A DNA stretch of 64,000 bases from assembly GCA_963764725.1 (NCBI GenBank), contig CAVXTM010000015.1, forward strand, positions 160,001 through 224,000, in the 5' to 3' direction. Shown here one piece after another: positions 1 to 64,000 of this stretch. How positions within the stretch are numbered: position 1 is the first letter of the stretch; the number at the start of each line of letters is the position of its first letter. The stretch comes from an uncultured Gammaproteobacteria bacterium (GTDB lineage: Bacteria; Pseudomonadota; Gammaproteobacteria; JACCXJ01). Below the pieces are notes generated by a model, which saw only the letters and a program-made list of their open reading frames with translations, had not been told where the DNA came from and did no database searches. Made by a program: the position numbers and the translations under genes.

Positions 1-1060
1 GGGCGGGACGTGGAAACGATCGTCCGCGATCTGGTCGATGTGGCGGTCAAGATGATCCGCGAAGCGGCCATGGCGGGCGTGCGGCGTGCGGCGGAGGCTG
101 GCGGCCGAGGAGCGGATCCTGGACATTCTGTTGCCGGGAGCGCGGATCAGCGGAACACTAGATCTCGCGAATGCCGACGAAGGATCGACGACGCGTGATC
201 GCTTTCGCCAGATGTTGCGCAACGGTACGCTGGATGAGCGGGAGATCGAAGCCGAGCTCAACGCCCCGCGCATCGGGGTCGAGATCATGGCCCCCCCGGG
301 CATGGAAGAGATGACGCACCAGCTCCAATCGATGTTTCAAAACCTGGGGAGCGGTCGTACGCGCACCCGGCGGTTACGTGTCGCCGAGGCACGCAAGCTC
401 CTTGTAGAGGAGGAAGCGGTCAAGCTCATCAATGAAGATGAAATTAAATCCCAGGCCATACAAAGAGCAGAGCAGCATGGCATCGTCTTCCTGGACGAGA
501 TCGACAAGGTGGCCCGGCGTTCGGAATTTAGCGGCCCGGACGTATCCCGCGAGGGCGTGCAGCGCGACTTATTGCCCCTGGTGGAAGGTTGCACGGTTTC
601 CACCAAGTACGGGATGGTGAAGACTGACCATATCCTATTCATCGCTTCGGGGGCGTTTCATCTTTCCAAGCCCTCGGATCTCATTCCCGAGCTGCAAGGA
701 CGCTTGCCCATCCGTGTCGAGCTAGATGCACTTACAGTACAAGATTTCGTGCGCATACTGACCGAGCCGGACGCCTCGTTGACCGAGCAATACATCGCCT
801 TGATGGCGACGGAAGGAGTGAGCATGCGTTTCGCCGAGTCGGGGATAGCACGCATCGCCGAGGTCGCCTGGCAAGTCAATCAAAGGACGGAGAACATCGG
901 GGCAAGGCGCCTGCACACTGTGCTTGAGCGCTTGCTAGAGAGCATCTCTTATAGCGCTGGGAGCGGCGAGGTTGTAGATGTGGACATCGACGCCGCCTAC
1001 GTCGATGGGCAACTGGGCGAGCTCGCTGGCGACGACGACATCGCGAGATATATCTTATAA
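1..1060 (+). CDS. hslU: ATP-dependent protease ATPase subunit HslU (5'-partial; apparent +1 frameshift at ~96-97)
   Basis: [11 protein letters not shown] in frame 1 continues as [12 protein letters not shown] in frame 2. Motifs [33 protein letters not shown]. Confidence 0.95.
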
Positions 1061-1071
1061 CAGCCTACGCG

Positions 1072-1443
1072 ATGGCTGAAAAACCCTTTCCGGCCGAGAT
1101 CAAATTGCACCGCAAATCGCGCGTGCTGGAGATCAGGTTCAACGACGGCAATCGTTTTGATCTGCCGTGTGAGCTATTGCGCGTCTACTCGCCCTCGGCG
1201 GACGTCAAAGGCCACGGCCCGGAGACGGCCGTGCTTCAGACCGGGAAAGAGCAGGTCAACATCACGCTCATCGAACCGGTGGGCAACTACGCTGTTAGGC
1301 TCAGCTTCGATGACGGGCACGCCACCGGGCTCTATTCCTGGAGTTATTTGTATGATCTTGGAATGCATAGGGACCGTTACTGGATGAAGTATTTGGATGC
1401 ATTACGGGAAGCGGGTTACCAGCGCCGCTCGGCGTCCTCATGA
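1072..1443 (+). CDS. DUF971 / gamma-butyrobetaine hydroxylase N-terminal-like protein
   Basis: [13 protein letters not shown] and [21 protein letters not shown] motifs; usual position between hslU and ubiE. Confidence 0.9.
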
Positions 1444-2183
1444 GCGAGGCCACGGATTTTGGTTTTCAAAGGATCCGCGGCGAAGAAAAAGCACGGCGAG
1501 TCGCCGGCGTGTTTGCCTCGGTGGCGCCGCGGTATGATTTGATGAACGATTTGATGTCCGGGGGAGCGCATCGGCTGTGGAAGCGCTTCGCCGTCGCCGT
1601 CGCCGGTATCAAACGCGGCGAACGGATCTTGGACCTGGCCGGGGGCACCGGCGATGTGAGCGCCTTGATCGGGCCCGAGGTAGGTGCCGGGGGGCGGGTC
1701 GTTCTCTCCGACATCAATGGCCCCATGTTGCGGCTCGGCCGCGATCGCCTACTCGATCGCGGCCTGGCAAGCAATGTCGATGTCGTGCTTGCCAACGCCG
1801 AGCGACTGCCGTTTCCCGAGGACAGCTTCGATGCCATCCTGATCGCGTTCGGCTTGCGCAATGTAACGGCGAAGGAGCGCGCGCTCGTGTCAATGCATCG
1901 CGTGTTGCGTTATGGAGGGCGCGTGGTGATCCTGGAGTTTTCCCGCCTCGTGGTTCCACTTCTGCAAAGCATTTACGATCTTTATTCGTTCAAAGTGATT
2001 CCGGTGCTGGGACAACTTATTGCCGGTGATAAAGCGAGTTATCGCTACCTCGTCGAGTCGATCCGGATGCACCCCGATCAGGAGACCTTGAAAGCGATGA
2101 TGAACGACTCCGGATTCGAGCTTACGAGTTACTATAACCTCAGTGGCGGGATCGTTGCGGTGCATCGCGGGTACAAGCTTTGA
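1440..2183 (+). CDS. ubiE: Ubiquinone/menaquinone C-methyltransferase
   Basis: [37 protein letters not shown] motifs. Confidence 0.97.
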
Positions 2184-2827
2184 CGGGAGTCGCCGGCGCA
2201 CGCCTCCCGCCCGCGCTGCTAAGCTTTATGGAGCGAGTGTTGGGGTCGCTGTTGCGGCTCGACCCGGAGGCGCTTGAGCGCGTGGCAGCCATGGCAGGAA
2301 AAACCGTTGCCGTGGAGTTGGCGGGTCTCGGGCAGACGATCTATCTCTCGCCGGAAGCGGCCGCGATGCGGCTGCGAGCCGATCATTCAGGCGAGGTGCA
2401 CGTGCGGATCCGGGGCACGCCGCTGGCTCTGTTAGCCATGAGCGCCGACCCCGAGGGCGCGAGCGTCGCGAGCGGTGTCGAGATCATCGGCGATGTCGCG
2501 CTTGGCAGGCACCTGCAGTCGCTCTTGGCTGCGTTTAGCGTGGATTGGGAGGAATTGCTTTCCGGTTACCTCGGCGATTTCGCCGCGCATCAACTCGGAA
2601 ACGGGGGACGCGCGGCCGCGCAGTGGCTTGCCGAGATGCGCGCGACATTCGAGCGCGACATCGCCGAGTACCTCCGCAATGAGGCCGAGTTGTTACCGGA
2701 GCGATGGCAGATCCGGCAGTTTTTGGCTGATGTCGATGAGTTGCGCAGCGACATCGATCGCCTGGGCGCGCGGATCAAGCGGCTCTACGGGCGCTTAGGA
2801 AGGGCGGCAGAGGAACGGCCGGCGTGA
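2180..2827 (+). CDS. ubiJ: Ubiquinone biosynthesis accessory factor (SCP2 domain)
   Basis: DWEELLS..LGD motif, C-terminal coiled coil, ubiE-ubiJ-ubiB order. Confidence 0.9.
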
Positions 2828-4491
2828 TTGGCATCGGCCAGTTCCTGCGCGTGCTGGTGATCCAGCGGGTCCTGATCCGCCATGGCCTCGATGAGATCAT
2901 TCTGGCGACACACCTTTTCCGGCCGATTCGGTTTCTTTTGTACGTGCTGCCGTGGAACTGGACACGCTCCGGCTATGCCCCGCGCGCGGAACGGCTCCGG
3001 CAGGTCCTCGAGGACCTCGGTCCCATCTTCGTGAAATTCGGTCAGGTCCTGTCGACCCGGCGCGATTTGATCCCGGACGATATCGCGGAGGAGTTCGCGA
3101 ATTTGCAAGACCATGTGCCTCCTTTTCCTGGGAGCGAGGCGCGTAAGATCGTCGAAGCCGCCTATGGGCGTTCGTTACAGCAGGTCTTCGCCGAATTCGA
3201 CGAGCAGCCCTTGGCCTCGGCGTCGATCGCTCAAGTCCACGCGGCAAAGCTACTGAACGGCCGCGACGTGGTGGTCAAGGTCGTGCGGCCGGGGATCAAA
3301 AAGGTCATCCGCCGCGATCTCAGCCTGCTCGATATCCTTGCCAACTTCGCGGAGCGCTACTGGAGCGAGGGGCGGCGGCTGAGGCCCACACGGGTGATCG
3401 CGGAGTACGAAAAGATCATACTCGATGAGCTTGATCTGGTGCGCGAGGCCGCGAGCGCCTCGCAATTGAAGCGGAACTTCGAAGGGTCGAGCGAGATTCA
3501 TGTTCCCGCCATCGAATGGGACCTGACCCACCGCAACGTGCTGGTGATGGAGCGGATATCGGGGATCTCGATCGACAACGTCGATGCTCTTCGCAAGGCC
3601 GGGGTGGATCTTAGAAGGCTGGCTGAGGTCGGTGTGCAATTGTTCTTTGCGCAGGTATTTCGCGATCGCTTTTTCCATGCGGATATGCATCCCGGCAACC
3701 TATTCGTGATCCCCCCTCGGGGCGACGAGCTGGCTAAGATCGTACCGGTCGATTTCGGGATCATGGGCTCGTTGAGCGAATTCGACCAACGCTATTTAGC
3801 CAATAACTTCTTGGCCTTTCTCAAACGCGATTATCGGCGTGTAGCGGAGCTGCACGTGGAATCGGGTTGGGTCCCCGCGGGCACGCGGGTCGATGACTTC
3901 GAGTTCGCGATCCGCTCCGTGTGCGAACCTATGTTCGAGCGCCCGATCAAGGATGTCTCCTTTGGCCACCTGTTGCTGCGCTTGTTCCAGACCGCGCAGC
4001 GTTTCAGGATGGAGGTCCTGCCGCAGCTCCTGCTGCTGCAAAAAACCTTGGTCAACATCGAAGGGGTGGCGCGACACCTGTGCCCCGATCTGGACATGTG
4101 GCATGCGGCCAAGCCATCCTTGGAGCGGTGGATGAGCGAGCGGGTCGGCGTGCGCCGGATCGTGGGGGCCACGCGCGAGAATCTGCCGATGTGGGCCGAG
4201 CGGCTTCCGAACCTCCCGGGCCACGTCGTGGATCTCCTGGAGCAGCTCAAGCAAGGCGATTTTACGTTGAATATCCATACCAGCAAGTTGCAGGATATTC
4301 AGCACGAGATCCGGATTGCCGCCGAACGCGCGGCCTACGCGGTGGCTGCCGGTGCGTTTATCTTGAGCGCCACGGTGTTACTCGGGCTCGCGGACGAGGA
4401 TACGTTGATGCTTGGCGATGCCCCCTTCGGCGTGTGGCTCATGGGCGGTTTCGGGTTAGTCCTACTGGCGCGTGCGTTTCGGGAGCGTTAG
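2824..4491 (+). CDS. ubiB: Ubiquinone biosynthesis kinase-like protein
   Basis: LGPIFVKFGQVLSTRRD, ASASIAQVH, FFHADMHPGN motifs. Confidence 0.97.
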   Translation: MIGIGQFLRVLVIQRVLIRHGLDEIILATHLFRPIRFLLYVLPWNWTRSGYAPRAERLRQVLEDLGPIFVKFGQVLSTRRDLIPDDIAEEFANLQDHVPPFPGSEARKIVEAAYGRSLQQVFAEFDEQPLASASIAQVHAAKLLNGRDVVVKVVRPGIKKVIRRDLSLLDILANFAERYWSEGRRLRPTRVIAEYEKIILDELDLVREAASASQLKRNFEGSSEIHVPAIEWDLTHRNVLVMERISGISIDNVDALRKAGVDLRRLAEVGVQLFFAQVFRDRFFHADMHPGNLFVIPPRGDELAKIVPVDFGIMGSLSEFDQRYLANNFLAFLKRDYRRVAELHVESGWVPAGTRVDDFEFAIRSVCEPMFERPIKDVSFGHLLLRLFQTAQRFRMEVLPQLLLLQKTLVNIEGVARHLCPDLDMWHAAKPSLERWMSERVGVRRIVGATRENLPMWAERLPNLPGHVVDLLEQLKQGDFTLNIHTSKLQDIQHEIRIAAERAAYAVAAGAFILSATVLLGLADEDTLMLGDAPFGVWLMGGFGLVLLARAFRER

Positions 4492-4591
4492 CCACAGTGC
4501 GCGGTCGCTCGCGGAAAGGCAAACGCATGTTCTCGACAAGCTACTACGCCGCATCTTTACATGGACAACCCGCTCGGGGGGCAATTTAAGC

Positions 4592-4681
4592 CGTCGTGCC
4601 GGCATGGATTGCTGGTATCCAGACGACAGAGACGTTACCTTGAACGTCATCCTGAACGTGTGGATTTCGGGATCCCCTGCC
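4592..4681. repeat. Degenerate CGTC-type REP-like palindrome pair between convergent ubiB and intI
   Basis: cgtcgtgccggcatggattgctggtatccag (imperfect stem) followed by a decayed inverse half tggatttcgggatcccctgcc; related to 15579-15623. Confidence 0.5.
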
Positions 4682-4692
4682 GCCTCGCGGGA

Positions 4693-5715
4693 TCAAAGCG
4701 AGGCATCCAGCGGACTTCTTACCCCGCGCCCGCCCCGGTTGAGCACATGGGTATAGATCATGGTGGTCGAGACATCGGCGTGGCCGAGGAGCTCCTGCAC
4801 CGTTCGTATGTCGTAGCCGCCCTGCAACAGGTGCGTTGCGAAGGAATGGCGTAGGGTGTGGCAACTTGCAGGCTTTACCAAACCCGCGGTCCGAACCGCC
4901 TGTCTGAGACCACGCTGCAACACCGTCGGGTCGATATGATGCCTCCGCTCGATTCCGCTCGTCGGGTCGATCGACCGTTTCGATGCCGGAAAGACATACT
5001 GCCATCCCCATTCGCGATTGGCATTGGGGTACTTGCGCTCCAGCGCATAGGGCAGGTAGACGGTGCCAAAGCGCTCGGAGAGATCCCGCTCGTGCAGAGC
5101 CTTGACCTTGGAGAGATGCGTCCTTAGCGGTTCGACGAGCTGGGCGGGCAGCATAGTGATGCGGTCCTTCGCACCCTTGCCGTCGCGCACGACGATCTGG
5201 TGCATCGCGAAATCAAGGTCCTTGATGCGCAGCCGAAGGCACTCCATGAGTCGAAGTCCACTGCCGTAGAGCAGCCCTGCCATCAACCAGACGCTGCCCT
5301 TAAGCTCAGCCAGCACCGCGCGCACCTCCTCTACCGTCAAGACTATTGGCAAACGCACCGGCCGTTTGGCGCGTTCCACATTCTCAATGGTACCGAGCTC
5401 TTGCAGGAGCACGTGATGGTAGAGAAATACGAGCGCGTTGAGGGCCTGATTCTGCGTCGAAGCCGAGACCTTCCGCGCCACGGCCAAGTGTGTGAGGAAG
5501 GCTTCGACCTCGCGGGCACCCATCTGGCGTGGATGGCGCTTGCCGTGGAATAATATAAAGCGTTTAATCCAATGTATGTAGGCTTGCTCGGTGCGAATGC
5601 TGTAATGTCTCCGACGAACGACATCGCGAACCTGATCAAGCAGTCGGGGCGGAGGCGCTGGCGATTTGACGGCAACTTGCTCCTCGCCGTCTTTCCAACC
5701 AAGAACGATTCCCAT
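4693..5715 (-). CDS. intI: Integron integrase (intact)
   Basis: [20 protein letters not shown]-terminus, LLYGSGLR, IntI-specific insert ([23 protein letters not shown]), [23 protein letters not shown]. Confidence 0.98.
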
Positions 5716-5776
5716 TTTTTTGTAATCCTTTGATAGCTATAATGGACCCCCTGAACCGCCCCGCTCTTGCCGCAGG

Positions 5777-5805
5777 ATACTACGGCGCTCCCCTGTGTAC
5801 GTCAA
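5777..5805 (-). promoter_or_regulatory. sigma70 promoter Pint
   Basis: Minus strand TTGACG-17 bp-TAGTAT, about 60 bp upstream of the intI start. Confidence 0.7.
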
Positions 5806-5808
5806 CAG
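5793..5808. promoter_or_regulatory. LexA (SOS) box overlapping the Pint -35
   Basis: CTGT-GTACGTCA-ACAG matches CTGT-N8-ACAG; SOS control of intI is established. Confidence 0.8.
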
Positions 5809-5899
5809 TCGATCGCTACCGCCGCCTAGCGCCTCTCACGAGTCCCGCATGATCGGCCCGCAAGCTATTGACGGAGTTGTATATTGGGTGGCGAGTAGA

Positions 5900-5952
5900 G
5901 GGGCCGCGCCGCAAAACAAGGCGGCAGATCGGCCGCCCATTACATGTTGGGC
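5900..5952 (+). other. attI recombination site (crossover G^TT at 5946/5947; left boundary approximate)
   Basis: GTTGGGCGCC (5946-5955) is the exact complement of GGCGCCCAAC (6421-6430), the first attC R''. Confidence 0.8.
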
Positions 5953-5980
5953 GCCACATTTATAGACTGGAGCACATGTT

Positions 5981-6202
5981 ATGGAAAAGCAACTTACAGC
6001 TATCATCGAGCGTGAAGGAGATGGCTATGTTTCACTCTGCCCCGAGCTGGACATTGCGAGCCAGGGTGGCACTATCGAAGAGGCGCGCGATAACCTCCAA
6101 GAAGCTCTTCAGCTTTTCTTTGAATCCGCTTCGCCTGACGAGATCAAGCAACGTTTCCACGAAGAAGTGTATGTAACGCGGGTGCCCGTTGCCGTTGGGT
6201 AA
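5981..6202 (+). CDS. hicB: HicB-family antitoxin (cassette 1)
   Basis: AIIEREGDGYVSLCPELDIASQGGTIEEARDNLQEALQL; short form with no DNA-binding domain. Confidence 0.9.
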   Translation: MEKQLTAIIEREGDGYVSLCPELDIASQGGTIEEARDNLQEALQLFFESASPDEIKQRFHEEVYVTRVPVAVG

Positions 6203-6416
6203 ATTGAGAGCACTTTCCGGGAAAGAGCTATGCGCTATTCTCAACCGGCATGAATTCGTGGAAGTGCGTCAGCGGGGTAGCCACATCGTGATGCAAAAGA
6301 AGCTGCTGGGCACAACGATAACGGTGCCAGTGCCAAATCATCCAGAGCTTCGCATAGGCACGCTTCAGTCGATCATTCGTCAGTCCGGTGTACCACGGAG
6401 CGAGTTTGAGTCATGA
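6195..6416 (+). CDS. hicA: HicA-family mRNA interferase toxin (cassette 1; start may be 6189)
   Basis: RQRGSHIVM, VPVPNH.EL..GTL.SI.RQSG motifs; overlaps the hicB stop. Confidence 0.92.
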   Translation: MGKLRALSGKELCAILNRHEFVEVRQRGSHIVMQKKLLGTTITVPVPNHPELRIGTLQSIIRQSGVPRSEFES

Positions 6417-6423
6417 GGTTGGC

Positions 6424-6486
6424 GCCCAACAACGCGCTCCACACGGACGCTCCTGATCGTCGCGCCGGTGAGCTTATGCGTTAGGT
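6424..6486 (+). other. attC site 1
   Basis: R'' GCCCAAC, imperfect palindrome, R' GTTAGGT. Confidence 0.9.
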
Positions 6487-6499
6487 CTCACAGGTAGAC

Positions 6500-6928
6500 A
6501 TGCCGGACATTTCACCTCCAGTCGCGACACTCCTGGCAGTATTGCTCAGCGGCTTCTTGTTGCTATATGTCAATCGCAAGAATGCCCGCCGAACCGCTAC
6601 GGCGAAGTATCGTGCTGCGCTACTTGAGGCATTCACCGGTCTTTACCCAATTCCAACCAATTGGCCAGTCAACGTTGACGCGCATCTGAGGCAGATCTTT
6701 CCTCAACTTCAGCGCGCTGTAGCGGAGTTCCGTTCGTATGTTCCTTGGCGTCGCGCTTACGATCGAGCTTGGTTCGTGTATCGTCTTGGCACGGATGGTC
6801 GTGAAATCGACAAGCAGCTCTATCATCAGTACATGGGTTTCACTTCTCCCGGGGAACCGGTCATTAATCCCAAGGGAACGTTCTATACCAACGTCAACAA
6901 GTTGCTTGGTTTCGCCAGTGAGACCTAA
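6500..6928 (+). CDS. Hypothetical protein with N-terminal transmembrane helix (cassette 2)
   Basis: 142 aa ORF fills the cassette and stops inside R''. Cassette ends GTTAGGTCTCAC / GTGAGACCTAAC are 12 bp complementary. Confidence 0.85.
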   Translation: MPDISPPVATLLAVLLSGFLLLYVNRKNARRTATAKYRAALLEAFTGLYPIPTNWPVNVDAHLRQIFPQLQRAVAEFRSYVPWRRAYDRAWFVYRLGTDGREIDKQLYHQYMGFTSPGEPVINPKGTFYTNVNKLLGFASET

Positions 6929-6985
6929 CAACGCGTTCAAGGGGCGACGCGCGAAACGCGCGCGCCCTTAACGCGGGCGTTAGCT
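6923..6985 (+). other. attC site 2
   Basis: ACCTAAC..gcgttcaagggg..cccttaacgc..GTTAGCT, with the extrahelical base visible. Confidence 0.93.
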
Positions 6986-7001
6986 TTTAGAGTGGCACAC
7001 A

Positions 7002-7817
7002 ATGTCAGATGACTCGAACGCCATAAAGATTGCAAACGACTCCGGCTTTCCGCTTCAAATTGTTGTTGAAACGATCGTTACAAAGTTGACGAAGTCTCAC
7101 GGCTGGAAGGTCCGCTTTTCTGAACACTCGTGGGCCAATCGTAAGGGCAGCGCCAGCGGCTTTATTGATTTGGTTCTAGAAGACAAGCACGGGAGTACGT
7201 ATCTCGTTCTAGAATGCAAGCGAAAGAACGAAACTTGGGTATTTATGCGCACGGACGGTACTGCAAAAACGCGGAAACACGCAAAGGCGTGGGCAACTCA
7301 CTATAGAGAAGAAACCCTAAAGCGGTTTGGATGGGAAGATGTTACGCCGGACCCGGCTTGTCCAGAAGCTAGTTCCTGTGCTGTTCGCGGGATGTCCGCT
7401 AACGACAAGACAACTATGCTGGAGCGAATCGGCGGCGAGCTTATAGAAGCAACAGAGGCCTTCGCCCGGGAACAGCGCGACTTCCGTCGATCGAAGCAAG
7501 AGACGATTCGTTTCTATTTCAACGTTATCGTAACTACCGCCCAACTGAAGATTGTAAAGTTCGCTCCGGAATCCATTTCCCTTGAGGATGGAACGTTTGC
7601 GGACGCAGAGGTTGTGGACGTTCCTTTTGTTCGCTTTCGAAAGCAGCTTTCGTCTCGCGCGGTACGCTTGACGCATGAGCAGTTCGAGAACGGGTTCGAC
7701 CCTGCATATGAGAGAGAGAATACGGTGTTTGTTGTTAGAGCAAGCGAACTCCTCGACTTTCTCCAACAATTTGAACTGTCTGAAAATGACTTTCTTAAAT
7801 TTGCGCATGAAAGCTAA
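7002..7817 (+). CDS. Putative PD-(D/E)xK (restriction-endonuclease-like) nuclease (cassette 3)
   Basis: SGFPLQ N-terminal helix, FIDLVLE...LVLECKR catalytic pattern; stop inside R''. Confidence 0.7.
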   Translation: MSDDSNAIKIANDSGFPLQIVVETIVTKLTKSHGWKVRFSEHSWANRKGSASGFIDLVLEDKHGSTYLVLECKRKNETWVFMRTDGTAKTRKHAKAWATHYREETLKRFGWEDVTPDPACPEASSCAVRGMSANDKTTMLERIGGELIEATEAFAREQRDFRRSKQETIRFYFNVIVTTAQLKIVKFAPESISLEDGTFADAEVVDVPFVRFRKQLSSRAVRLTHEQFENGFDPAYERENTVFVVRASELLDFLQQFELSENDFLKFAHES

Positions 7818-7901
7818 CCATCGCATCAAAGCCGTTCGCTTCTCTCACTCGACCGCGCAAGCGCGATGCACTTGCGCGGCGCTTTATGCGAGTCGTTGGG
7901 C
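7812..7901 (+). other. attC site 3
   Basis: AGCTAAC..cgcatcaaagc..gctttatgcg..GTTGGGC; R'' complements the cassette start GTTAGCTTT. Confidence 0.92.
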
Positions 7902-7971
7902 CGATCGTGGCGGCGTGCTATCCGAGGGGCTCCAGTCCGCGTCATCTCCTGAGGCTCCCTGAGACCTTTCG

Positions 7972-8851
7972 ATGGTTCTGAGTCGTCCGACGTGCGAGGC
8001 GGGTGTGATGACGAGTCCACGCGCAACCTTGCCTCTCTTTGGAGGCGTCCACTGCGACACCGACGTTCTCACTTGGACTGGCCGATGCGTGATCGGCACC
8101 ATTCCATGCCGCATCTACGCACCGAGCCCGCTGCCCGCTTGGATTCCGTCTTCGCTAGGACCATTGGCGGCGCCTTTAGATCCGCAGTATCAGAAGGATC
8201 CGGATTGGCCAGCCGGCGGTTGGGGAATAATCAACTCCAGGCGCTCGGCAACTATAGAGGCACTTGGCCTTGAATACCTTGACCACGACCCTCCTCCAGA
8301 TCTGTTACGGTTTGATAGGGACGTCGCGCACTGGAGGACGGTGTTTCAAGACTGGCTCACTGTGCTCGCTGGAGGTCCTACAGCCTTCGAGGAACGTGAC
8401 CCCGGTACGATATGGAATACCAAAGAGCGAGCTCGCGACCTCATGTACGCAAGCTACTACGCGGGTGATATCTGGGAACCAGAAGCGATCACACGCTGGC
8501 AGTGGGAGCATGCCTTTGATCATTCTGTGGCCGGTGATGCCGCACCGCTGTCCCGAAAGCTCCTCGCGCTTGCCACACGGGACGCGGCACGGGCAGATGG
8601 GCGTAGCGCCGTGATTCATGCGGCAACGGCTGCGGAATGCGCTTTGACGAGGGGGCTCTTGCGGCAACTCCAGTTAACAGCTCTCCAGAAGAGGCTCACC
8701 TCACACTTAGCAAGACTCGCATGTTGGGACGGCGTCTAGCGCAGCCGTAGCTTCGGCCTCGACAATCATCAATGAGCTTGACCCCCTCTCAGAGCACTGC
8801 GAGGAGCCAACCCGTGAATACCTTCTCGATAGTGAGTCTGACGAGAAATGA
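7972..8851 (+). pseudogene. Cassette 4 gene, HEPN-like C-terminal region, apparently frameshifted or internally deleted
   Basis: DGRSAVIHAATAAECAL helix motif. The called ORF stops at 8739, but another frame (AAVASASTIINELDPL...DEK*) ends at 8851 next to R''. Confidence 0.55.
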
Positions 8852-8857
8852 GACTCG

Positions 8858-8864
8858 GCCCAAC
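8858..8864 (+). other. attC site 4, left fragment (R'' box), split by the inserted element
   Basis: TCGGCCCAAC (8855-8864) complements the cassette 4 start GTTGGGCCGA (7895-7904); no attC body follows. Confidence 0.85.
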
Positions 8865-9177
8865 CAGTAACCAGTAAGGATTGAGACGACCATGGATGGT
8901 CGTTTCAATCCAATGTTCAAGAAGCCCGGTGTTGGGTGGGTTCTTTATTAGGGGATTGCTTCGGTGAAGGGTGGGTGATGTGGTGGCTATGGGAATCGGG
9001 AGCTGGAGATAGCCGAGTAGAGGGCGATCGGATCTGGGTGTTGGGTATCGTAATCGGGACGGGTTTAGGGAACTGTTAATAATGCCTTTCAGGGTGGGAT
9101 TAGGGGTAGCAGGCAAAGGGAGGACGTGACCCGAAGAAGACACCGGGGGCAGCGCGGCGTTTGCAAGTTGCTATGGG

Positions 9178-10307
9178 CTACACATGGGCTGGGGATCGTG
9201 TCGAGCCGGGTGGTCTGAGGTTTGTGGGCATCCATGGGCGGCGGATGCGCCGTGAGCTATGGAAGCGGAGTCGTCCCCCGCAGGCCTGGCAGGCCGGTTG
9301 TGGCCGGGGTGGCAGTTCGACCTCCGGTACGGTCACGGTGAAGCCAAAGGCCAATTCGACTTTGGCCTTGAGATCTGCGATGGGCACCTTGGCGGTGGGC
9401 GACAGGAAGCCATAGTAGCGGACTTTCATGAACCCGGTAGGCAAGACGTGCTGGAGGAAACGGCGGATGAACTCCAAGGCGTCGAGGATCACGGTCCGCA
9501 ACCGAGCGCTGCCGGTTTTTTTGTAGGAGAAGGAGACCCGTCCGTCCTCGACCTTGAGGATGCGGTGATCCGAGATAGCCACCTTGAAGACGTAGGGAGC
9601 GAGATAGGCGATCGAAGCCTCGGCACTGGGTACGGCCTGGCAGTTGACGTTCCAGTCCTGCTGCCAGGTCTCCGAGGGGATCTGATCGAGCAGTCCGGCG
9701 GTGTGCATGAGATCGCGGAACTTGCCGCGGAAAAGCCGTGAGAGGGCTTTCACGGGCAAGAAGAAGGCGAGGCTTGAGGCATGCCAGGCGCCATCCTCAG
9801 CGGAAAGCGCCCCGCCCGGTACCACATAATGGATGTGGGGGTGATACTGTAGCTGTCGGCCCCAGGGTGAAGCACTCCGAAGAAGCCGGCTTGGTCCGCG
9901 TTGAGGAAGCGCGGATCGCGCACCAGCGTTTTGATGGCTTGAGAGGAGGCCTGGAACAGTGCATCGTAGCCCAGTTGCTGGTGGCTGCGCAGAAACGCGC
10001 GCAGGGGCTCGGGGACGGTGAAGGTGAGCATGAAGTGGTGGCCTGGCAGCTGGCGATGCAATTGTCGCTCGAGCCACTGTTGGGACTTGCGGTGTTGGCA
10101 GCCGGGGCAATGACGATTGCCGCAGGCGGCCGGGACGCGATGGTGATGGCCGCATTCCTCGCACTGATAGCAGACTGAGCCATAGATCTCGGTGCGGCAT
10201 TGGCAGATGGCCTCGAGGGTCTTTTTGTGCTCTCTGGGCATGGATTGTTCGTAGTGCTGGAGATATCCAGGGCCGTAGGTGCGGAAGATGTCATTGATGA
10301 TCCCCAT
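9178..10307 (-). pseudogene. IS91-family (Y2) transposase, 1 nt deletion at ~9866
   Basis: N-terminal Zn finger (CRT..CEECGH..ACGNRHCPGCQ), GVLH[T]WG..LQYHPHIH HUH motif broken by the frameshift, YLAPYV, VRYYGFL. Confidence 0.92.
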
Positions 10308-10308
10308 C

Positions 10309-11182
10309 TCAAAGGCCCTCCATCACTTGGTTGATGAGGGTTGAGGCGTTGTCCTGACCGGCCTGGGTCATATGGAGGTAGACCATAGTGGTCTCGAGGC
10401 TGCTGTGGCCGAGGTAGCGCTGGATGGTGCGGATATTGACGCCGGCTTCCAGCAGGTGAGTAGCATAGGAATGTCTGAGAGAATGCACGCAGGCCTCGCG
10501 TGCTCGGGTCTGAGCGGCGAACTTGGCGCGACGGAAGGTGCCCTGCACGGAGCTCTTAGCCATGGGGTGGGAAGCCGAGCGGGCGGACTTGGCATCGCGC
10601 CCCATCGCGGGGAAGAGGAGCCTCGGGTTACGATGCGAGGCCCAGTGTTTGCGCAGGATGAGGAGGGTTGCTTGAGGCAGGGGGACGAGGCGGTCTTTGG
10701 CCCCTTTGCCGCGGTGGATGTGCAACATCATCCGCTGGCTGTCAATATCGGCGATCTCCAGATGCTGGGCCTCCTGCAGCCTCAGGCCGCAGGCGTAGAC
10801 GGTGGCGAGGAAGGCGTAGTTGTGTGGGGTTCGGACGCAGCTCAGCAAGCGGCGGACTTCTTCACGGCTGAGCACGGTGGGCAGCTGCTTCTCGCGTTGG
10901 GCATGGATGAGTCGAAGGGTATGCCAGTTGCGGTGAAGGACGTACTCGAAGAAGAAGCGGATCCCGCTATAGCAGATCCGTAAAGTGGCCGGTGACCAAC
11001 GATCGACGTTTCGCCGGTGGAGAAAATAGTGTTGCAGATCCTCCTCGGTGATCTGATCCGGGGTTTTATGATAAAACTCCACGAGCATGCGCACCGCACG
11101 GGTGTACGCTTCTTGGGTGCGCTCGCCCTTTGCCGTTGAGCTGGAGGGCTTGAATGGATTTCTCGTACCAATCTTTCATCAT
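10309..11182 (-). pseudogene. Tyrosine recombinase (phage-integrase family), +1 frameshift at ~11127
   Basis: YACGLR, GKGAKDR, HSLRHSYATHLLE, LGH, TMVY. The N-terminus MMKDWYEKSIQALQLNGKG/ERTQEAYTRAVRML is split by an extra G. The called ORF 10309-11094 is the downstream part. Confidence 0.9.
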
Positions 11183-11352
11183 GGAAGGTCTCCTGTCGTA
11201 AAGGGATTAGAAGTCCGGGAAGCTCCGCGGACTTCGGACAGGAAAACAGAATTGACGTGAGGGCTAAAGACCGGCGACCGATGGGTGTGAGACAAACCGA
11301 ACTACGGCAACCAGGATCGGCAAACCGAATCTGCCGCGTAGCGGCTTACTTG

Positions 11353-11444
11353 AACTAGCGGTTGCAGCGGAGCGCTCGCCGCAGACTTTGAAGGTAGCTA
11401 GAATTTGGTGGCGGCTTCGCGCCCGCTGAACCTGATCGTTGGTC
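11353..11444 (+). other. attC site 4, right fragment
   Basis: AAC-tagcggttgcagcgg...ccgctgaacc-tgatc-GTTGGTC palindrome. Confidence 0.85.
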
Positions 11445-11541
11445 GGCGCGCAGCGCCGGGGCCACAGCCTTTAGAACGGGAGATGGGTGTGGATAGGATC
11501 ACAGGCTTTGATAACCACGATCGTGACGGCGCTAAGCCCGA

Positions 11542-11571
11542 GTAGGGCGGAACGCCGAAGGTGGTTCCGCC
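11542..11571 (+). repeat. GTAG-type REP upstream of RAYT
   Basis: GTAG + GGCGGAAC-loop-GTTCCGCC perfect 8 bp stem, 30 bp before the RAYT start. Confidence 0.85.
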
Positions 11572-11600
11572 GCATGAATGAGAGGTGATAAGGTTGACCA

Positions 11601-12175
11601 ATGCCGGATTATCGTCGTTATCGTGTACCCGGAGGCACGTACTTTTTCACCATCAATTTATTGGAGCGTCGGGCCGACTTGTTGGTGCGACATATCGAAG
11701 CGTTACGGGAGGCGGTGAAGCGTACGCGGGCCAAACGACCATTCCATATCGATGCCTGGGTCGTGCTACCCGATCACATGCATTGCGTGATTACCCTACC
11801 ACCCGGCGACGATGGCTTTTCCAATCGCATTCAGGGTTCGCTTTGTACAGGCGCTGGCGCCCGACGGAGCGGCGTTCATCGGTACGAATGGCCAAGGGTG
11901 AAAGCCAGGGCCAGGGATTGGCCCTGCCTGGCGCGCTGAGGATGCAACGTGGTATCTGGCAACGCCGTTTTTGGGAGCATGCCATTCGGGACGAGAGAGA
12001 TTATTCGCGCCATATGGATTACGTCCACTTCAACCCGGTCAAACATGGCTACGTTTCGGTGGTTGCTCAATGGCCCCATTCGACGTTTCATCGGTGGGTG
12101 AAGGCAGGTGCCTATCCACACGACTGGGGCGGCGAGGGTGCGTTGGATGTTGTCGCCGGCGAGCATGGACAATAA
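11601..12175 (+). pseudogene. REP-associated tyrosine transposase (RAYT/TnpA-REP), disrupted
   Basis: MPDYRR..PGGTYFFT, WVVLPDHMH, RGIWQRRFWEHAIRD, DYVHFNPVKHG, WPHSTF; frameshifts at ~11830-11862. Confidence 0.92.
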
Positions 12176-12527
12176 TCTGGTGCCGTGTCTACGCGGGCTC
12201 GACAGTCTTAAGGAGACTGCCCGCGAGGATCTGATCCAATTCGTCATTCATCGGATCGACGCTAGGGCTGTCGAACTGAAGTATGAACTTCACGATCTCT
12301 ATACTTCCGAGCGGACAGGTCCGCACTCATGGAGATCACAGCCTCTCCAGGGTGTGGACGGTTACGCCGTCATGCGCGCGATGGGAACCCTCGCCGTCCT
12401 AGAGTTCGGATTCGTTCGGGTCCGTCTCAAGAAACCACCATACCCAGTTAAGTTCGACGACTTCGTGGCTGCGGCATCCAAGGTAATCGATGACGCCGAA
12501 TCATGCCTCATTCAGCAACACAAGTGA
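12165..12527 (+). CDS. Hypothetical protein, probably the 3' part of the cassette 5 gene
   Basis: Open frame ending 3 nt before an attC R''. Confidence 0.55.
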   Translation: MDNNLVPCLRGLDSLKETAREDLIQFVIHRIDARAVELKYELHDLYTSERTGPHSWRSQPLQGVDGYAVMRAMGTLAVLEFGFVRVRLKKPPYPVKFDDFVAAASKVIDDAESCLIQQHK

Positions 12528-12530
12528 GAC

Positions 12531-12613
12531 GCCCAACATGGCAATCAACCTGACCGACCAACAGCGGCGCTGCGCTTGCTGTTTGTGTGCCGGTTATGGG
12601 CATCACGGTAGGC
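12531..12613 (+). other. attC site 5 (degenerate; R' reads GGTAGGC)
   Basis: GCCCAAC-atggcaatcaacctg..aacagcggcgc/gcttgctgtt..ggttat. Confidence 0.65.
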
Positions 12614-12878
12614 TTCAAAAAGCGTGAAAGCATAAACAGCGAAGGCTTTGAAACCCGCATCGACGGTGAAGGTGGCAGATAGCCCATGGATCCCCATCAA
12701 AACGCCATGAGAGAAGTGGCATGCCCCGGCCCTGCGGGTTGGCGAGGTGAGTGGCTGCACCCGGCCACAGCACAAAGGTACCGTCGGGACAGTCGATCGC
12801 TGCGACCCTTCAGCGCTTCACCGCAACCCATCGCCGCTTGTCTCCGGTGCTCCGTGGTGGGATACTTCAGGCGCCTTA

Positions 12879-12938
12879 GCCCAAAGCGCTGGAGCGGACA
12901 GCGCTCACGCGCCGCCGCTCACCGCCGATCCGTTGGGC
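12879..12938 (+). other. attC site 6 (degenerate R'')
   Basis: GCCCAAA..ggagcggacagcgc..gcgccgccgctc..GTTGGGC. Confidence 0.6.
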
Positions 12939-12994
12939 TGACGTGTCGGGCCACGGAATCCGGTAAGTCCTTGCCACCACGAGGGGAGAGCAAT

Positions 12995-14566
12995 CTGGAA
13001 ACACCTCTGACTCCAATGGCATTCGCGCGTCGCTCGCGCAAGCTGTATGCGCAACGCGAGGCAGTGGTGGATGGCGAGCTGCGCCTGACCTATGCGGAAT
13101 TCTTCGAGCGCTGCGACCGCGCGTCCGCCGCGCTCTCCAAGCTCGGCATTGGCAAGGGTGACCGTGTCGCCACCATCGCGCCGAACACGGTTGCACACCT
13201 GGAGCAGTTCTACGCGGTGCCGCAACTCGGCGCCGTCGTGGTACCGCTCAACTACCGGCTCATCGCGGAAGACTTCGTTTACCTCATCAATCACAGCGGC
13301 GCGCGCATAGTCTGCGCGCACTCGGACTATCTGGATATGGTCGAGGGCATCCGGGCGCGCTGCTCCAAGGTAGAGCACTTCGTCGCGCTCGAAGGCGCGA
13401 AGACCTGCTGGCTGAACTACGAGTCGCTGCTGGCGCAGGCCGGCACGGAATTCCCGCGGGCGGAAGTCGCCGAGAGCGACTTGCTCGCCATCAACTACAC
13501 CAGCGGTACGACCTCCAAGCCCAAGGGGGTAATGATCACGCACCGCAACGCTTGGGTGAACGCAGTGGGCACGATAATTCACCATCCCATGAGCACGGCC
13601 GACCGCTACCTGTGGACGCTGCCGATGTTTCACGCCAATGGCTGGACCTTCGTATGGGTCGTGACCGCCGCCGGCGCGACGCACGTGTGCCTGCGCAAGG
13701 TCGAACCCGCCACCGTGTACGAGAGCGTCAAGGGCGAGCGCATCACCATGTTCTGCGCGGCGCCGACGGTGCTGATTGGTGTCGCCAACGCCCCTGCGGA
13801 AATGCGCCGCCATACGCCGCGCGGCCTGCGCGTGATGACCGCGGGCGCGCCGCCCTCCGCCGCGACCATCGAGTGTGTGGAACAAGATCTTGGCTGGACC
13901 ATCACCCATGTGTATGGGCTCACCGAGACCGCGCCTTTCATTACCATCAACGAACCCCGCCCCGAGTTCGCCGAGTTGTCGCCGGAGAAACGCGCGATGC
14001 AGAAAGCCCGCCAGGGTGTGGAGCTGCTCACTTCCGGTGAGTTGCGCGTGGTGGACGAACAGGGCCGCGACGTGCCGCGCGACGGTGCCACGCTCGGTGA
14101 AATCATCGCGCGCGGCAACGTCATCATGGCGGGCTATTATAACGACCCCGAGGCAACCGCCACGGCGATGGAGGGCGGCTGGTTTCACTCCGGCGACGCG
14201 GCGGTGGTGCACGCCGACGGCTACGTGGAAATCCGCGACCGCTTCAAGGATGTCATCATCAGCGGCGGCGAGAACATCTCCTCCGTCGAAGTCGAAGGGG
14301 TGCTGCTGCGCCACCCCGCAGTGCTGGAAGTGGCGGTGGTCGGCCTGCCGCACGAGAAATGGGGCGAAACGCCGCACGCCTTCGTCGTCTTGCGTCCCGG
14401 CGTCGCGGCCGGCGAAAAGGAAATCCACGAATTCGCCCACGCCAACCTGGCCGGCTTCAAGACGCCGAAGGCGTACAGTTTTGTGACCGAATTACCGAAG
14501 ACTGCGACGGGTAAGATTCAGAAATACGTATTGCGTGGAAAGCAGTCGGCGATTGCCCGGCAGTGA
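12995..14566 (+). CDS. Acyl-CoA synthetase / AMP-dependent ligase (start CTG 12995 or ATG 13016)
   Basis: INYTSGTTSKPKG, PMFHANGW, YGLTET, WFHSGD, ISGGENISSVEVE, LPKTATGKIQK; RBS gaggggag. Confidence 0.93.
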   Translation: METPLTPMAFARRSRKLYAQREAVVDGELRLTYAEFFERCDRASAALSKLGIGKGDRVATIAPNTVAHLEQFYAVPQLGAVVVPLNYRLIAEDFVYLINHSGARIVCAHSDYLDMVEGIRARCSKVEHFVALEGAKTCWLNYESLLAQAGTEFPRAEVAESDLLAINYTSGTTSKPKGVMITHRNAWVNAVGTIIHHPMSTADRYLWTLPMFHANGWTFVWVVTAAGATHVCLRKVEPATVYESVKGERITMFCAAPTVLIGVANAPAEMRRHTPRGLRVMTAGAPPSAATIECVEQDLGWTITHVYGLTETAPFITINEPRPEFAELSPEKRAMQKARQGVELLTSGELRVVDEQGRDVPRDGATLGEIIARGNVIMAGYYNDPEATATAMEGGWFHSGDAAVVHADGYVEIRDRFKDVIISGGENISSVEVEGVLLRHPAVLEVAVVGLPHEKWGETPHAFVVLRPGVAAGEKEIHEFAHANLAGFKTPKAYSFVTELPKTATGKIQKYVLRGKQSAIARQ

Positions 14567-14724
14567 TGATTCGAGCAAACCCCGACGCAGGCTCTTTGGC
14601 CGTGGGGGATCAAAATGCCAGAACTCAAATGGAACAGTGGGCTCCGAAATCGGCTTCCGGATTACCTGGACTGTTGTCCAGCCATTAGGCGCATCCTTCG
14701 CGCTCCCAGAGCCTGCCTGATGAA

Positions 14725-14785
14725 ATCTAACCACCGGCCTTGACTGCGACGCGGTAGGCCGCGCGCGTCATGCGTGTCGTTATAC
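14725..14785 (+). other. attC site 7
   Basis: ATCTAAC..tgactgcgacgcgg/ccgcgcgcgtca..GTTATAC. Confidence 0.7.
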
Positions 14786-14821
14786 GCTATGTTTTCCAAC
14801 CACGCTGAAAGGAGCGGTTTG

Positions 14822-15310
14822 ATGCAGTCACTCGCCTTGATTGCACTTGCTGGTTGCGCGGTTCTTGCAGGATGTGCCTCCAACGGCGGCACGCCGCCCA
14901 ACTCTCAGGCTACACGAACCGAAAGTTGCAAGGTAACCACCGAACAGGAGATCAGATCGTTGTTTGACCGGTGGAATCAGTCATTGCAGACTGGCGATCC
15001 GCATAAGGTCGTTGCCAACTATGCGGAGCGCTCCATTCTGTTGCCTACCGTTTCCAACAAACCACGCTTGACCCCGGCGGAAAAGGAAGATTACTTTCAT
15101 CATTTCCTAGAGAATCGGCCCTCCGGAAAGATTGATCTGCGCTTCGTAGAGATCGGTTGCAACACCGCCGTTGATGCTGGGCTCTACACATTTACGTTCG
15201 CCAAGACAGGCGCAGTGGTCAGTGGCCGCTATACCTATACCTATCGCTGGGATGGTTCGAAGTGGCTCATTACCAGCCATCATTCCTCCGTAATGCCAGA
15301 GAAGAAGTAG
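14822..15310 (+). CDS. SgcJ/EcaC (DUF4440, CaMKII-association-domain) lipoprotein, iota-carbonic-anhydrase-like
   Basis: Lipobox LAGC; LFDRWN..LQTGDP, LLPTVSN, GLYTF, RYTYTY, C-terminal SHHSSVMPE; RBS aaggag. Confidence 0.85.
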   Translation: MQSLALIALAGCAVLAGCASNGGTPPNSQATRTESCKVTTEQEIRSLFDRWNQSLQTGDPHKVVANYAERSILLPTVSNKPRLTPAEKEDYFHHFLENRPSGKIDLRFVEIGCNTAVDAGLYTFTFAKTGAVVSGRYTYTYRWDGSKWLITSHHSSVMPEKK

Positions 15311-15420
15311 TAGCTGAGCGGTCAAGCGGACGCCCGTACCTCGCGCCCAGGTTGACGGGCGGGCGGCCCCCCCGCTGGCGCTGCCCGATCTGCCTGCCCA
15401 GCGCCGCTTTGACCGGTTTC
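15311..15420 (+). other. Highly degenerate terminal attC-like remnant
   Basis: cggtcaagcggacgcc ... gcgccgctttgaccg arms remain; R boxes not recognisable. Confidence 0.4.
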
Positions 15421-15578
15421 CGGAAGCGGCCGTCTTAAAGACAACGGAGTGGTGATGGTTGTGACAACGGTGGGTACAGACCGCGCCCTGATCCACGCCA
15501 TGGTGAGGCTGGTGTGTGTGTGGTTATAGTACGGCCGGCCGGCGGCCTAATCGACCTGACGTGAGCTATGCTCCGCAA

Positions 15579-15623
15579 TGGATTCCGGCTCGCGTCCGCC
15601 GCGCGGACTTGGCCGGAATGACG
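15579..15623. repeat. CGTC-type REP palindrome
   Basis: tggATTCCGGC..gtccgc-cgc-gcggac..GCCGGAATgacg (reverse strand CGTCATTCC...GGAATCCA). Confidence 0.75.
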
Positions 15624-15675
15624 GGTCTGTGTTATGCGGCGTGTTTCCGTCGCACTCCGCCAGCTACGACGGCCG

Positions 15676-16230
15676 TTACGGAGCGCGCACAAGCTGCGCC
15701 TCGACCTCATCGCGCTTGGGAGTCCCGGCTAGGGTTTCGATCAAGGTGAGCGCGAAATCCATCGCTGTGCCGGGTCCGCGCGAGGTAATGACCTTCTCGT
15801 CTTGGACTATGGCGTCCTCGGTCACGGTCACCTCCGTGAAATTCAGCGCCCGCAAGATCCCGGGATAGCCGGTGGCGCGCTTTCCTCTAAGAAGGCCGGC
15901 TGCGCCCAAAACCTTGGGCGCTGCGCAGATCGCGGCCGTAAATTTTCCGTTCGCCGCCATTTTCATAAGCAGATCATGTACGCGCGGGTCGCGGTTCAGT
16001 TGCTCCGCGCCTTGGGCGCCCCCCGGAAGCACGACCATGTCGTAGTCGCGTTTCAAGGCTTCGTCCAGGCAGGTGTCGGGGATCAGCACCACTCCGCGGC
16101 TAGCGCGGACGGGATGATTATCGAGGCCGGCTGTGACCACCTCGATCCCGGCCCGGCGCAGGAGATCGATGACCGTAACGGCCTCGAGCTCTTCACAGCC
16201 TTGGGCCAGCGGAATGAGTACGGTGGCCAT
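15676..16230 (-). CDS. yajL: DJ-1/PfpI family glyoxalase (YajL/ThiJ)
   Basis: GCEELEAV, VLPGG, AAICAAP, ITSRGPGTA motifs. Confidence 0.92.
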   Translation of the reverse strand: MATVLIPLAQGCEELEAVTVIDLLRRAGIEVVTAGLDNHPVRASRGVVLIPDTCLDEALKRDYDMVVLPGGAQGAEQLNRDPRVHDLLMKMAANGKFTAAICAAPKVLGAAGLLRGKRATGYPGILRALNFTEVTVTEDAIVQDEKVITSRGPGTAMDFALTLIETLAGTPKRDEVEAQLVRAP

Positions 16231-16236
16231 CGGAGT

Positions 16237-17592
16237 CTAATTGGGTGCGCGCCGTTGCAAGGTGAGGCCCTTGAGCAAGTTAAGCGCTTCGTACAATTCA
16301 TAGTCGCTGGTCGCCAGGGCTTGACCGGTTTCCGTATTCGCTTTTGCGTCCGTTGGCTTGGTTTCGGTCTGCGTCGCCTCGGCAGGGGGCTGCTTCCCGT
16401 TCGAGAGGTGTCGCGTGAGGTTGCTCTCCTTAATCTCGTCCAAGGCCGGATTTTCCGCGGCCGCCACTTTTACCCGATCCAAAATGATGTCGGGGACAAT
16501 GCCCTCGGCCTGGATGGAGCGGCCCGAGGGAGTGTAGTAAAGCGCGGTCGTGAGTTTAAGCGCGGCGTCATTGTTCATCGGCAGGATGGTTTGCACGGAG
16601 CCTTTCCCAAAGGTCTTGCTCCCCATAACCACGGCGCGGCGCGCGTCTTGAAGCGCGCCAGCCACGATTTCCGAGGCCGAGGCCGATCCGCCGTTAACGA
16701 GTATGACGATCGGCGCCCCGTTCAAGGCATCCTTGGGTTTCGCGTCGAATCTCAGTTCGGATCCCTTGCCGCGCCCCTTGGTCAGGACAATAAGACCTTT
16801 TTCCATGAATACGTCGGCGACGGCCACCGCCGAGCCCAAGATCCCGCCGGGGTTATTACGCAGATCGAGGATGAGCCCGGAGAGCCTGTACTTGTTTTCA
16901 CGTTTCAGGGTGTCGAGGGCGGCGATTAGATCGTCGCCCGTGCGCGTTTGAAAATGCGAGATGCGTACATAGCCCAGTTGCGGTTCCAAGGTCCGGCTCT
17001 TGACGCTTTGCACCTTGATTACCGCTCGCTTTACGGAGATCGCCAGCGGCTTTTCCTCGCCTTCGCGTAAGATGGTTAGCTGAATGGCCGTTCCGGGTTT
17101 GCCCCGCATCATTTTTACCGCGTCGTTAAGGCTCATGCCTTTCACCGGCGTATCGTCAAGGCGGACGATAAGATCACCCGCCTTGATCCCGGCTTGCTGC
17201 GCCGGCGTATCATCGATCGGCGCGATTACCTTTACGAAGCCGTCCTCCATCCCGACCTCGATCCCGAGGCCCCCAAATTCCCCGCTCGTACCTTCCTGCA
17301 AGCCACCGTAGGCGTCGGGGTCGAGATAGGCCGAATGCGGATCGAGCCCCGACAACATTCCCCGAATCGCACTCTCGAGCAGGTCCGCGTCACCGACCTC
17401 TTCGACGTAATCGCTCTTGATCTTCGCAAATACCTCGGTAAACGTTCGCAACTCATCGAGCGGCAAGCCCGCGCGCGGATTCGAGGCGGCATTGGCAATC
17501 TCATTTCCGCCGCTAGCGAGTTGAATTCCAAGGCCGAGCCCGACCGCCAGAACAAAAACGTTTTTCACTATCTGTTTCATCGACAAACCCAC
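16237..17592 (-). CDS. ctpA: S41 carboxy-terminal processing protease
   Basis: LDPHSAYL, PDZ GLGIEV, DLRNNPGG, SASASEIV, TFGKGSVQ. Confidence 0.95.
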   Translation of the reverse strand: MGLSMKQIVKNVFVLAVGLGLGIQLASGGNEIANAASNPRAGLPLDELRTFTEVFAKIKSDYVEEVGDADLLESAIRGMLSGLDPHSAYLDPDAYGGLQEGTSGEFGGLGIEVGMEDGFVKVIAPIDDTPAQQAGIKAGDLIVRLDDTPVKGMSLNDAVKMMRGKPGTAIQLTILREGEEKPLAISVKRAVIKVQSVKSRTLEPQLGYVRISHFQTRTGDDLIAALDTLKRENKYRLSGLILDLRNNPGGILGSAVAVADVFMEKGLIVLTKGRGKGSELRFDAKPKDALNGAPIVILVNGGSASASEIVAGALQDARRAVVMGSKTFGKGSVQTILPMNNDAALKLTTALYYTPSGRSIQAEGIVPDIILDRVKVAAAENPALDEIKESNLTRHLSNGKQPPAEATQTETKPTDAKANTETGQALATSDYELYEALNLLKGLTLQRRAPN

Positions 17593-17627
17593 CGGGAAAT
17601 CAAATAAGATTACGATTAAGTTCGCTA

Positions 17628-19247
17628 TTACCGCAATAAGCGGCCCAGGCGTTGCCGTGGCCGCAGCGACTTGCGCCAGGTTCCTTCGGCCTGTTCCAGC
17701 GCGACCAGCGTGCGCCCGCTCATTTCCGCGGGCGGATCAAGGCCAAGAAGATAGAGCAGCGTTGGAGCGATATCGGCGAGCGTGCCGCTCCGTGCAAGCT
17801 CGGCGGGACGCCCGATATAGACCAGCGGTACCCGATTGCGGGTGTGAGCCGTGTACGGCTGTCCGCGCCGCATCTTGGTGGAAACCCCCCGCATCTTCTC
17901 GGCGTTACCGTGGTCGGCGGTGATGAGCATCTCCCCGCCAACGGCTTGAATCGCGGCCACGATGCGTCCGAGACAGGTGTCGATTGCTTCGATCGCCTTG
18001 ACCGTGGCCTCGAAGTTACCCGTGTGGCCGACCATGTCGGCATTCGCAAAATTGCAAACGATGACATCGTATTTCTTGCTATAAATCGCCTCGACCAGGC
18101 GATCCGTGATCGCGTCGGCGCTCATCTCAGGCTTGAGGTCGTAAGTCGCGACGTGGGGCGAGGGCACCAGGATGCGATCCTCACCCTCGAAGACACGCTC
18201 CTCGCCGCCGTTGAAAAAGTAGGTGACGTGGGCGTATTTTTCCGTCTCGGCGATGCGCAGTTGGGTGAGTCCTTGGTGGGCGAGGTATTCGCCCAAGACG
18301 TTGTGCAGGCGTTCCGGGGGATAGGCGCAGGGAATGTGAAAATCGGCGTGATAGCGGGTCAGGCTGACAAAGGCGCCGAGCGCCGGCATACGTGCGCGCG
18401 CGAAGCGGTCGAAATCGGGTTCGATAAATGCCCGGGTGAGCTGACGGGCGCGGTCGGCGCGGAAGTTCATGAACACCACGACATCGCCATCGGCCACCGT
18501 TACCGCTTCGCCGTTCGCGGGCACGATCGCCGTGGCCTGGACGAACTCGTCGGTCTCCCCGCGCGCGTAGGCCATGTCGAGGGCGATGAATGGGTCCGTG
18601 GATCGGTAGCGGGCGCGGCCGTGGGCGATGAGATCATAGGCTTCTCGGGTACGGCTCCAGCGGTGGTTGCGGTCCATGGCGAAATAGCGGCCGATGAGTG
18701 AGGCGATCCGTCCTGCGCCGGTCGCCGCAATCTTGACCTGTGCCTCGAGAATGGAGTCGGCGGCGCTTTTTGGGGGGCGGTCGCGCCCGTCCAAAAAGGC
18801 ATGCAGGTAGATCTGCGTTGCACCGCGCTTGGCCGCGAGATCGATCATGGCAAGGATGTGCGTCTCGTGGCTGTGAACGCCGCCGGGCGAGAGCAGACCC
18901 AAGATATGGATCGCGCGCCCGCTCCCCACGGCGCGGTCGACGGGAACGATCAGGTTCTCGTTGCGGAAGAAGGAACCGTCTTCGACGGCGCGGGTGATGC
19001 GCGTGAACTCCTGCAACACCAATCGTCCCGCGCCAAGGTGCATGTGCCCGACCTCGGAGTTTCCCATTTGATTGTCCGGCAGGCCGACATCTAGGCCCGA
19101 ACAACCGATAATTGTATGCGGGTACAATGCCCAGAGATCGTCCCAAACCGGCTTATGCGCGCTATGGATGGCATTGTATTCGGTAGTGTCGCTGTGGCCC
19201 CATCCGTCGAGGACGGTGAGGATTAGGGGGCGCGGGTTTAGGGCCAT
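17628..19247 (-). CDS. gpmI: 2,3-bisphosphoglycerate-independent phosphoglycerate mutase
   Basis: [39 protein letters not shown]. Confidence 0.97.
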
Positions 19248-19513
19248 GCGCGTGAGGTGAGGCGCGGCGGGTAGCTGCGGTGGCTGGACGGAACCGCATG
19301 GCTGGTAAACATTCGCGCGAGTGTATCATGATCCGGTGTCATGATTGCGTGGGATCCGAGGCGCGGGCGTTACGCGTGGCAGTGAGCATGGCCTTTTTAT
19401 CCGTGGCCTGGCAAAATTAGCCCATGCGCTGCGACGCTTGTACGGCGGTGCTCGAGCTGAGATCACGATGGCTGGCAACGCGACGTAGCGGCGAACGGGG
19501 TAGAGGAGATTAA

Positions 19514-19939
19514 ATGGAGCAACTTGGCGAATTCATAGTGAATCATTGGGTATTGTTTTCTGTGCTGGTGGTGAATATTTTGGCGCTGGCGCTGTATGTC
19601 GCGAAAGCATCCGCGGGCGGGGCGCCGCAACTGCCTCCGACCGAGGTGACTCGAATCGTAAATCATGAGGACGCGATCATTATCGACGTGCGTGATCAAG
19701 CGGCCTATGGCCGCGGGCATATCTTAGGCTCGCTGAGCCTCCCGCTCGCGGACCTGCCGAGCCGCGCGGGCACGCTGACGCTCGATCGCAAGAAACCGGT
19801 GATCCTCTGCTGCCAGGCCGGGAACACCTCCGTCGCCGCGGTGGAGCCTTTGACCAAGGCGGGATTCGAGCGCATCTACCGGCTCAAGGGCGGAATACTA
19901 GAATGGCAGCAGAGCAATTTACCGGTCACTAAAAGGTAG
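19514..19939 (+). CDS. Rhodanese-like membrane protein (YibN-like)
   Basis: N-terminal TM helix, IIDVR, GHILGS, LKGGILEW; upstream of secB. Confidence 0.9.
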   Translation: MEQLGEFIVNHWVLFSVLVVNILALALYVAKASAGGAPQLPPTEVTRIVNHEDAIIIDVRDQAAYGRGHILGSLSLPLADLPSRAGTLTLDRKKPVILCCQAGNTSVAAVEPLTKAGFERIYRLKGGILEWQQSNLPVTKR

Positions 19940-19962
19940 GTAGAGGAAAGCGAAGCAAAGCT

Positions 19963-20463
19963 ATGACAGGTGCCAACGGGGATCAGGACAACGCTACGCA
20001 AGCGCAGCCGCTGGCCGGCCAGTTGGCGATCCAAAAGATCTACGCTAAGGATATTTCCTTCGAAGCGCCGCAGTCCCCGCGCGCTTTTCTGCAGAAATTG
20101 AATCCGACCATCGACGTCCAGCTCAATAATCAAGCTACACGTCTCGATGAGGAGGTCCACGAGGTGGTGTTGACCGTGACCGTCACCGTGCGCAGCGAGG
20201 ATAAGCCGCTATATGTGGTCGAGTTACAACAAGCGGGGATCTTTACGATCGCGGGCTTTCCTCCGGAGCACCTGGGGACGATCCTGGCGACGGCCTGTCC
20301 CAATATACTGTTTCCGTACGCCCGCGAGGCGGTATCCGACTTAGTGATCCGCGGGGGGTATCCGCCGCTCCTGCTCGCCCCGGTTAACTTTGATGCGCTG
20401 TATGCGCAGGAGCTCAAGCGCCGCCAGCAGAGGGTGCCGTCCCAGGCGGAGCAAGCGCATTAG
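19963..20463 (+). CDS. secB: Protein-export chaperone SecB
   Basis: IQKIYAKDISFEAP, CPNILFPYARE, PVNFDALY. Confidence 0.97.
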   Translation: MTGANGDQDNATQAQPLAGQLAIQKIYAKDISFEAPQSPRAFLQKLNPTIDVQLNNQATRLDEEVHEVVLTVTVTVRSEDKPLYVVELQQAGIFTIAGFPPEHLGTILATACPNILFPYAREAVSDLVIRGGYPPLLLAPVNFDALYAQELKRRQQRVPSQAEQAH

Positions 20464-20494
20464 GAAGCGGTTTTAACCGCGTTCGCAACCGGCG

Positions 20495-21520
20495 TTGGAT
20501 CCTTTCCTTGCGGCAAACACAACGGCGCCTATTCTCGTGATGGGCGCCGGTTCCTGGGGCACGGCGCTTGCCGTTCTTTTGGCGCGCAACGGGCAGCCGA
20601 CCTTCCTGTGGGGGCATGATCCGGCGCACATCGCCTCGCTGCGCGAGACGCGCCGCAACACTCGCTTCCTTCCTGGCATCGTCCTACCAGGAGCGGTTAT
20701 GCCGATTACGCATCTCCCGCCGGTTAGCATACGGGATGTCATTATCGCGGTGCCCGTGAATGCGTTGCGGGAGGTCACGCGTGACGTTCTGATTGAGGTT
20801 TCGGGACCCTTGCGCATCGCGTTGGCATGCAAGGGCATCGAAGCGAGCACCCACAAGCTAGGGCACGAAACCGTCGAGGAGGTGCTCGGGATGAACACGG
20901 TCACCGCCCTGGTCTCCGGACCGAGCTTTGCGGCGGAAGTTGCCGCGGGTCTGCCGACCGCGTTGACCGTGGCCTCGCGTAACGAGCCTTTCGCGCGCGA
21001 TCTGGTCAAGCGTTTACACAACCGGAGCTTTAGGGCGTACATCAGCGATGACCTCACCGGGGTCGCCATCGGCGGGGCCGTTAAGAATGTCCTGGCCATC
21101 GCGGCGGGCGTCGGGGATGGCCTCGGATTCGGCGCCAATACGCGCGCGGCGCTGATTACCCGGGGGCTTGCCGAGATGGTGCGCTTGGGTTTGGCCTTGG
21201 GGGGCCAGCGGGCTACGCTCACGGGTCTCGCCGGCATCGGTGATTTGGTGCTAACTTGTACCGATGATCAGTCGCGCAACCGGAGGCTCGGCCTCATGCT
21301 CGGGCGGGGCGTGAGCCTGCCCGAGGCGGTACGCCGCATCGGGCAGGTCGTGGAAGGCGTCCGAACGGCCTACGAGGTATTGTCCTTGGCGCGAAAACAC
21401 GTCATCGAAATGCCGATCACCGAGCAGGTCGTGCGCGTTGTGGCTGGTGACTGTGAGCCCCGCGAGGCAGTGCAGACATTGCTCGCGCGCGAGCCGCGCC
21501 AGGAGATCGAGGGCAGCTAG
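20495..21520 (+). CDS. gpsA: NAD(P)H-dependent glycerol-3-phosphate dehydrogenase (start uncertain)
   Basis: GAGSWGTALA, SGPSFAAEV, GAVKNVLAIA, GDLVLTCT..SRNR. Confidence 0.96.
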   Translation: MDPFLAANTTAPILVMGAGSWGTALAVLLARNGQPTFLWGHDPAHIASLRETRRNTRFLPGIVLPGAVMPITHLPPVSIRDVIIAVPVNALREVTRDVLIEVSGPLRIALACKGIEASTHKLGHETVEEVLGMNTVTALVSGPSFAAEVAAGLPTALTVASRNEPFARDLVKRLHNRSFRAYISDDLTGVAIGGAVKNVLAIAAGVGDGLGFGANTRAALITRGLAEMVRLGLALGGQRATLTGLAGIGDLVLTCTDDQSRNRRLGLMLGRGVSLPEAVRRIGQVVEGVRTAYEVLSLARKHVIEMPITEQVVRVVAGDCEPREAVQTLLAREPRQEIEGS

Positions 21521-21541
21521 ACTATCGGGCACATTGGTCAT

Positions 21542-22030
21542 TTAAAGAGCAGCTTGCGTTGCCAGTGAGCCCGCACCATGAAAACCCTGCTGCCGCCAGG
21601 CTTCGTAAACAATGACGGCCACAGCATTCGATAAGTTCAGGCTGCGGCATCCGGCCCGCATCGGAACGCGGAGGATGTTCTCGCGACCGAGTCGCTCAAG
21701 GAGGTGCGGTGGTAGCCCCCGCGTCTCGGGACCGAACAGGAATGCGTCTTCGGGCTGGAAAGCGATGTCCGTATAACACCCTCGCCCTTTGGTTGAGAAC
21801 CCGAATACCCGTAGCGGTTGCACGTGCGCCATAAACGCCCCGATCTCGGTATGGACAGCGATCCCCGTCAGTTCGTGATAATCGAGGCCTGCGCGCCGCA
21901 GGCGCCTATCCTGGAGCGAGAATCCTAATGGCTCGATAAGATGCAGGCGCGCCCCGGTATTCGCGCACAGACGTATAATATTGCCCGTGTTCGGCGGGAT
22001 TTCCGGCTGATAGAGAACAACATGAAACAA
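21542..22030 (-). CDS. trmL: tRNA (cytidine/uridine-34-2'-O)-methyltransferase
   Basis: FHVVLYQPEIPPNTGNIIR, RRAGLDY, FGPETRGL, RSLNLSN; likely TTG start at 22030. Confidence 0.95.
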   Translation of the reverse strand: MFHVVLYQPEIPPNTGNIIRLCANTGARLHLIEPLGFSLQDRRLRRAGLDYHELTGIAVHTEIGAFMAHVQPLRVFGFSTKGRGCYTDIAFQPEDAFLFGPETRGLPPHLLERLGRENILRVPMRAGCRSLNLSNAVAVIVYEAWRQQGFHGAGSLATQAAL

Positions 22031-22038
22031 GGTGGCTG

Positions 22039-23007
22039 ATGGCTGCACGCGAACAAGACATGCTGGCCGTCGATTTCCGCGGCCTGCCGTTCACGACCCC
22101 GTTGGTGTTGTTGTCAGGTTGCGTGGGCTTCGGCGAAGAATACACGCGCGTCACCGGATTTTCCAACCGCGATGCAGGGGCGATCTGCTTGAAGGGGACG
22201 ACGCTCGAGGCGAGACTCGGGAACCCCCCGCACCGGATCGCCGAGACGCCGGGCGGCATGCTGAACGCGATCGGCTTACAGAACCCCGGTGCCCGGGCGG
22301 TGGTCGACGCCATTTTGCCGCGCTTGAATTTTGAGGAGACGCGCTTCATCGCCAACGTGTCCGGCTCGACAATCGAAGAATACCGGGAGGTGACCCGGAT
22401 TTTCGATGATTCCCCCATCGATGCCATCGAGATCAATATTTCTTGTCCCAACGTCAAGGAAGGCGGTGTCGCCTTCGGGAACGATGCCCATATGTCTGCG
22501 CGCGTCGTGGCGGCCTGCCGGGCGGTCACGCGCAAGCCTCTGATCACGAAACTCTCGCCGAACCAGGCCGAAATCGCCGAAAACGCGCGCCGCTGCATTG
22601 AGGCGGGATCGGATGCCTTGGCGGTTATCAATACCCTCATGGGGATGGCGGTGAACATCGAGACCCGCCGCCCGGTGATCGGCAATAACCAGGGAGGATT
22701 GTCGGGACCGGCCATCAAACCCATCGCGTTGCTGAAGGTACATGAGGTCTACCAAGTGTGCAGACCACACGGCATTCCGATCATCGGGCAGGGCGGGATC
22801 ACGAACGCCGCCGATGCCATCGAGTTCTTGATCGCGGGCGCGACGGCGGTCGGGATCGGGACGGCCCTGTTCTACGATCCGCTCATCTGCTCGAAGATCA
22901 ACCGCGGGATCATGGAATACCTCAAACGCCACCGCGTGCGCTCGGTTTCGGACTTGGTTGGGACACTGGAGCCCCACGCCACGGCGTCGGCGGTGTGCAC
23001 GGGCTAA
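22039..23007 (+). CDS. pyrD: Dihydroorotate dehydrogenase, class 1B-type catalytic subunit
   Basis: GMLNAIGLQNPG, EINISCPNV, KLSPN, GGLSGPAIKP; no membrane anchor. Confidence 0.93.
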   Translation: MAAREQDMLAVDFRGLPFTTPLVLLSGCVGFGEEYTRVTGFSNRDAGAICLKGTTLEARLGNPPHRIAETPGGMLNAIGLQNPGARAVVDAILPRLNFEETRFIANVSGSTIEEYREVTRIFDDSPIDAIEINISCPNVKEGGVAFGNDAHMSARVVAACRAVTRKPLITKLSPNQAEIAENARRCIEAGSDALAVINTLMGMAVNIETRRPVIGNNQGGLSGPAIKPIALLKVHEVYQVCRPHGIPIIGQGGITNAADAIEFLIAGATAVGIGTALFYDPLICSKINRGIMEYLKRHRVRSVSDLVGTLEPHATASAVCTG

Positions 23008-23132
23008 GCGTGGATGCGGCGGCCCAGTGCTTTCCGCTAAGCAGTTGGCACCTAACGCCAATGCCAGGGGGAGCTTTGCGCGACTATTTCCCAGCGCTTG
23101 GTATATTTTGGCCTTCGTTTCCTAAGTTGGCG

Positions 23133-23360
23133 TCATGCTGGCTGTCGTCGATTGTCTAAGGTATAGAGCGCATCCAAGACGCAGTGCTTGCACACATCGC
23201 CGTCATTCCACATCCCGTTAATTCCAGCAACGACCTCAACCGATAGGCGCACATCCGCGTGCTCAATAACTGTTGCTAAACGGCGACCATTTTGTACTCT
23301 GCTAAGGGTAAGGCCCGGTGTAATTTCGTTTTCACACAAATCACAGTGTCGTTTAATCAT
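23133..23360 (-). CDS. Small hypothetical protein with two CxxC pairs
   Basis: CDLC near the N-terminus and CKHC near the C-terminus; purine-rich RBS (agagaggga) upstream. Confidence 0.65.
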   Translation of the reverse strand: MIKRHCDLCENEITPGLTLSRVQNGRRLATVIEHADVRLSVEVVAGINGMWNDGDVCKHCVLDALYTLDNRRQPA

Positions 23361-23699
23361 CGTTCCCTCTCTGATTTCGATAAGCCCTCATGTAACTTTG
23401 CTTGCGTTCGCGTATGTAATCAACCTCCTCCGCCGTGCGTTTGCGGTTGCGATACCGTGCGTCGTAGTGCCGTCTCCGTTCGGGCAGTAATACCTCGAAT
23501 CACCGCATCCATCTTCCGGAAGGCAACATCGCTGCCATGCTTCAACTCCAGGCGTACACCCGTCAGGAACGGTTGCAATTCTTCTGCTTGTGGATGAACC
23601 CATGCTCATACTATCTACGGCGACCGAGGGCGTGGCGTGACCGCTGCCGCCAGCCCACCTACTCGCTACCCGCCAGCGCGATACAGCGATGCCTTCGGC

Positions 23700-24035
23700 T
23701 TAACGGGTACTTGCCTGTGACCGATCCTTACGCAAGCGCTTCAAAAACACGCGCATTTCCTTCGCGGCTTGAATATCGCCGCGGTTCTCGGCGAGGACGA
23801 TACCTTGTTCATAGGCCTGGATGGCCTCATTGGTCAGGCCTTGTTCCGCGAGCACTCTTCCATAAAGCTTCCAAGCTGCGGAATAGCCGGGAGCGAGCGC
23901 GATGGCTTGGCGCAGGTGTTCCGCTGAGGCCGCAGGCTGGCCGCATTTATAGTGCTCGTTGGCGAGGCTGAAGCGTAAGGTCGCATCGTCGCGGCCGCGC
24001 CGCAGGAGTTCCTCGAACTGAGCGATGCGGTTCAC
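23700..24035 (-). CDS. Tetratricopeptide-repeat protein
   Basis: LRFSLA, YSAAWKLYG, GDIQAAKEMRVFLKRL; GTG start at 24035. Confidence 0.88.
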   Translation of the reverse strand: MNRIAQFEELLRRGRDDATLRFSLANEHYKCGQPAASAEHLRQAIALAPGYSAAWKLYGRVLAEQGLTNEAIQAYEQGIVLAENRGDIQAAKEMRVFLKRLRKDRSQASTR

Positions 24036-24051
24036 GCTGCGGCGCCGGCCC

Positions 24052-25422
24052 TTAATTCGCAGACTCGCCGGGGGTCTGTCTCGGATCGATGCCGAGCGCC
24101 CGTAATTTGCGGTAAAGATGGGTGCGCTCGAGTCCCACACGGTCCGCGATCCGGCTGATGCTCCCGCCGGCGCGCTGGAGCTGATACTCAAAATAGGCCT
24201 TTTCAAACTGCTCGCGCGCTTCCCGTAATGGGCGGTCAAACCCGGGCAAGGGTTCGGTCAAGCTCTCCGCGGTGCGGATCCCGAGCGCGGCTTCGATCTC
24301 GAAGCCTTCCACCGTCTCCCCGCTACCCAAGATCAGCAGCCGTTGCACCAGGTTTTTCAGTTCCCTGACGTTACCGGGCCAGCCGTAGGCGCGAAGCTGT
24401 TTCTGGGCCGCGGGTGTGAAACGCCGCCGCGGTAATCCTTCTTGGGCAGCGAACAGTTCGCAATAAAAGGCCAACAATTCCGAGATATCCTCCGCGTGCT
24501 CCCGCAAGGGGGGGAGGTGGAGCGGGACCACATTGAGATGATAGTAGAGATCGTCGCGAAAGCGTCCGGCCCGAACGTATTCCATGAGGTCGTAGCGCGT
24601 CGCAGCGACGATGCGGACATCGATACTGACCGGGTCGCGCCCGCCTACGCGGAGAAACTTTTGATACTCTAAGGCGCTGAGCAGCCGGGCTTGGAGACCG
24701 AGCTCGAGGTCGGCGATGTCCTTAAGAAACAAGGTTCCCCCGTTGGCTTTCTCCAGGGAGCCGAAGTGCACATTCCCCTTTTCCTCGCTGCCGAAAAGTT
24801 CCGCAGCCGGGTTTTCCACCGCCAGTCCCGCGACGGCGACGCTCACGAAGGGCGCCTGTGCACGCGGGCTGTGATTATGAAGATAGCGGGCGAATACCTC
24901 CTTGCCCGTTCCGGGCTCTCCACGCATAAATACCGCGGTATGATGCGAGGCGATGCGCTTAACTTGATCTCGCAGCCGGATGAATGCGGGGCTGCCGCCC
25001 ACGGGCTCCGGGGTTGCCTGGCTTCTGAGGTTGATGTTCTCACGAGTGAGCGCCGCGGCCTCCAAGGCGCGTTTGATCGTGAGCAACAGCTTGGCCATCG
25101 ACAGCGGTTTCTCGATGAAGTCGTAGGCCCCGAGGCGCGTTGCTTCGACCGCCGTCTCGACGCTCCCGTGTCCTGACATCATGATCACCGGGATGTCGAG
25201 CGGGGCACCCTCGGACCATTCCTTGAGCAAGGTGATGCCGTCACAGTCCGGCATCCAGATATCGAGCAATACGAGGTCCGGCCTCCGGGCCCGGCGCGAC
25301 TCGCGCGCGCGCTCGGCGTTGTCGGCGAGCGAGACCTCGTAGCCCTCGTCTTCCAGGATCTCGCCCAGGAGCGCGCGGATATCGGGTTCGTCATCGACGA
25401 CCAAGAGATGCGGGGCGCTCAT
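24052..25422 (-). CDS. ntrX: NtrX-like response regulator (REC-AAA+-Fis HTH)
   Basis: LVVDDEPDIR, LLDIWMPD, GEPGTGKE, WPGNVRELKN, ERTHLYRKL; lacks GAFTGA as is typical of NtrX. Confidence 0.9.
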   Translation of the reverse strand: MSAPHLLVVDDEPDIRALLGEILEDEGYEVSLADNAERARESRRARRPDLVLLDIWMPDCDGITLLKEWSEGAPLDIPVIMMSGHGSVETAVEATRLGAYDFIEKPLSMAKLLLTIKRALEAAALTRENINLRSQATPEPVGGSPAFIRLRDQVKRIASHHTAVFMRGEPGTGKEVFARYLHNHSPRAQAPFVSVAVAGLAVENPAAELFGSEEKGNVHFGSLEKANGGTLFLKDIADLELGLQARLLSALEYQKFLRVGGRDPVSIDVRIVAATRYDLMEYVRAGRFRDDLYYHLNVVPLHLPPLREHAEDISELLAFYCELFAAQEGLPRRRFTPAAQKQLRAYGWPGNVRELKNLVQRLLILGSGETVEGFEIEAALGIRTAESLTEPLPGFDRPLREAREQFEKAYFEYQLQRAGGSISRIADRVGLERTHLYRKLRALGIDPRQTPGESAN

Positions 25423-27695
25423 AGCGCTCGCGCTGTGCGGGCGGGGGACTCGGCGCCCGCCGTCACGGGCAGCCGGATCACGGCACAGGCGCCTGCGGCC
25501 GGTAAGTTTTCGACCCAGACGATACCCCCGTGCTCCTCGACGATTTTTTTTACGATGGCCAGCCCAAGACCGGTGCCCTTGGGTTTATTGGTCATGTACG
25601 GCTCAAACAGGTTTCCCAGCAATTCCTTCGGGACGCCCGGGCCGCGGTCGGCGATGCGTAGCTCGACGAACCGGTGGCTCGCATCCTCGACACTGCGCGT
25701 GCTAACGGTGATGAAGGGGGGGGCGGACTGGCCTTCACTCGCTTCCAAGGCGTTCTTGATAAGATTGTTCAAAACCTGGCGCAGGCGTCCGGGATCGGCG
25801 TGGGTCACGGGCAGCTCGGGATCGAAATCGGCCGCGAATACGGCGTCGCGATCGACGTTTTGATAGAGATCCAGTATTTCTTGGATTAATTCATTGAGAC
25901 GGCACGCTTTCGGCTGCATCTGGGGGGTGCGGGCATACTCCGAGAACGTATTGACCATATTCTTCATGGTTTCGACCTGCTGCACGATCGTATGGGTGAG
26001 CCGATCGAGTACCTCAGCTTCTTTCGGCGCTAGCGTGCCGAGATATTTTTGCCGCAGGCGTTCCGCGGACAACTGGATCGGCGTTAAGGGGTTTTTGATC
26101 TCGTGCGCTAGACGGCGCGCGACTTCGCCCCAGGCTGCGTCCCGTTGTCCCTGCAGCAGGGCGGTAATGTCATCAAACACTATCACGTGTCCCCGTACCC
26201 GCGCGCTCGCGCCCGCTAATGTCGTACCGCGGCACATCAGCACCTGGCGCCCACTGGTCCCGAACAACTGCACTTGCTCGCGCCAGTCCGAATGCGGCGC
26301 ATCGGGGGCATTGCGCAGCGCGTCGCCGAAGGGCTGCAAATAGCGGAAGGCGGCACAAATTCTGCCTACGCTTTGGCCAAGGAGCGGCACAAGCTCGACG
26401 CCGAGGATCTTACTCGCGGCTGCATTCGCGGTCCGCAGGCTCAGATTGGGATCCAGGGTCAATACGCCCGAGGACAGGCGCCCCAAGACGGCCTCCAAAT
26501 AGGAGCGCTGCGCCTCGACCTGATCCTGGCTGCGCTTGGCCTCATCGCGCGCCAATGCGATCTTGCGGGTCATCTCGTTGAACGATTCGACCAGAAATCC
26601 CAATTCGTCCTGGCTCGACGCGTGTAACTCCCGCCCGTAATCGCCCTCGGCGATTGCCCGGGTTCCAGCCGCGAGATCCTGGATCGGGGCGACCATGCGG
26701 TTGGCGGAATAAAACGCAGCCCAAACCGCGCCCAGGATGCTGAACAACAATACCAAGGTCAAGGTCATTACGAAACTAAGTTTCAGTTGGTCCCGCAGAT
26801 AGGACAGTTCGCGATACTGGAGGTACGCCGAATGCACATTATCGGCGAGCTTATTCGTGCGGCTTGCCACCGGATAGAGCGCCTGCAATAAACCGGGATC
26901 ACCGGCGGCCCCGATCTCCGGCACATTGACGACGACGCGCACAGCGAGCGCGGCGTCGCGAATCGCGTCCAGTCCAACATAACTCCTTCCTTGGCGCAGT
27001 TGCAGCAAAATTTCCTCGCTCGGCAGGTTGGGCACGACCTCGTGGGCACCACTGCTGGAGGCGATAATACCTCCCTTGCGGGTCAGTAACAGCAACTCGT
27101 CTGCGCCGCTTTTCGCCCGTAGCTCGTCGAGATTCATAGGTAAGGCCGGATCGGCCACCACGGTGCTGCTCGGATCCCTGAGCGCCGTGAGATCGAGCGG
27201 CGTGACGGAGATCGGACCCTCCATTAGCTCATAGGTCAACTGTTCCGTCTGCTTCAGAAGCTTGCGTGTCTGCTGGTCGAGGGCGCCGCGGCTCAGATCG
27301 AGCGCGTCTTTCAAAGCCCGGGCCACGCGCACATCGAACCAGCTATCAATGCCACGGCCGAGAAAATCGATGGAAAACCCATAGACGACGAGCAGTGGGC
27401 TCACCGCCAGAGCGACGAAGAGGCTTAGCATGCGCCGGCGCAGCCGGGCGCCGGGCCGGCGCGCGCGCAGATCGCGGTATAGCTGACGGACGTTGAGGGC
27501 TATGAGCACGAGGAAGGTGATGAGCCCAAGGGCATTCACAGCCAAGAGCACCGAATACAACTGGCCGAAACGCTGCGAGCCCTGAGTGGCATTGCTCATC
27601 ATTAACAGAGACGCCAAGAGGACCAGGCTCAATGCGCCGATAGGCAAAAGGATCCGGCGTGCCCGCTTCATACCGTTAAGCTCCATTCGAACCAA
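25419..27695 (-). CDS. ntrY: NtrY-like HAMP/PAS sensor histidine kinase
   Basis: AWGEVARRLAHEIKNPLTPIQLSAERL, NLIKNA, GTGLGLAIV. Confidence 0.92.
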   Translation of the reverse strand: MVRMELNGMKRARRILLPIGALSLVLLASLLMMSNATQGSQRFGQLYSVLLAVNALGLITFLVLIALNVRQLYRDLRARRPGARLRRRMLSLFVALAVSPLLVVYGFSIDFLGRGIDSWFDVRVARALKDALDLSRGALDQQTRKLLKQTEQLTYELMEGPISVTPLDLTALRDPSSTVVADPALPMNLDELRAKSGADELLLLTRKGGIIASSSGAHEVVPNLPSEEILLQLRQGRSYVGLDAIRDAALAVRVVVNVPEIGAAGDPGLLQALYPVASRTNKLADNVHSAYLQYRELSYLRDQLKLSFVMTLTLVLLFSILGAVWAAFYSANRMVAPIQDLAAGTRAIAEGDYGRELHASSQDELGFLVESFNEMTRKIALARDEAKRSQDQVEAQRSYLEAVLGRLSSGVLTLDPNLSLRTANAAASKILGVELVPLLGQSVGRICAAFRYLQPFGDALRNAPDAPHSDWREQVQLFGTSGRQVLMCRGTTLAGASARVRGHVIVFDDITALLQGQRDAAWGEVARRLAHEIKNPLTPIQLSAERLRQKYLGTLAPKEAEVLDRLTHTIVQQVETMKNMVNTFSEYARTPQMQPKACRLNELIQEILDLYQNVDRDAVFAADFDPELPVTHADPGRLRQVLNNLIKNALEASEGQSAPPFITVSTRSVEDASHRFVELRIADRGPGVPKELLGNLFEPYMTNKPKGTGLGLAIVKKIVEEHGGIVWVENLPAAGACAVIRLPVTAGAESPARTARAL

Positions 27696-28339
27696 GCGCT
27701 GCTCAGACGCCAGCCCGAAGAGAAGTAGGCGATGAGGCTCACCGGCGCCGGAAGCGATTCTATATCCAAGCTCGCCCGGACCCGAGCGTGATACACACGC
27801 CCCGGGCTTAGCCAGCGGCGTTCGAGGATCGGGACACCGCGGATCTTTCCGAGCCCCGCGCGAGCATCCGCTAAGGAGGTAAAACTCTGCCGATCACCGG
27901 TGATGAGATTAACGATGACATAGGTCTTGCTTAGCGCGTGATGTTCAAGCCGGTAACCCTGCTTGACGGTGGCGATGCGCTCGTCCCAGAGGAATCCGCG
28001 CTCGCGCCGCAGCTGGGTCTCGATCAGGAGCTCGAGCGCCACCCCGTTGTCCAGCGCTTCCAGAGACTCTTTACCGAGCTTGAATCCGAGATTGGCGTCC
28101 AGCAAGTAAAAGCCGTTGACCAATCGCAGCGCCGCAGATTTGATTATGATCCCGGCAGCCGAGGCCGGCGCCGCCGCGAGCATCAACAGCAGCGCCATGC
28201 CGGCTAGAGCGCCGCGCCTCGGCAGCGGCTTAGAGTTTGTGAAGACGAAGGGAGGTCGCGTTCCGCCGCGCAACTGCAATACATGAGGATTCCGAGCACC
28301 GCCGGAACGCAACATCCCGAGCGTAGAAGGTTTTTTCAC
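27668..28339 (-). CDS. DUF4390 family exported protein (start uncertain: 28339, 28315 or 28198)
   Basis: ALDNGVAL, LDIESLPAP, W..SS.W motifs; rsmB-DUF4390-ntrYX order. Confidence 0.85.
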   Translation of the reverse strand: MKKPSTLGMLRSGGARNPHVLQLRGGTRPPFVFTNSKPLPRRGALAGMALLLMLAAAPASAAGIIIKSAALRLVNGFYLLDANLGFKLGKESLEALDNGVALELLIETQLRRERGFLWDERIATVKQGYRLEHHALSKTYVIVNLITGDRQSFTSLADARAGLGKIRGVPILERRWLSPGRVYHARVRASLDIESLPAPVSLIAYFSSGWRLSSAWFEWSLTV

Positions 28340-28346
28340 AAACTCT
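28232..28346 (-). repeat. Palindromic MITE copy A (internally deleted, 115 bp)
   Basis: TIR AGAGTTTGTGAA...TTCACAAACTCT; aligns in reverse complement with 51251-51396. Confidence 0.9.
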
Positions 28347-29671
28347 CAGACTTTCCGCAACAGCGCATAAAAGAATCCGTCCGTATTCGCGTCTCCCGGC
28401 AGCAGTTGCACTCCCGCCCCGGTATCCTGGCCGTGCGCTACGGCGATGGGGTCCAAGCGCGCGTCGGCGTGCCGAGCCAAGAAGGCGCGGATCTGGGTTT
28501 GGTTCTCGGCGGGCAGCACCGAGCAGGTTACATACAGGAGCTTGCCGGCATTCGCGAGCAAGGGCCACAAGCCGTTCAAGAGCTGCATTTGCAGGGCGGC
28601 CGATGCCGCGATGTCGGACTCGCGCCGCAGGAGTTTGATATCCGGGTGCCGCCGGATCACCCCGCTGCCCGAGCACGGGGCATCCAAGAGGATGCGATCA
28701 AACGCTTTTCCATCCCACCACGTAGCCGGTACTGAGACGTCGGCACAGTATATCTCGGCGCGCAGGCGTAAACGTTCGAGCGCCGCCCGCAGCGATGCAA
28801 TGCGCGTGGGATCGCAGTCGACTGCGATCATTCGTCGCAACTCGGGATGCATCTCTAGAATATGCGCGCATTTCCCGCCCGGGGCTGCACAAGCGTCCAG
28901 GATCCGGTGGCCGGGGCACGCATCTAACAGCACTGCGGCGATCTGAGCGCCGGCGTCTTGCACGGAGACATGCCCTTGGTCGAAGCCGGGGAGCCGCGAC
29001 ACATCCAGAATTTCCGAAAGCGCGATTGCGTAGGGACTCAAGGAGAGCGGGTGTGCTTCGAGTCCGGCCTGGCTAAGCCGCGCCAAGTAATCCTCACGCG
29101 AGCCGCAACGCACGTTGACGCGCAGGGTCATCGGTGCCCGATCATTGTTGGCTGCGGCGATGCGTTGCCAGGACTCCGGCCAGGCCGTCTTTAGCGCCGC
29201 CAGCAACCACACCGGATGCGCGTATTGCGCAGCCTCGGTGGCCGGCTCGGCGAGCAGCTTGTCGCGGTGCTTCAGGAAAGCACGGAGCACGGCGTTGACG
29301 AGCGGGGCGGCGCGAGCGCGCCCGAGGCGCCGGCTGGCGTCCACAGTCGCGGAGACAGCCGCGTGATCCGGAATACGCAGATACTGGAGCTGATAAATAC
29401 CGATCAAGAGTAAAGCAAAGACCGCGGTGTCGATTTCCTTGTGTGGGCGCGAGAGGAGCTTGATCACAAGCGACTCCAAGGCCGGAAACCAGCGCAAGGC
29501 GCCATAGGCGAGCTCCTGAGCGAGGCCGCGGTCGCGGGGATCACGCAGGTGGCTCAGCAACATCGGCATGCATGCGGCCAAGGACTGGCCCTGCCCCACG
29601 ACGCATGACACGAGCAGCGCGGCAACCGCGCGCGCATCCTTAAGCGGCCGCGGGGACTGCCTACCCGTCAT
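28346..29671 (-). CDS. rsmB: 16S rRNA m5C967 methyltransferase
   Basis: VSVQD, LDACAAPGGK, ILLDAPCSGSGVIRRHPDIK, DGFFYA. Confidence 0.97.
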   Translation of the reverse strand: MTGRQSPRPLKDARAVAALLVSCVVGQGQSLAACMPMLLSHLRDPRDRGLAQELAYGALRWFPALESLVIKLLSRPHKEIDTAVFALLLIGIYQLQYLRIPDHAAVSATVDASRRLGRARAAPLVNAVLRAFLKHRDKLLAEPATEAAQYAHPVWLLAALKTAWPESWQRIAAANNDRAPMTLRVNVRCGSREDYLARLSQAGLEAHPLSLSPYAIALSEILDVSRLPGFDQGHVSVQDAGAQIAAVLLDACPGHRILDACAAPGGKCAHILEMHPELRRMIAVDCDPTRIASLRAALERLRLRAEIYCADVSVPATWWDGKAFDRILLDAPCSGSGVIRRHPDIKLLRRESDIAASAALQMQLLNGLWPLLANAGKLLYVTCSVLPAENQTQIRAFLARHADARLDPIAVAHGQDTGAGVQLLPGDANTDGFFYALLRKV

Positions 29672-30614
29672 GTTTAAGACCCGGATGGGCGTTGAGGAAA
29701 TCCGTCGCGCTCACCGGCTTGCGCCCGGCTGCCTGGACCCGGGTGAGACGCAATATGCCCTCGCCGGTCGCCACATCGATCCCGCCTCTTGCGCCGGATA
29801 GTAGCGCGCCCGGGGCGGCTGGACTGCGGGCCTCGATGGCACGGGCGTTCCACACACGAAATTCCATCCCGCCGAGCCGTGCGAGCGCGACCGGCTTCGG
29901 ATTAAATGCCCGGACCTTGCGTTCCAACTCCGCGGCCGGGCGCAACCAGTCGAGCCAGGTTTCGGCGCGCTCGATCTTATGGGCATAGGTGGCGCCGCCT
30001 TCATCTTGGGCGCGAGGCCGTGAGCGCTCGTTCAAAATGTCCTCGAGGGTCGCGAGTAAGCAGCTTGCGCCGAGCTCGGCCAGCCGTTCCCGCAGGGCGC
30101 CGCCGGTATCACCGGGCAGGATCTCGCAGCGGGCCTGTGCGTAGACGGGACCCGCATCCAAGGCCGCGCTCATCTGCATGATGGAAACGCCGGTTTCACG
30201 ATCGCCCGCGGCCACGGCGCGTTCAATCGGAGCCGCGCCCCGCCAACGCGGTAACAGGGAGGCATGAACATTGATGCATCCACGGCGCGGGATGTCGAGC
30301 ACGGTGCGCGGGAGGATCTGTCCATAGCCGACTACAATCATGAAATCAGGTTCTAACGCGGAGAGGTGGTCCGCTGCCGCCGCATTTTTGAGCGATAGAG
30401 GCTGGCGGATCGCTAGTCCGTGCTCACGTGCCGTGATCTTGACGGCGCTTTCGCGCACTTTGAGTCCCCGGCCGGCCGGCCGGTCCGGCGCGGTGTAGAC
30501 TGCGAGTAAGGAGCCGGGCGCGGCAATGACTAAGGCGCGGAGTATCGTGGCCGCGAACTCCGGCGTGCCCGCGAAAACGATCCTAACCTGCGCAAGCCGT
30601 TCCGGGCCGCTCAT
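29661..30614 (-). CDS. fmt: Methionyl-tRNA formyltransferase
   Basis: [33 protein letters not shown]. Confidence 0.97.
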
Positions 30615-31114
30615 AAGGCGAGTCGTTGCGCCTTTTCCAATTTCTTGCGGAGCCGGTTGCGTTTTAATATCGAAAGGTAGTCCACGAACAGCTTGCCTTC
30701 GAGGTGATCGATCTCATGTTGAATGCACACGGCCAGCAAGCCGTCCGCCGCCAAATTGATCGTCTCTCCCTGGGCGTTAAGTGCCTGTACCTGAATGCGC
30801 TCGGCGCGCTCGACGGTCTCGAAAACGCCGGGAACCGATAAACATCCCTCCTCGGTTTGCTCACGGCCCTCGGTGCCCGTGATGCGGGGGTTGATGAGAC
30901 ACCAAGGTTGGTCATGCCGCTCGGAGACGTCCACGACGATGACCCGTCGGTGGACATTGACCTGGGTGGCGGCAAGCCCGATCCCGGGCGCCGCGTACAT
31001 GGTCTCGAACAGGTCCGAAACCAGTTGCCGCACGCTGTCATCAACGGCTGGCACGGGTTGTGCATTTATCCGAAGGCGGGGATCCGGATAGTGCAATATA
31101 TCTAAGATGGCCAT
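30611..31114 (-). CDS. def: Peptide deformylase
   Basis: [22 protein letters not shown]. Confidence 0.98.
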
Positions 31115-31251
31115 GCCGCGCGTCCTCCTGTCCGATGGCGCAAATCATAGCAGAAGCTGACTCTAAACTTTAGAGAGCTTTGTGAAATTGGGGTGCTTTT
31201 TGCTGAAATTGATCAACAACATTAAACCTTTGCCGTAAGGGCGACACGACA

Positions 31252-32379
31252 ATGAAAAAATATGTATTTCTATTACTCTCCGCGTTGGCCTCCCTACCTT
31301 GCTACGGCGAGGATTTGGCGCTGAACCCGAGCCACCCCGACCGCTATGTCGTGAAGCGCGGCGATACCTTATGGGACATTTCCGCGGTCTTCTTGAGGAA
31401 ACCATGGCTCTGGCCACAGATTTGGCAGGTGAATCCGCAGGTGCGGAATCCGAACCGCATCTATCCCGGCGATATTCTTTATTTAACCTACCGAGACGGT
31501 AAACCCATGTTGGGGCGGACTCGGGGCAGGAACGTCAAATTATCGCCGTCGGTGCGCGCGTCGGAACACGACGACGCGCTGCCGGCGATCCCGCTCGATG
31601 CTATCTGGCCATTCTTGAGCCGGCCACAGGTGGTCGGAGCCGATGAGCTTGCCAACGCACCTTACATCGTCTCCAGTCAGGACGAGCATCTGGTGACCGG
31701 CTTGGGGAATCGCGTCTATGTGCGCGGTCGATTGGATGAGAAAGTCAAGCGCTACACGGTGGTTCGCTGCGGCGAGGTCTATCGGGAACCGCCGGCTGTG
31801 AAGGACGCCAATTATCGAGTCGCTGTCCGCAAGGATGTCGCTCAGGGCTACGCGTCCAATTGTCTGGGCGAGAGCGGCGACGATGTTCTAGGGTACGAAG
31901 CCCTCCATGTCGCCGATGTGGTCATCGACAGGCTGGGGGATCCGGCATCCGCCGTGATTACCAGTTCACAACGGGAGGTTTTGGTGGGCGATCGGTTGAT
32001 CCCGGAAGCAAAAGGCGATTATCCGGAGTTCGTTCCGCATGCGCCGGACGGGGACATCGGCGGATCGATAATATCGATCATGGATGCCGTGTCCCAGGTC
32101 GGGCCGCAGCAAGTCGTGGTGATCAATCGGGGCGTGCAGGCGGGACTCGAGCCCGGGCATGTATTAGCGATCTTCCGTAGTGGCGTTATCGTTCGCGACG
32201 ATGTGGCGGGAAGAGCATCGGCTGCAAGCTATAGCGGGGGATTAAGCCGGGACGTCGAGCTTCCGCACGAACGCATCGGGGAGCTGATGGTGTTCCGCGC
32301 CTTCCCGAACGTGAGCTATGCGCTGGTGATGAACGCCGATCGCTCCGTGTACCGCTATGATACGGTAAGCAATCCTTAA
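31252..32379 (+). CDS. LysM-domain protein (TsaP-like)
   Basis: Signal peptide, YVVKRGDTLWDIS, WPQIW..NP...NP..IYPG; def/LysM/dprA order. Confidence 0.92.
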   Translation: MKKYVFLLLSALASLPCYGEDLALNPSHPDRYVVKRGDTLWDISAVFLRKPWLWPQIWQVNPQVRNPNRIYPGDILYLTYRDGKPMLGRTRGRNVKLSPSVRASEHDDALPAIPLDAIWPFLSRPQVVGADELANAPYIVSSQDEHLVTGLGNRVYVRGRLDEKVKRYTVVRCGEVYREPPAVKDANYRVAVRKDVAQGYASNCLGESGDDVLGYEALHVADVVIDRLGDPASAVITSSQREVLVGDRLIPEAKGDYPEFVPHAPDGDIGGSIISIMDAVSQVGPQQVVVINRGVQAGLEPGHVLAIFRSGVIVRDDVAGRASAASYSGGLSRDVELPHERIGELMVFRAFPNVSYALVMNADRSVYRYDTVSNP

Positions 32380-32438
32380 GCGCTTGGAGCGATGCTCGCT
32401 CAGCGTCCAAGCTGCAGCGGTGATAAGCTTGGTACACT

Positions 32439-33560
32439 ATGAGCGTCGAGGACACGCGGGACGAGCGGGCGCATTGGATTGCCTTGCACCGTGCGCCGGG
32501 CATCGGGCCCAAGGCATTTTTTGATTTACTCGCGCGCTATGGGAGCGCGGAAGCTGTCTTCGCGGCCAGATCGATGGAACTTGAGCGCCACGGTCTCAGG
32601 AGCGAGTCCCTCGCTTTTATCAAAGCGCCGGATTGGCAGGCCGTCACCACGGCCGTGGGGTGGTTACGCGAGGATGAGCATCAGTTGATTCTTTGGAGTG
32701 AGGAAGCCTACCCGCCCCTCCTGCGCACGCTCTCCGACCCGCCGCCGCTGCTTTATGTCATCGGGGATTCGGGGATCCTCGCGAGGCCGCAGATCGCCGT
32801 GGTCGGAAGCCGTCACCCGACCGCCACCGGCGAGCAAACGGCCGTCGAATTCAGCCGGCTGCTTGCGCTCGCCGGATGGGTCATCACCAGTGGCCTGGCC
32901 CTCGGCATCGATGCCGCAGCGCACCGCGGTGCGCTGGCGGCAAGGGGTGCGACGATTGCGGTCAGCGGTACCGGCCTCGATCTGATCTACCCGGCGAGCA
33001 ATCGCGCCCTGGCGCTCGACATCCAGGCCTCGGGAGGAGCGATTGTCTCGGAGCTGCCCCTTGGTACCCCGGCGATCGCCCGCAATTTCCCGCGCCGCAA
33101 TCGCCTGATCAGCGGGCTCTGTCTTGGGGTAGTGATCGTCGAAGCGGCGCTGCGTAGCGGATCGTTGATTACCGCGCGCTGTGCCATGGAACAAGGACGA
33201 GAGGTATTCGCGCTCCCCGGCTCCATCCGCAATCCGCTTGCCCAGGGGTGCCATGGGCTAATTCAGCAGGGCGCAAAACTCGTCACCAAGGTCGCGGACA
33301 TCCTGGAGGAGCTGAACTGTGTGCTTCCACCTCCAGCGCCGGTATCCAACCTCCCGCATGCACCCCATGAGGCGAGCGAGGCACTCGATCCCGACTATCA
33401 GAGTTTGCTACATTGTATGGGTGGGGATCCTGTCTCGGTCGATAGCTTGGTCGAACGCAGCGGATTGACCGCGAGCGCCGTGTCGTCCATGCTCTTGATA
33501 CTGGAATTACGCGGTTACGTGGGTGCGGAAGCATGCGGCGTGTACGTGCGGCAGAAGTAG
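32439..33560 (+). CDS. dprA: DNA-processing protein DprA
   Basis: AVVGSR, ITSGLALGIDAAAH, FPRRNRLISG, SGSLITA. Confidence 0.97.
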   Translation: MSVEDTRDERAHWIALHRAPGIGPKAFFDLLARYGSAEAVFAARSMELERHGLRSESLAFIKAPDWQAVTTAVGWLREDEHQLILWSEEAYPPLLRTLSDPPPLLYVIGDSGILARPQIAVVGSRHPTATGEQTAVEFSRLLALAGWVITSGLALGIDAAAHRGALAARGATIAVSGTGLDLIYPASNRALALDIQASGGAIVSELPLGTPAIARNFPRRNRLISGLCLGVVIVEAALRSGSLITARCAMEQGREVFALPGSIRNPLAQGCHGLIQQGAKLVTKVADILEELNCVLPPPAPVSNLPHAPHEASEALDPDYQSLLHCMGGDPVSVDSLVERSGLTASAVSSMLLILELRGYVGAEACGVYVRQK

Positions 33561-33696
33561 ATTGCACTTTCGAACAGCGGTTACGCTGGGGGTCTTAACC
33601 CGCGTCACCCTGTCCCACCTATCGACGCGCTCGCGGGCGAAGCCGCCTTGAACCAACCTTGTTTAACCTAGTCTCGAACGCCTAAACATTCAGCGC

Positions 33697-36003
33697 ATGT
33701 CGAAGAATTTATTAATCGTCGAATCTCCCGCTAAGGCCAAAACGATTGGCCGCTACCTTGGCAAGGATTTTCGCGTGCTGGCATCCTATGGACACGTACG
33801 CGATCTCAAGCCCAAAGAAGGCGCCGTGGACACCGAGCATGGGTTTGCCATGCACTATGAGCTCATAGAAAAAAACGTTAAACACGTCAATGCGATCGCC
33901 GAGACTATGCGTAGGTCGGACGCGCTCTATCTAGCGACCGACCTCGACCGCGAGGGTGAGGCGATTTCCTGGCATCTTGTGGAGATCCTGAAGGAACGGG
34001 AGGTTCTGGATAACAACAAGCCGGTATACCGGGTCATATTTCACGAGATCACCAAGCGCGCCATTGAGGAGGCCATCCGCAGCCCGAGGGTGTTGTCGGT
34101 CGATTTAGTCAATGCGCAGCAAGCGCGCCGGGCCTTGGATTATTTAGTCGGGTTCAACCTCTCGCCGTTGCTGTGGCGGAAGATCCGACGGGGCTTATCC
34201 GCCGGGCGGGTGCAGAGTCCCGCGCTGCGCATGATCGTGGAGCGCGAAGAGGAGATCGAAGCCTTCGAGTCGCGCGAATATTGGACCGTGGAGGCCCAGG
34301 CCAGGCAGCAAACACAAGCATTCGGCGCCCGGTTGGCCGTTTATCAAGGCGAGAAGCTCAAGCAGTTCAGCATCGTTACGAGCGCGGAAGCGGAAGCCAT
34401 CCGGCAAAATCTACTTACCCAAGCCCAAGGGTGGCTCACCGTTGGCCAAGTCGAGAAGAAACAGCGCAAACGCCTCCCCCCGTCTCCCTTCATCACCTCG
34501 ACCTTACAGCAGGAAGGCGCGCGTAAGCTCGGGTTTACCACACAACGCACGATGCGGATCGCGCAGCAACTCTACGAAGGGATCGATGTCGGCGGCGGCT
34601 CGGCCGGTCTTATAACCTATATGCGCACCGATTCGGTGAGTCTCGCCAGCGATGCGCTGGAGGAAATCAGGGGTTTCATCAGGGTGCGTTTCGGCGCCGG
34701 ACAAGCGCCGGCTCAGGCGCGGCGCTTTAAGACCCAGGCGAAGAATGCTCAGGAAGCTCACGAAGCGATCCGGCCCACCGCGATCCAACGAACGCCCGAG
34801 GAATTGAGGCCTCACTTGAGCGAGGAGCAGTACCGCTTATACGATCTCATTTGGAAGCGTACGCTGGCCTGTCAGATGATCGATGCCATCATCGACACGG
34901 TCGCCGTCGATCTAACTTGCGGGACAGGTGTCGCGTTCCGGGCGACGGGCTCAACGGTTGTGGAGCCGGGGTTTATGGCCGTGTACCTGGAAGGCAAGGA
35001 TGACGGAAAGAACGACGGCGACGAGGGCGCCTTACCGGCGATGAAAGCGGGTGATCGGGTGCCGCTCGCGGACATCACGGCGACCCAGCATTTCACCGAA
35101 CCGCCCCCGCGTTACACCGAAGCGAGTCTGGTGCGATCGCTCGAGGAGCACGGCATCGGCCGCCCTTCGACCTACGCCGCGATTATCTCGACGCTGCAAC
35201 AACGCGAGTATGCGACCTTGGAAAGTAAGCGCTTCAAACCCACTGACGTCGGCAGGATTGTGAGCAGGTTCCTGACCGAGCATTTCACCGACTACGTCGA
35301 TTACGGTTTCACTGCGCGGCTGGAGGACGAGCTAGATGCGGTGTCCCGAGGCGAAAAGGAGTGGACGCCGGTGCTCGAGCATTTTTGGACGCCATTCAAG
35401 GATCTGGTCGATAACAAAGCCGAAACGGTCACCCGCCGCGACGCCACCCAGAAGCTACTCGAAGAGCAGTGTCCTCAGTGCGGTAAGTCCTTGGCGACGC
35501 GCTTGGGGCGGCGCGGCAGCTTTGTCGGCTGCACCGGGTACCCCGACTGTGACTATACCCGGAGCGTGGACGGGCAAGGCCAAGCTACGCCGGTCGCCCA
35601 GGTCGTCGCTGACCGGCATTGTCCCGAGTGCGGTTCGCCGCTATTATTGCGCGAGGGGCGCTACGGTAAATTTATCGGCTGTGGTAGCTATCCGAAATGC
35701 CGGTATATCGAGGCAGTAGAGAAACCGGCGAGCACCGGCGTCACCTGTCCCGAGTGCCGTAGCGGGTATCTCGTGCTTCGCCGCTCTAAGCGCGGGAAGG
35801 TTTTCTATTCTTGTTCCACTTACCCGAGCTGCCGTTACGCGATCTGGAACGAGCCCTTGAGCCAGCCCTGCCCGAAGTGTCATTGGCCGGTCACAATGAC
35901 GAAGACCACCAAGCGTGAGGGCGCCTTGCGCGTCTGCCCACGAACGGGGTGTGGATTCAAGGAGTCGTGGGTCGAACCGGCAAGCCTGTCCGCGGTATCG
36001 TAG
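33697..36003 (+). CDS. topA: DNA topoisomerase I
   Basis: IVESPAKAKTI, DREGEAI, SAGRVQS, LITYMRTDS, C-terminal Zn ribbons. Confidence 0.98.
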   Translation: MSKNLLIVESPAKAKTIGRYLGKDFRVLASYGHVRDLKPKEGAVDTEHGFAMHYELIEKNVKHVNAIAETMRRSDALYLATDLDREGEAISWHLVEILKEREVLDNNKPVYRVIFHEITKRAIEEAIRSPRVLSVDLVNAQQARRALDYLVGFNLSPLLWRKIRRGLSAGRVQSPALRMIVEREEEIEAFESREYWTVEAQARQQTQAFGARLAVYQGEKLKQFSIVTSAEAEAIRQNLLTQAQGWLTVGQVEKKQRKRLPPSPFITSTLQQEGARKLGFTTQRTMRIAQQLYEGIDVGGGSAGLITYMRTDSVSLASDALEEIRGFIRVRFGAGQAPAQARRFKTQAKNAQEAHEAIRPTAIQRTPEELRPHLSEEQYRLYDLIWKRTLACQMIDAIIDTVAVDLTCGTGVAFRATGSTVVEPGFMAVYLEGKDDGKNDGDEGALPAMKAGDRVPLADITATQHFTEPPPRYTEASLVRSLEEHGIGRPSTYAAIISTLQQREYATLESKRFKPTDVGRIVSRFLTEHFTDYVDYGFTARLEDELDAVSRGEKEWTPVLEHFWTPFKDLVDNKAETVTRRDATQKLLEEQCPQCGKSLATRLGRRGSFVGCTGYPDCDYTRSVDGQGQATPVAQVVADRHCPECGSPLLLREGRYGKFIGCGSYPKCRYIEAVEKPASTGVTCPECRSGYLVLRRSKRGKVFYSCSTYPSCRYAIWNEPLSQPCPKCHWPVTMTKTTKREGALRVCPRTGCGFKESWVEPASLSAVS

Positions 36004-36086
36004 TCGAGGCGCCTCCGACTGCCTCTATTAGTAACATGCGCCAAGCTACGCCGCCTTGAGCCTCGGAACCAAGGATCTATGGCCTT

Positions 36087-36590
36087 ATGAAAGTCCCTTT
36101 CGTTGCCGTTTTGGTCGGATCCGACTCCGACCTTCCGGTGATGGAATCCGCGCTAGAGGTATTACGGCGCTTAGGGATTCGGGTCGAGGTGAGAATCGCG
36201 TCCGCGCACAGGACGCCGCTAGAGACACGCGCCTATGTTCAGCAAGCCGAGGAGCGCGGGGCCGCGGTTTTTGTTGCCGCCGCTGGACTGGCCGCACATC
36301 TGGCGGGGGCGGTGGCGGCGCTGACGGTCAAGCCGGTGATCGGCGTACCCATGGCGGGGGGGCCTCTGAACGGGCTCGATGCCCTGCTATCGACAGTGCA
36401 AATGCCGGGTGGTGTGCCGGTGGCTTGCGTTGCCATCGGTCCAGCCGGTGCGAAGAACGCCGGCTATCTGGCGGCCGAGATCTTGGCGCTGCAGGACCCG
36501 GAGATCGCGGAACGCTTGCGGGCGGAACGCTCGGCGACCGCGGATGCGATCAGGCACAAAAACCTCGCGCTCACGAAACGCGGCGGCTAG
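36087..36590 (+). CDS. purE: N5-CAIR mutase
   Basis: [32 protein letters not shown]. Confidence 0.96.
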
Positions 36591-37186
36591 TGCTTCAATC
36601 GTGGCATCTCGCGCGCGCCGCGCATGTAATTGTGACCGGCGGCATCATCGCTTATCCGACCGAGGCCGTGTTCGGGCTTGGATGCGATCCATTCAATTAC
36701 CGTGCTGTTTCCAGGCTGTTAATGCTTAAGAGGCGGAGCGTCAAGAAAGGCGTGATCGTGATCGCCGCGACGCTACCGGCGATAGAACGCCTTGTATGTT
36801 TTCCGGATGCGGTGAGGCGTGACGAAATCGACCGCACTTGGCCCGGCCCGGTCACGTGGGTGGTGCCGGCGCGATCGTCCGTCCCCCCGTGGTTGACCGG
36901 CGACCGGCGTTACCTTGCGGTGCGGGTAACGGGGCATCCGATCGCGGCGGCGTTATGCCAGCGCGTGGGCGTACTGGTTTCGACCAGCGCCAATCCCGCC
37001 GGCTGTGTCCCAGCCCGGGATCCCGCGCGGGTGCGGGCATATTTCAATGGAGCGATCGATTACTTTGTATCCGGACGGATCGGAGACGAGCCGGGCGTGA
37101 GTGAGATTCGCGATGGGGTGAGCGGGCGGGTTTTACGGCCTCGGCACGGAAGATCGACGACGGATGGACGCTTGGGCGGAGCATGA
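36590..37186 (+). CDS. tsaC: Threonylcarbamoyl-AMP synthase (Sua5/YrdC)
   Basis: IAYPTEAVFGLGCDP, WPGPVTW, VSTSAN; GTG start overlaps the purE stop. Confidence 0.94.
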   Translation: MLQSWHLARAAHVIVTGGIIAYPTEAVFGLGCDPFNYRAVSRLLMLKRRSVKKGVIVIAATLPAIERLVCFPDAVRRDEIDRTWPGPVTWVVPARSSVPPWLTGDRRYLAVRVTGHPIAAALCQRVGVLVSTSANPAGCVPARDPARVRAYFNGAIDYFVSGRIGDEPGVSEIRDGVSGRVLRPRHGRSTTDGRLGGA

Positions 37187-37199
37187 ACTGCCCTCTATA

Positions 37200-37228
37200 T
37201 TGACATTGGTCCATTTATTTTTGAAAAT
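37200..37228 (+). promoter_or_regulatory. sigma70 promoter of the tRNA-tuf operon
   Basis: TTGACA-17 bp-GAAAAT just upstream of tRNA-Tyr. Confidence 0.7.
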
Positions 37229-37245
37229 TGATCGCTTTAGACTTC

Positions 37246-37330
37246 GGAGGGGTACCCAAGCGGCCAACGGGGGCAGACTGTAAATCTGCTGGCTTATGCC
37301 TTCGTAGGTTCGAATCCTACCCCCTCCACC
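37246..37330 (+). tRNA. tRNA-Tyr(GTA)
   Basis: GGAGGGG/CCCCTCC acceptor stem, CTGTAAA anticodon loop, long variable arm, GTTCGAATC. Confidence 0.96.
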
Positions 37331-37364
37331 GGGCAGTAGCCGGGTAGCGAAGGCCGGGCGAGAA

Positions 37365-37438
37365 GCGGGTGTAGTTCAACGGTAGAACCTCAGCCTTCCA
37401 AGCTGATGACATGGGTTCGATTCCCATCACCCGCTCCA
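37365..37438 (+). tRNA. tRNA-Gly(TCC)
   Basis: GCGGGTG/CACCCGC stem, TTCCAA loop, CCA end. Confidence 0.96.
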
Positions 37439-37444
37439 GTTGAC

Positions 37445-37520
<76 letters not shown>

Positions 37521-37694
37521 GTTCTAGGGCACGTACAATATATCGCCCGCGGGGCAGGTGTCCCGCGGACCACCAAAGGGGAGAGTTGCACTTCTCCCCT
37601 TTGGAAACCCTAATGCTAGAGTGCCCGCCGGAAGCGGCGGGGTATTAATGAAAACCGTCGAGCGGTGAGACGAGCGAAAGCGGAGAACTGAGTT

Positions 37695-38885
37695 ATGTCC
37701 AAGGAGAAATTTCAGCGAACGAAGCCGCATGTGAATGTAGGGACGATAGGGCATGTGGATCATGGGAAGACGACGTTGACGGCGGCGTTGACGATGGTGA
37801 TGTCGAAGAAGTTTGGAGGGGAGGTCAAGGGTTATGATCAGATCGACAATGCGCCCGAGGAGAAGGCGAGGGGGATCACGATAGCGACGGCGCATGTGGA
37901 GTACCAGAGTGAGAAGCGGCACTATGCGCATGTGGACTGTCCGGGGCATGCGGATTATGTGAAGAACATGATCACGGGGGCGGCGCAGATGGATGGGGCG
38001 ATATTAGTGGTGAGTGCGGCGGATGGGCCGATGCCGCAGACGCGCGAGCACATTTTGTTGGCGCGTCAGGTAGGGGTGCCCTACATTGTGGTGTACATGA
38101 ACAAGGCGGACATGGTGGATGATGCGGAGTTACTGGAATTAGTGGAGATGGAGGTCAGGGAGTTACTGGACAGTTACAAGTTTCCCGGGGAGAAGACGCC
38201 GGTGGTGGTGGGGAGTGCGTTGAAGGCGTTGGAGGGGGAGGGGAGTGAGCTTGGGGTGCAGTCCATCGAGAAGCTAGTGGCGGCGATGGATGAGTACATT
38301 CCGGTGCCCGAGCGGGCGGTGGATCAGCCGTTTTTGATGCCGATTGAGGATGTATTTTCGATCTCCGGGCGGGGGACGGTGGTGACGGGTCGAGTGGAGC
38401 GTGGGCGGGTCAAGGTCGGGGAGGAGGTAGCGATTGTTGGGATCCGGGAGACGCAGAAGACGATCTGCACGGGGGTGGAGATGTTTCGGAAGTTATTGGA
38501 TGAAGGGCAGGCGGGGGACAATGTCGGGGTGTTGCTGAGGGGGACCAAGCGCGAGGAGGTGGAGCGTGGACAGGTATTATGCAAGCCGGGGAGTGTGACG
38601 CCGCACACCCATTTTGAGGCGGAGGTGTATGTGTTATCGAAGGAAGAGGGAGGGAGGCACACGCCGTTTTTCAGCAATTACCGGCCGCAGTTTTATTTTC
38701 GGACCACCGATGTAACGGGGGCGGTGGAGTTACCCTCAGGGGTGGAGATGGTGATGCCTGGGGACAATGTGAAGATGGTGGTGAAGTTGATTGCGCCGAT
38801 TGCGATGGAAGAGGGGGTGAGGTTTGCGATCCGCGAAGGGGGCCGCACCGTCGGGGCCGGCGTCGTCGCTAAGGTCATCGAGTAG
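37695..38885 (+). CDS. tuf: Elongation factor Tu (copy 1)
   Basis: [21 protein letters not shown]. Confidence 0.99.
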
Positions 38886-38981
38886 CGCGCTACCGCGCGC
38901 CATATGGGCAGAGTTTAAGTCGTCGGAACAAATTAGAGGATCTTATCGGAACCTAGCGCGACCTAGCCTTTTTAGGGGTAT

Positions 38982-39054
38982 AGGCCAGTAGCTCAATTGG
39001 CAGAGCGGCGGTCTCCAAAACCGCAGGTTGGGGGTTCGAGTCCCTCCTGGCCTG
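38982..39054 (+). tRNA. tRNA-Trp(CCA)
   Basis: AGGCCAG/CTGGCCT stem, CTCCAAA loop; position tuf-Trp-secE. Confidence 0.95.
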
Positions 39055-39102
39055 CAATTGCGTGCAGGGTGGAAGCCACGACGGGTCGGCGGCGCACCTA
39101 AT

Positions 39103-39483
39103 ATGTTAAATCCAAAGGCGGAAATTCAAGAAGGGAAGGGCGACGTCTTTAAGCTCGCTCTAGCCCTGTTGCTAGTCACTGGCGCTATGGCCGCGTTCTA
39201 TTTCTACAGCGACCAGTCGTTACTGTTGCGGGTCGTCGGGCTCTTGGCCGTGGCAGGTGTCGCCGGGGCGCTGGCGCTGCAGACGGCGCAGGGGCGCGAT
39301 GTTTGGGGATTCTTCAAGGAGGCTCAGATCGAGGTGCGCAAGGTCGTATGGCCGACGCGCCAGGAAACGACCCGCATGACCTTAATCGTCATCGCCATGG
39401 TTATCGCGATGGCAGCCATCCTTTGGCTGCTTGACTCCCTGCTTGCGTGGTTGGTGCAATGGCTCACCGGGCAGAGAGGCTGA
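39103..39483 (+). CDS. secE: Preprotein translocase subunit SecE
   Basis: [13 protein letters not shown] motif; three TM segments. Confidence 0.96.
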
Positions 39484-39487
39484 TGGC

Positions 39488-40021
39488 ATGACGTTGCGTT
39501 GGTATGTCGTGCACGCCTATTCGGGGGCCGAGAACCAAGTGAAGCGCTCGTTGCACGAGCGCATCCAACGCAGTGGCTTGCAACACAAGTTCGGCGACAT
39601 CTTGGTGCCGACCGAGGAGGTCGTGGAGCTGCGGGATGGACAGAAACGCAAGACGGACCGCAAGTTCTTTCCGGGTTATGTATTAGTTCAGATGGAAATG
39701 GACGAGGACACCTGGCACCTGGTAAGAGAGGTGCCGAAGGTAATGGGTTTCATCGGTGGAAGCGGCGATCGGCCCGCGGCGATCACGGATCAGGAAGCCG
39801 AAAAGATCTTGCATCGCATGCAAGAAGGCACCGATAAGCCGCGACCGAAGGTATTGTTCGAGGTGGGCGAGGTGGTGCGGGTTAAGGAAGGGCCGTTCAC
39901 GGATTTTAGCGGTGTAGTCGAAGAAGTGAACTACGAAAAAAACCGCTTACGCGTGGCGGTGTTAATCTTCGGCCGCGCGACGCCGGTGGAGCTGGAGTTT
40001 AGTCAGGTCGAGAAGGAATGA
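39488..40021 (+). CDS. nusG: Transcription factor NusG
   Basis: [31 protein letters not shown]. Confidence 0.98.
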
Positions 40022-40070
40022 CGGAGCGCGATGGCTTACGCAACAGGATGCTTAATCAAGAGAGGCACAC

Positions 40071-40502
40071 GTGGCAAAAAAAATACAAGCGTACGTAAAG
40101 CTGCAAGTCCCCGCGGGCAAGGCAAATCCGAGCCCGCCGGTTGGGCCGGCCTTGGGCCAGCACGGTGTGAATATCATGGAGTTCTGCAAGGCCTTCAACG
40201 CCCATACACAAGGGCTCGAGCCGGGATTACCAACTCCGGTGGTCATCACCGTCTTCGCGGACCGCAGTTTTACGTTTATTACCAAGACCCCGCCCGCATC
40301 GGTGCTGCTGCGCAAGGCCTTGGGACTCGAAAAAGGCAGCAGCACTCCCAACAGCCACAAGATGGGACGGGTCACGCGGGAGCAGCTCGAAACAATCGCC
40401 AAGACCAAGGAACCGGATTTGACGGCGGCGAGCTTGGAAGGGGCGCTGCGCACGATCGGCGGTACCGCGCGAAGTATGGGTATTGAAGTCGAGGGCGTTT
40501 AG
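40071..40502 (+). CDS. rplK: 50S ribosomal protein L11
   Basis: [15 protein letters not shown]. Confidence 0.99.
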
Positions 40503-40504
40503 TC

Positions 40505-41203
40505 ATGGCGAAGCGGAGTAAACGAGGGAAAGCGGAGCGGGAAAAAGTCGTCGCGGGTCAACAGTATGCCGTGGATGAGGGCCTGCGACTCCTCAAAGAG
40601 GTCGCCTCCGCAAAGTTCGACGAATCGGTCGAAGTGGCGATCAACCTGGGCATCGACGCGCGCAGATCGGACCAGTCGGTGCGGGGCGCCATCGTCTTGC
40701 CCCATGGCACTGGAAAGCAGGTGCGGGTCGCCGTGTTCGCCGAGGGTGCCAAGGCCGAGGCGGCGCGCGCCGCGGGCGCCGACATCGTGGGACTCCAGGA
40801 TCTGGCCCAGCAAGTGAAGGCGGGTCAGATCGATTTCGATGTGGCCGTCGCCGCACCCGAGAGCATGGCCATCGTGGGTCAACTCGGCCAAATCCTGGGA
40901 CCGCGCGGCCTGATGCCGAATCCCAAGGTCGGCACCGTTACCCCGGATGTAGCTACGGCGGTAAGAAACGCGAAGGCCGGACAAGTGCGCTTCAAGAGCG
41001 ATAAATCCGGTATAGTCCATTGCTGTATCGGCAAGGTTTCGTTTGAGGCCGGCGCCCTGCGGGAGAACTTGGCGACGATTGTCGCCGCCCTCAACAAGGC
41101 CAAGCCGGCGGCAGCGAAAGGTGTTTACCTGAAGAAGGTGAGCGTCGCTAGCACCATGGGGCCGGGGATCCAGTTGGATCGAGTGAGCGTCGCCGGGACC
41201 TAG
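40505..41203 (+). CDS. rplA: 50S ribosomal protein L1
   Basis: [23 protein letters not shown]. Confidence 0.99.
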
Positions 41204-41342
41204 GCCGTGCGCGGCCGGCGCAGAGTGACGGCTGGAGCTTTGGATAAGGCGCCAGTCTACGAGGAGATGGCTGGCTTGGTGATTTAGCCAGTCCGCTGGC
41301 GATCGACGAGAGTCGCGAAGTGTCTTAAACAGGAGGGCAGGT

Positions 41343-41870
41343 GTGACGCTTAATTTGGAAGCAAAGCAAGCTATCGTAGCCGAGGTGGCGGATGTCGCGC
41401 GTAGCGCTCATTCCGCGGTTGCCGCCGAATACGCGGGATTATCCGTCGCACAAATGACGGACCTGCGCAACGCAGCGCGCAAAGCGGGGGTTTATTTGCG
41501 CGTAGTGAGAAACACGCTGGCGCGCAGGGCCGTGTCCGATACCCAATTTTCGTGCATGCGTGAAGGTATGGTGGGACCGCTGGTATTGGCGTTCGCCCGC
41601 GAGGATCCCGGGGCTGCCGCACGAGTGATCGACGAGTTCGCGAAAAGAAACGATAAACTCGTCGTGCGATTGGTCGCGCTCGCTGGCAAGCTGCTCGATC
41701 CGAGCGCCATCAAAGCGGTTGCGAACCTCCCGACGCGGGAACAGGCTATCAGCCGTCTGATGGCGGTCATGCAGGCCCCGGTAGCCAAGCTCGTGCGGAC
41801 GCTAGCCGAACCGCATACGCGCTTGGTGCGCGTGCTGGCGGCCGTACGCGATCAAAAGCAAGCGGCTTAA
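41343..41870 (+). CDS. rplJ: 50S ribosomal protein L10
   Basis: VVRNTLARRA, LPTREQA; operon position. Confidence 0.98.
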   Translation: MTLNLEAKQAIVAEVADVARSAHSAVAAEYAGLSVAQMTDLRNAARKAGVYLRVVRNTLARRAVSDTQFSCMREGMVGPLVLAFAREDPGAAARVIDEFAKRNDKLVVRLVALAGKLLDPSAIKAVANLPTREQAISRLMAVMQAPVAKLVRTLAEPHTRLVRVLAAVRDQKQAA

Positions 41871-41910
41871 CCATCGTCACAGGCATTTTTAGTTAGGAGG
41901 CTTACCTATC

Positions 41911-42291
41911 ATGGCAGTGTCAAAAGTAGAGATCTTGGAGGCCATTTCCAAGATGACGGTTCTCGAAGTGGTGGACCTTGTTGAGGCTATGGAAGAAAAG
42001 TTCGGAGTGTCGGCCGCGGTCGCAGTCGCGCCGGCCGCCGCCGGCGCCGGAGGGGCGCCGGCGGCAGCAGTGGAAGAGCAGACCGAGTTCACCGTGCTAA
42101 TGACGAGCTTCGGAGAAAACAAAGTTGGCGTGATCAAGACGGTGCGCGCGATTACCGGCCTTGGACTTAAAGAAGCTAAAGACCTGGTTGAAGGCGTGCC
42201 CTCGGCGGTTAAAGAAGCGGTGCCAAAGGAGGAAGCGGAAACCATCAAGAAGCAACTGCAAGAGGCGGGTGCGACGGTTGAGGTCAAGTAA
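41911..42291 (+). CDS. rplL: 50S ribosomal protein L7/L12
   Basis: [21 protein letters not shown]. Confidence 0.99.
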
Positions 42292-42384
42292 CAGCAGGCA
42301 CCTTGTCTCGGTTGTCTGCTCACGCCCATGGGGTGATGCGAGGCACCTCCAGTGCTATAGCACTTTAGAACGCGGATCTTAACG

Positions 42385-45300
42385 ATGACCTATTCGTACA
42401 CAGAGAAAAAGCGTATTCGTAAGGATTTCGGTAAGCGTCCAAGCATACTCGACGTTCCCTATTTGTTGACGACACAAATCGATTCCTACCGAGATTTCCT
42501 GCAAGCCGATAGCGCGCAAGAAGCGCGCGTAGGCAGGGGCTTACATGCCGCGTTTACCTCGGTCTTTCCGATCGTGAGCTACTCCGGAAACGCGCTGCTC
42601 GAATATGTCAGCTACCGCCTCGGTACGCCTATATTCGATGTGAAGGAATGTCAGGTGCGGGGGCTCACCTATGCCGCGGCATTGCGAGTGAAGGTCAGGC
42701 TCGTTATCCATGACAAAGAGTCGAGCGCAGCACGCACCGTCAAGGATATCAAGGAGCAAGAAGTTTACATGGGCGAATTGCCGCTCATGACCAGCAACGG
42801 CACCTTCGTCATCAACGGCACCGAGCGCGTCATCGTTTCGCAGTTACATCGATCGCCTGGTGTTTTTTTCGAGCACGATAAAGGCAAAACGCATTCCTCG
42901 GGTAAACTACTGTTCTCGGCGCGGGTCATCCCCTATCGGGGTTCATGGCTGGATTTCGAGTTCGATCCCAAGGACTATCTGTACGTGCGCATCGATAGGC
43001 GCAGGAAGATCCCGGCGACTATCCTACTGCGCGCTCTCGGTTATACCCCCGCGGAAATTCTCGACGTTTTCTTCGAAAAGATAGTCTTTGAGATCGGAAA
43101 GCGCACGATCAAAATGGAGCTCATCGCAGAACGGCTGCGGGGCGAGACGCTGGCCTTCGATATCAAAGACGATCATGATCAGATTCTGGTCGAGAAGGAT
43201 CGACGTATTACGGTCCGGCACGTCAATGCTCTTAAGAAGGCGGGACTAAAGCACATCGTAGTGCCACGCGATTACGTGATCGGAAAGGTGCTGGTCAGTG
43301 ATGTCGTGGACTCCGAAACCGGGGAGATCGTCGCACAAGCCAATGACCCGGTCACCCACGATTTCTTGGAAAAATGCAGCGCCTGCGGCATTACGTCCAT
43401 CACTACGATCTATACCAACGATTTGGACCGCGGGTCTTACATCTCGGACACCTTACGGGTCGATCCGACGCGCTCCCCGGGAGAGGCTCAAGTGGAGATC
43501 TACCGCATGATGCGTCCCGGCGAACCGCCGACACGGGAAGCGGCCGATAATCTGTTTAAGAACCTGTTTTTCAGCCCTGACCGCTATGATTTATCCGCGG
43601 TGGGCCGCATGAAGTTCAATCGGCGGGTCGGGCGCGCGGAGCCGAAGGGAGCAAGCGTCCTGTCGAAGGAAGACATCATCGATGTGCTCAGGGCGTTAAT
43701 CGATATCCGTAACGGAAACGGAACCGTCGATGACATCGATCACCTTGGAAATAGGCGCGTGCGTAGCGTGGGCGAAATGGTCGAAAATCAGTTTCGCATC
43801 GGCTTGGTGCGGGTCGAGCGGGCAGTCAAGGAGCGCTTGAGTCTTGCGGAGTCCGAAGGGACCATGCCGCAGGAGCTCATCAACGCGAAGCCGGTGTCGG
43901 CGGTCATCAAGGAGTTTTTCGGCTCGAGTCAGTTGTCGCAATTCATGGATCAGAACAACCCGCTGTCGGAGGTCACGCACAAACGCCGCATCTCCGCGCT
44001 CGGTCCCGGCGGACTTACCCGCGAGCGGGCCGGTTTCGAGGTTCGCGATGTGCACCCCACCCATTATGGGCGGGTGTGTCCGATCGAGACGCCGGAAGGA
44101 CCGAATATCGGTTTGATTAATTCGCTCGCGGTGTACGCGCGGACTAACCGCTACGGTTTCCTCGAGACGCCCTACCGAAAAGTCGCGGACAGCAAGGTGA
44201 CGACCGAGGTGGAATACCTGTCCGCTATCGAGGAGGGCCAGTACGTCATCGCCCAAGCAAACGCGAAGCTGGATGCCGACGGCCGGCTCATCGATGACCT
44301 GGTCTCGTGCCGCTATCAGAATGAATTTACCTTGTCAACGCCCGATAAGGTCGAGTACATGGACGTCTCGCCGAAGCAAATCGTGTCGGTGGCGGCGTCG
44401 CTCATCCCCTTCCTCGAGCATGACGACGCCAATCGCGCGCTCATGGGCTCCAACATGCAGCGCCAAGCCGTGCCCACGCTGCGCGCGCAGATGCCGCTGG
44501 TCGGGACCGGTATGGAACGCGCCGTCGCGATCGACTCGGGCGTCGCGGTGGTGGCCGAACGTAGCGGCGTGGTCGATTCGGTGGATGCCAGCCGGATCGT
44601 GGTGAGGAGCGAGGAGGAGGACGACACCGATGCGGGTCAGCCGGGCGTCAATATTTACAATCTTACCAAATATACCCGCTCGAACCAGAACACCTGCATC
44701 AACCAAAGGCCCCTGGTGCAACCGGGCGATCGGATCGCGCAAGGCGATGTGTTGGCCGATGGCCCCGCCACCGACCTCGGCGAGCTTGCGCTAGGGCAGA
44801 ATATGCTGGTCGCGTTCATGCCTTGGAACGGTTACAACTTCGAGGACTCGATCTTGATTTCCGAGCGCGTCGTCGAAGAGGACCGCTACACCAGCATTCA
44901 CATCGAAGAGCTCAACTGCATCGCCCGCGACACCAAGCTCGGACCGGAGGAGATCACGGGAGATATTCCGAACGTGAGCGAGAGCGCGCTCGGAAAGCTG
45001 GATCAGTCGGGAATCGTCTATATCGGTGCCGAAGTCAACCCCGGTGATATTCTGGTGGGCAAGGTTACACCGAAAGGCGAGACGCAACTGACGCCTGAAG
45101 AAAAGCTACTTCGGGCGATCTTCGGTGAAAAGGCTTCCGACGTGAAGGACACTTCGCTACGGGTGCCCTCGGGCATGAGCGGAACGGTGATCGATGTCCA
45201 TGTGTTTACGCGCGACGGGATAGAGAAGGATGCCCGGGCTTTGGAGATCGAGACGGCGGAGCTCATGCGAGTCAAGCAAGACTTCGACGACCAACTGCGG

Positions 45301-46464
45301 ATCCTGGAAGGTGACGTTTATCAGCGCATCGAGAAAGCCCTGCTCGGCAAGGTGGCCGACGGAGGTCCGGGTGGGCTGAAGGCCGGAACCAAAATCACCA
45401 AGGCCTATTTAGAAGGGCTGAAGCGCGAGAAGTGGCTTGACCTCAAGATACGCAGTGGGGAGGGGCAGGCGCAGCTCGATCGATTGGCGGCGCTGGTTGC
45501 TCAGCAACAGCAAGAGTTCGATCGCCGCTTCGAGGAAAAGCGTTCGAAAATAACCTCCGGCGATGATCTTGCCCCCGGTGTGCTGAAGATGGTCAAGGTC
45601 TATCTCGCGGTAAAACGCCGTGTTCAACCCGGTGACAAGATGGCCGGCCGGCACGGCAACAAGGGTGTCATTTCAACCATCGTGCCCGTCGAGGACATGC
45701 CGTTCATGGAAGATGGCACCCCGATTGATATCGTCCTCAACCCCTTGGGCGTTCCCTCGCGCATGAATGTGGGCCAGGTACTGGAAACACATCTCGGGTG
45801 GGCCGCGAAAGGTGTCGGCGAGCGCATAGGGAAGATGTTGGACGTCGCGACTAAAGTGACCGAGATCCGGCAGTTCTTAGAGCGCGTCTATAACACTAGC
45901 GGCAAGCAGGAAGAGTTTTCCGCGCTTAGTGATGAGGAGATCCGCGCGCTCTGCATGAATCTCCGCCAAGGTGTCCCGGTGGCCACGCCGGTCTTTGACG
46001 GGGCCTCGGACCGAGAGATTAAAGACTTGCTGAAACTCGCGGGCTTACCCGAGAGTGGTCAGGCGGTCCTGCGTGACGGCCGTACGGGTATGTTCTTCGA
46101 TCGTCCCGTGACCGTTGGGTACATGTATATACTGAAGCTTAACCACCTTGTCGATGACAAGATGCACGCGCGCTCCACCGGTCCGTACAGTCTGGTGACG
46201 CAACAGCCCTTAGGCGGAAAGGCGCAGTTCGGAGGCCAGCGGTTCGGGGAGATGGAAGTGTGGGCGCTCGAGGCCTACGGCTCCGCTTATACGCTACAGG
46301 AGATGTTGACGGTCAAATCCGATGACGTGAATGGGCGCACCCGGATGTATAAGAACATCGTTGACGGGGACCATCGTGTGGAAGCCGGGATGCCGGAATC
46401 CTTCAACGTGTTGTTGAAGGAGTTACGGTCTTTGGCAATCGACATCGAGCTCGATCAGAAGTGA
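42385..46464 (+). CDS. rpoB: RNA polymerase beta subunit
   Basis: [38 protein letters not shown]. Confidence 0.99.
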
Positions 46465-46522
46465 TGCGTTATCGCACGTTTCCCCGGTCCACCTAGCAAG
46501 GACTCGGGAAGGAGGAATAGCC

Positions 46523-49500
46523 TTGAAAGATCTATTGAATCTCCTGAGGCAACAGGGCCTTAGCGAGGAATTTGACGCCATCACTATCGGCATCGCTTCG
46601 CCGGAGAAGATCCGCTCCTGGTCCTACGGTGAGGTCAAGAAGCCCGAGACCATCAACTACCGGACCTTCAAACCGGAACGCGACGGTCTATTCTGCGCCA
46701 AAATCTTTGGGCCGGTTAAGGACTACGAATGCCTGTGCGGAAAGTACAAGCGGCTCAAGCACCGCGGGGTGGTCTGTGAAAAATGCGGTGTTGAGGTCAC
46801 CCTGGCCAAAGTCCGGCGCGAGCGGATGGGCCATATCGAGCTCGCCAGTCCCGTGGCCCACATCTGGTTCCTGAAATCATTACCCTCACGCATGGGTTTG
46901 CTGCTAGATCTTTCCTTGCGGGAAATCGAACGCATCCTCTATTTCGAGGCCTACGTCGTCATCGATCCCGGTACGACGCCCCTCGAACGCGGCCAATTGC
47001 TGACCGAGGAAATGTATCTGGATTCGATGGAGCAATACGGCGATGAATTCAACGCGCGTATGGGCGCCGAGGCCGTGCACGCGCTCCTGCGAACCATCAA
47101 TCTTCGGGTCGAGATCGCCAAGATCCGCGAGGCGCTGCCAAACACCGCCTCCGAGACGAAGTTAAAGAAGCTCAATAAACGGCTCAAGCTGCTCGAGGCG
47201 CTCGTGTCCTCGGGTAACCGTCCCGAATGGATGGTGATGACCGTGCTGCCCGTCCTGCCTCCCGAATTGCGCCCGCTGGTCCCGCTCGATGGCGGTCGCT
47301 TCGCCACCTCCGATCTCAACGATCTCTACCGGCGCGTGATCAACCGGAATAACCGTTTGAAGCGCTTGTTGGATCTCAGCGCCCCGGACATCATCGTCCG
47401 CAATGAGAAGCGCATGCTGCAAGAAGCCGTGGACGCGCTGCTCGATAACGGACGCCGGGGGCGTGCCATCACGGGGACCAACAAGCTCCCGCTGAAATCC
47501 CTTGCCGACATGATCAAGGGCAAGCAAGGCAGGTTCCGGCAGAACCTGCTCGGCAAACGCGTCGATTATTCCGGGCGCTCTGTGATCGTGGTGGGGCCGA
47601 CCTTGAAGCTGCACCAATGCGGGTTGCCCAAAAAGATGGCGCTGGAATTATTCAAGCCTTTCATCTTCAGCAAATTGGAACGCCTGGGCATGGCCACCAC
47701 GATCAAGGCCTCGAAAAAGATGGTGGAGCGCGAGGGCCCAGAGGTATGGGACATCCTCGAGGACGTGATCCGCGAGCACCCGGTACTGCTGAACCGGGCG
47801 CCGACCTTGCACCGGCTAGGAATACAGGCTTTCGAACCGGTGCTCGTCGAAGGCAAAGCGATCCAACTACATCCTTTGGTTTGCACGGCTTTTAACGCCG
47901 ACTTCGACGGCGATCAAATGGCGGTGCACGTGCCGTTGTCGATCGAAGCTCAGCTTGAGGCGCGCACCTTGATGATGTTGACCAATAACATACTCTCGCC
48001 GGCCAATGGCGAACCCATCATCGTGCCAACGCAAGATGTCGTTTTGGGCTTGTATTACCTAACTCGGGAGCGTGCCGGGGCCAGTGGCGAGGGTATGGCT
48101 TTGACCGATCTCGATGAGGTGCATCGCGCGCATGCGAGCGGTTCGGCCGATCTGCACGCCCGCATCAAGGTGAGGATCCGCGAGGTCGTTCAAGACCAGT
48201 TCGGGCAGCGTCGGGAGGTTTCGCGGTGCGTCGAGACCACGGTCGGACGGGCCTTGTTATCGCAAGTGCTGCCGAAGGAGCTTCCGTTCGACCTCATCAA
48301 CAAGGAACTGAATAAGCGCGCCATCTCCACTCTGATCAATGCCTGTTATCGCCAACTGGGCCTCAAGGATACCGTGATTTTCGCGGATCGGCTCATGTAC
48401 ACGGGTTTTAATCATGCTACACGCGCGGGTATATCCATCAGCGTAAACGATATGGTGGTCCCGGAGGAGAAAAGAGAGATCATCGGCAGGGCGGAGGATG
48501 CGATCAAGGAGATCGAGGGGCAATATGCGTCGGGCCTGGTCACCAAGGGTGAGCGCTATAACAAGGTCATCGACATCTGGTCGCATACGAATGATCAAGT
48601 GGCTAAAGCGATGATGGACAAGCTCGGTACGGATCTAGTCAGGGTCCAGGGCAAGGACATCCGCCAGACCTCGTTCAATTCGATTTTCATGATGGCTGAT
48701 TCCGGCGCCCGCGGATCGGCGGCGCAGATCCGTCAGCTCGCGGGTATGCGCGGATTGATGGCCAAACCGGACGGGTCGATCATCGAGACACCCATCACGG
48801 CCAACTTCAGGGAAGGCCTGGACGTCTTACAGTATTTCATCTCGACGCATGGCGCGCGTAAGGGCCTTGCCGACACGGCCTTAAAAACCGCGAACTCCGG
48901 CTATCTGACCCGCCGCCTGGTGGATGTGGCGCAAGACCTCGTGGTTACCGAAGAGGACTGCAAGACCACGGAGGGTTTTCTCATGGCGCCGATCATCGAA
49001 GGCGGTAATGTCGTGGAGCACCTCCGCGACCGGGTGCTCGGGCGGGTGGTGGCGGAGGATGTGCGCCGGGCGGGCGAAAGTGGGGTCGTCGTGCCTGCCG
49101 GAACCCTATTGGATGAGCGCTGGGCCGAGCGAATGGAAGCCGCCGGTGTGGATCAGGTGAAGGTGCGTTCGCCGATCACCTGCCGGACGCGCTATGGAGT
49201 TTGTGGCGCCTGCTACGGTCGCGATCTCTCGCGCGGGCATCTGGTTAACGTGGGCGAAGCGGTCGGCGTGATCGCGGCGCAGTCGATCGGCGAGCCCGGC
49301 ACGCAGTTGACCATGCGCACCTTTCACATCGGCGGCGCCGCCTCCAGGGCGGCGGCGGCAAACAGCATCGAAGCCAGGTCGAAGGGAGTTATCCGGCTCC
49401 ATAGCATCAAATTGCTCAAGCAAGAAACGGGGACCTACGTCGCGGTGTCCCGGTCGGGCGAAATCTCGGTCGTGGACGAGTTCGGGCGGGAGCGCGAACG

Positions 49501-50701
49501 CTACAAAGTCCCTTACGGCGGGGTGCTGACGGTTACCGACGGGTTTGAGGTTCAGCCCGGGCAGGTGATCGCGACTTGGGATCCCCATACTCACCCCGTT
49601 ATTACGGAAGTGGCGGGCGTGGTGGCGTTCGCGGATATCGTCGAAGGGGTCACCGTGAACCGGCACATCGATGAGATCACCGGTCTGACCAGCATCGTAG
49701 TAATGGATCCGAAACAACGGCCGTCCAGCGCCAAAGACCTGCGGCCGGTCGTCAAGCTTGTCGACGCCGAGGGTACGGATCTCAAGATCCCGGGCACGGA
49801 GATCCCAGCGCACTATTTCCTGCCGCCGCGGGCCATTGTGAATGTCGAGGACGGCGCCAACGTGAAAGTCGGCGATGTCATCGCGAGATTGCCTCAGGAG
49901 TCCTTAAAGACGCGTGATATTACCGGGGGGCTGCCACGCGTAGCCGATCTGTTCGAGGCGCGCCGACCGAAAGAGGCCGCCGTCCTTGCCGAGGTCTCGG
50001 GGACGGTCAGCTTCGGACGCGACACCAAGGGGAAGCAACGTTTGGTGCTCACCGACCAGACGGGCGAACAAACGGAGATCCTTATCCCGAAATGGCGTCA
50101 AGTCGCCGTGTTTGAAGGAGAGCATGTCGAGAGGGGCGAAGTGATCGTGGACGGCGCGCCGGACTCGCACGATATTTTGCGCCTGAAAGGCGTCTATGCG
50201 TTGACGAACTATATCGTCAATGAAGTGCAGGACGTATACCGCCTGCAAGGGGTGAAGATCAACGACAAGCATATCGAGGTCATCGTGCGCCAAATGCTCC
50301 GCAAGGTGGAAATCACCGACCCCGGCGATACGCGCTTCCTCCTGGGTGAGCACGCCGAAAAAGAACGGGTGCTCGATGAAAACGAACGCGGCGCGCGGGA
50401 AGGCAAGAAACCGGCGCGGTGGGCGCAGATGCTGCTCGGAATTACCAAGGCTTCCTTGGCCACCGAATCGTTCATCTCGGCGGCGTCCTTCCAAGAAACG
50501 ACGCGGGTTTTGACCGAGGCGGCGGTAACCGGGAAACGCGACGAGCTGCGCGGGCTCAAGGAGAACGTCATCGTTGGGCGATTGATCCCAGCCGGAACGG
50601 GATTCGCCTTTCACGGGGAGCGACGCAGCCAACGTGAGGAACCGGTGGATCTGACAACCCGCTTCGCCGATCTCGGCGGGGCGGATGTAGCGGCGGGTTA
50701 G
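46523..50701 (+). CDS. rpoC: RNA polymerase beta' subunit
   Basis: NADFDGDQM, Zn finger, [13 protein letters not shown]. Confidence 0.99.
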
Positions 50702-50757
50702 GGAAAGTTGGCGTGCATGGAGTAGCGCAAGATCGTGAAAAATTAGGCCAGTTTAGC

Positions 50758-50787
50758 TTGACAGTTGGTGAGTCGAATTATTAAAAT
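50758..50787 (+). promoter_or_regulatory. sigma70 promoter of the str operon
   Basis: TTGACA-18 bp-TAAAAT. Confidence 0.7.
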
Positions 50788-50799
50788 TCCATAGTTTTG

Positions 50800-50832
50800 A
50801 CAGGCCGGAGCGATCCGGCCTGTGTTTTTTTT
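50800..50832 (+). terminator. Intrinsic terminator-like hairpin in the rpoC-rpsL gap
   Basis: ACAGGCCGGA-gcga-TCCGGCCTGT followed by gT8. Confidence 0.7.
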
Positions 50833-50877
50833 AGAAGCGGCCGGAAGTAATCGCCGCAGAGGGTGCTCTTTAACGGT

Positions 50878-51252
50878 ATGGCTACGATCAATCAACTGGT
50901 CAGGCGTCCGCGGAAACAACAGCGGCTAAAAAGCACCGTGCCGGCGCTTGAAGGATGTCCGCAGAAGCGCGGTGTCTGTACGCGCGTCTATACGACCACA
51001 CCCAAGAAACCGAACTCGGCCCTGCGAAAGGTCGCGCGCGTGCGGCTCACCAACGGCTATGAAGTGACGAGCTACATCGGGGGGGAGGGACACAACTTAC
51101 AGGAACATTCAGTGATCCTGATCCGTGGTGGACGGGTCAAGGACCTTCCCGGTGTTCGCTATCACACGGTACGAGGCATCTTGGATACTTCGGGTGTCGC
51201 GGCTCGCCGACAAGGGCGATCGAAGTACGGGGCTAAGCGCCCGAAGTCTTAG
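50878..51252 (+). CDS. rpsL: 30S ribosomal protein S12
   Basis: [24 protein letters not shown]. Confidence 0.99.
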
Positions 51253-51396
51253 CGTTTGTGAAAAAACCTACTACGCTCAGGATCTCGCGTTCCGGCGGTA
51301 ACTCGGAATCCTCATGTATTTCAATATACACTCCGGTTCCTGCGCTCCGGCGGAACGCGACCTCCCTTCGCTCGCGACGGTTTTTTCACAAACTCT
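51251..51396 (+). repeat. Palindromic MITE copy B (146 bp, 17/18 bp TIR)
   Basis: AGCGTTTGTGAAAAAACC...GGTTTTTTCACAAACTCT with internal palindrome cgcgttccg/cggaacgcg. Confidence 0.9.
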
Positions 51397-51435
51397 TGGT
51401 TTTTAAAGTAGAAATACTGCGGATGATAGCTCGTT

Positions 51436-51906
51436 ATGTCTAGAAGACACGTCGCTGAACAACGAGTCATTTTGCCTGATCCAAAATACGGCGATGAGAC
51501 GATTGCGAAATTTATAAATATGGTCATGAATCAGGGAAAGAAATCCCTCGCCGAAAGGATTGTTTACGGAGCCTTGGAGCAAGTGGCCGCCAAGGGGCAA
51601 AGCGATGCTCTAGCGGCGTTCAAGCAAGCGCTCGACAACGTCCGGCCACGCGTTGAGGTCAAGTCGAGGCGCGTCGGCGGCGCCACCTATCAAGTGCCGG
51701 TCGAGGTGCGGGCCAAACGCCGTACGACCTTGGCAATGCGGTGGCTGGTCGATGCCTCCGACAAGCGTGGCGAGAAGACCTTCGGATCGAGGCTTGCCGC
51801 CGAAATTCTGGAAGCCTTGGAGAATCGAGGGACGGCGGTTAAGAAGCGTGAAGACACTCACCGTATGGCGGAAGCCAACCGCGCCTTTGCGCATTATCGC
51901 TGGTAG
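51436..51906 (+). CDS. rpsG: 30S ribosomal protein S7
   Basis: [30 protein letters not shown]. Confidence 0.99.
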
Positions 51907-51934
51907 CGTACGTTGGTAGCGATAGAAACCCATC

Positions 51935-54034
51935 ATGGCCCGGTTAACCCCCATCGAACGCTATCGCAATATCGGTATCATGGCCCATATCGATGCGGGT
52001 AAGACGACCACGACCGAGCGTATCCTCTATTACACCGGGGTGTCGCATAAACTCGGCGAGGTCCATGACGGCGCCGCCGTGATGGACTGGATGGAGCAGG
52101 AGCAGGAACGCGGTATTACGATCACGGCGGCGGCGACCACGTGTTTCTGGAGCGGTATGGGTAACCAGTACCCCGAGCACCGCGTCAATATCATCGATAC
52201 GCCGGGTCACGTCGACTTTACCATCGAAGTCGAGCGCTCACTACGCGTCCTCGATGGCGCGGTGGGCGTTTTTTGCGCCGTTGGGGGTGTCGAGCCGCAG
52301 TCCGAGACCGTGTGGCGCCAAGCCAGCAAGTATTCGGTTCCGAGATTGGCATTCATTAATAAGATGGACCGCGCGGGCGCCGATTTCCTGCGCGTGGTGC
52401 GGCAGATCCGCGAGCGTCTGGGCAGCGCGGCGGTGCCGGTCCAGATCCCGATCGGTGCGGAAGAAAAGTTCGAGGGCGTGGTCGATCTCGTCAAGATGAA
52501 GGCCATTTATTGGGATCAATCGTCGCAGGGGATGCGCTATGAGGAACGTGAAATACCCGCTGAGATAAAGCCCTTGTGCGCCGAGTGGCGTGACAAAATG
52601 GTGGAAGCAGCGGCCGATGCGAGCGAGGATCTGACGGAAAAGTACCTTCATGCGGGCGGGCTCGATCCGAAGGACATTTATCGGGGTCTGAGGATGCGGA
52701 CGCTCAGCAACGAAATCGTTCCCGTGCTGTGCGGTTCGGCGTTCAAAAACAAGGGCGTGCAGGCGCTCCTCGATGCGGTCATCGAATTACTCCCGGCGCC
52801 GGTGGATGTTCCGCCCATCGAGGGCACATTGGACGACGGTAAGACCCAGGAAACCCGGCCGCCCTCGGACGAAGCGCCTTATGCCTCGCTGGCCTTCAAG
52901 ATCATGACAGACCCGTTCGTGGGCACCCTGACTTTCTTTCGCGTCTATTCGGGGGCGCTGCAAAGCGGCGACACCGTGTACAACCCTCTAAAAAACAGAA
53001 AGGAACGCATCGGCCGCTTGCTGCAAATGCATGCCAATAGCCGCGAAGAGATCAGGGAAGTCCGGGCCGGCGATATCGCGGCGGCGGTGGGCCTCAAGGA
53101 CGTGACGACCGGTGATACCTTGTGCGCTGTCGACAAGATCATCACCTTAGAACGGATGGTGTTCCCCGATCCGGTCATCTCGGTGGCAGTGGAACCGAAG
53201 ACCAAGGCCGACCAAGAGAAGATGGGTATGGCCCTCTCGAAGCTGGCGGCGGAGGACCCGTCTTTCCGCGTGCACACGGATCAGGAGTCCGCTCAGACGA
53301 TTATCTCGGGCATGGGCGAGCTGCACCTTGAGATCATCGTCGATCGGATGAAGCGGGAGTTCAAGGTCGAAGCCAACGTCGGGAAACCGCGGGTGGCTTA
53401 CCGGGAAACCATCCGCAAGGTTGTGGAAAAGGCGGAAGGAAAGTTCGTTCGGCAGTCGGGCGGTCGGGGTCAATACGGCCATGTGCTCTTGCGCTTGGAG
53501 CCAAGGGCGCCGGGGGAAGGTTTTGAATTCGTGAACGAGATCGTGGGCGGTGCGATTCCCAGGGAGTACATTCCGGCAATTGAAAAAGGCGTTCGCGAAC
53601 AGTTGGGGAACGGCGTGCTGGCTGGATATCCCGTCGTAGATATCAGGGCGATAGTCTATGATGGGTCTTTTCATGAAGTCGACTCGAGCGAAATAGCGTT
53701 TAAGATCGCCGGCTCCATGGCGTTTAAGAACGGCGCAGCGCACGGTAAGCCCGTACTCTTGGAGCCGGTAATGAAGGTCGAGGTCGTGACGCCCGAGGAA
53801 TACCTCGGGACCGTAAACGGGGATATGAACCGCCGCCGAGGCGTGCTGCAGGGCACCGAGGATTCTCCCGCGGGCCGCATAGTTCGCGCGGAGGTGCCGC
53901 TTGCGGAAATGTTCGGTTATGCGACCGATCTGCGTTCCGCCACCCAAGGACGAGCCACCTATACGATGGAATTCGCAAAGTATAGCGAGGCGCCGGCGAG
54001 TATCGCGGAAGCCGTGACGAAGCAGGCCCGGTAA
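51935..54034 (+). CDS. fusA: Elongation factor G
   Basis: [27 protein letters not shown]. Confidence 0.99.
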
Positions 54035-54061
54035 CGACGAGCGAAAGCGGAGAACTGAGTT

Positions 54062-55252
54062 ATGTCCAAGGAGAAATTTCAGCGAACGAAGCCGCATGTG
54101 AATGTAGGGACGATAGGGCATGTGGATCATGGGAAGACGACGTTGACGGCGGCGTTGACGATGGTGATGTCGAAGAAGTTTGGAGGGGAGGTCAAGGGTT
54201 ATGATCAGATCGACAATGCGCCCGAGGAGAAGGCGAGGGGGATCACGATAGCGACGGCGCATGTGGAGTACCAGAGTGAGAAGCGGCACTATGCGCATGT
54301 GGACTGTCCGGGGCATGCGGATTATGTGAAGAACATGATCACGGGGGCGGCGCAGATGGATGGGGCGATATTAGTGGTGAGTGCGGCGGATGGGCCGATG
54401 CCGCAGACGCGCGAGCACATTTTGTTGGCGCGTCAGGTAGGGGTGCCCTACATTGTGGTGTACATGAACAAGGCGGACATGGTGGATGATGCGGAGTTAC
54501 TGGAATTAGTGGAGATGGAGGTCAGGGAGTTACTGGACAGTTACAAGTTTCCCGGGGAGAAGACGCCGGTGGTGGTGGGGAGTGCGTTGAAGGCGTTGGA
54601 GGGGGAGGGGAGTGAGCTTGGGGTGCAGTCCATCGAGAAGCTAGTGGCGGCGATGGATGAGTACATTCCGGTGCCCGAGCGGGCGGTGGATCAGCCGTTT
54701 TTGATGCCGATTGAGGATGTATTTTCGATCTCCGGGCGGGGGACGGTGGTGACGGGTCGAGTGGAGCGTGGGCGGGTCAAGGTCGGGGAGGAGGTAGCGA
54801 TTGTTGGGATCCGGGAGACGCAGAAGACGATCTGCACGGGGGTGGAGATGTTTCGGAAGTTATTGGATGAAGGGCAGGCGGGGGACAATGTCGGGGTGTT
54901 GCTGAGGGGGACCAAGCGCGAGGAGGTGGAGCGTGGACAGGTATTATGCAAGCCGGGGAGTGTGACGCCGCACACCCATTTTGAGGCGGAGGTGTATGTG
55001 TTATCGAAGGAAGAGGGAGGGAGGCACACGCCGTTTTTCAGCAATTACCGGCCGCAGTTTTATTTTCGGACCACCGATGTAACGGGGGCGGTGGAGTTAC
55101 CCTCAGGGGTGGAGATGGTGATGCCTGGGGACAATGTGAAGATGGTGGTGAAGTTGATTGCGCCGATTGCGATGGAAGAGGGGGTGAGGTTTGCGATCCG
55201 CGAAGGGGGCCGCACCGTCGGGGCCGGCGTCGTCGCTAAGGTCATCGAGTAG
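54062..55252 (+). CDS. tuf: Elongation factor Tu (copy 2)
   Basis: Same protein as 37695-38885. Confidence 0.99.
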
Positions 55253-55298
55253 CAAAACGGGAGCCTATGCTTGAGACTGGGCCCACGATGAATCATCC

Positions 55299-55610
55299 AT
55301 GAACGACCAAATCATCCGTATCCGTCTCAAGGCCTTCGACCATCGGTTGATCGACCGGTCGACGCGCGAGATTGTCGAGACCGCACGGCGCACGGGCGCC
55401 CAGATCCGAGGGCCGATCCCTTTGCCCACAAAAATGGAACGCTTTACGGTGTTGATCTCACCGCATGCGGACAAGGATGCCCGCGATCAGTACGAGATCC
55501 GCACCCACAAACGCCTGCTCGACATCGTCAATCCCACCGACAAGACCGTGGATGCGCTGATGAAGCTCGATCTGGCCGCGGGCGTCGATGTCCAGATCAA
55601 GCTGAGCTGA
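55299..55610 (+). CDS. rpsJ: 30S ribosomal protein S10
   Basis: [21 protein letters not shown]. Confidence 0.99.
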
Positions 55611-55627
55611 GCTCGGAGATAGCGCGA

Positions 55628-56269
55628 ATGGCACTGGGCATAATCGGGCAAAAATGCGGCATGACGCGTATCTACAACGAAGAGGGAACCGCTATCCCGG
55701 TGACCGTCATCGCCGCCGAAGCTAACCGAATCACCCAAGTCAAGACGCTGGAACGCGATGGCTATCGCGCCATACAAGTAACAAAAGGTTCTCAAAAGCG
55801 GAACCGAATTAGCAAGGCGCTGGCCGGAATCTATAAAAAAGCAGGTGTCGAAAGTGGGCGGGGTTTGTGGGAGTTCCGGCTGGAAGCGCGCGAAGGCGAG
55901 GCGCTCAGCGTCGGCCAGGAAGTCAAGGTCGATGTATTCAAAGCAGGCGATATGGTCAACGTGAGCGGTGCCACACAGGGAAAAGGTTTTGCCGGGACGA
56001 TCAAACGGCATCACTTTAGATCCGGGGACGCCACGCACGGTAACTCGCTTTCGCACCGCACGCCTGGTTCCACCGGGCAGCGCCAGACCCCCGGCCGCGT
56101 GTTCAAGGGCAAGCACATGCCGGGGCATCTGGGTAATGTGAATCGCACGGTCTCGAATCTGGAGGTGGTGCGCGTCGATGCCGAGAGAAACCTGCTCCTC
56201 GTGAAGGGCGCCGTGCCGGGCGCGCGCGGCGGCCATCTGGTCGTACGGCCAGCGGTCAAGGGGCGTTAG
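55628..56269 (+). CDS. rplC: 50S ribosomal protein L3
   Basis: [19 protein letters not shown]. Confidence 0.99.
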
Positions 56270-56270
56270 C

Positions 56271-56891
56271 ATGGAGCTTCAGGTCCAATCGGGCGACACC
56301 GGGGCCGTGGTCGGCGCCGTCGCGGTTTCCGAGCAATCGTTTAACGCCAAATACAACGAGCCCCTCGTGCATCAGGTGGTGACGGCCTATCTCGCCGCAG
56401 GCCGTAGCGGGACCAAAGCCCAAAAGTCCCGCGCGCAGGTCCGGGGCGGTGGCCGCAAGCCGTGGAAACAAAAGGGCACGGGAAACGCTCGCGCCGGCAG
56501 CTCACGCAGTCCGCTGTGGCGTAGCGGTGGGGTCACGTTCGCGGCGGTGCCGAGGGATTACGCGCAAAAGGTCAATCGAAGAATGTATACAGGTGCACTG
56601 CGGTCCATCCTCTCCGAGCTCGCACGCACGGGGAGACTCAAGATCGTGGACGCATTAGTGATGCATTTGCCCAAGACAAAAGTGCTCATCGAGCGGCTTA
56701 AGGTCTTGGGTCTTGAGGCGGGATTAATCGTCGTCGACGCAGAGGAAAGGAACCTTGATCTGGCATCCAGGAACCTCCCGCACGTCGAGGTCACCGGCGC
56801 GCGTGCGCTCGATCCGGTCCGTTTGATCGAGCACCCGACGGTGCTTATGACGCAAGACGCCCTCAAGCTCGTCGAGGCCCGGCTCGCATGA
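56271..56891 (+). CDS. rplD: 50S ribosomal protein L4
   Basis: GGGRKPWKQKGTGNARAG. Confidence 0.99.
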   Translation: MELQVQSGDTGAVVGAVAVSEQSFNAKYNEPLVHQVVTAYLAAGRSGTKAQKSRAQVRGGGRKPWKQKGTGNARAGSSRSPLWRSGGVTFAAVPRDYAQKVNRRMYTGALRSILSELARTGRLKIVDALVMHLPKTKVLIERLKVLGLEAGLIVVDAEERNLDLASRNLPHVEVTGARALDPVRLIEHPTVLMTQDALKLVEARLA

Positions 56892-57184
56892 ACCAGGAGC
56901 GGTTGCTGCAGGTTCTCATCGAGCCCCGGGTTTCGGAGAAAGCGACGCGGCTTGCGGACAGCGCCCGGCAGTTCGTATTTCGAGTGATCCCGAACGCAAC
57001 CAAGCCCGAGATCAAGCAGGCGGTCGAGCTGATGTTTAGGGTCGAAGTCGAAGGCGTGAGGGTTTGCACAATCAAGGGGAAAGTTAAGGCGAATCGCCGC
57101 ATGCGGGGACGCCGTTCGGACATAAAGAAAGCCTATGTCAGCCTCAAACCCGGATTTGACATCAATTTCGTGGGTAAGGAGTAA
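56888..57184 (+). CDS. rplW: 50S ribosomal protein L23
   Basis: ATKPEIKQAVE, KKAYVSL. Confidence 0.98.
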   Translation: MNQERLLQVLIEPRVSEKATRLADSARQFVFRVIPNATKPEIKQAVELMFRVEVEGVRVCTIKGKVKANRRMRGRRSDIKKAYVSLKPGFDINFVGKE

Positions 57185-57190
57185 GCCGCC

Positions 57191-58021
57191 GTGGCATTGA
57201 AGCAGCTCAAACCGACCTCGGCGGGTACGCGCGGCGTGGTGCGGGTAGTGACGCCCGGGTTGCACAAGGGTGATCCCCATTGGCCGCTGACTGAAAAACA
57301 GACACGCAAGGCTGGACGCAACAACAGGGGCCGAATTACGGTGCGCCACCGGGGAGGCGGGCATAAGCAACATTACCGCATCATCGATTTTAAGCGCCGT
57401 AAGGACGGGATCCCGGCGCGCGTTGAGCGTATCGAGTACGATCCGAACCGCAGCGCCCATATCGCGTTGCTGCTGTATACTGACGGCGAGCGCCGTTACA
57501 TCGTCGCACCGAAAAACGTGTGCCCGGGCATGCGTTTGATGTCGGGGAGCGAGGCGGCGATTCAGCCGGGGAATTCGTTGGCCTTGCGCAACATTCCCGT
57601 CGGCACGACGATTCATTGCGTGGAGCTACAGCCCGGAAAAGGCGCCCAGTTGGCCCGGAGCGCGGGCGCTGCGGTGCAACTGATCGCTCGGGAAGGGGGG
57701 CATGCGACCTTGCGGCTGCGGTCCGGGGAAGTCCGGAAAGTTCCTCTCGATTGCCGGGCGACCATTGGAGACGTCGGCAACCATGAGCATGCGCTGCGTT
57801 CGCTCGGTAAAGCCGGCGCGACGCGCTGGCGAGGTATCCGCCCAACGGTGCGCGGTGTGGCCATGAATCCTGTCGATCATCCGCACGGGGGCGGGGAAGG
57901 CAAGAGCTCCGGGGGGCGGCACCCGGTGACCCCATGGGGTCAGCCTACCAAGGGCCACAAGACTCGGAAAAACAAGCGGACGACCGGCATGATCGTGCGG
58001 CGTCGGCATAAGGCAACTTAG
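57191..58021 (+). CDS. rplB: 50S ribosomal protein L2
   Basis: [23 protein letters not shown]. Confidence 0.99.
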
Positions 58022-58036
58022 CGTCCGGAGGCTCGC

Positions 58037-58315
58037 GTGCCACGCTCACTCAAAAAAGGGCCTTTCATAGATCACCACCTTGCCGCAAAGGTCGCCAAGG
58101 CCCGCGACAACAAGGACAAGCGGCCCATCAAGACCTGGTCGCGCCGCTCGGTGGTGGCGCCGGAGATGGTCGGGATCACGATCGCCATCCATAATGGACG
58201 CCAGCACCTGCCGGTTTATATTACCGAGAATATGGTCGGACATAAGCTCGGGGAGTTTGCGGTAACGAGGACCTTTCGCGGCCATTCGGCCGATCGCAAG
58301 GCCAAGAGCCCGTAA
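58037..58315 (+). CDS. rpsS: 30S ribosomal protein S19
   Basis: [18 protein letters not shown]. Confidence 0.99.
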
Positions 58316-58340
58316 GACCGACGCATAAGGCAGGTCACGC

Positions 58341-58670
58341 ATGGGAACGGCAGCTAAACTTCGGTTCGTGCGGGTGTCTCCGCAAAAGGCGCGTCTGGTT
58401 GCGGATCAAATCCGCGGGCTCCCGGTCGATCGCGCCCTGAGCGTATTGGCGTTCAGCGGTAAAAAGGCCGCAGGACTCATCAAGAAAGTGTTAGAATCGG
58501 CGATTGCAAATGCAGAGCACAATGATGGCGCAGACATCGATGCGCTTAAAGTTGAAACCATAATGATTGATACCGCGCCGATGATGAAGCGGGTAGTGGC
58601 TCGAGCTCGGGGGCGCGCCAATCGACTCATGAAAAGGACCAGCCACATCACCATCCGCGTCGCGGAGTAA
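58341..58670 (+). CDS. rplV: 50S ribosomal protein L22
   Basis: [23 protein letters not shown]. Confidence 0.99.
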
Positions 58671-58680
58671 CGAGATAGCC

Positions 58681-59358
58681 ATGGGACAAAAGGTTCATCC
58701 AACAGGTATACGGCTCGGGATCGTCAAAGACTGGTCATCGAAATGGTATGTCGATTCGAAGAAGTACGCGGATTATCTAAATACGGATATCGCCGTGCGC
58801 GAGTTCTTGCGCAAGAAACTGCGGCAGGCCTCGGTCAGCCGCATCCAAATAGAACGGCCGGCGAACAATGCGCGCATCATTATTCATACGGCGAGACCTG
58901 GTATCGTCATCGGCAAGAAGGGTGAAGACATCGAGTCGTTGCGCAAGCAAGTGTCGCAGTTGATGGGCGTGCCGGTCCAGATCAGCGTCGAGGAGATCCG
59001 TAAACCAGAGCTGGATGCTTATCTCGTTGCGGAGAGTGTCGCGGGTCAGCTCGAGCGCCGTATCATGTTCCGCCGGGCGATGAAACGGGCGGTGACCAAC
59101 GCCATGAGGCTCGGGGCGCAGGGGATCAAGATCCACGTCGCCGGAAGGCTAAACGGCGCGGAGATCGCCCGTTCCGAGTGGTACCGGGAAGGGCGCGTGC
59201 CCTTGCACACGTTGCGGGCGGACATCGATTACGGTTTAGCCGAGGCCAAGACGACCTACGGCGTGATAGGCGTGAAGGTTTGGATCTTCAAAGGTGAGGT
59301 GATAGATCGCGCGGCACCGATCGAAGATCGGAGCGTGGACGGATCCCTGCCTCGTTAA
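58681..59358 (+). CDS. rpsC: 30S ribosomal protein S3
   Basis: [27 protein letters not shown]. Confidence 0.99.
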
Positions 59359-59372
59359 TCGGCTAAGCGATT

Positions 59373-59786
59373 ATGCTTCAACCTAAGCAAACGAAGTATC
59401 GTAAGCTGCAAAAGGGCCGCAATCGCGGTATTGCGACCAAGGGCCTACGCGTAAGCTTTGGCGAGTATGGGCTAAAAGCCACCACGGCGGGACGCATCAC
59501 AGCGCGCCAGTTGGAAGCGGCGCGGCGCGCGATTTCGCGCCATGTGAAGCGGGGCGGCAAGCTGTGGATTCGAGTGTTCCCCGACAAGCCCATCACCACC
59601 AAACCCTTGGAGGTCAGGCAAGGGAAAGGAAAGGGAAACGTGGAGTACTGGGTCGCTCAGGTGCAAGCGGGCCGCGTACTGTACGAAGTGGAAGGCGTGC
59701 CCACCGACATCGCCCGCGAGGCGTTTCGCTTGGCGGGGGCTAAGCTCCCCGTGAATACCACGATGACGAGTCGGACGCTGTTATGA
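59373..59786 (+). CDS. rplP: 50S ribosomal protein L16
   Basis: [14 protein letters not shown]. Confidence 0.99.
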
Positions 59787-59986
59787 TGCAAGCAAACGAG
59801 CTTAGAAAAAAACAACCCGGCGAGCTGCAAAGTCTATTATTGGACCTGCGGCGGGAGCAATTTAACTTGCGTATGCAAAGAGGCGCCGGTCAAACGGTGA
59901 GGCCGACCCGACTTCAGGGTGTGAGACGGGAGATCGCCCGCGTGAAGACCGTCCTTCACGAACTGAAGCAAGGCGAGTCCGCATGA
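59783..59986 (+). CDS. rpmC: 50S ribosomal protein L29
   Basis: [18 protein letters not shown]. Confidence 0.98.
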
Positions 59987-60249
59987 ATGAGCCGCTTAAA
60001 GCGCCGCGGATCCTGATCGGTCAGGTGGTCAGCGATAAGATGCAAAAAACCGTTGCCGTGCTCGTCGAGCGCAAGGTATTGCACCCCTTGTACAAGAAAT
60101 ACATACGCCGTTCGACAAAGTTACTCGCCCACGACGAAGCCAGTGCCTGTAAGCAAGGGGATACGGTGGCTATCGAAGAGTGTCCGCCGATCTCGAAGCG
60201 GAAAAGCTGGCGCGTTCAAAAGCTTATCGAGCGTGCCGTGGAGCTTTGA
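59983..60249 (+). CDS. rpsQ: 30S ribosomal protein S17
   Basis: [17 protein letters not shown]. Confidence 0.98.
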
Positions 60250-60281
60250 GCCATGCCGCTGTCATTACCGGGAACTGACCG

Positions 60282-60650
60282 ATGATACAGATGCAATCGA
60301 ATTTGGATGCGGCCGACAACAGCGGAGCGCGGCGCTTGATGTGTATAAAGGTTTTGGGCGGGTCAAAGCGCCGGTATGCTTATGTCGGTGATATCATAAA
60401 AGTCACGATCAAGGAGGCCATCCCTCGGGGCAAGGTAAAAAAGGGCGAGGTGTATGACGCGGTGGTCGTGCGTACAAAAAAGGGAGTGCGGCGAGCGGAC
60501 GGATCGGTGATTCGATTCGATGGTAATGCCGCGGTGTTATTGGATAAGCAGTTGCAACCCATCGGGACACGGATTTTTGGCCCGGTCACGCGGGAGCTGC
60601 GTACTGAGCGGTTTATGCGCATCATTTCGTTAGCACCTGAAGTCCTCTGA
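60282..60650 (+). CDS. rplN: 50S ribosomal protein L14
   Basis: [18 protein letters not shown]. Confidence 0.99.
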
Positions 60651-60658
60651 GTCGAGCA

Positions 60659-60976
60659 ATGCGTAAGATCAAAAAAGGCGATCAAGTCGTCATCTCCGTG
60701 GGTAAATCGAAAGGCCACCGCGGCGTGGTGACGCGCGTTTTTCCCAATGACAGGGTCGTGGTCGAGAGCGCCAATATGGTAAAGCGCCACACCCGGCCTA
60801 ACCCGCGTTCGGGCACCGCGGGCGGGATCGTCGAGAAGGAAGCGCCCATCCATATTTCGAATGTGGCGCTATATAACCCACAGGCGAAAAAGGCCGACAA
60901 GGTCGGCTTCAAAGTACTCGAGGACGGCCGCAAGGTGCGGTATTTCAAATCCTCGGGGGAAGTAGTAGAGACCTAA
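60659..60976 (+). CDS. rplX: 50S ribosomal protein L24
   Basis: [17 protein letters not shown]. Confidence 0.98.
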
Positions 60977-60989
60977 CACAGGTGTTGGC

Positions 60990-61529
60990 ATGCCCCGGTT
61001 GCGTACAATTTATCGTCAAACCATCGTGGCAGAGTTGCAAAAGGCGTATGGGTACAAGAGCGTCATGGCGGTTCCGCGGATTATGAAAATCACGCTGAAC
61101 ATGGGACTTGGCGAAGCGGTGGCGGATAAAAAGATTGTCGACCATGCGGTCGAAGATTTAACGCGGATCGCCGGGCAGAAACCGGTGGTGACGCGAGCGC
61201 GTAAATCGATTGCCAACTTCAAGATCCGGGACGGTTGGCCTATCGGCTGCAAGGTGACTCTCCGGAGCGAACGCATGTATGAGTTTCTGGATCGCTTGAT
61301 CAATATAGCGATACCGAGGATCCGCGATTTTCGCGGCTTGAGCGGCCGAGCCTTCGATGGACGAGGGAATTACAGCTTCGGCGTGAAGGAGCAGATTATT
61401 TTTCCGGAAATCGATTACGACAAAATCGACGTGATCCGGGGCTTGGATATCTGTATTACCACCACCGCAAGGACGGACGATGAGGCGCGGGCCTTGCTGA
61501 CTGCGTTCAAGCTTCCGCTGCGTCACTGA
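60990..61529 (+). CDS. rplE: 50S ribosomal protein L5
   Basis: [24 protein letters not shown]. Confidence 0.99.
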
Positions 61530-61544
61530 TCCCAAGGTAAAGAA

Positions 61545-61850
61545 ATGGCAAAGACATCGCTCATCAATCGCGACCTGCGGCGGCTCAAGCTAGTAAAAAA
61601 ATACGCGGCCGCGCGCGCACGCCTAGCGGCGCAAATGAAAGACACCACGCTTAGCGAGGAAGATCGTGAGCAGGCGCGGGTGAAGCTACACATGTTGCCT
61701 AGAGACTCGAGTCCGGTACGGCTGCGCAATCGATGTCGGGCTACGGGACGACCGCGCGGTTTCTACCGCAAGTTCGGCTTATCGCGCAACAAACTGCGGC
61801 TGGCCGCGATGGACGGTGACGTCCCGGGTTTGGTCAAGGCAAGTTGGTAA
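61545..61850 (+). CDS. rpsN: 30S ribosomal protein S14 (long, non-zinc form)
   Basis: [28 protein letters not shown]. Confidence 0.98.
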
Positions 61851-61895
61851 TCATGCACGCCGTCTAGTATCGTTTTTGAAAGGTTCTCTAAAAGT

Positions 61896-62291
61896 ATGAC
61901 CATGCAAGATCCGATTGCGGACATGTTCACCCAGCTCCGCAATGGACAAGCGGCGGGTAAGCGTTTTGTTCTCCTGCCGGGTTCCAAGCAGAAAAGCGCA
62001 CTTGCTGAGGTGCTCAAGCGCGAGGGTTATATCGAAGACTATTCCGCGCAGGAGCGCGATGGAAAGCCGGCGCTTGCGGTGACGCTCAAGTATTTCGAAG
62101 GACGGCCAGTGATCGAGAAAATCAAGCGTGCCAGCCGCCCGGGCCTGCGTATCTACCGCTCGCAAAACGCTATTCCCAAAGTCAGCGGCGGTCTAGGGAT
62201 CGCCATCGTGAGCACCTCGCAGGGGCTCCTGTCCGACCGCGAGGCACGCCAGCGCGGCATCGGTGGCGAAGTGCTGGGCTACATCGTCTGA
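61896..62291 (+). CDS. rpsH: 30S ribosomal protein S8
   Basis: [21 protein letters not shown]. Confidence 0.99.
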
Positions 62292-62299
62292 GGGTAGCC

Positions 62300-62833
62300 A
62301 TGTCTAGAGTCGCGAAAAATCCGGTACTGCTCCCGAAGGAGGTTGAGGCCACCGTGACGGACCAGACCGTGATTCTGAAAGGTGCTCAAGGTACGATGTC
62401 ACGGGACTTTTCCAACTTGGTGAAGATCATCAACAAAGATCAGAGGTTGTGCGTGTCACCCAAGGATGGCTCCAAGGCCGGCCGCATGTTCGCGGGCACG
62501 ACGCGGGCGTTGTTAGCCAATATGCTCGAAGGTGTCGCCACGGGGTTCCAGAAAAAACTGGAGATCACCGGGGTGGGCTATCGCGCCCAACTACAGGGCA
62601 GAGTATTGAACCTCACGCTTGGCTATTCTCACCCGATTCACTTCGACATTCCCGAAGGCATCACGATCCAGGCCCCAAGTACGACGGAAATCGTGGTAAG
62701 AGGGGCGGATAAACAGCAGGTAGGACAGATCGCGGCGAATATTCGCAGGTATCGGCCGCCGGAACCTTACAAGGGGAAGGGGATCCGGTATGCTGGCGAA
62801 GTGATCAGGCGTAAGGAAGCAAAGAAAGCATAG
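62300..62833 (+). CDS. rplF: 50S ribosomal protein L6
   Basis: [19 protein letters not shown]. Confidence 0.99.
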
Positions 62834-62849
62834 CGAGGTAAGGACTTCG

Positions 62850-63203
62850 GTGGACAAGAAAACGACTCGGCTAAGGCGTGCCCGCCGTACTCGCGCGAAG
62901 ATAAAAGAACTGGGGCTGCATCGGCTAAGCGTGCATAAAACGCCGCGGCATATCTACGCCCAGGTGATAGCACCGGCCGGTGCTCAGGTCGTCGCCAGCG
63001 CTTCCAGCTTGGATAAGGCGCTACGCGCGGAAATCGCCTACGGCGGCAACATAAAGGCCGCGGTGATCGTGGGTAAAGCCGTCGGTGATCGCGCCAAAGC
63101 GGCAGGCCTCGATCGGGTTGCATTTGACCGATCGGGATTCAAGTACCATGGCCGGATCAAGGCGCTGGCCGATGCGGCGCGCGAATCGGGCCTCCAATTT
63201 TAG
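62850..63203 (+). CDS. rplR: 50S ribosomal protein L18
   Basis: [18 protein letters not shown]. Confidence 0.99.
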
Positions 63204-63205
63204 GT

Positions 63206-63730
63206 GTGGCGGGCATGGCGTTAGATAGCTTAAGCGAATCGAGCGAAGGTTTTTTGGAGAAGCTCGTGCACGTCAATCGCGTGGCTAAGGTCGTTAAAGG
63301 CGGGCGCATCTTTGGTTTTTCGGCGCTAACGGTGGTCGGTGACGGTGCCGGAAAGGTCGGTTTCGGGCGCGGCAAGGCGCGTGAGGTTCCCGTGGCGATC
63401 CAAAAAGCGATGGAGAAGGCCAGAAGAAGCATGTGCTCAATTTCCTTGCGGGACAGTAGCACGGTTCAATACCCCGTCACCGCACGCCACGGCGCGGCCA
63501 AGGTTCTCATTCTTCCGGCGCCCGAGGGTACGGGCATCATCGCCGGTGGCGCCATGCGGGCGGTATTCGAAGTGGCGGGAGTGAAAAATGTCGTCGCCAA
63601 GTGCATCGGTACGACCAACAAGGTCAATGTGGTCAGGGCGACCATCAAGGGTCTGTCCGGCATCCATGATCCCGCCTGGTATGCGGCCAAGCGTGGCAAG
63701 ACGGTTGAGGAGATCCATGGCTACGCCTAA
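63206..63730 (+). CDS. rpsE: 30S ribosomal protein S5
   Basis: [22 protein letters not shown]. Confidence 0.99.
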
Positions 63731-63914
63731 GCCACAAGGGCGCTTGAAAGTGACTCTGGTGCGGAGTGTGATTGGGCGCCTAAAGGCTCACCAAGCGTGT
63801 GTGCGAGGCTTGGGGCTACGGCGCATCGGACACAGCACCGTCGTGAATGACACGCCTGCAATCCGCGGCATGATAACGAAGGTATCCTACCTCTTAGCGG
63901 TGGAAGAAACTTGA
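63717..63914 (+). CDS. rpmD: 50S ribosomal protein L30
   Basis: [24 protein letters not shown]. Confidence 0.97.
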
Positions 63915-63915
63915 G

Positions 63916-64000
63916 ATGAGAATTAATACGTTGAAGCCGGCGCGGGGTTCCAAGCGCGAGCGCCGAAGGCTCGGCCGGGGGATGGGTTCGGGTTTGGGAA
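63916..64000 (+). CDS. rplO: 50S ribosomal protein L15 (3'-partial)
   Basis: MRINTLKPARGSKRERRRLGRGMGSGLG. Confidence 0.95.
   Translation, partial: MRINTLKPARGSKRERRRLGRGMGSGLG

Follow-up and report, generated by a model that had tools for sequence, protein, structure and literature searches.

The integron in the window analyzed here, a 64,000-nt stretch of contig CAVXTM010000015.1 (positions 160,001 to 224,000) from an uncultured gammaproteobacterium, is interrupted by a mobile element whose two ends could, when joined, rebuild a hairpin resembling the attC site of a gene cassette. What kind of element occupies the array, and whether its cassette-like ends bear on how it moves, are the questions raised by this locus. 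The original prediction was of a self-mobilizing "cassette mimic" and autonomous replicon, for which a HUH enzyme supplies single-stranded DNA and a recombinase acts on the folded att site. The stretch at 8864–8961 forms the right end, on the oriIS side, of a rolling-circle element of the IS91 family, from a subgroup that carries a tyrosine recombinase.

An IS91-Family Element Within a Cassette Array

The window integron comprises the integron integrase gene intI (4693–5715, minus strand; TIGR02249, 496 bits against a cut-off of 265, with PF00589 and PF13495) followed by five cassettes, with the insertion sequence inside the array. The attI core GTTGGGC (5946–5952) and cassettes 1–4 occupy 5946–8864 on the plus strand, with G/TT boundaries at 5946, 6481, 6979, and 7895, and in each of these cassettes the attC R'' box complements the cassette's own start. 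Cassette 1 contains HicA. The R'' core of the cassette 4 attC, GCCCAAC (8858–8864, plus strand; GTTGGGC on the strand of the element), complements the sequence at 7895–7901, where G is followed by TTGGGC, the first six bases of cassette 4, and the element is inserted directly after this core. The rest of this attC (spacer, L''...L', and R' core) lies on the far side of the element (11356–11444, plus strand, with G/TTGGTC at 11438–11444) and was scored as an attC-like hairpin of 90 nt (locus L001) with an R''-type box, GACCAAC, on the strand of the element. The insertion is exactly at the AAC/GTT core of the cassette 4 attC, on the R'' side, and antiparallel to cassettes 1–5. The genome has at least three intI matches above the family cut-off with copies of the element nearby, and every own-genome copy near an intI match lies on the intI strand. 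Exact-pattern scans of metagenome contigs for the cassette 4 end and for the start of the attC remainder found no empty site, and cassette 4 had no DNA match in the 14 other genomes of the family.

The element is 2.48 kb long and runs on the minus strand from 11355 to 8872/8868. Alignment of five copies from the same genome places the left boundary before GTTCAAG at 11355 and the right boundary after ...TTACTGGTTA at 8868. Both ends originally read from the sequence match these boundaries, confirming that they belong to one mobile element. The terminal GTT(A) is common to the element and its target, so the crossover can be placed only within or next to GTT. There is no target duplication, and the flanks differ from copy to copy (five own-genome copies and five multi-copy families). 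The two tips are unlike, with a small palindrome on the left and a large imperfect hairpin on the right in place of terminal inverted repeats. The terIS end begins with GTTC (or ATTC), while the 46 right flanks that could be parsed start with GTTA (24), GTTG (7), GTTT (5), or other tetranucleotides (10), in difference from the GTTC/CTTG of IS91.

Two genes are encoded on the minus strand. The transposase gene (9178–10307) is broken into two frames, one with the zinc-binding Zn_Tnp_IS91 domain (9750–10307; PF14319, 93 bits) and one with the Y2 HUH domain Y2_Tnp (9178–10200; PF04986, 177 bits); its intact homologue in locus L003 matches NF033538 with 367 bits against a cut-off of 125. Upstream of it, the tyrosine recombinase gene (10309–11181; Phage_int_SAM_4 and Phage_integrase) has a frameshift near its start. 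With both genes frameshifted, the window copy is a dead insertion sequence, and the term "replicon" finds no support. The zinc and Y2 HUH domains, the layout of the ends, and a terIS tetranucleotide resembling the target are all those of the IS91 family. No Rfam family matched within 8000–12500 at E-values up to 1.

The partial copies are polar. Within the genome, L006, L009, L010, and L011 retain the right end, L007 is internal, and no copy consists of the left end only; among relatives, L026, L047, L054, L074, and L078 have a right end but no left end. This retention of the right end indicates that the origin is located there. L010 and L011 were considered as autonomous mini-elements, a reading that was rejected as they look like right-end relics of diverged copies. 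The element was found in 20 public metagenome runs, all as Logan contigs. The contigs of four of these runs (X1, X2, X3, and X6), compared with an intact copy, contained no circle back-joint, although they stop at the element ends and are uninformative about circles.

Anatomy of the Ends and Their Predicted Fold

The right end was read on the minus strand, as originally described, as a series of short parts downstream of the transposase gene. A 12-nt box, GGCTT-CTTGAAC (8915–8926), is R''-like and the reverse complement of the left terminus. It is followed by the 3-nt spacer ATT (8912–8914), a subterminal imperfect hairpin on the oriIS side (8878–8911) with 16-nt arms (8911–8896 and 8893–8878) that are complementary at 15 of 16 positions (one A·C mismatch) around the 2-nt loop CC, and an unpaired 6-nt tail, TTACTG (8872–8877), that separates the hairpin from the nick or crossover point, after which comes GTT. 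In the window copy only, the tail plus G is repeated as the 7-nt GTTACTG, also read TTACTGG (8865–8871), while the other own-genome copies end in ...TTACTGGTTA and pass into unrelated flanks. Short tail repeats of this kind also occur in L024, L027, and L088 (compared with L086), and each restores AAC at the nick point. Upstream of the box, a putative oriIS-like motif, AAGCAATCCCCTAAT (8947–8961, minus strand), is marked out by its conservation among the own-genome copies, and related families have a look-alike, ..ATTACCCTATATA.., at an equal distance.

The left terminus, GTTCAAG-T-AAGCC (11343–11355, minus strand), would be R'-like once the element is circularized. As first noted, it pairs with the box 7/7 and then GGCTT/AAGCC across a 1-nt bulge, which makes the box and the first 13 nt of the left end 12/12 complementary with one bulged T, a score that 12 of 2000 shuffled termini also attained. 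The palindrome GCCGC-tac-GCGGC (11333–11345, minus strand), also present as described earlier, lies on the terIS side and overlaps the inner 3 nt of this pairing terminus. G together with the element's first six bases makes up the heptamer to which the box is complementary, so that the R''/R' rule of cassettes 1–4 does extend to the element. The minimum free energy structure predicted for the joined ends contains the hairpin and a 7-bp helix on both strands (z-scores of −5.3 and −5.7), and the inner 5 bp (GGCTT/AAGCC), which overlap the terIS palindrome, fall outside it. Together, the hairpin and the joined ends would form an attC-shaped fold of 57 nt. The R-box consensus of attC sites is RYYYAAC/GTTRRRY, and CTTGAAC and GTTCAAG each match it at 5 of 7 positions.

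An IntI-Like Recombinase

Judged by the intact homologue, the recombinase has the integron integrases as its best family (TIGR02249, E = 7e-53) and VchIntIA as its best structural match (2a3v, E = 3e-31). The TIGR02249 match amounts to 180 bits in two stretches, under the cut-off of 265, compared with the 496 bits of the true intI in the window. In the alignment with 2a3v, 24 residues of the query face 58 of IntI4, and an IntI-specific insert of about 34 residues is missing. The catalytic R, HxxR, and Y residues align with those of IntI4, and PF13495 and PF00589 are both present. Xer models score the protein at 140–167 bits, all below their cut-offs, and XerA/XerC-like relatives are nearly as good. 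On these profile matches, the protein is a tyrosine recombinase of the Xer/IntI branch. It may excise or integrate the element, in the manner of a cassette, at the fold of the joined ends, or it may serve in the accuracy of termination or in targeting.

Conservation of the Ends Among Relatives

Across several phyla, 55 related loci show the same succession of box, 3-nt spacer, imperfect hairpin, 6-nt tail, and GTT, a count that leaves out the left ends of L026 and L047 (3–4 mismatches, spurious), and the box is present in 75 of 80 related loci. It is absent from its expected place in L112, a decayed Rhizobium element, and in the Bradyrhizobium type L099. All 38 distinct ends fold, each with an internal mismatch or bulge, and the hairpin has a conserved outer stem and a variable tip. 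Covariation within it is strong: over a helix of 14 pairs, 84.6% of cells are paired and six pairs have changed on both sides, a result reached by none of 500 shuffles. Hairpin stability did not assign a strand (the bottom-strand hairpin is the more stable one for 20 ends and the top-strand hairpin for 16, with 2 ties; p = 0.22).

The pairing of box and terminus is perfect in 47 of the 55 loci. In two more, which form one family, it is compensated (ATTCAAG with CTTGAAT), and the flanking target there is likewise ATTC. Four uncompensated changes occur in the close clade, namely L021–23 (one family), L029, L056, and L085 (two mismatches), and covariation of box and terminus inside this clade is thin. 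More distant relatives use different end letters. In the Persicobacter clade the ends are complementary at 14/16 positions (2 of 2000 shuffles as high), and in an alpha-proteobacterial clade at 12–14/16 (2–138 of 2000), with a 2x2 mismatch where the close clade has the 1-nt bulge; the boxes of both clades always lie 47–91 nt from the right end, and both clades carry the integrase. The expected complementarity of the ends in homologues is therefore upheld by the 47 perfect loci and the other clades, while the expected covariation comes down to one compensated family against four uncompensated changes. Two recombinase-less relatives were compared: an IS801-like element has no such match, and IS1294 has a weak one (10/12, a score reached by 158 of 2000 shuffles). 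The pairing is thus not a general IS91 feature and tracks the recombinase. The box and terminus are nearly invariant across transposases that are 56–94% identical, while the inner hairpin covaries freely, and such near-invariance would equally fit recognition of duplex DNA by a protein.

Preference for attC Sites

An attC-like hairpin adjoins 17 of 55 independent insertions, compared with 9 of 366 control GTT sites (Fisher's exact test, 1e-10), an excess of about 12-fold in frequency with an odds ratio of 18. The other 38 (about two thirds) fail this attC test, which is crude. The cassette rule holds in the right flank for 13 of 43 insertions and 38 of 301 controls (p = 0.005); L019 is left out of the flank tests. 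Orientation is also biased: among 16 attC-flanked insertions, 12 have the upstream open frame on the opposite strand and none on the same strand (4 undecided), compared with 16 opposite and 16 same among 35 non-attC flanks. Cassette-like slots at attC cores therefore occur both in the window and in other genomes, and together with the fold predicted on both strands and the IntI-like recombinase they bear out the description as a "cassette mimic". A Nitrospirota family (L027–35) is inserted in other repeats without visible arrays, and the alpha-proteobacterial clade, with its recombinase and paired ends, has no attC-type targets. In the literature searched, no published description of attC targeting by IS91-family elements was found.

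How the Element May Move

The explanation that we prefer combines an HUH-driven circle with paired ends and the targeting of attC top strands, and taken as a whole it falls slightly short of an even chance. The HUH transposase would make its nick behind AAC on the bottom strand, at a distance of 6 nt from the hairpin, and this strand would be peeled off as far as the terIS terminus (...CTTGAAC) and closed as a single-stranded circle. In the peeled strand the box would anneal to the terminus and bring the two cleavage points together, resulting in a fold with a 7-bp R-like helix, an unpaired spacer of 3/6 nt, an L-like conserved outer stem, and a variable tip. The circle would then insert in single-stranded DNA at AAC plus spacer plus hairpin, that is, at a look-alike of its own origin. 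Such a look-alike would be offered by the folded top strand of attC, placing the element in integron arrays antiparallel to the cassettes. The attC bottom strands of chromosomal integrons are described as lying mostly on the leading-strand template (PMC8946536), which would leave the top strands more single-stranded. The polarity of truncation, the micro-duplications at the nick site, and the strand bias favor the HUH transposase as the inserting enzyme. By analogy with IS608, the box may also act as a target guide, an idea kept only as a lead since the target resembles the ter terminus anyway and box-target complementarity is not independent evidence.

In a different division of labor, the HUH enzyme would supply single-stranded DNA only, and the element's own IntI-like recombinase would bind the folded junction, exchange one strand with a folded attC, and be able to excise the element as well. 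Such a mechanism is possible, if on the unlikely side. The integron integrases are both the best family and the best solved relatives of the recombinase, the catalytic residues align, the junction follows the cassette rule with its crossover point at the attC core, and the conserved outer stem with its variable tip parallels the L boxes and variable tip of attC. The missing IntI insert may be connected with the lack of clear extrahelical bases in the L boxes. That pairing accompanies the recombinase in all three recombinase-bearing clades examined, and is weak or absent in the two relatives that lack it, also favors this mechanism. The recombinase nevertheless scores below the IntI cut-off, with XerA/XerC-like relatives nearly equal and the insert absent, and the alpha-proteobacterial clade has both recombinase and pairing without attC-type targets. 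Left-truncated copies and tail micro-duplications are unlike the products of conservative recombination. Moreover, the element sits antiparallel at R'' in the top strand of attC, and IntI makes about 1000-fold less use of this strand (PMC8946536). A true hybrid of rolling-circle transposon and integron cassette, in which the HUH enzyme copies out the strand, the ends fold as a minimal attC, and the recombinase, lacking the insert that reads extrahelical bases, joins the fold to a resident attC on the strand that IntI neglects, is a doubtful proposition for this widespread subgroup.

Two further explanations would leave the fold without a function or the element's own proteins without a part in its placement. 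If the ends were ordinary IS91 ends, an inverted repeat read as duplex by one protein, the fold would be idle and attC would be hit for its GTT and its hairpin extrusion. The near-invariant box and terminus beside a freely covarying inner hairpin are typical of protein sites, uncompensated changes do exist, and the targets of the IS91 family are short, tetranucleotides similar to the ter site (PMC13181058). Against this, one protein would have to accommodate the conserved 1-nt bulge and, at the same place, the alpha-proteobacterial 2x2 mismatch, the duplex would stop exactly at the cleavage point, and the roughly 12-fold attC excess and the 12 to 0 orientation would be left over. The explanation is improbable. 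It is very improbable that the host IntI moves the element like a gene cassette, even with the intI matches near its copies and a 57-nt junction that obeys the R''/R' rule: the element is inverted and lies at R'', whereas a cassette would be at R' and oriented like the others, each R box agrees with the consensus at only 5/7 positions, and about two thirds of the insertions are off recognizable attC sites, with spread in the absence of visible arrays, e.g., L027–35.

Relation to Known Systems

The element resembles IS91, IS801, and IS1294 in its Y2 HUH and zinc domains, the lack of terminal inverted repeats and target duplications, the terIS tetranucleotide with a small palindrome, the oriIS subterminal palindrome downstream of tnpA, the short ter-like target, and the truncated or one-ended copies. 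Members with an upstream phage-integrase gene, including ISWz1, ISShvi3, and others, are present in ISfinder. Unlike the IS91 family in general, it carries, next to the ori hairpin, the 12-nt box that complements the ter terminus, and it is placed preferentially at attC cores; and the core is GTT/AAC rather than the GTTC/CTTG that flanks ori in IS91. The tyrosine recombinase gene stands before tnpA where IS91 has orf121, and terIS of IS801/IS1294 has the cleavage tetranucleotide 5'-GTTC beside a single subterminal palindrome (both PMC13181058).

As in integron cassettes, a box is complementary to G plus the element's first six bases, the R-like helix has AAC and GTT at its inner ends, the fold also includes an unpaired spacer, another conserved helix, and a variable tip, and the boundaries lie at a G/TT core inside the array. 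An L''/L' helix with extrahelical bases, an unpaired central spacer, and a variable terminal structure are described for attC (PMC8946536). The element differs in its 3/6-nt spacer, in having just an internal mismatch and no clear extrahelical bases, in its own two mobility genes, in its antiparallel insertion at R'', and in being found outside arrays too.

Site- and orientation-specific occupation of attC in arrays is a property shared with IS1111-attC elements and group IIC-attC introns. The introns lie opposite to the cassettes. Their enzymes are different, being a DEDD transposase or a ribozyme with reverse transcriptase, and we know of none among these elements that imitates a cassette by its own ends. 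Both are named as attC-homing elements in PMC9229058. IS608 of the IS200/IS605 family is alike in its HUH enzyme, subterminal imperfect hairpins, cleavage within a few nucleotides of the hairpin, a short hairpin-foot sequence complementary to the cleavage or target site, and insertion into single-stranded DNA at the replication fork (PMC3201880, PMC5934647, and PMC5027513). On the other hand, IS200/IS605 elements use Y1 instead of Y2 enzymes, move by peel-and-paste instead of rolling-circle copying, and have no recombinase gene.

Implications

Among the vehicles of resistance and virulence genes are the IS91-family elements and the related ISCR elements. Target choice and the recognition of the termination end are poorly understood in this family, and the complementary ends provide end-pairing hypotheses for termination and circle closure. 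The insertions suggest that targets are chosen for their structural resemblance to the element's own origin, and that mobility may have a second route, like that of a cassette. With this element, the mobile elements that seek out attC come to three kinds, and the new one is able to break up or remodel arrays of cassettes. Action of the recombinase on the fold, if real, would bear on the evolution of single-strand integron recombination. Should the hybrid of transposon and cassette prove true, the element would be a self-replicating, self-inserting cassette that parasitizes integrons, and it would show that the IntI/Xer branch has a present-day recombinase acting on folded single strands outside integrons.

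Anatomy and limits of the element

The 2.48-kb IS91-family element lies on the minus strand of the window, and direct reading of that strand bore out everything the original prediction had said of the sequence of its two ends. The right end carries a 12-nt box, GGCTT-CTTGAAC (8926–8915), followed by a 3-nt spacer (8914–8912), a hairpin whose two 16-nt arms pair at 15/16 positions (8911–8896 and 8893–8878; inverted-repeat pair I4), and a 6-nt tail, TTACTG (8877–8872), which leads to GTT. The left end, about 2.5 kb upstream of the box, opens with the terminus GTTCAAG-T-AAGCC (11355–11343) and continues with GCCGC-tac-GCGGC. This 13-mer is the exact reverse complement of the box except for one bulged T, a score reached by 12 of 2000 shuffled termini. 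Comparison of the copies in the window's own genome placed the limits of the element at GTTCAAG (11355) and at the end of TTACTGGTTA (8868), and among these copies there is no target duplication and the flanks are unrelated.

As described in parts of a recent account of the IS91 family (PMC13181058, 2026), terIS combines a cleavage tetranucleotide, GTTC for both IS801 and IS1294, with one small adjoining palindrome, oriIS comprises one or two subterminal palindromes adjoining the target tetranucleotide, and the functional intermediate is a bottom-strand single-stranded circle. The left end fits terIS, with GTTCAAG next to the GCCGC-tac-GCGGC palindrome as GTTC is next to its palindrome in IS801 and IS1294, and the right end fits oriIS. 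In an IS801-like element on a Pseudomonas avellanae plasmid (L093), CTTG lies just 5' of the origin palindrome and complements the flanking target CAAG, so that the target extends the origin palindrome in this single case.

Between the ends are genes for a tyrosine recombinase (PF13495 and PF00589) and an IS91-type transposase (PF14319 and PF04986). Frameshifts break both genes in the window copy, which is inactive. Four further full-length or near-full-length copies in the same genome (89–91% identity) have both genes open, and the intact transposase reaches 367 bits on the NCBIfam IS91 model (cut-off 125). Loci L005 and L008 represent one of these four copies, split by an insertion. Among the partial copies of this genome, four retain the right end (L006, L009, L010, and L011), L007 is internal, and none has the left end alone.

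The top NCBIfam model for the recombinase is the integron integrase (180 bits in two stretches, under the cut-off of 265), followed by XerA, XerD, and XerC. The closest solved structure is VchIntIA (2a3v; E 3e-31); in this comparison the catalytic R, HxxR, and Y align, and approximately 34 residues of the IntI-specific segment are left out. The archaeal XerC-like protein 4a8e scores near 2a3v. Judged from its sequence, the recombinase belongs to the Xer/IntI branch and is not an IntI.

The surrounding integron

The region 4693–12600 of the window is a complete chromosomal integron with intI, attI, and five cassettes. The intI gene (4702–5643, minus strand, within the ORF 4693–5715) encodes a true integron integrase (TIGR02249, 496 bits; cut-off 265). 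The attI core GTTGGGC was read directly at 5946–5952 on the plus strand. On the same strand, cassettes 1 to 5 start with G/TT at 5946, 6481, 6979, 7895, and 11438, the last boundary being at about 12593, and their R'' boxes are GCCCAAC, ACCTAAC, AGCTAAC, GCCCAAC, and GACCAAC, respectively. Every R'' box complements the 7-mer made of G and the first six bases of the cassette to which it belongs, and the element's own ends obey this rule, as was originally proposed from cassettes 1–4.

The element sits within the attC of cassette 4, immediately 3' of the R'' box at 8858–8864 (plus-strand reading), and this attC picks up again at 11356 to end with G/TTGGTC at 11438–11444. On the element's strand, the order is a full attC-like hairpin, G/TT, the element, and G/TT, and the slot is cassette-like. 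Seen from the array, the slot falls at R'' on the top strand of attC, with the element antiparallel to the cassettes. No empty site of this insertion was found among the metagenome contigs or by comparing cassette 4 with the 14 other genomes of the family.

Several other features were observed in the integron and elsewhere in the window. Cassette 1 carries genes for a HicA toxin (PF07927, 63 bits) and a weak UPF0150/HicB-like partner. At the start of cassette 5 is a repeated sequence about 105 nt long (11436–11540), of which the genome has at least seven copies at about 90% identity, several of them adjoining element copies. This cassette also encodes a broken IS200-like Y1 HUH protein (11585–12175; PF01797, 19 bits, under the cut-off) and is a possible REP-associated transposase-like cassette. 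Two stretches of at least 300 nt, 16.4 kb apart (37669–37968 and 54036–54335), form a perfect direct repeat and are probably two copies of another mobile element, and a 56-nt inverted repeat (28298–28353 and 51244–51299, 22.9 kb apart) is 89% complementary.

The genome has several integron loci, with an element copy near each. Besides several intI fragments, it contains at least two more intI genes that exceed the family cut-off, one of which has a stop codon (contigs C7:99992–100918, C13:52921–53691, C12:400958–401382, C9:425–670, and C10:127014–127231). On contigs C15, C7, C13, C10, and C9, the distance between an element copy and an intI gene or fragment is 1.6–9 kb, and the copy shares the strand of intI in every case.

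Conservation of the ends among relatives

With each species represented by a single genome, at least 216 transposase relatives were found, and 80 loci (56–94% amino-acid identity) were retained from Nitrospirota, Desulfobacterota, Rokubacteria, Chloroflexota, and other groups, many in multiple copies. The box is present in 75/80 loci and the left terminus in 60/80, the misses being mostly at contig ends. Both ends were found in 57 loci, and 55 remained after leaving out L026 and L047, which have 3–4 mismatches at the left match and lack the left part; these 55 loci are not 55 independent events because many are copies from few families. The complementarity between the ends, which the original prediction expected in homologues, is perfect (12/12) in 47/55 loci. 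Evidence for the proposed covariation between box and terminus is sparse in this close clade: one family (L091 and L092, 2/55) has the compensated pair ATTCAAG and CTTGAAT with ATTC also as the flanking target, and 6/55 loci (L021–L023 of one family, L029, L056, and L085) have one or two uncompensated mismatches. In one Nitrospirota genome (L091, L092, and L054), the first base switches from G to A jointly with the box end from GAAC to GAAT and the target to ATTC.

The hairpin is well supported. Across 38 distinct right ends, 84.6% of the cells of a 14-pair helix are paired, and in six of its pairs both sides have changed; 0/500 shuffles reach the observed values, and slid controls are far lower. 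All 38 right ends are predicted to fold into the hairpin, every one with an internal mismatch or bulge. In three relatives, the origin module (partial box, hairpin, and tail) is tandemly doubled (L048:3093–3200, L064:4349–4460, and L024:4172–4290), the second unit beginning within the box at TTGAAC.

For the predicted junction, the last 70 and first 32 bases of the element were joined and both strands folded with DNA parameters. The top strand gives −23.7 kcal/mol (z −5.3) and the bottom strand −25.9 kcal/mol (z −5.7), and each minimum-energy fold combines the hairpin, a 7-bp helix (CTTGAAC/GTTCAAG) closing the 3/6-nt internal loop, and the ter palindrome. The five inner GGCTT/AAGCC pairs are outside these folds and overlap the ter palindrome, so that these pairs and the palindrome would form as alternatives to each other. 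Neither strand is favored by hairpin stability among the 38 distinct right ends (bottom more stable in 20, top in 16; p 0.22).

More distant elements were also compared. A Persicobacter plasmid element (transposase identity about 37% within the matching portion) begins GTTGAAC-T-AAATCCC and bears AGGGGTGTA-GTTCAAC 48–64 nt from its presumed right end, giving 14/16 complementary positions (shuffles as high, 2/2000). A large alpha-proteobacterial clade that also has the recombinase gene, with limits set by four identical copies in Rhizobium jaguaris, begins CC(N)AGGAC-G-AAGCC and bears GCGGCTTCC(A/T)CCTTGG 75–91 nt from the right end; 12–14/16 positions are complementary (shuffles as high, 2–138/2000), with a 2x2 mismatch at the position of the close clade's bulged T. 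Of two elements without the recombinase gene, IS1294 has a weak end match (10/12; shuffles as high, 158/2000), and an IS801-like element has none in the same test. Two elements do not fit: L112, from Rhizobium, is decayed, and the L099 type, from Bradyrhizobium, has its right end about 290 nt further out.

Targeting of attC sites

Known elements that seek attC sites include IS1111-attC elements and group IIC-attC introns, and ISfinder lists members of the IS91 family that have an integrase gene upstream, such as ISWz1 and ISShvi3. A search of the IS91-family literature, covering titles, abstract openings, and passages, returned no description of end-to-end complementarity, a cassette-like junction, or attC targeting for such elements.

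Using crude custom scripts for attC sites and orientation, 55 independent left flanks from the window's own genome and relatives were scored for two features, a 7-mer ending in AAC at 50–150 nt upstream, and folding into one closed hairpin of ≤ −0.18 kcal/mol per nt. This combination occurs in 17/55 left flanks vs. 9/366 control GTT sites of the same loci (Fisher 1e-10), and several further flanks resemble attC sites by eye. The left-flank boxes include GTCTAAC, GCATAAC, GCCCAAC, and ATCTAAC; right flanks open with GTTATGC, GTTAGGC, GTTAGCC, and similar 7-mers, whose complement is found again 100–2700 nt downstream in 13/43 cases vs. 38/301 control 7-mers (p 0.005). Orientation was judged from the longest open frame within 1 kb upstream: of 16 attC-flanked insertions, 12 have it on the opposite strand, none on the same strand, and four are undecided, vs. 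16 opposite and 16 same among 35 other flanks. The element is not confined to attC, because 38/55 insertions fail the attC test and one Nitrospirota family is in a different repeat.

Possible insertion mechanisms

The HUH transposase would insert the element at its target, a reading that we favor tentatively and at somewhat less than even probability. HUH chemistry is suggested by the truncated copies, which retain the origin end, and by short tail repeats that each restore AAC at the nick point. These tandem repeats of 6–7 nt restore bottom-strand AAC at window 8865–8871, in L024 and L027, and in L088 relative to L086; the last arose in place, since L086 and L088 represent a single locus in two genomes and differ by one unit. 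Insertion by the element's own recombinase is a less probable possibility, consistent with its kinship to IntI, with the exact coincidence of the insertion with the cassette crossover point, and with the pairing of box and terminus in three recombinase-bearing clades and its weakness or absence in two recombinase-less relatives. It is improbable that the ends form a plain duplex inverted repeat and that attC sites were struck incidentally.

That insertions consistently use the top strand of attC also argues for HUH chemistry. According to passages of PMC8946536, this strand is used about 1000-fold less by IntI, and in chromosomal integrons it falls for the most part on the single-stranded lagging-strand template. 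Mobilization of the element by the host IntI is very improbable. Insertion by the HUH transposase is further favored because the AAC-spacer-hairpin arrangement of attC resembles the element's own origin.

Follow-up and report, generated by a model that had tools for sequence, protein, structure and literature searches.

The Split attC Site and the Inserted Element

The question raised by this locus is how an IS91-like element came to lie exactly at the AAC of the R'' box of an integron attC site, and whether such a position is a property of its lineage. The window, that is, the whole stretch of 64,000 nucleotides analysed, holds a resident integron with its integrase gene intI at 4693–5715 on the minus strand (TIGR02249, 496.5 bits with a cut-off of 265, together with PF00589 and PF13495). 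The R' box of attC3, which is the start of cassette 4 (GTTGGGCCGA), was located at 7896–7905 on the plus strand. As TCGGCCCAAC (8855–8864, plus strand) is the 10-nt complement of this cassette start, the R'' box of attC4, GCCCAAC, was placed at 8858–8864. The remainder of attC4, established by direct reading and by the fold of the emptied site, lies at 11356–11444 on the plus strand and consists of the spacer TAGCG (11356–11360), L'' GTTGCAGC with one bulged base (11361–11368), a variable stem, L' GCTGAAC (11425–11431), the spacer CTGATC (11432–11437) and R' GTTGGTC (11438–11444). This geometry (5-nt spacer, L'' of 3+1+4, 6-nt spacer) is identical in three intact attC sites upstream. Once the element was removed in silico, attC4 was 96 nt long and formed a single long hairpin with R'' and R' paired, with folding energies of −22.8 (top) and −22.2 (bottom) kcal/mol and z values of about −3.0 and −3.5, respectively (300 shuffles). 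An empty version of the cassette 4 site was not found among the 40 relatives searched.

The two parts of attC4 are separated by a 2.5 kb antisense element, a degenerate copy of an IS91-family element at 8872–11355 on the minus strand, with its oriIS end at 8872 and its terIS end at 11355 as delimited by BLAST against four other full copies (89–91% identity). AAC is present at both junctions (8862–8864 and 11353–11355) and no duplication extends beyond it. At the left junction there are 7 extra nt (8865–8871) derived from a perfect tandem repeat of AACCAGT (8862–8868 and 8869–8875), which is made up of the target AAC and the last 4 nt of the element. In the other copies xTAAC runs directly into CAGTAAGG without these 7 nt, and from this comparison the conserved end of the element was set at 8872. 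The target in the window is CAAC, and the odd "cag" found there is accounted for by the tandem repeat; a comparable repeat, TTGGTT three times, was seen in one relative (L020). The copy on contig C10 rules out that the TAAC of the left junction is part of the element: its left flank, TAAC included, pairs with the start of the cassette, which lies 745 bp upstream, over a 12-mer that can be extended to a 15-mer.

Direct reading revealed a subterminal oriIS hairpin at 8878–8911 (minus strand); its stem has 16 bp, and 6 nt separate the hairpin from the point of cleavage. Across the family its structure is kept while its sequence differs, and the unpaired tail measured 4–7 nt in 14 of 20 folds. The terIS tip (11333–11355, minus strand), also read directly, begins on the coding strand with GTTCAAGTAA and continues into the hairpin GCCGC-TAC-GCGGC. 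The motif GTT/CAAGTAAGCCGCTnCGCGGCAG is conserved among relatives from many phyla, in which the hairpin has the form GCCGC-NNN-GCGGC.

The transposase gene, tnpA, lies at 9178–10307 on the minus strand and encodes an IS91 Y2/HUH transposase (PF14319, PF04986). NF033538 was matched in two frames, 9750–10307 and 9178–10200, with 159.5 and 182.4 bits, both above the cut-off of 125 bits, and the window tnpA is therefore frameshifted. Upstream, at 10309–11182 (minus strand), is a tyrosine recombinase gene (PF00589 with 116 bits, PF13495) whose N-terminal part is out of frame and whose stop codon adjoins the tnpA start. Elsewhere in the same genome both genes are intact, with a tnpA product of 376–391 aa and a recombinase of 290 aa. 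The window copy is thus dead, as both of its genes are frameshifted. The coordinates of the two parts of attC4, the domains and the R'' complement all bear out the preliminary description, in which attC4 was reported as split by a recombinase and Y2/HUH unit on the opposite strand, and direct reading agrees with it on the AAC at both junctions without further duplication. It had also described the downstream array as left intact. This holds in that cassette 5 follows (a frameshifted gene for a REP-associated tyrosine transposase at 11601–12175 on the plus strand, NF047646 with 91.4 and 83.2 bits in two frames), but not for attC4, whose R box was destroyed by the insertion and can no longer form.

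Copies in the Same Genome

Four other full copies, with both genes intact, are present in the genome and represent three further independent sites. The four independent full-length sites (the window and contigs C10, C7 and C9) share the arrangement TTGAAC, 5-nt spacer, L'' with one bulged base, L', 6-nt spacer and GTTRRRY, so that every one of these copies is at the R'' AAC of an attC-like site. Given that the genome contains 104,024 AAC/GTT positions with at most 109 attC-like matches by a home-made heuristic, the placement of the copies at the R'' AAC of attC is beyond chance. All four terminal fragments detected in the genome retain the oriIS end, and a fifth fragment (C16) retains neither end. 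In two public contigs the element ends were found in other flanks, in which a 5-nt spacer and an L''-like octamer come first (30 nt of flank). Neither element-skipping joints nor circle junctions were seen in public runs, for which assembled contigs, where rare forms are invisible, were searched.

Relatives in Public Genomes

As proposed in the preliminary description, homologous recombinase-tnpA pairs were collected and their emptied flanks were scored as attC. We examined 80 loci of 496 confirmed stretches, and a match to IS91 tnpA was also present at 71 of the 80 recombinase loci. The attC test was a strict, home-made heuristic, distinct from the IntegronFinder model, that was also applied to control AAC positions. 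It was passed by 25 of the 58 unique insertion sites and by 83 of 8778 control positions (Fisher p ~1e-33, a value to be read with the fact that sites within one genome are not independent). When two Nitrospirota metagenome-assembled genomes (MAGs) were set aside, 25 of 39 sites were attC and 14 failed the test. The attC-positive sites came from 19 assemblies and at least six named phyla. Among the sites with both ends known, 17 of 21 rebuilt an attC of 57–117 nt with an L match of at least 6/7. Insertion in the alternative orientation or on the R' side was found at none of the 58 unique sites. In addition, a distant clade with a GAACNA terIS was at attC in only 1 of 14 sites (an E. coli plasmid). 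A copy on a Photobacterium plasmid lies near a hairpin, outside any canonical attC.

One of the relatives is carried by an IncC plasmid of E. coli, where it interrupts the attC of aadA1 in a class 1 integron; the occupied site reads gaattGTT/element/GTTAGAC. The empty aadA1 attC, gaattGTTAGAC, is continuous, and this occupied/empty pair shows no duplication. The plasmid is conjugative, and the phenomenon therefore reaches clinical integrons.

It must be noted that attC is not the only landing site. In two integron-less Nitrospirota genomes close relatives, recombinase included, were inserted many times at plain (G/A)TTN. No IntI above the cut-off was detected in these two genomes with non-attC copies, and 1–3 were detected in each of three genomes with attC-inserted copies. 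In the TnpA tree an attC-inserted element (L014) is the sister of these two Nitrospirota lineages. The 19 non-attC Nitrospirota sites showed no enrichment in hairpins (mean −2.4 kcal/mol vs. −3.6 in controls, one-sided p 0.997); being no more structured than controls, they indicate that a hairpin is not a general requirement for insertion.

The position and orientation within attC are fixed, attC is enriched over background, and the site is whole once the element is removed, which places the element in an attC-targeting class. It belongs to a widespread IS91-family lineage that carries a tyrosine recombinase gene directly upstream of tnpA and homes to integron attC sites. In attC its position is always directly behind the R'' AAC of the cassette top strand, which on the bottom strand corresponds to the 5' side of GTTRRRY, and its orientation is always antisense to the cassettes. 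The preliminary description had inferred that attC sites are targeted by a further class of element, with a fixed junction and in reverse orientation; the enrichment, the single orientation and the aadA1 pair all speak for it, and the element and its relatives look like a previously unrecognised class of integron-targeting mobile element. None of the papers found in a search of the literature describes attC homing by this group of IS91 elements.

Comparison with Known Systems

The element shows the defining traits of the IS91 family (IS91, IS801, IS1294): a transposase with Zn-binding and HUH/Y2 domains, two different ends with subterminal hairpins, a terIS that starts with GTTC, and a target tetranucleotide next to oriIS without duplication. 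As in that family, the stop codon of an upstream ORF adjoins the tnpA start. However, this ORF encodes a 290-aa tyrosine recombinase in the element and Orf121 in IS91. Moreover, in integron-bearing genomes the element targets the structured attC at one nucleotide and on one strand, whereas IS91 uses any GTTC/CTTG. According to the account of IS801 and IS1294 in PMC13181058, the terIS tetranucleotide GTTC is part of the IS itself, and the tetranucleotide of the target lies next to oriIS. The ends studied here obey this rule, with GTTN as the target, and the rule explains why AAC is seen at both junctions. Beyond oriIS the flank reads GTTA, GTTG or GTTC, except in one Nitrospirota lineage in which terIS is ATTC and the flank ATTC, ATTA or ATTT, both having changed together.

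The int-tnpA architecture is shared with IS91 members that have an upstream integrase gene, such as ISShvi3. Several integrase-carrying members of the family are listed in ISfinder. The paper that covers ISShvi3 states that no IS interrupting attC sites was detected (PMC9229058).

Two other kinds of element home to attC. Group IIC-attC introns insert, according to PMC7923331, at R'' of the attC bottom strand (TTGT/T), behind the hairpin and in the orientation opposed to the transcription of the cassettes. They thus share with the element the same box and orientation within 1–2 nt (cf. gaaTTGTT/), but they are retroelements with a ribozyme and a reverse transcriptase, both of which the element lacks. 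Rfam gave no match to an intron or to a curated attC model in the window, yielding only four tRNAs. The IS1111-attC group (IS110 family), cited as known attC-targeting IS, likewise homes to attC without duplication; its transposase is of the DEDD type, in contrast to the HUH transposase and tyrosine recombinase of the element. The insertion point of IS1111-attC within attC also differs. Since only recombinase and Y2 transposase domains are present in the element, both identities were ruled out. So was that of a gene cassette of its own, as it sits between R'' and the spacer of one attC and the upstream cassette keeps R'' only.

The recombinase belongs to the Xer/IntI branch (PF13495 SAM-like N-domain, TIGR02249), and its target is the substrate of IntI, which like XerCD acts on folded single-stranded DNA. 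Its best profile was TIGR02249, with 168.2 bits in two stretches and thus below the cut-off of 265, and it is 29% identical to the resident IntI. Besides this score, an alignment with the resident IntI leaves a gap of about 31 residues where the IntI-specific insert lies, so that the recombinase does not qualify as an IntI. It is with this insert that IntI reads extrahelical bases. In addition, any action of the element's recombinase would take place at R'' of the top strand, whereas the IntI crossover is placed by PMC7923331 at R' of the bottom strand and not at R''.

Mechanism of Insertion and Role of the Recombinase

The reading that we consider on balance the probable one, by a modest degree, is that of an attC-homing IS91 lineage in which the HUH transposase inserts a single strand at the R'' AAC, with (G/A)TTN as a fallback and the recombinase as an accessory. 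In 32 transposase sequences, residues H156/H158/H160, Y235 and Y239 show little or no variation. By analogy with the family, the Y2/HUH transposase would cut the bottom strand of the element at two points, behind xAAC in oriIS and behind TTGAAC in terIS, and the freed single strand would be joined into a single-stranded target cut after AAC, giving R''-AAC/element...TTGAAC/spacer-L'' without duplication. For this family PMC13181058 reports that only the bottom-strand circle inserts. The attC top strand may be preferred because its AAC, 5 nt and hairpin mirror the order of AAC, 6 nt and hairpin in oriIS of the element. This strand might also be exposed as single-stranded DNA in chromosomal arrays, whose top strands are placed on the lagging-strand template in PMC11023631; GC skew was positive on the plus strand along contig C15, which is weak evidence for strand exposure. 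Where attC is lacking, the same elements would resort to plain (G/A)TTN. The recombinase would be an essential, catalytically active accessory, with attC recognition, circle or junction processing and termination as candidate steps. As a counterpoint to single-strand joining, the R'' AAC is base-paired in a fully folded attC, which is awkward for a single-strand nuclease.

The preliminary description had attributed integration to site-specific recombination. This part did not stand as stated: the AAC/GTT junctions follow from the IS91 rule alone, recombinase-bearing relatives are found at non-attC (G/A)TTN, and the IntI crossover is at R' on the bottom strand. Its overall interpretation is therefore kept for the attC-targeting class and not for the mechanism. 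A recombinase crossover at GTT would, however, yield the same sequence, so that the enzyme of the attC joint is not readable from the junctions. In this regard, it is somewhat unlikely that the recombinase exchanges single strands at AAC/GTT and so brings the circular element into the folded attC, in the way IntI inserts cassettes but at R'' of the top strand, leaving to the HUH transposase only the making of the circle or a second, GTTN pathway, in a two-pathway scheme like that of Tn7. Such a role would suit the catalytic set R134, K159, H233, R236, H259 and Y268 (R-K-HxxR-H/W-Y), which shows no change in any of 31 sequences, the most distant with 37% identity, and suggests that the recombinase cuts DNA at some step. 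It would also suit the integron-integrase family as best profile (below its cut-off), the strict orientation expected of a structure-reading recombinase, and the joined ends CTTACT-GGTTCA-AGTAAG, whose 6-bp inverted arms around 6 bp would have the form of a tyrosine-recombinase core site; the use of plain GTTN elsewhere makes two pathways conceivable. Nevertheless, the IntI-specific insert is missing, apart from GTT the target has no obvious binding site for the recombinase, junctions at attC and non-attC sites are identical in form, and IS91 chemistry fully accounts for the junction rule.

By analogy with IS91 Orf121, which is upstream, translationally coupled and said in PMC13181058 to improve terIS recognition, the recombinase might instead be a non-covalent targeting or fidelity subunit that binds the folded attC or the terIS hairpin and recruits or restrains TnpA. 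We regard this as quite unlikely, since an invariant catalytic set would be superfluous in a simple adaptor and since recombinase-bearing elements also insert away from attC, even though the two genes follow each other, stop codon next to start codon, as orf121 and tnpA do. A predicted recombinase-TnpA complex scored 0.56 (runs 0.50, 0.56 and 0.59, sharing at least 45% of contacts with a partner pLDDT of at least 79; best of three controls 0.00), which supports it weakly. In the benchmark, 58 of 80 solved complexes and 2 of 110 mismatched pairs attained the mark, only 7 of those 80 but both mismatches with scores of at most 0.60. These counts hold only roughly here because our own alignments were used; a score in this range is more often wrong than right. 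That there is no targeting at all, with insertion at any GTTN and survival of harmless copies in cassette arrays, is hardly credible. A tetranucleotide is indeed all that IS91 elements require according to PMC13181058, and non-attC insertions exist; selection, however, cannot put 25 independent insertions on one nucleotide and one strand of a site of 60–120 nt, and the equally harmless GTT of R' was never used (0 of 58).

We tentatively consider it possible, rather than probable, that the folded, non-recombinogenic attC top strand is read by the recombinase, which would then either hand this strand to the HUH transposase or carry out the exchange itself. If so, it would represent a two-enzyme (HUH and tyrosine recombinase) pathway of single-strand transposition and would provide a function for the long-unexplained IS91-associated integrases. 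The elements would then be a third, enzymatically distinct class of integron parasite, one that has arrived by convergence at the nucleotide used by group IIC-attC introns and has already reached a clinical class 1 integron.

Biological Meaning

Only two kinds of element, IS1111-attC and group IIC-attC introns, are cited as attC-homing, and a third kind with other enzymes would make the folded attC a general landing pad for single-strand-acting elements. The element uses the attC strand that the integron integrase leaves unused and offers a natural system for the study of how an HUH transposase picks a structured target. In addition, many IS91 relatives are accompanied by recombinase genes, to which it assigns a function that can be tested, and it accounts for "IS91-like" genes inside cassette arrays, which are now annotated as cassette cargo. 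Given that each insertion breaks one attC R box and fuses neighbouring cassettes into one unit, these elements shape the stability of the array.

Integron organization and interruption of its fourth attC site

The left part of the window contained a complete integron with its cassettes on the plus strand. The integrase gene intI (4693-5715, minus strand) matched TIGR02249 with 496.5 bits against a cut-off of 265, and three intact attC sites (approximately 6424-6486, 6923-6985 and 7813-7902) had one geometry in common, consisting of an R'' box (RYYYAAC), a 5-nt spacer, an L'' box (3+1+4 nt, a single base being bulged) and, beyond a variable stem, L' separated by a spacer of 6 nt from R' (GTTRRRY). 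In every case R'' was complementary to the first bases of the cassette to which it belongs. In cassette 4 these bases are GTTGGGCCGA (7896-7905), and its R'', TCGGCCCAAC, was found at 8855-8864, while the remainder of attC4 (11356-11444), with the geometry of the intact sites, lay beyond the 2.5 kb element. The emptied attC4, obtained by removing the insert by script, was 96 nt long and folded into one hairpin in which R'' pairs with R', at -22.8 kcal/mol for the top strand (z about -3.0) and -22.2 kcal/mol for the bottom strand (z about -3.5). The preliminary description of the split attC4 was thus correct to the base. With the element in place, the L box of the attC4 bottom strand can form and the R box cannot, which probably locks the element together with the cassettes on its two sides (4 and 5).

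The first cassette (5981-6416) looks like a toxin-antitoxin cassette adjoining attI: it encoded a HicA toxin (PF07927, 63.5 bits), and the small ORF before this gene weakly matched UPF0150/HicB, with 16.7 bits and thus under the cut-off. Cassette 5 (11601-12175) encoded a frameshifted REP-associated tyrosine transposase, another HUH enzyme, and its start was also present after an element copy on contig C10 of the same genome (C10:130601-133133; from about 133190 onward). In addition, four tRNA genes were clustered at 37246-39054.

Genes and ends of the element

Both genes of the element were on the minus strand and frameshifted in the window. The gene of the tyrosine recombinase (10309-11182; PF00589, PF13495) was immediately followed downstream by that of the IS91-family transposase (9178-10307; PF14319, PF04986, NF033538). 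The recombinase was rejected as an integron integrase (168 bits against the cut-off of 265); it was 29% identical to the resident IntI, with about 31 residues absent where the IntI-specific insert lies.

Comparison of copies set the ends of the element, which on the window plus strand begins with CAGTAAGGATTGAG and finishes with GCGGCTTACTTGAAC. The window target was CCCAAC, and the three odd bases at this junction are explained by a perfect 7-nt tandem repeat (AACCAGT twice, 8862-8875) whose unit equals the target AAC plus the final four bases of the element; similarly, in the relative at locus L020 TTGGTT occurred three times at the same junction. These short perfect tandem repeats (window 8862-8875; L020, about 7291-7310) combined the target GTT with the 3-4 terminal nucleotides of the oriIS end, and in two other relatives (L025, about 7291-7345; L069, about 7448-7490) a solo oriIS end of some 40-50 nt lay directly beside a full element. 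Junction repeats and solo ends may have been left by cleavage that was repeated or aborted where oriIS meets the target. About 45 nt inside the oriIS end, the window (8915-8929) and most relatives have the conserved motif GGGCTTCTTGAAC, which when inverted nearly matches the terIS tip GTTCAAGTAAGCC and may represent a second binding site.

Further copies within the genome

A BLAST search of the genome (G000) with the element revealed four more full-length copies with 89-91% identity (two on contig C10 and one each on C7 and C9), together with five fragments. Both genes were intact in these four copies (290 aa and 376-391 aa), and that on C9 (G000 C9:5976-9489) contained some 1 kb of additional DNA, located between its oriIS end region and the remainder of the element. 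The two C10 copies (130601-133133 and 136655-139182), 6 kb apart, had 120 nt of left and about 59 nt of right flank in common, which indicates that one unit of cassette and element was duplicated and not that two insertions took place; because of these common flanks they were counted as one event, leaving four independent full-length sites including the window.

At all four sites a 5-nt spacer came after the TTGAAC end, and then an L'' bulged at one base, which paired 7/7 with an L' placed 6 nt before GTTRRRY; at the C9 site a 10-bp tandem repeat preceded R'. On the other side of the element, the flank of the other copies ended in xTAAC, and in C10 this flank, TAAC included, was complementary to the cassette start 745 bp upstream and is therefore the R'' of the target. 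AAC/GTT occurs at 104,024 positions in this genome, in which a home-made heuristic gives no more than 109 attC-like matches; the location of 4/4 insertions at R'' is therefore not due to chance. The bulged base of L'' (top strand) was G in three of the four occupied sites and C in most unoccupied attC-like sites, although numbers are small. Four terminal fragments all kept the oriIS end, as expected if copying starts at oriIS and sometimes aborts, simple deletion being the alternative.

attC sites as targets of related elements

The intact recombinase was scanned against one genome per species, and the best 80 of 496 confirmed stretches were taken. An IS91 tnpA match was present in 71 of these 80 loci, usually beginning less than about 100 nt after the recombinase gene, and several of the other nine were cut by contig ends. 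The terIS tip, GTT followed by CAAGTAAGCCGCTnCGCGGCAG, was kept even at about 42% protein identity. Flanks were evaluated with a strict home-made attC test (5-nt spacer; L'' of 8 nt, bulged at its fourth position, that pairs with a 7-nt stretch followed, after 6 nt, by a GTT 35-170 nt away) and a slightly relaxed form of it, with random AAC positions of the same loci as controls. Among 58 unique sites, each with at least 200 nt of flank, 22 passed the strict test (controls, 65/8778) and 25 passed either form (controls, 83/8778), an enrichment with an odds ratio of about 79 and a Fisher p of about 1e-33, both rough values, sites of the same genome not being independent. The 25 positive sites came from 19 assemblies of Gammaproteobacteria, 'Rokubacteria', Nitrospirota, Desulfobacterota, Kiritimatiellota (Pontiella) and Planctomycetota. 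The mirror-image arrangement (R' side, cassette orientation) was found at 0/58 sites and 44/8778 controls. Both ends could be placed at 21 sites, and removal of the element restored an attC at 17 of them (length 57-117 nt; L boxes matching in 6/7 positions or more); here the flank after oriIS read GTTA, GTTC or GTTG and continued with R-box-like bases. Collecting homologous recombinase-tnpA pairs and examining their flanks, the check proposed in the preliminary description, thus gave a positive result, and attC targeting by this recombinase-carrying IS91 element is very probably real, and widespread.

The recombinase query also found plasmid relatives. On the E. coli IncC plasmid NZ_LT985243.1, a class 1 integron has the pair in antisense orientation, with the aadA1 cassette on one side and qacEdelta1-sul1 on the other; ggcttgaacgaattGTT is joined to GAACGAAGCCGC at the first junction and CCTTATTT to GTTAGACattatttgcc at the second. 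The uninterrupted aadA1 site, present on thousands of plasmids, reads ggcttgaacgaattGTTAGACattatttgcc in one example; therefore, the element and one GTT were inserted exactly at R'' (GTCTAAC) of the aadA1 attC. This element was found in full in only 1 of 72,556 plasmid records. Plasmids of rhizobia, sphingomonads and roseobacters frequently carried the recombinase-IS91 pair (with the E-value limits used, 368 and 328 records, respectively).

It must be noted that related elements also occupied non-attC sites; homing to attC is therefore strongly preferred by one large clade but is not absolutely required. In two Nitrospirota MAGs with many near-identical copies, 0/19 sites were attC-like; these were AT-rich, with structure no greater than in controls. 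No integron integrase over the cut-off was present in either genome, and three genomes with attC-inserted copies had one to three each. Outside these MAGs the test failed at 14/39 sites, including L019, L037, L048 and L054, which were labelled borderline for the tree. In the transposase tree all attC-inserted elements fell inside one clade of 22 rows (support 95/91); L014, an attC-inserted element of Nitrospirota, was sister of the two non-attC lineages. One genome had 99.8% identical copies at an attC-negative (L017) and an attC-positive (L018) site. In a more distant clade with a GAACNA terIS, only 1/14 sites was an attC, that of the E. coli plasmid, and the site of a Photobacterium plasmid copy is not a canonical attC.

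Insertion mechanism and role of the recombinase

In IS801/IS1294, as described in the source passage, the end upstream of the genes, terIS, has a tetranucleotide of its own (GTTC) and the downstream end, oriIS, abuts a like target tetranucleotide, without duplication (PMC13181058). The ends of our element obey this rule (terIS GTTC, target GTTN, no duplication), and in one Nitrospirota lineage terIS and target had both changed to ATTC. The AAC at both junctions, from which the preliminary description had proposed site-specific recombination into a folded attC, is thus sufficiently explained by the IS91-family rule; IS91-type single-strand transposition alone accounts for the junction sequences, and integration by site-specific recombination is a possible mechanism that these sequences do not require. 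According to the same paper, only the bottom-strand circle of IS91 inserts (PMC13181058). Since the element bottom strand has the polarity of the cassette top strand, we infer that a single-stranded attC top strand would be cut after the AAC of R''. On that polarity oriIS reads AAC, 6 nt and hairpin, and attC reads AAC, 5 nt and hairpin; across the family the oriIS hairpin keeps its structure with varying sequence, and its unpaired tail is mostly 6 nt. The attC target may therefore mimic oriIS. In chromosomal integrons, top strands are reported in the passage available to lie on the lagging-strand template, where folding is possible (PMC11023631); GC skew along the window contig is positive on the plus strand, which weakly fits this location.

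With respect to the recombinase, its catalytic residues (R134, K159, H233, R236, H259, Y268) were invariant in 31 sequences, down to 37% identity, and its stop codon adjoins the tnpA start; judging from these sequences, it very likely cuts DNA at some step. That it makes the attC joints itself, as initially proposed, seems doubtful; it could also guide the transposase, or process the circle or the terIS end. The predicted recombinase-transposase complex scored 0.56 (best of three controls, 0.00), its runs agreeing in at least 45% of contacts with a partner pLDDT of at least 79. Among the pairs that passed the mark, a score no higher than 0.60 was seen in just 7 of 80 solved complexes and in both of the mismatched pairs (2/110); these counts are approximate, our own alignments having been used. 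The model weakly suggests a physical pairing. We lean slightly towards joints made by the transposase with the recombinase as essential accessory.

Relation to known attC-targeting elements

According to the passage available, group IIC-attC introns enter the attC bottom strand at R'' (TTGT/T), in antisense to the cassettes (PMC7923331). Our element is found in that box and with that orientation, one or two bases away at most, by an unrelated mechanism. In the literature passages retrieved, IS1111-attC elements alone were named as insertion sequences that target attC. The retrieved part of a Shewanella survey mentions the IS91-like ISShvi3 'adjacent to an attC site' and states that attC sites were not interrupted by any IS (PMC9229058). 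The full texts searched contained no description of attC homing by IS91-type elements, which may have been noticed earlier in subscription journals, ISfinder/TnPedia or supplements. The lineage of this element is a third enzymatic class of attC-homing elements.
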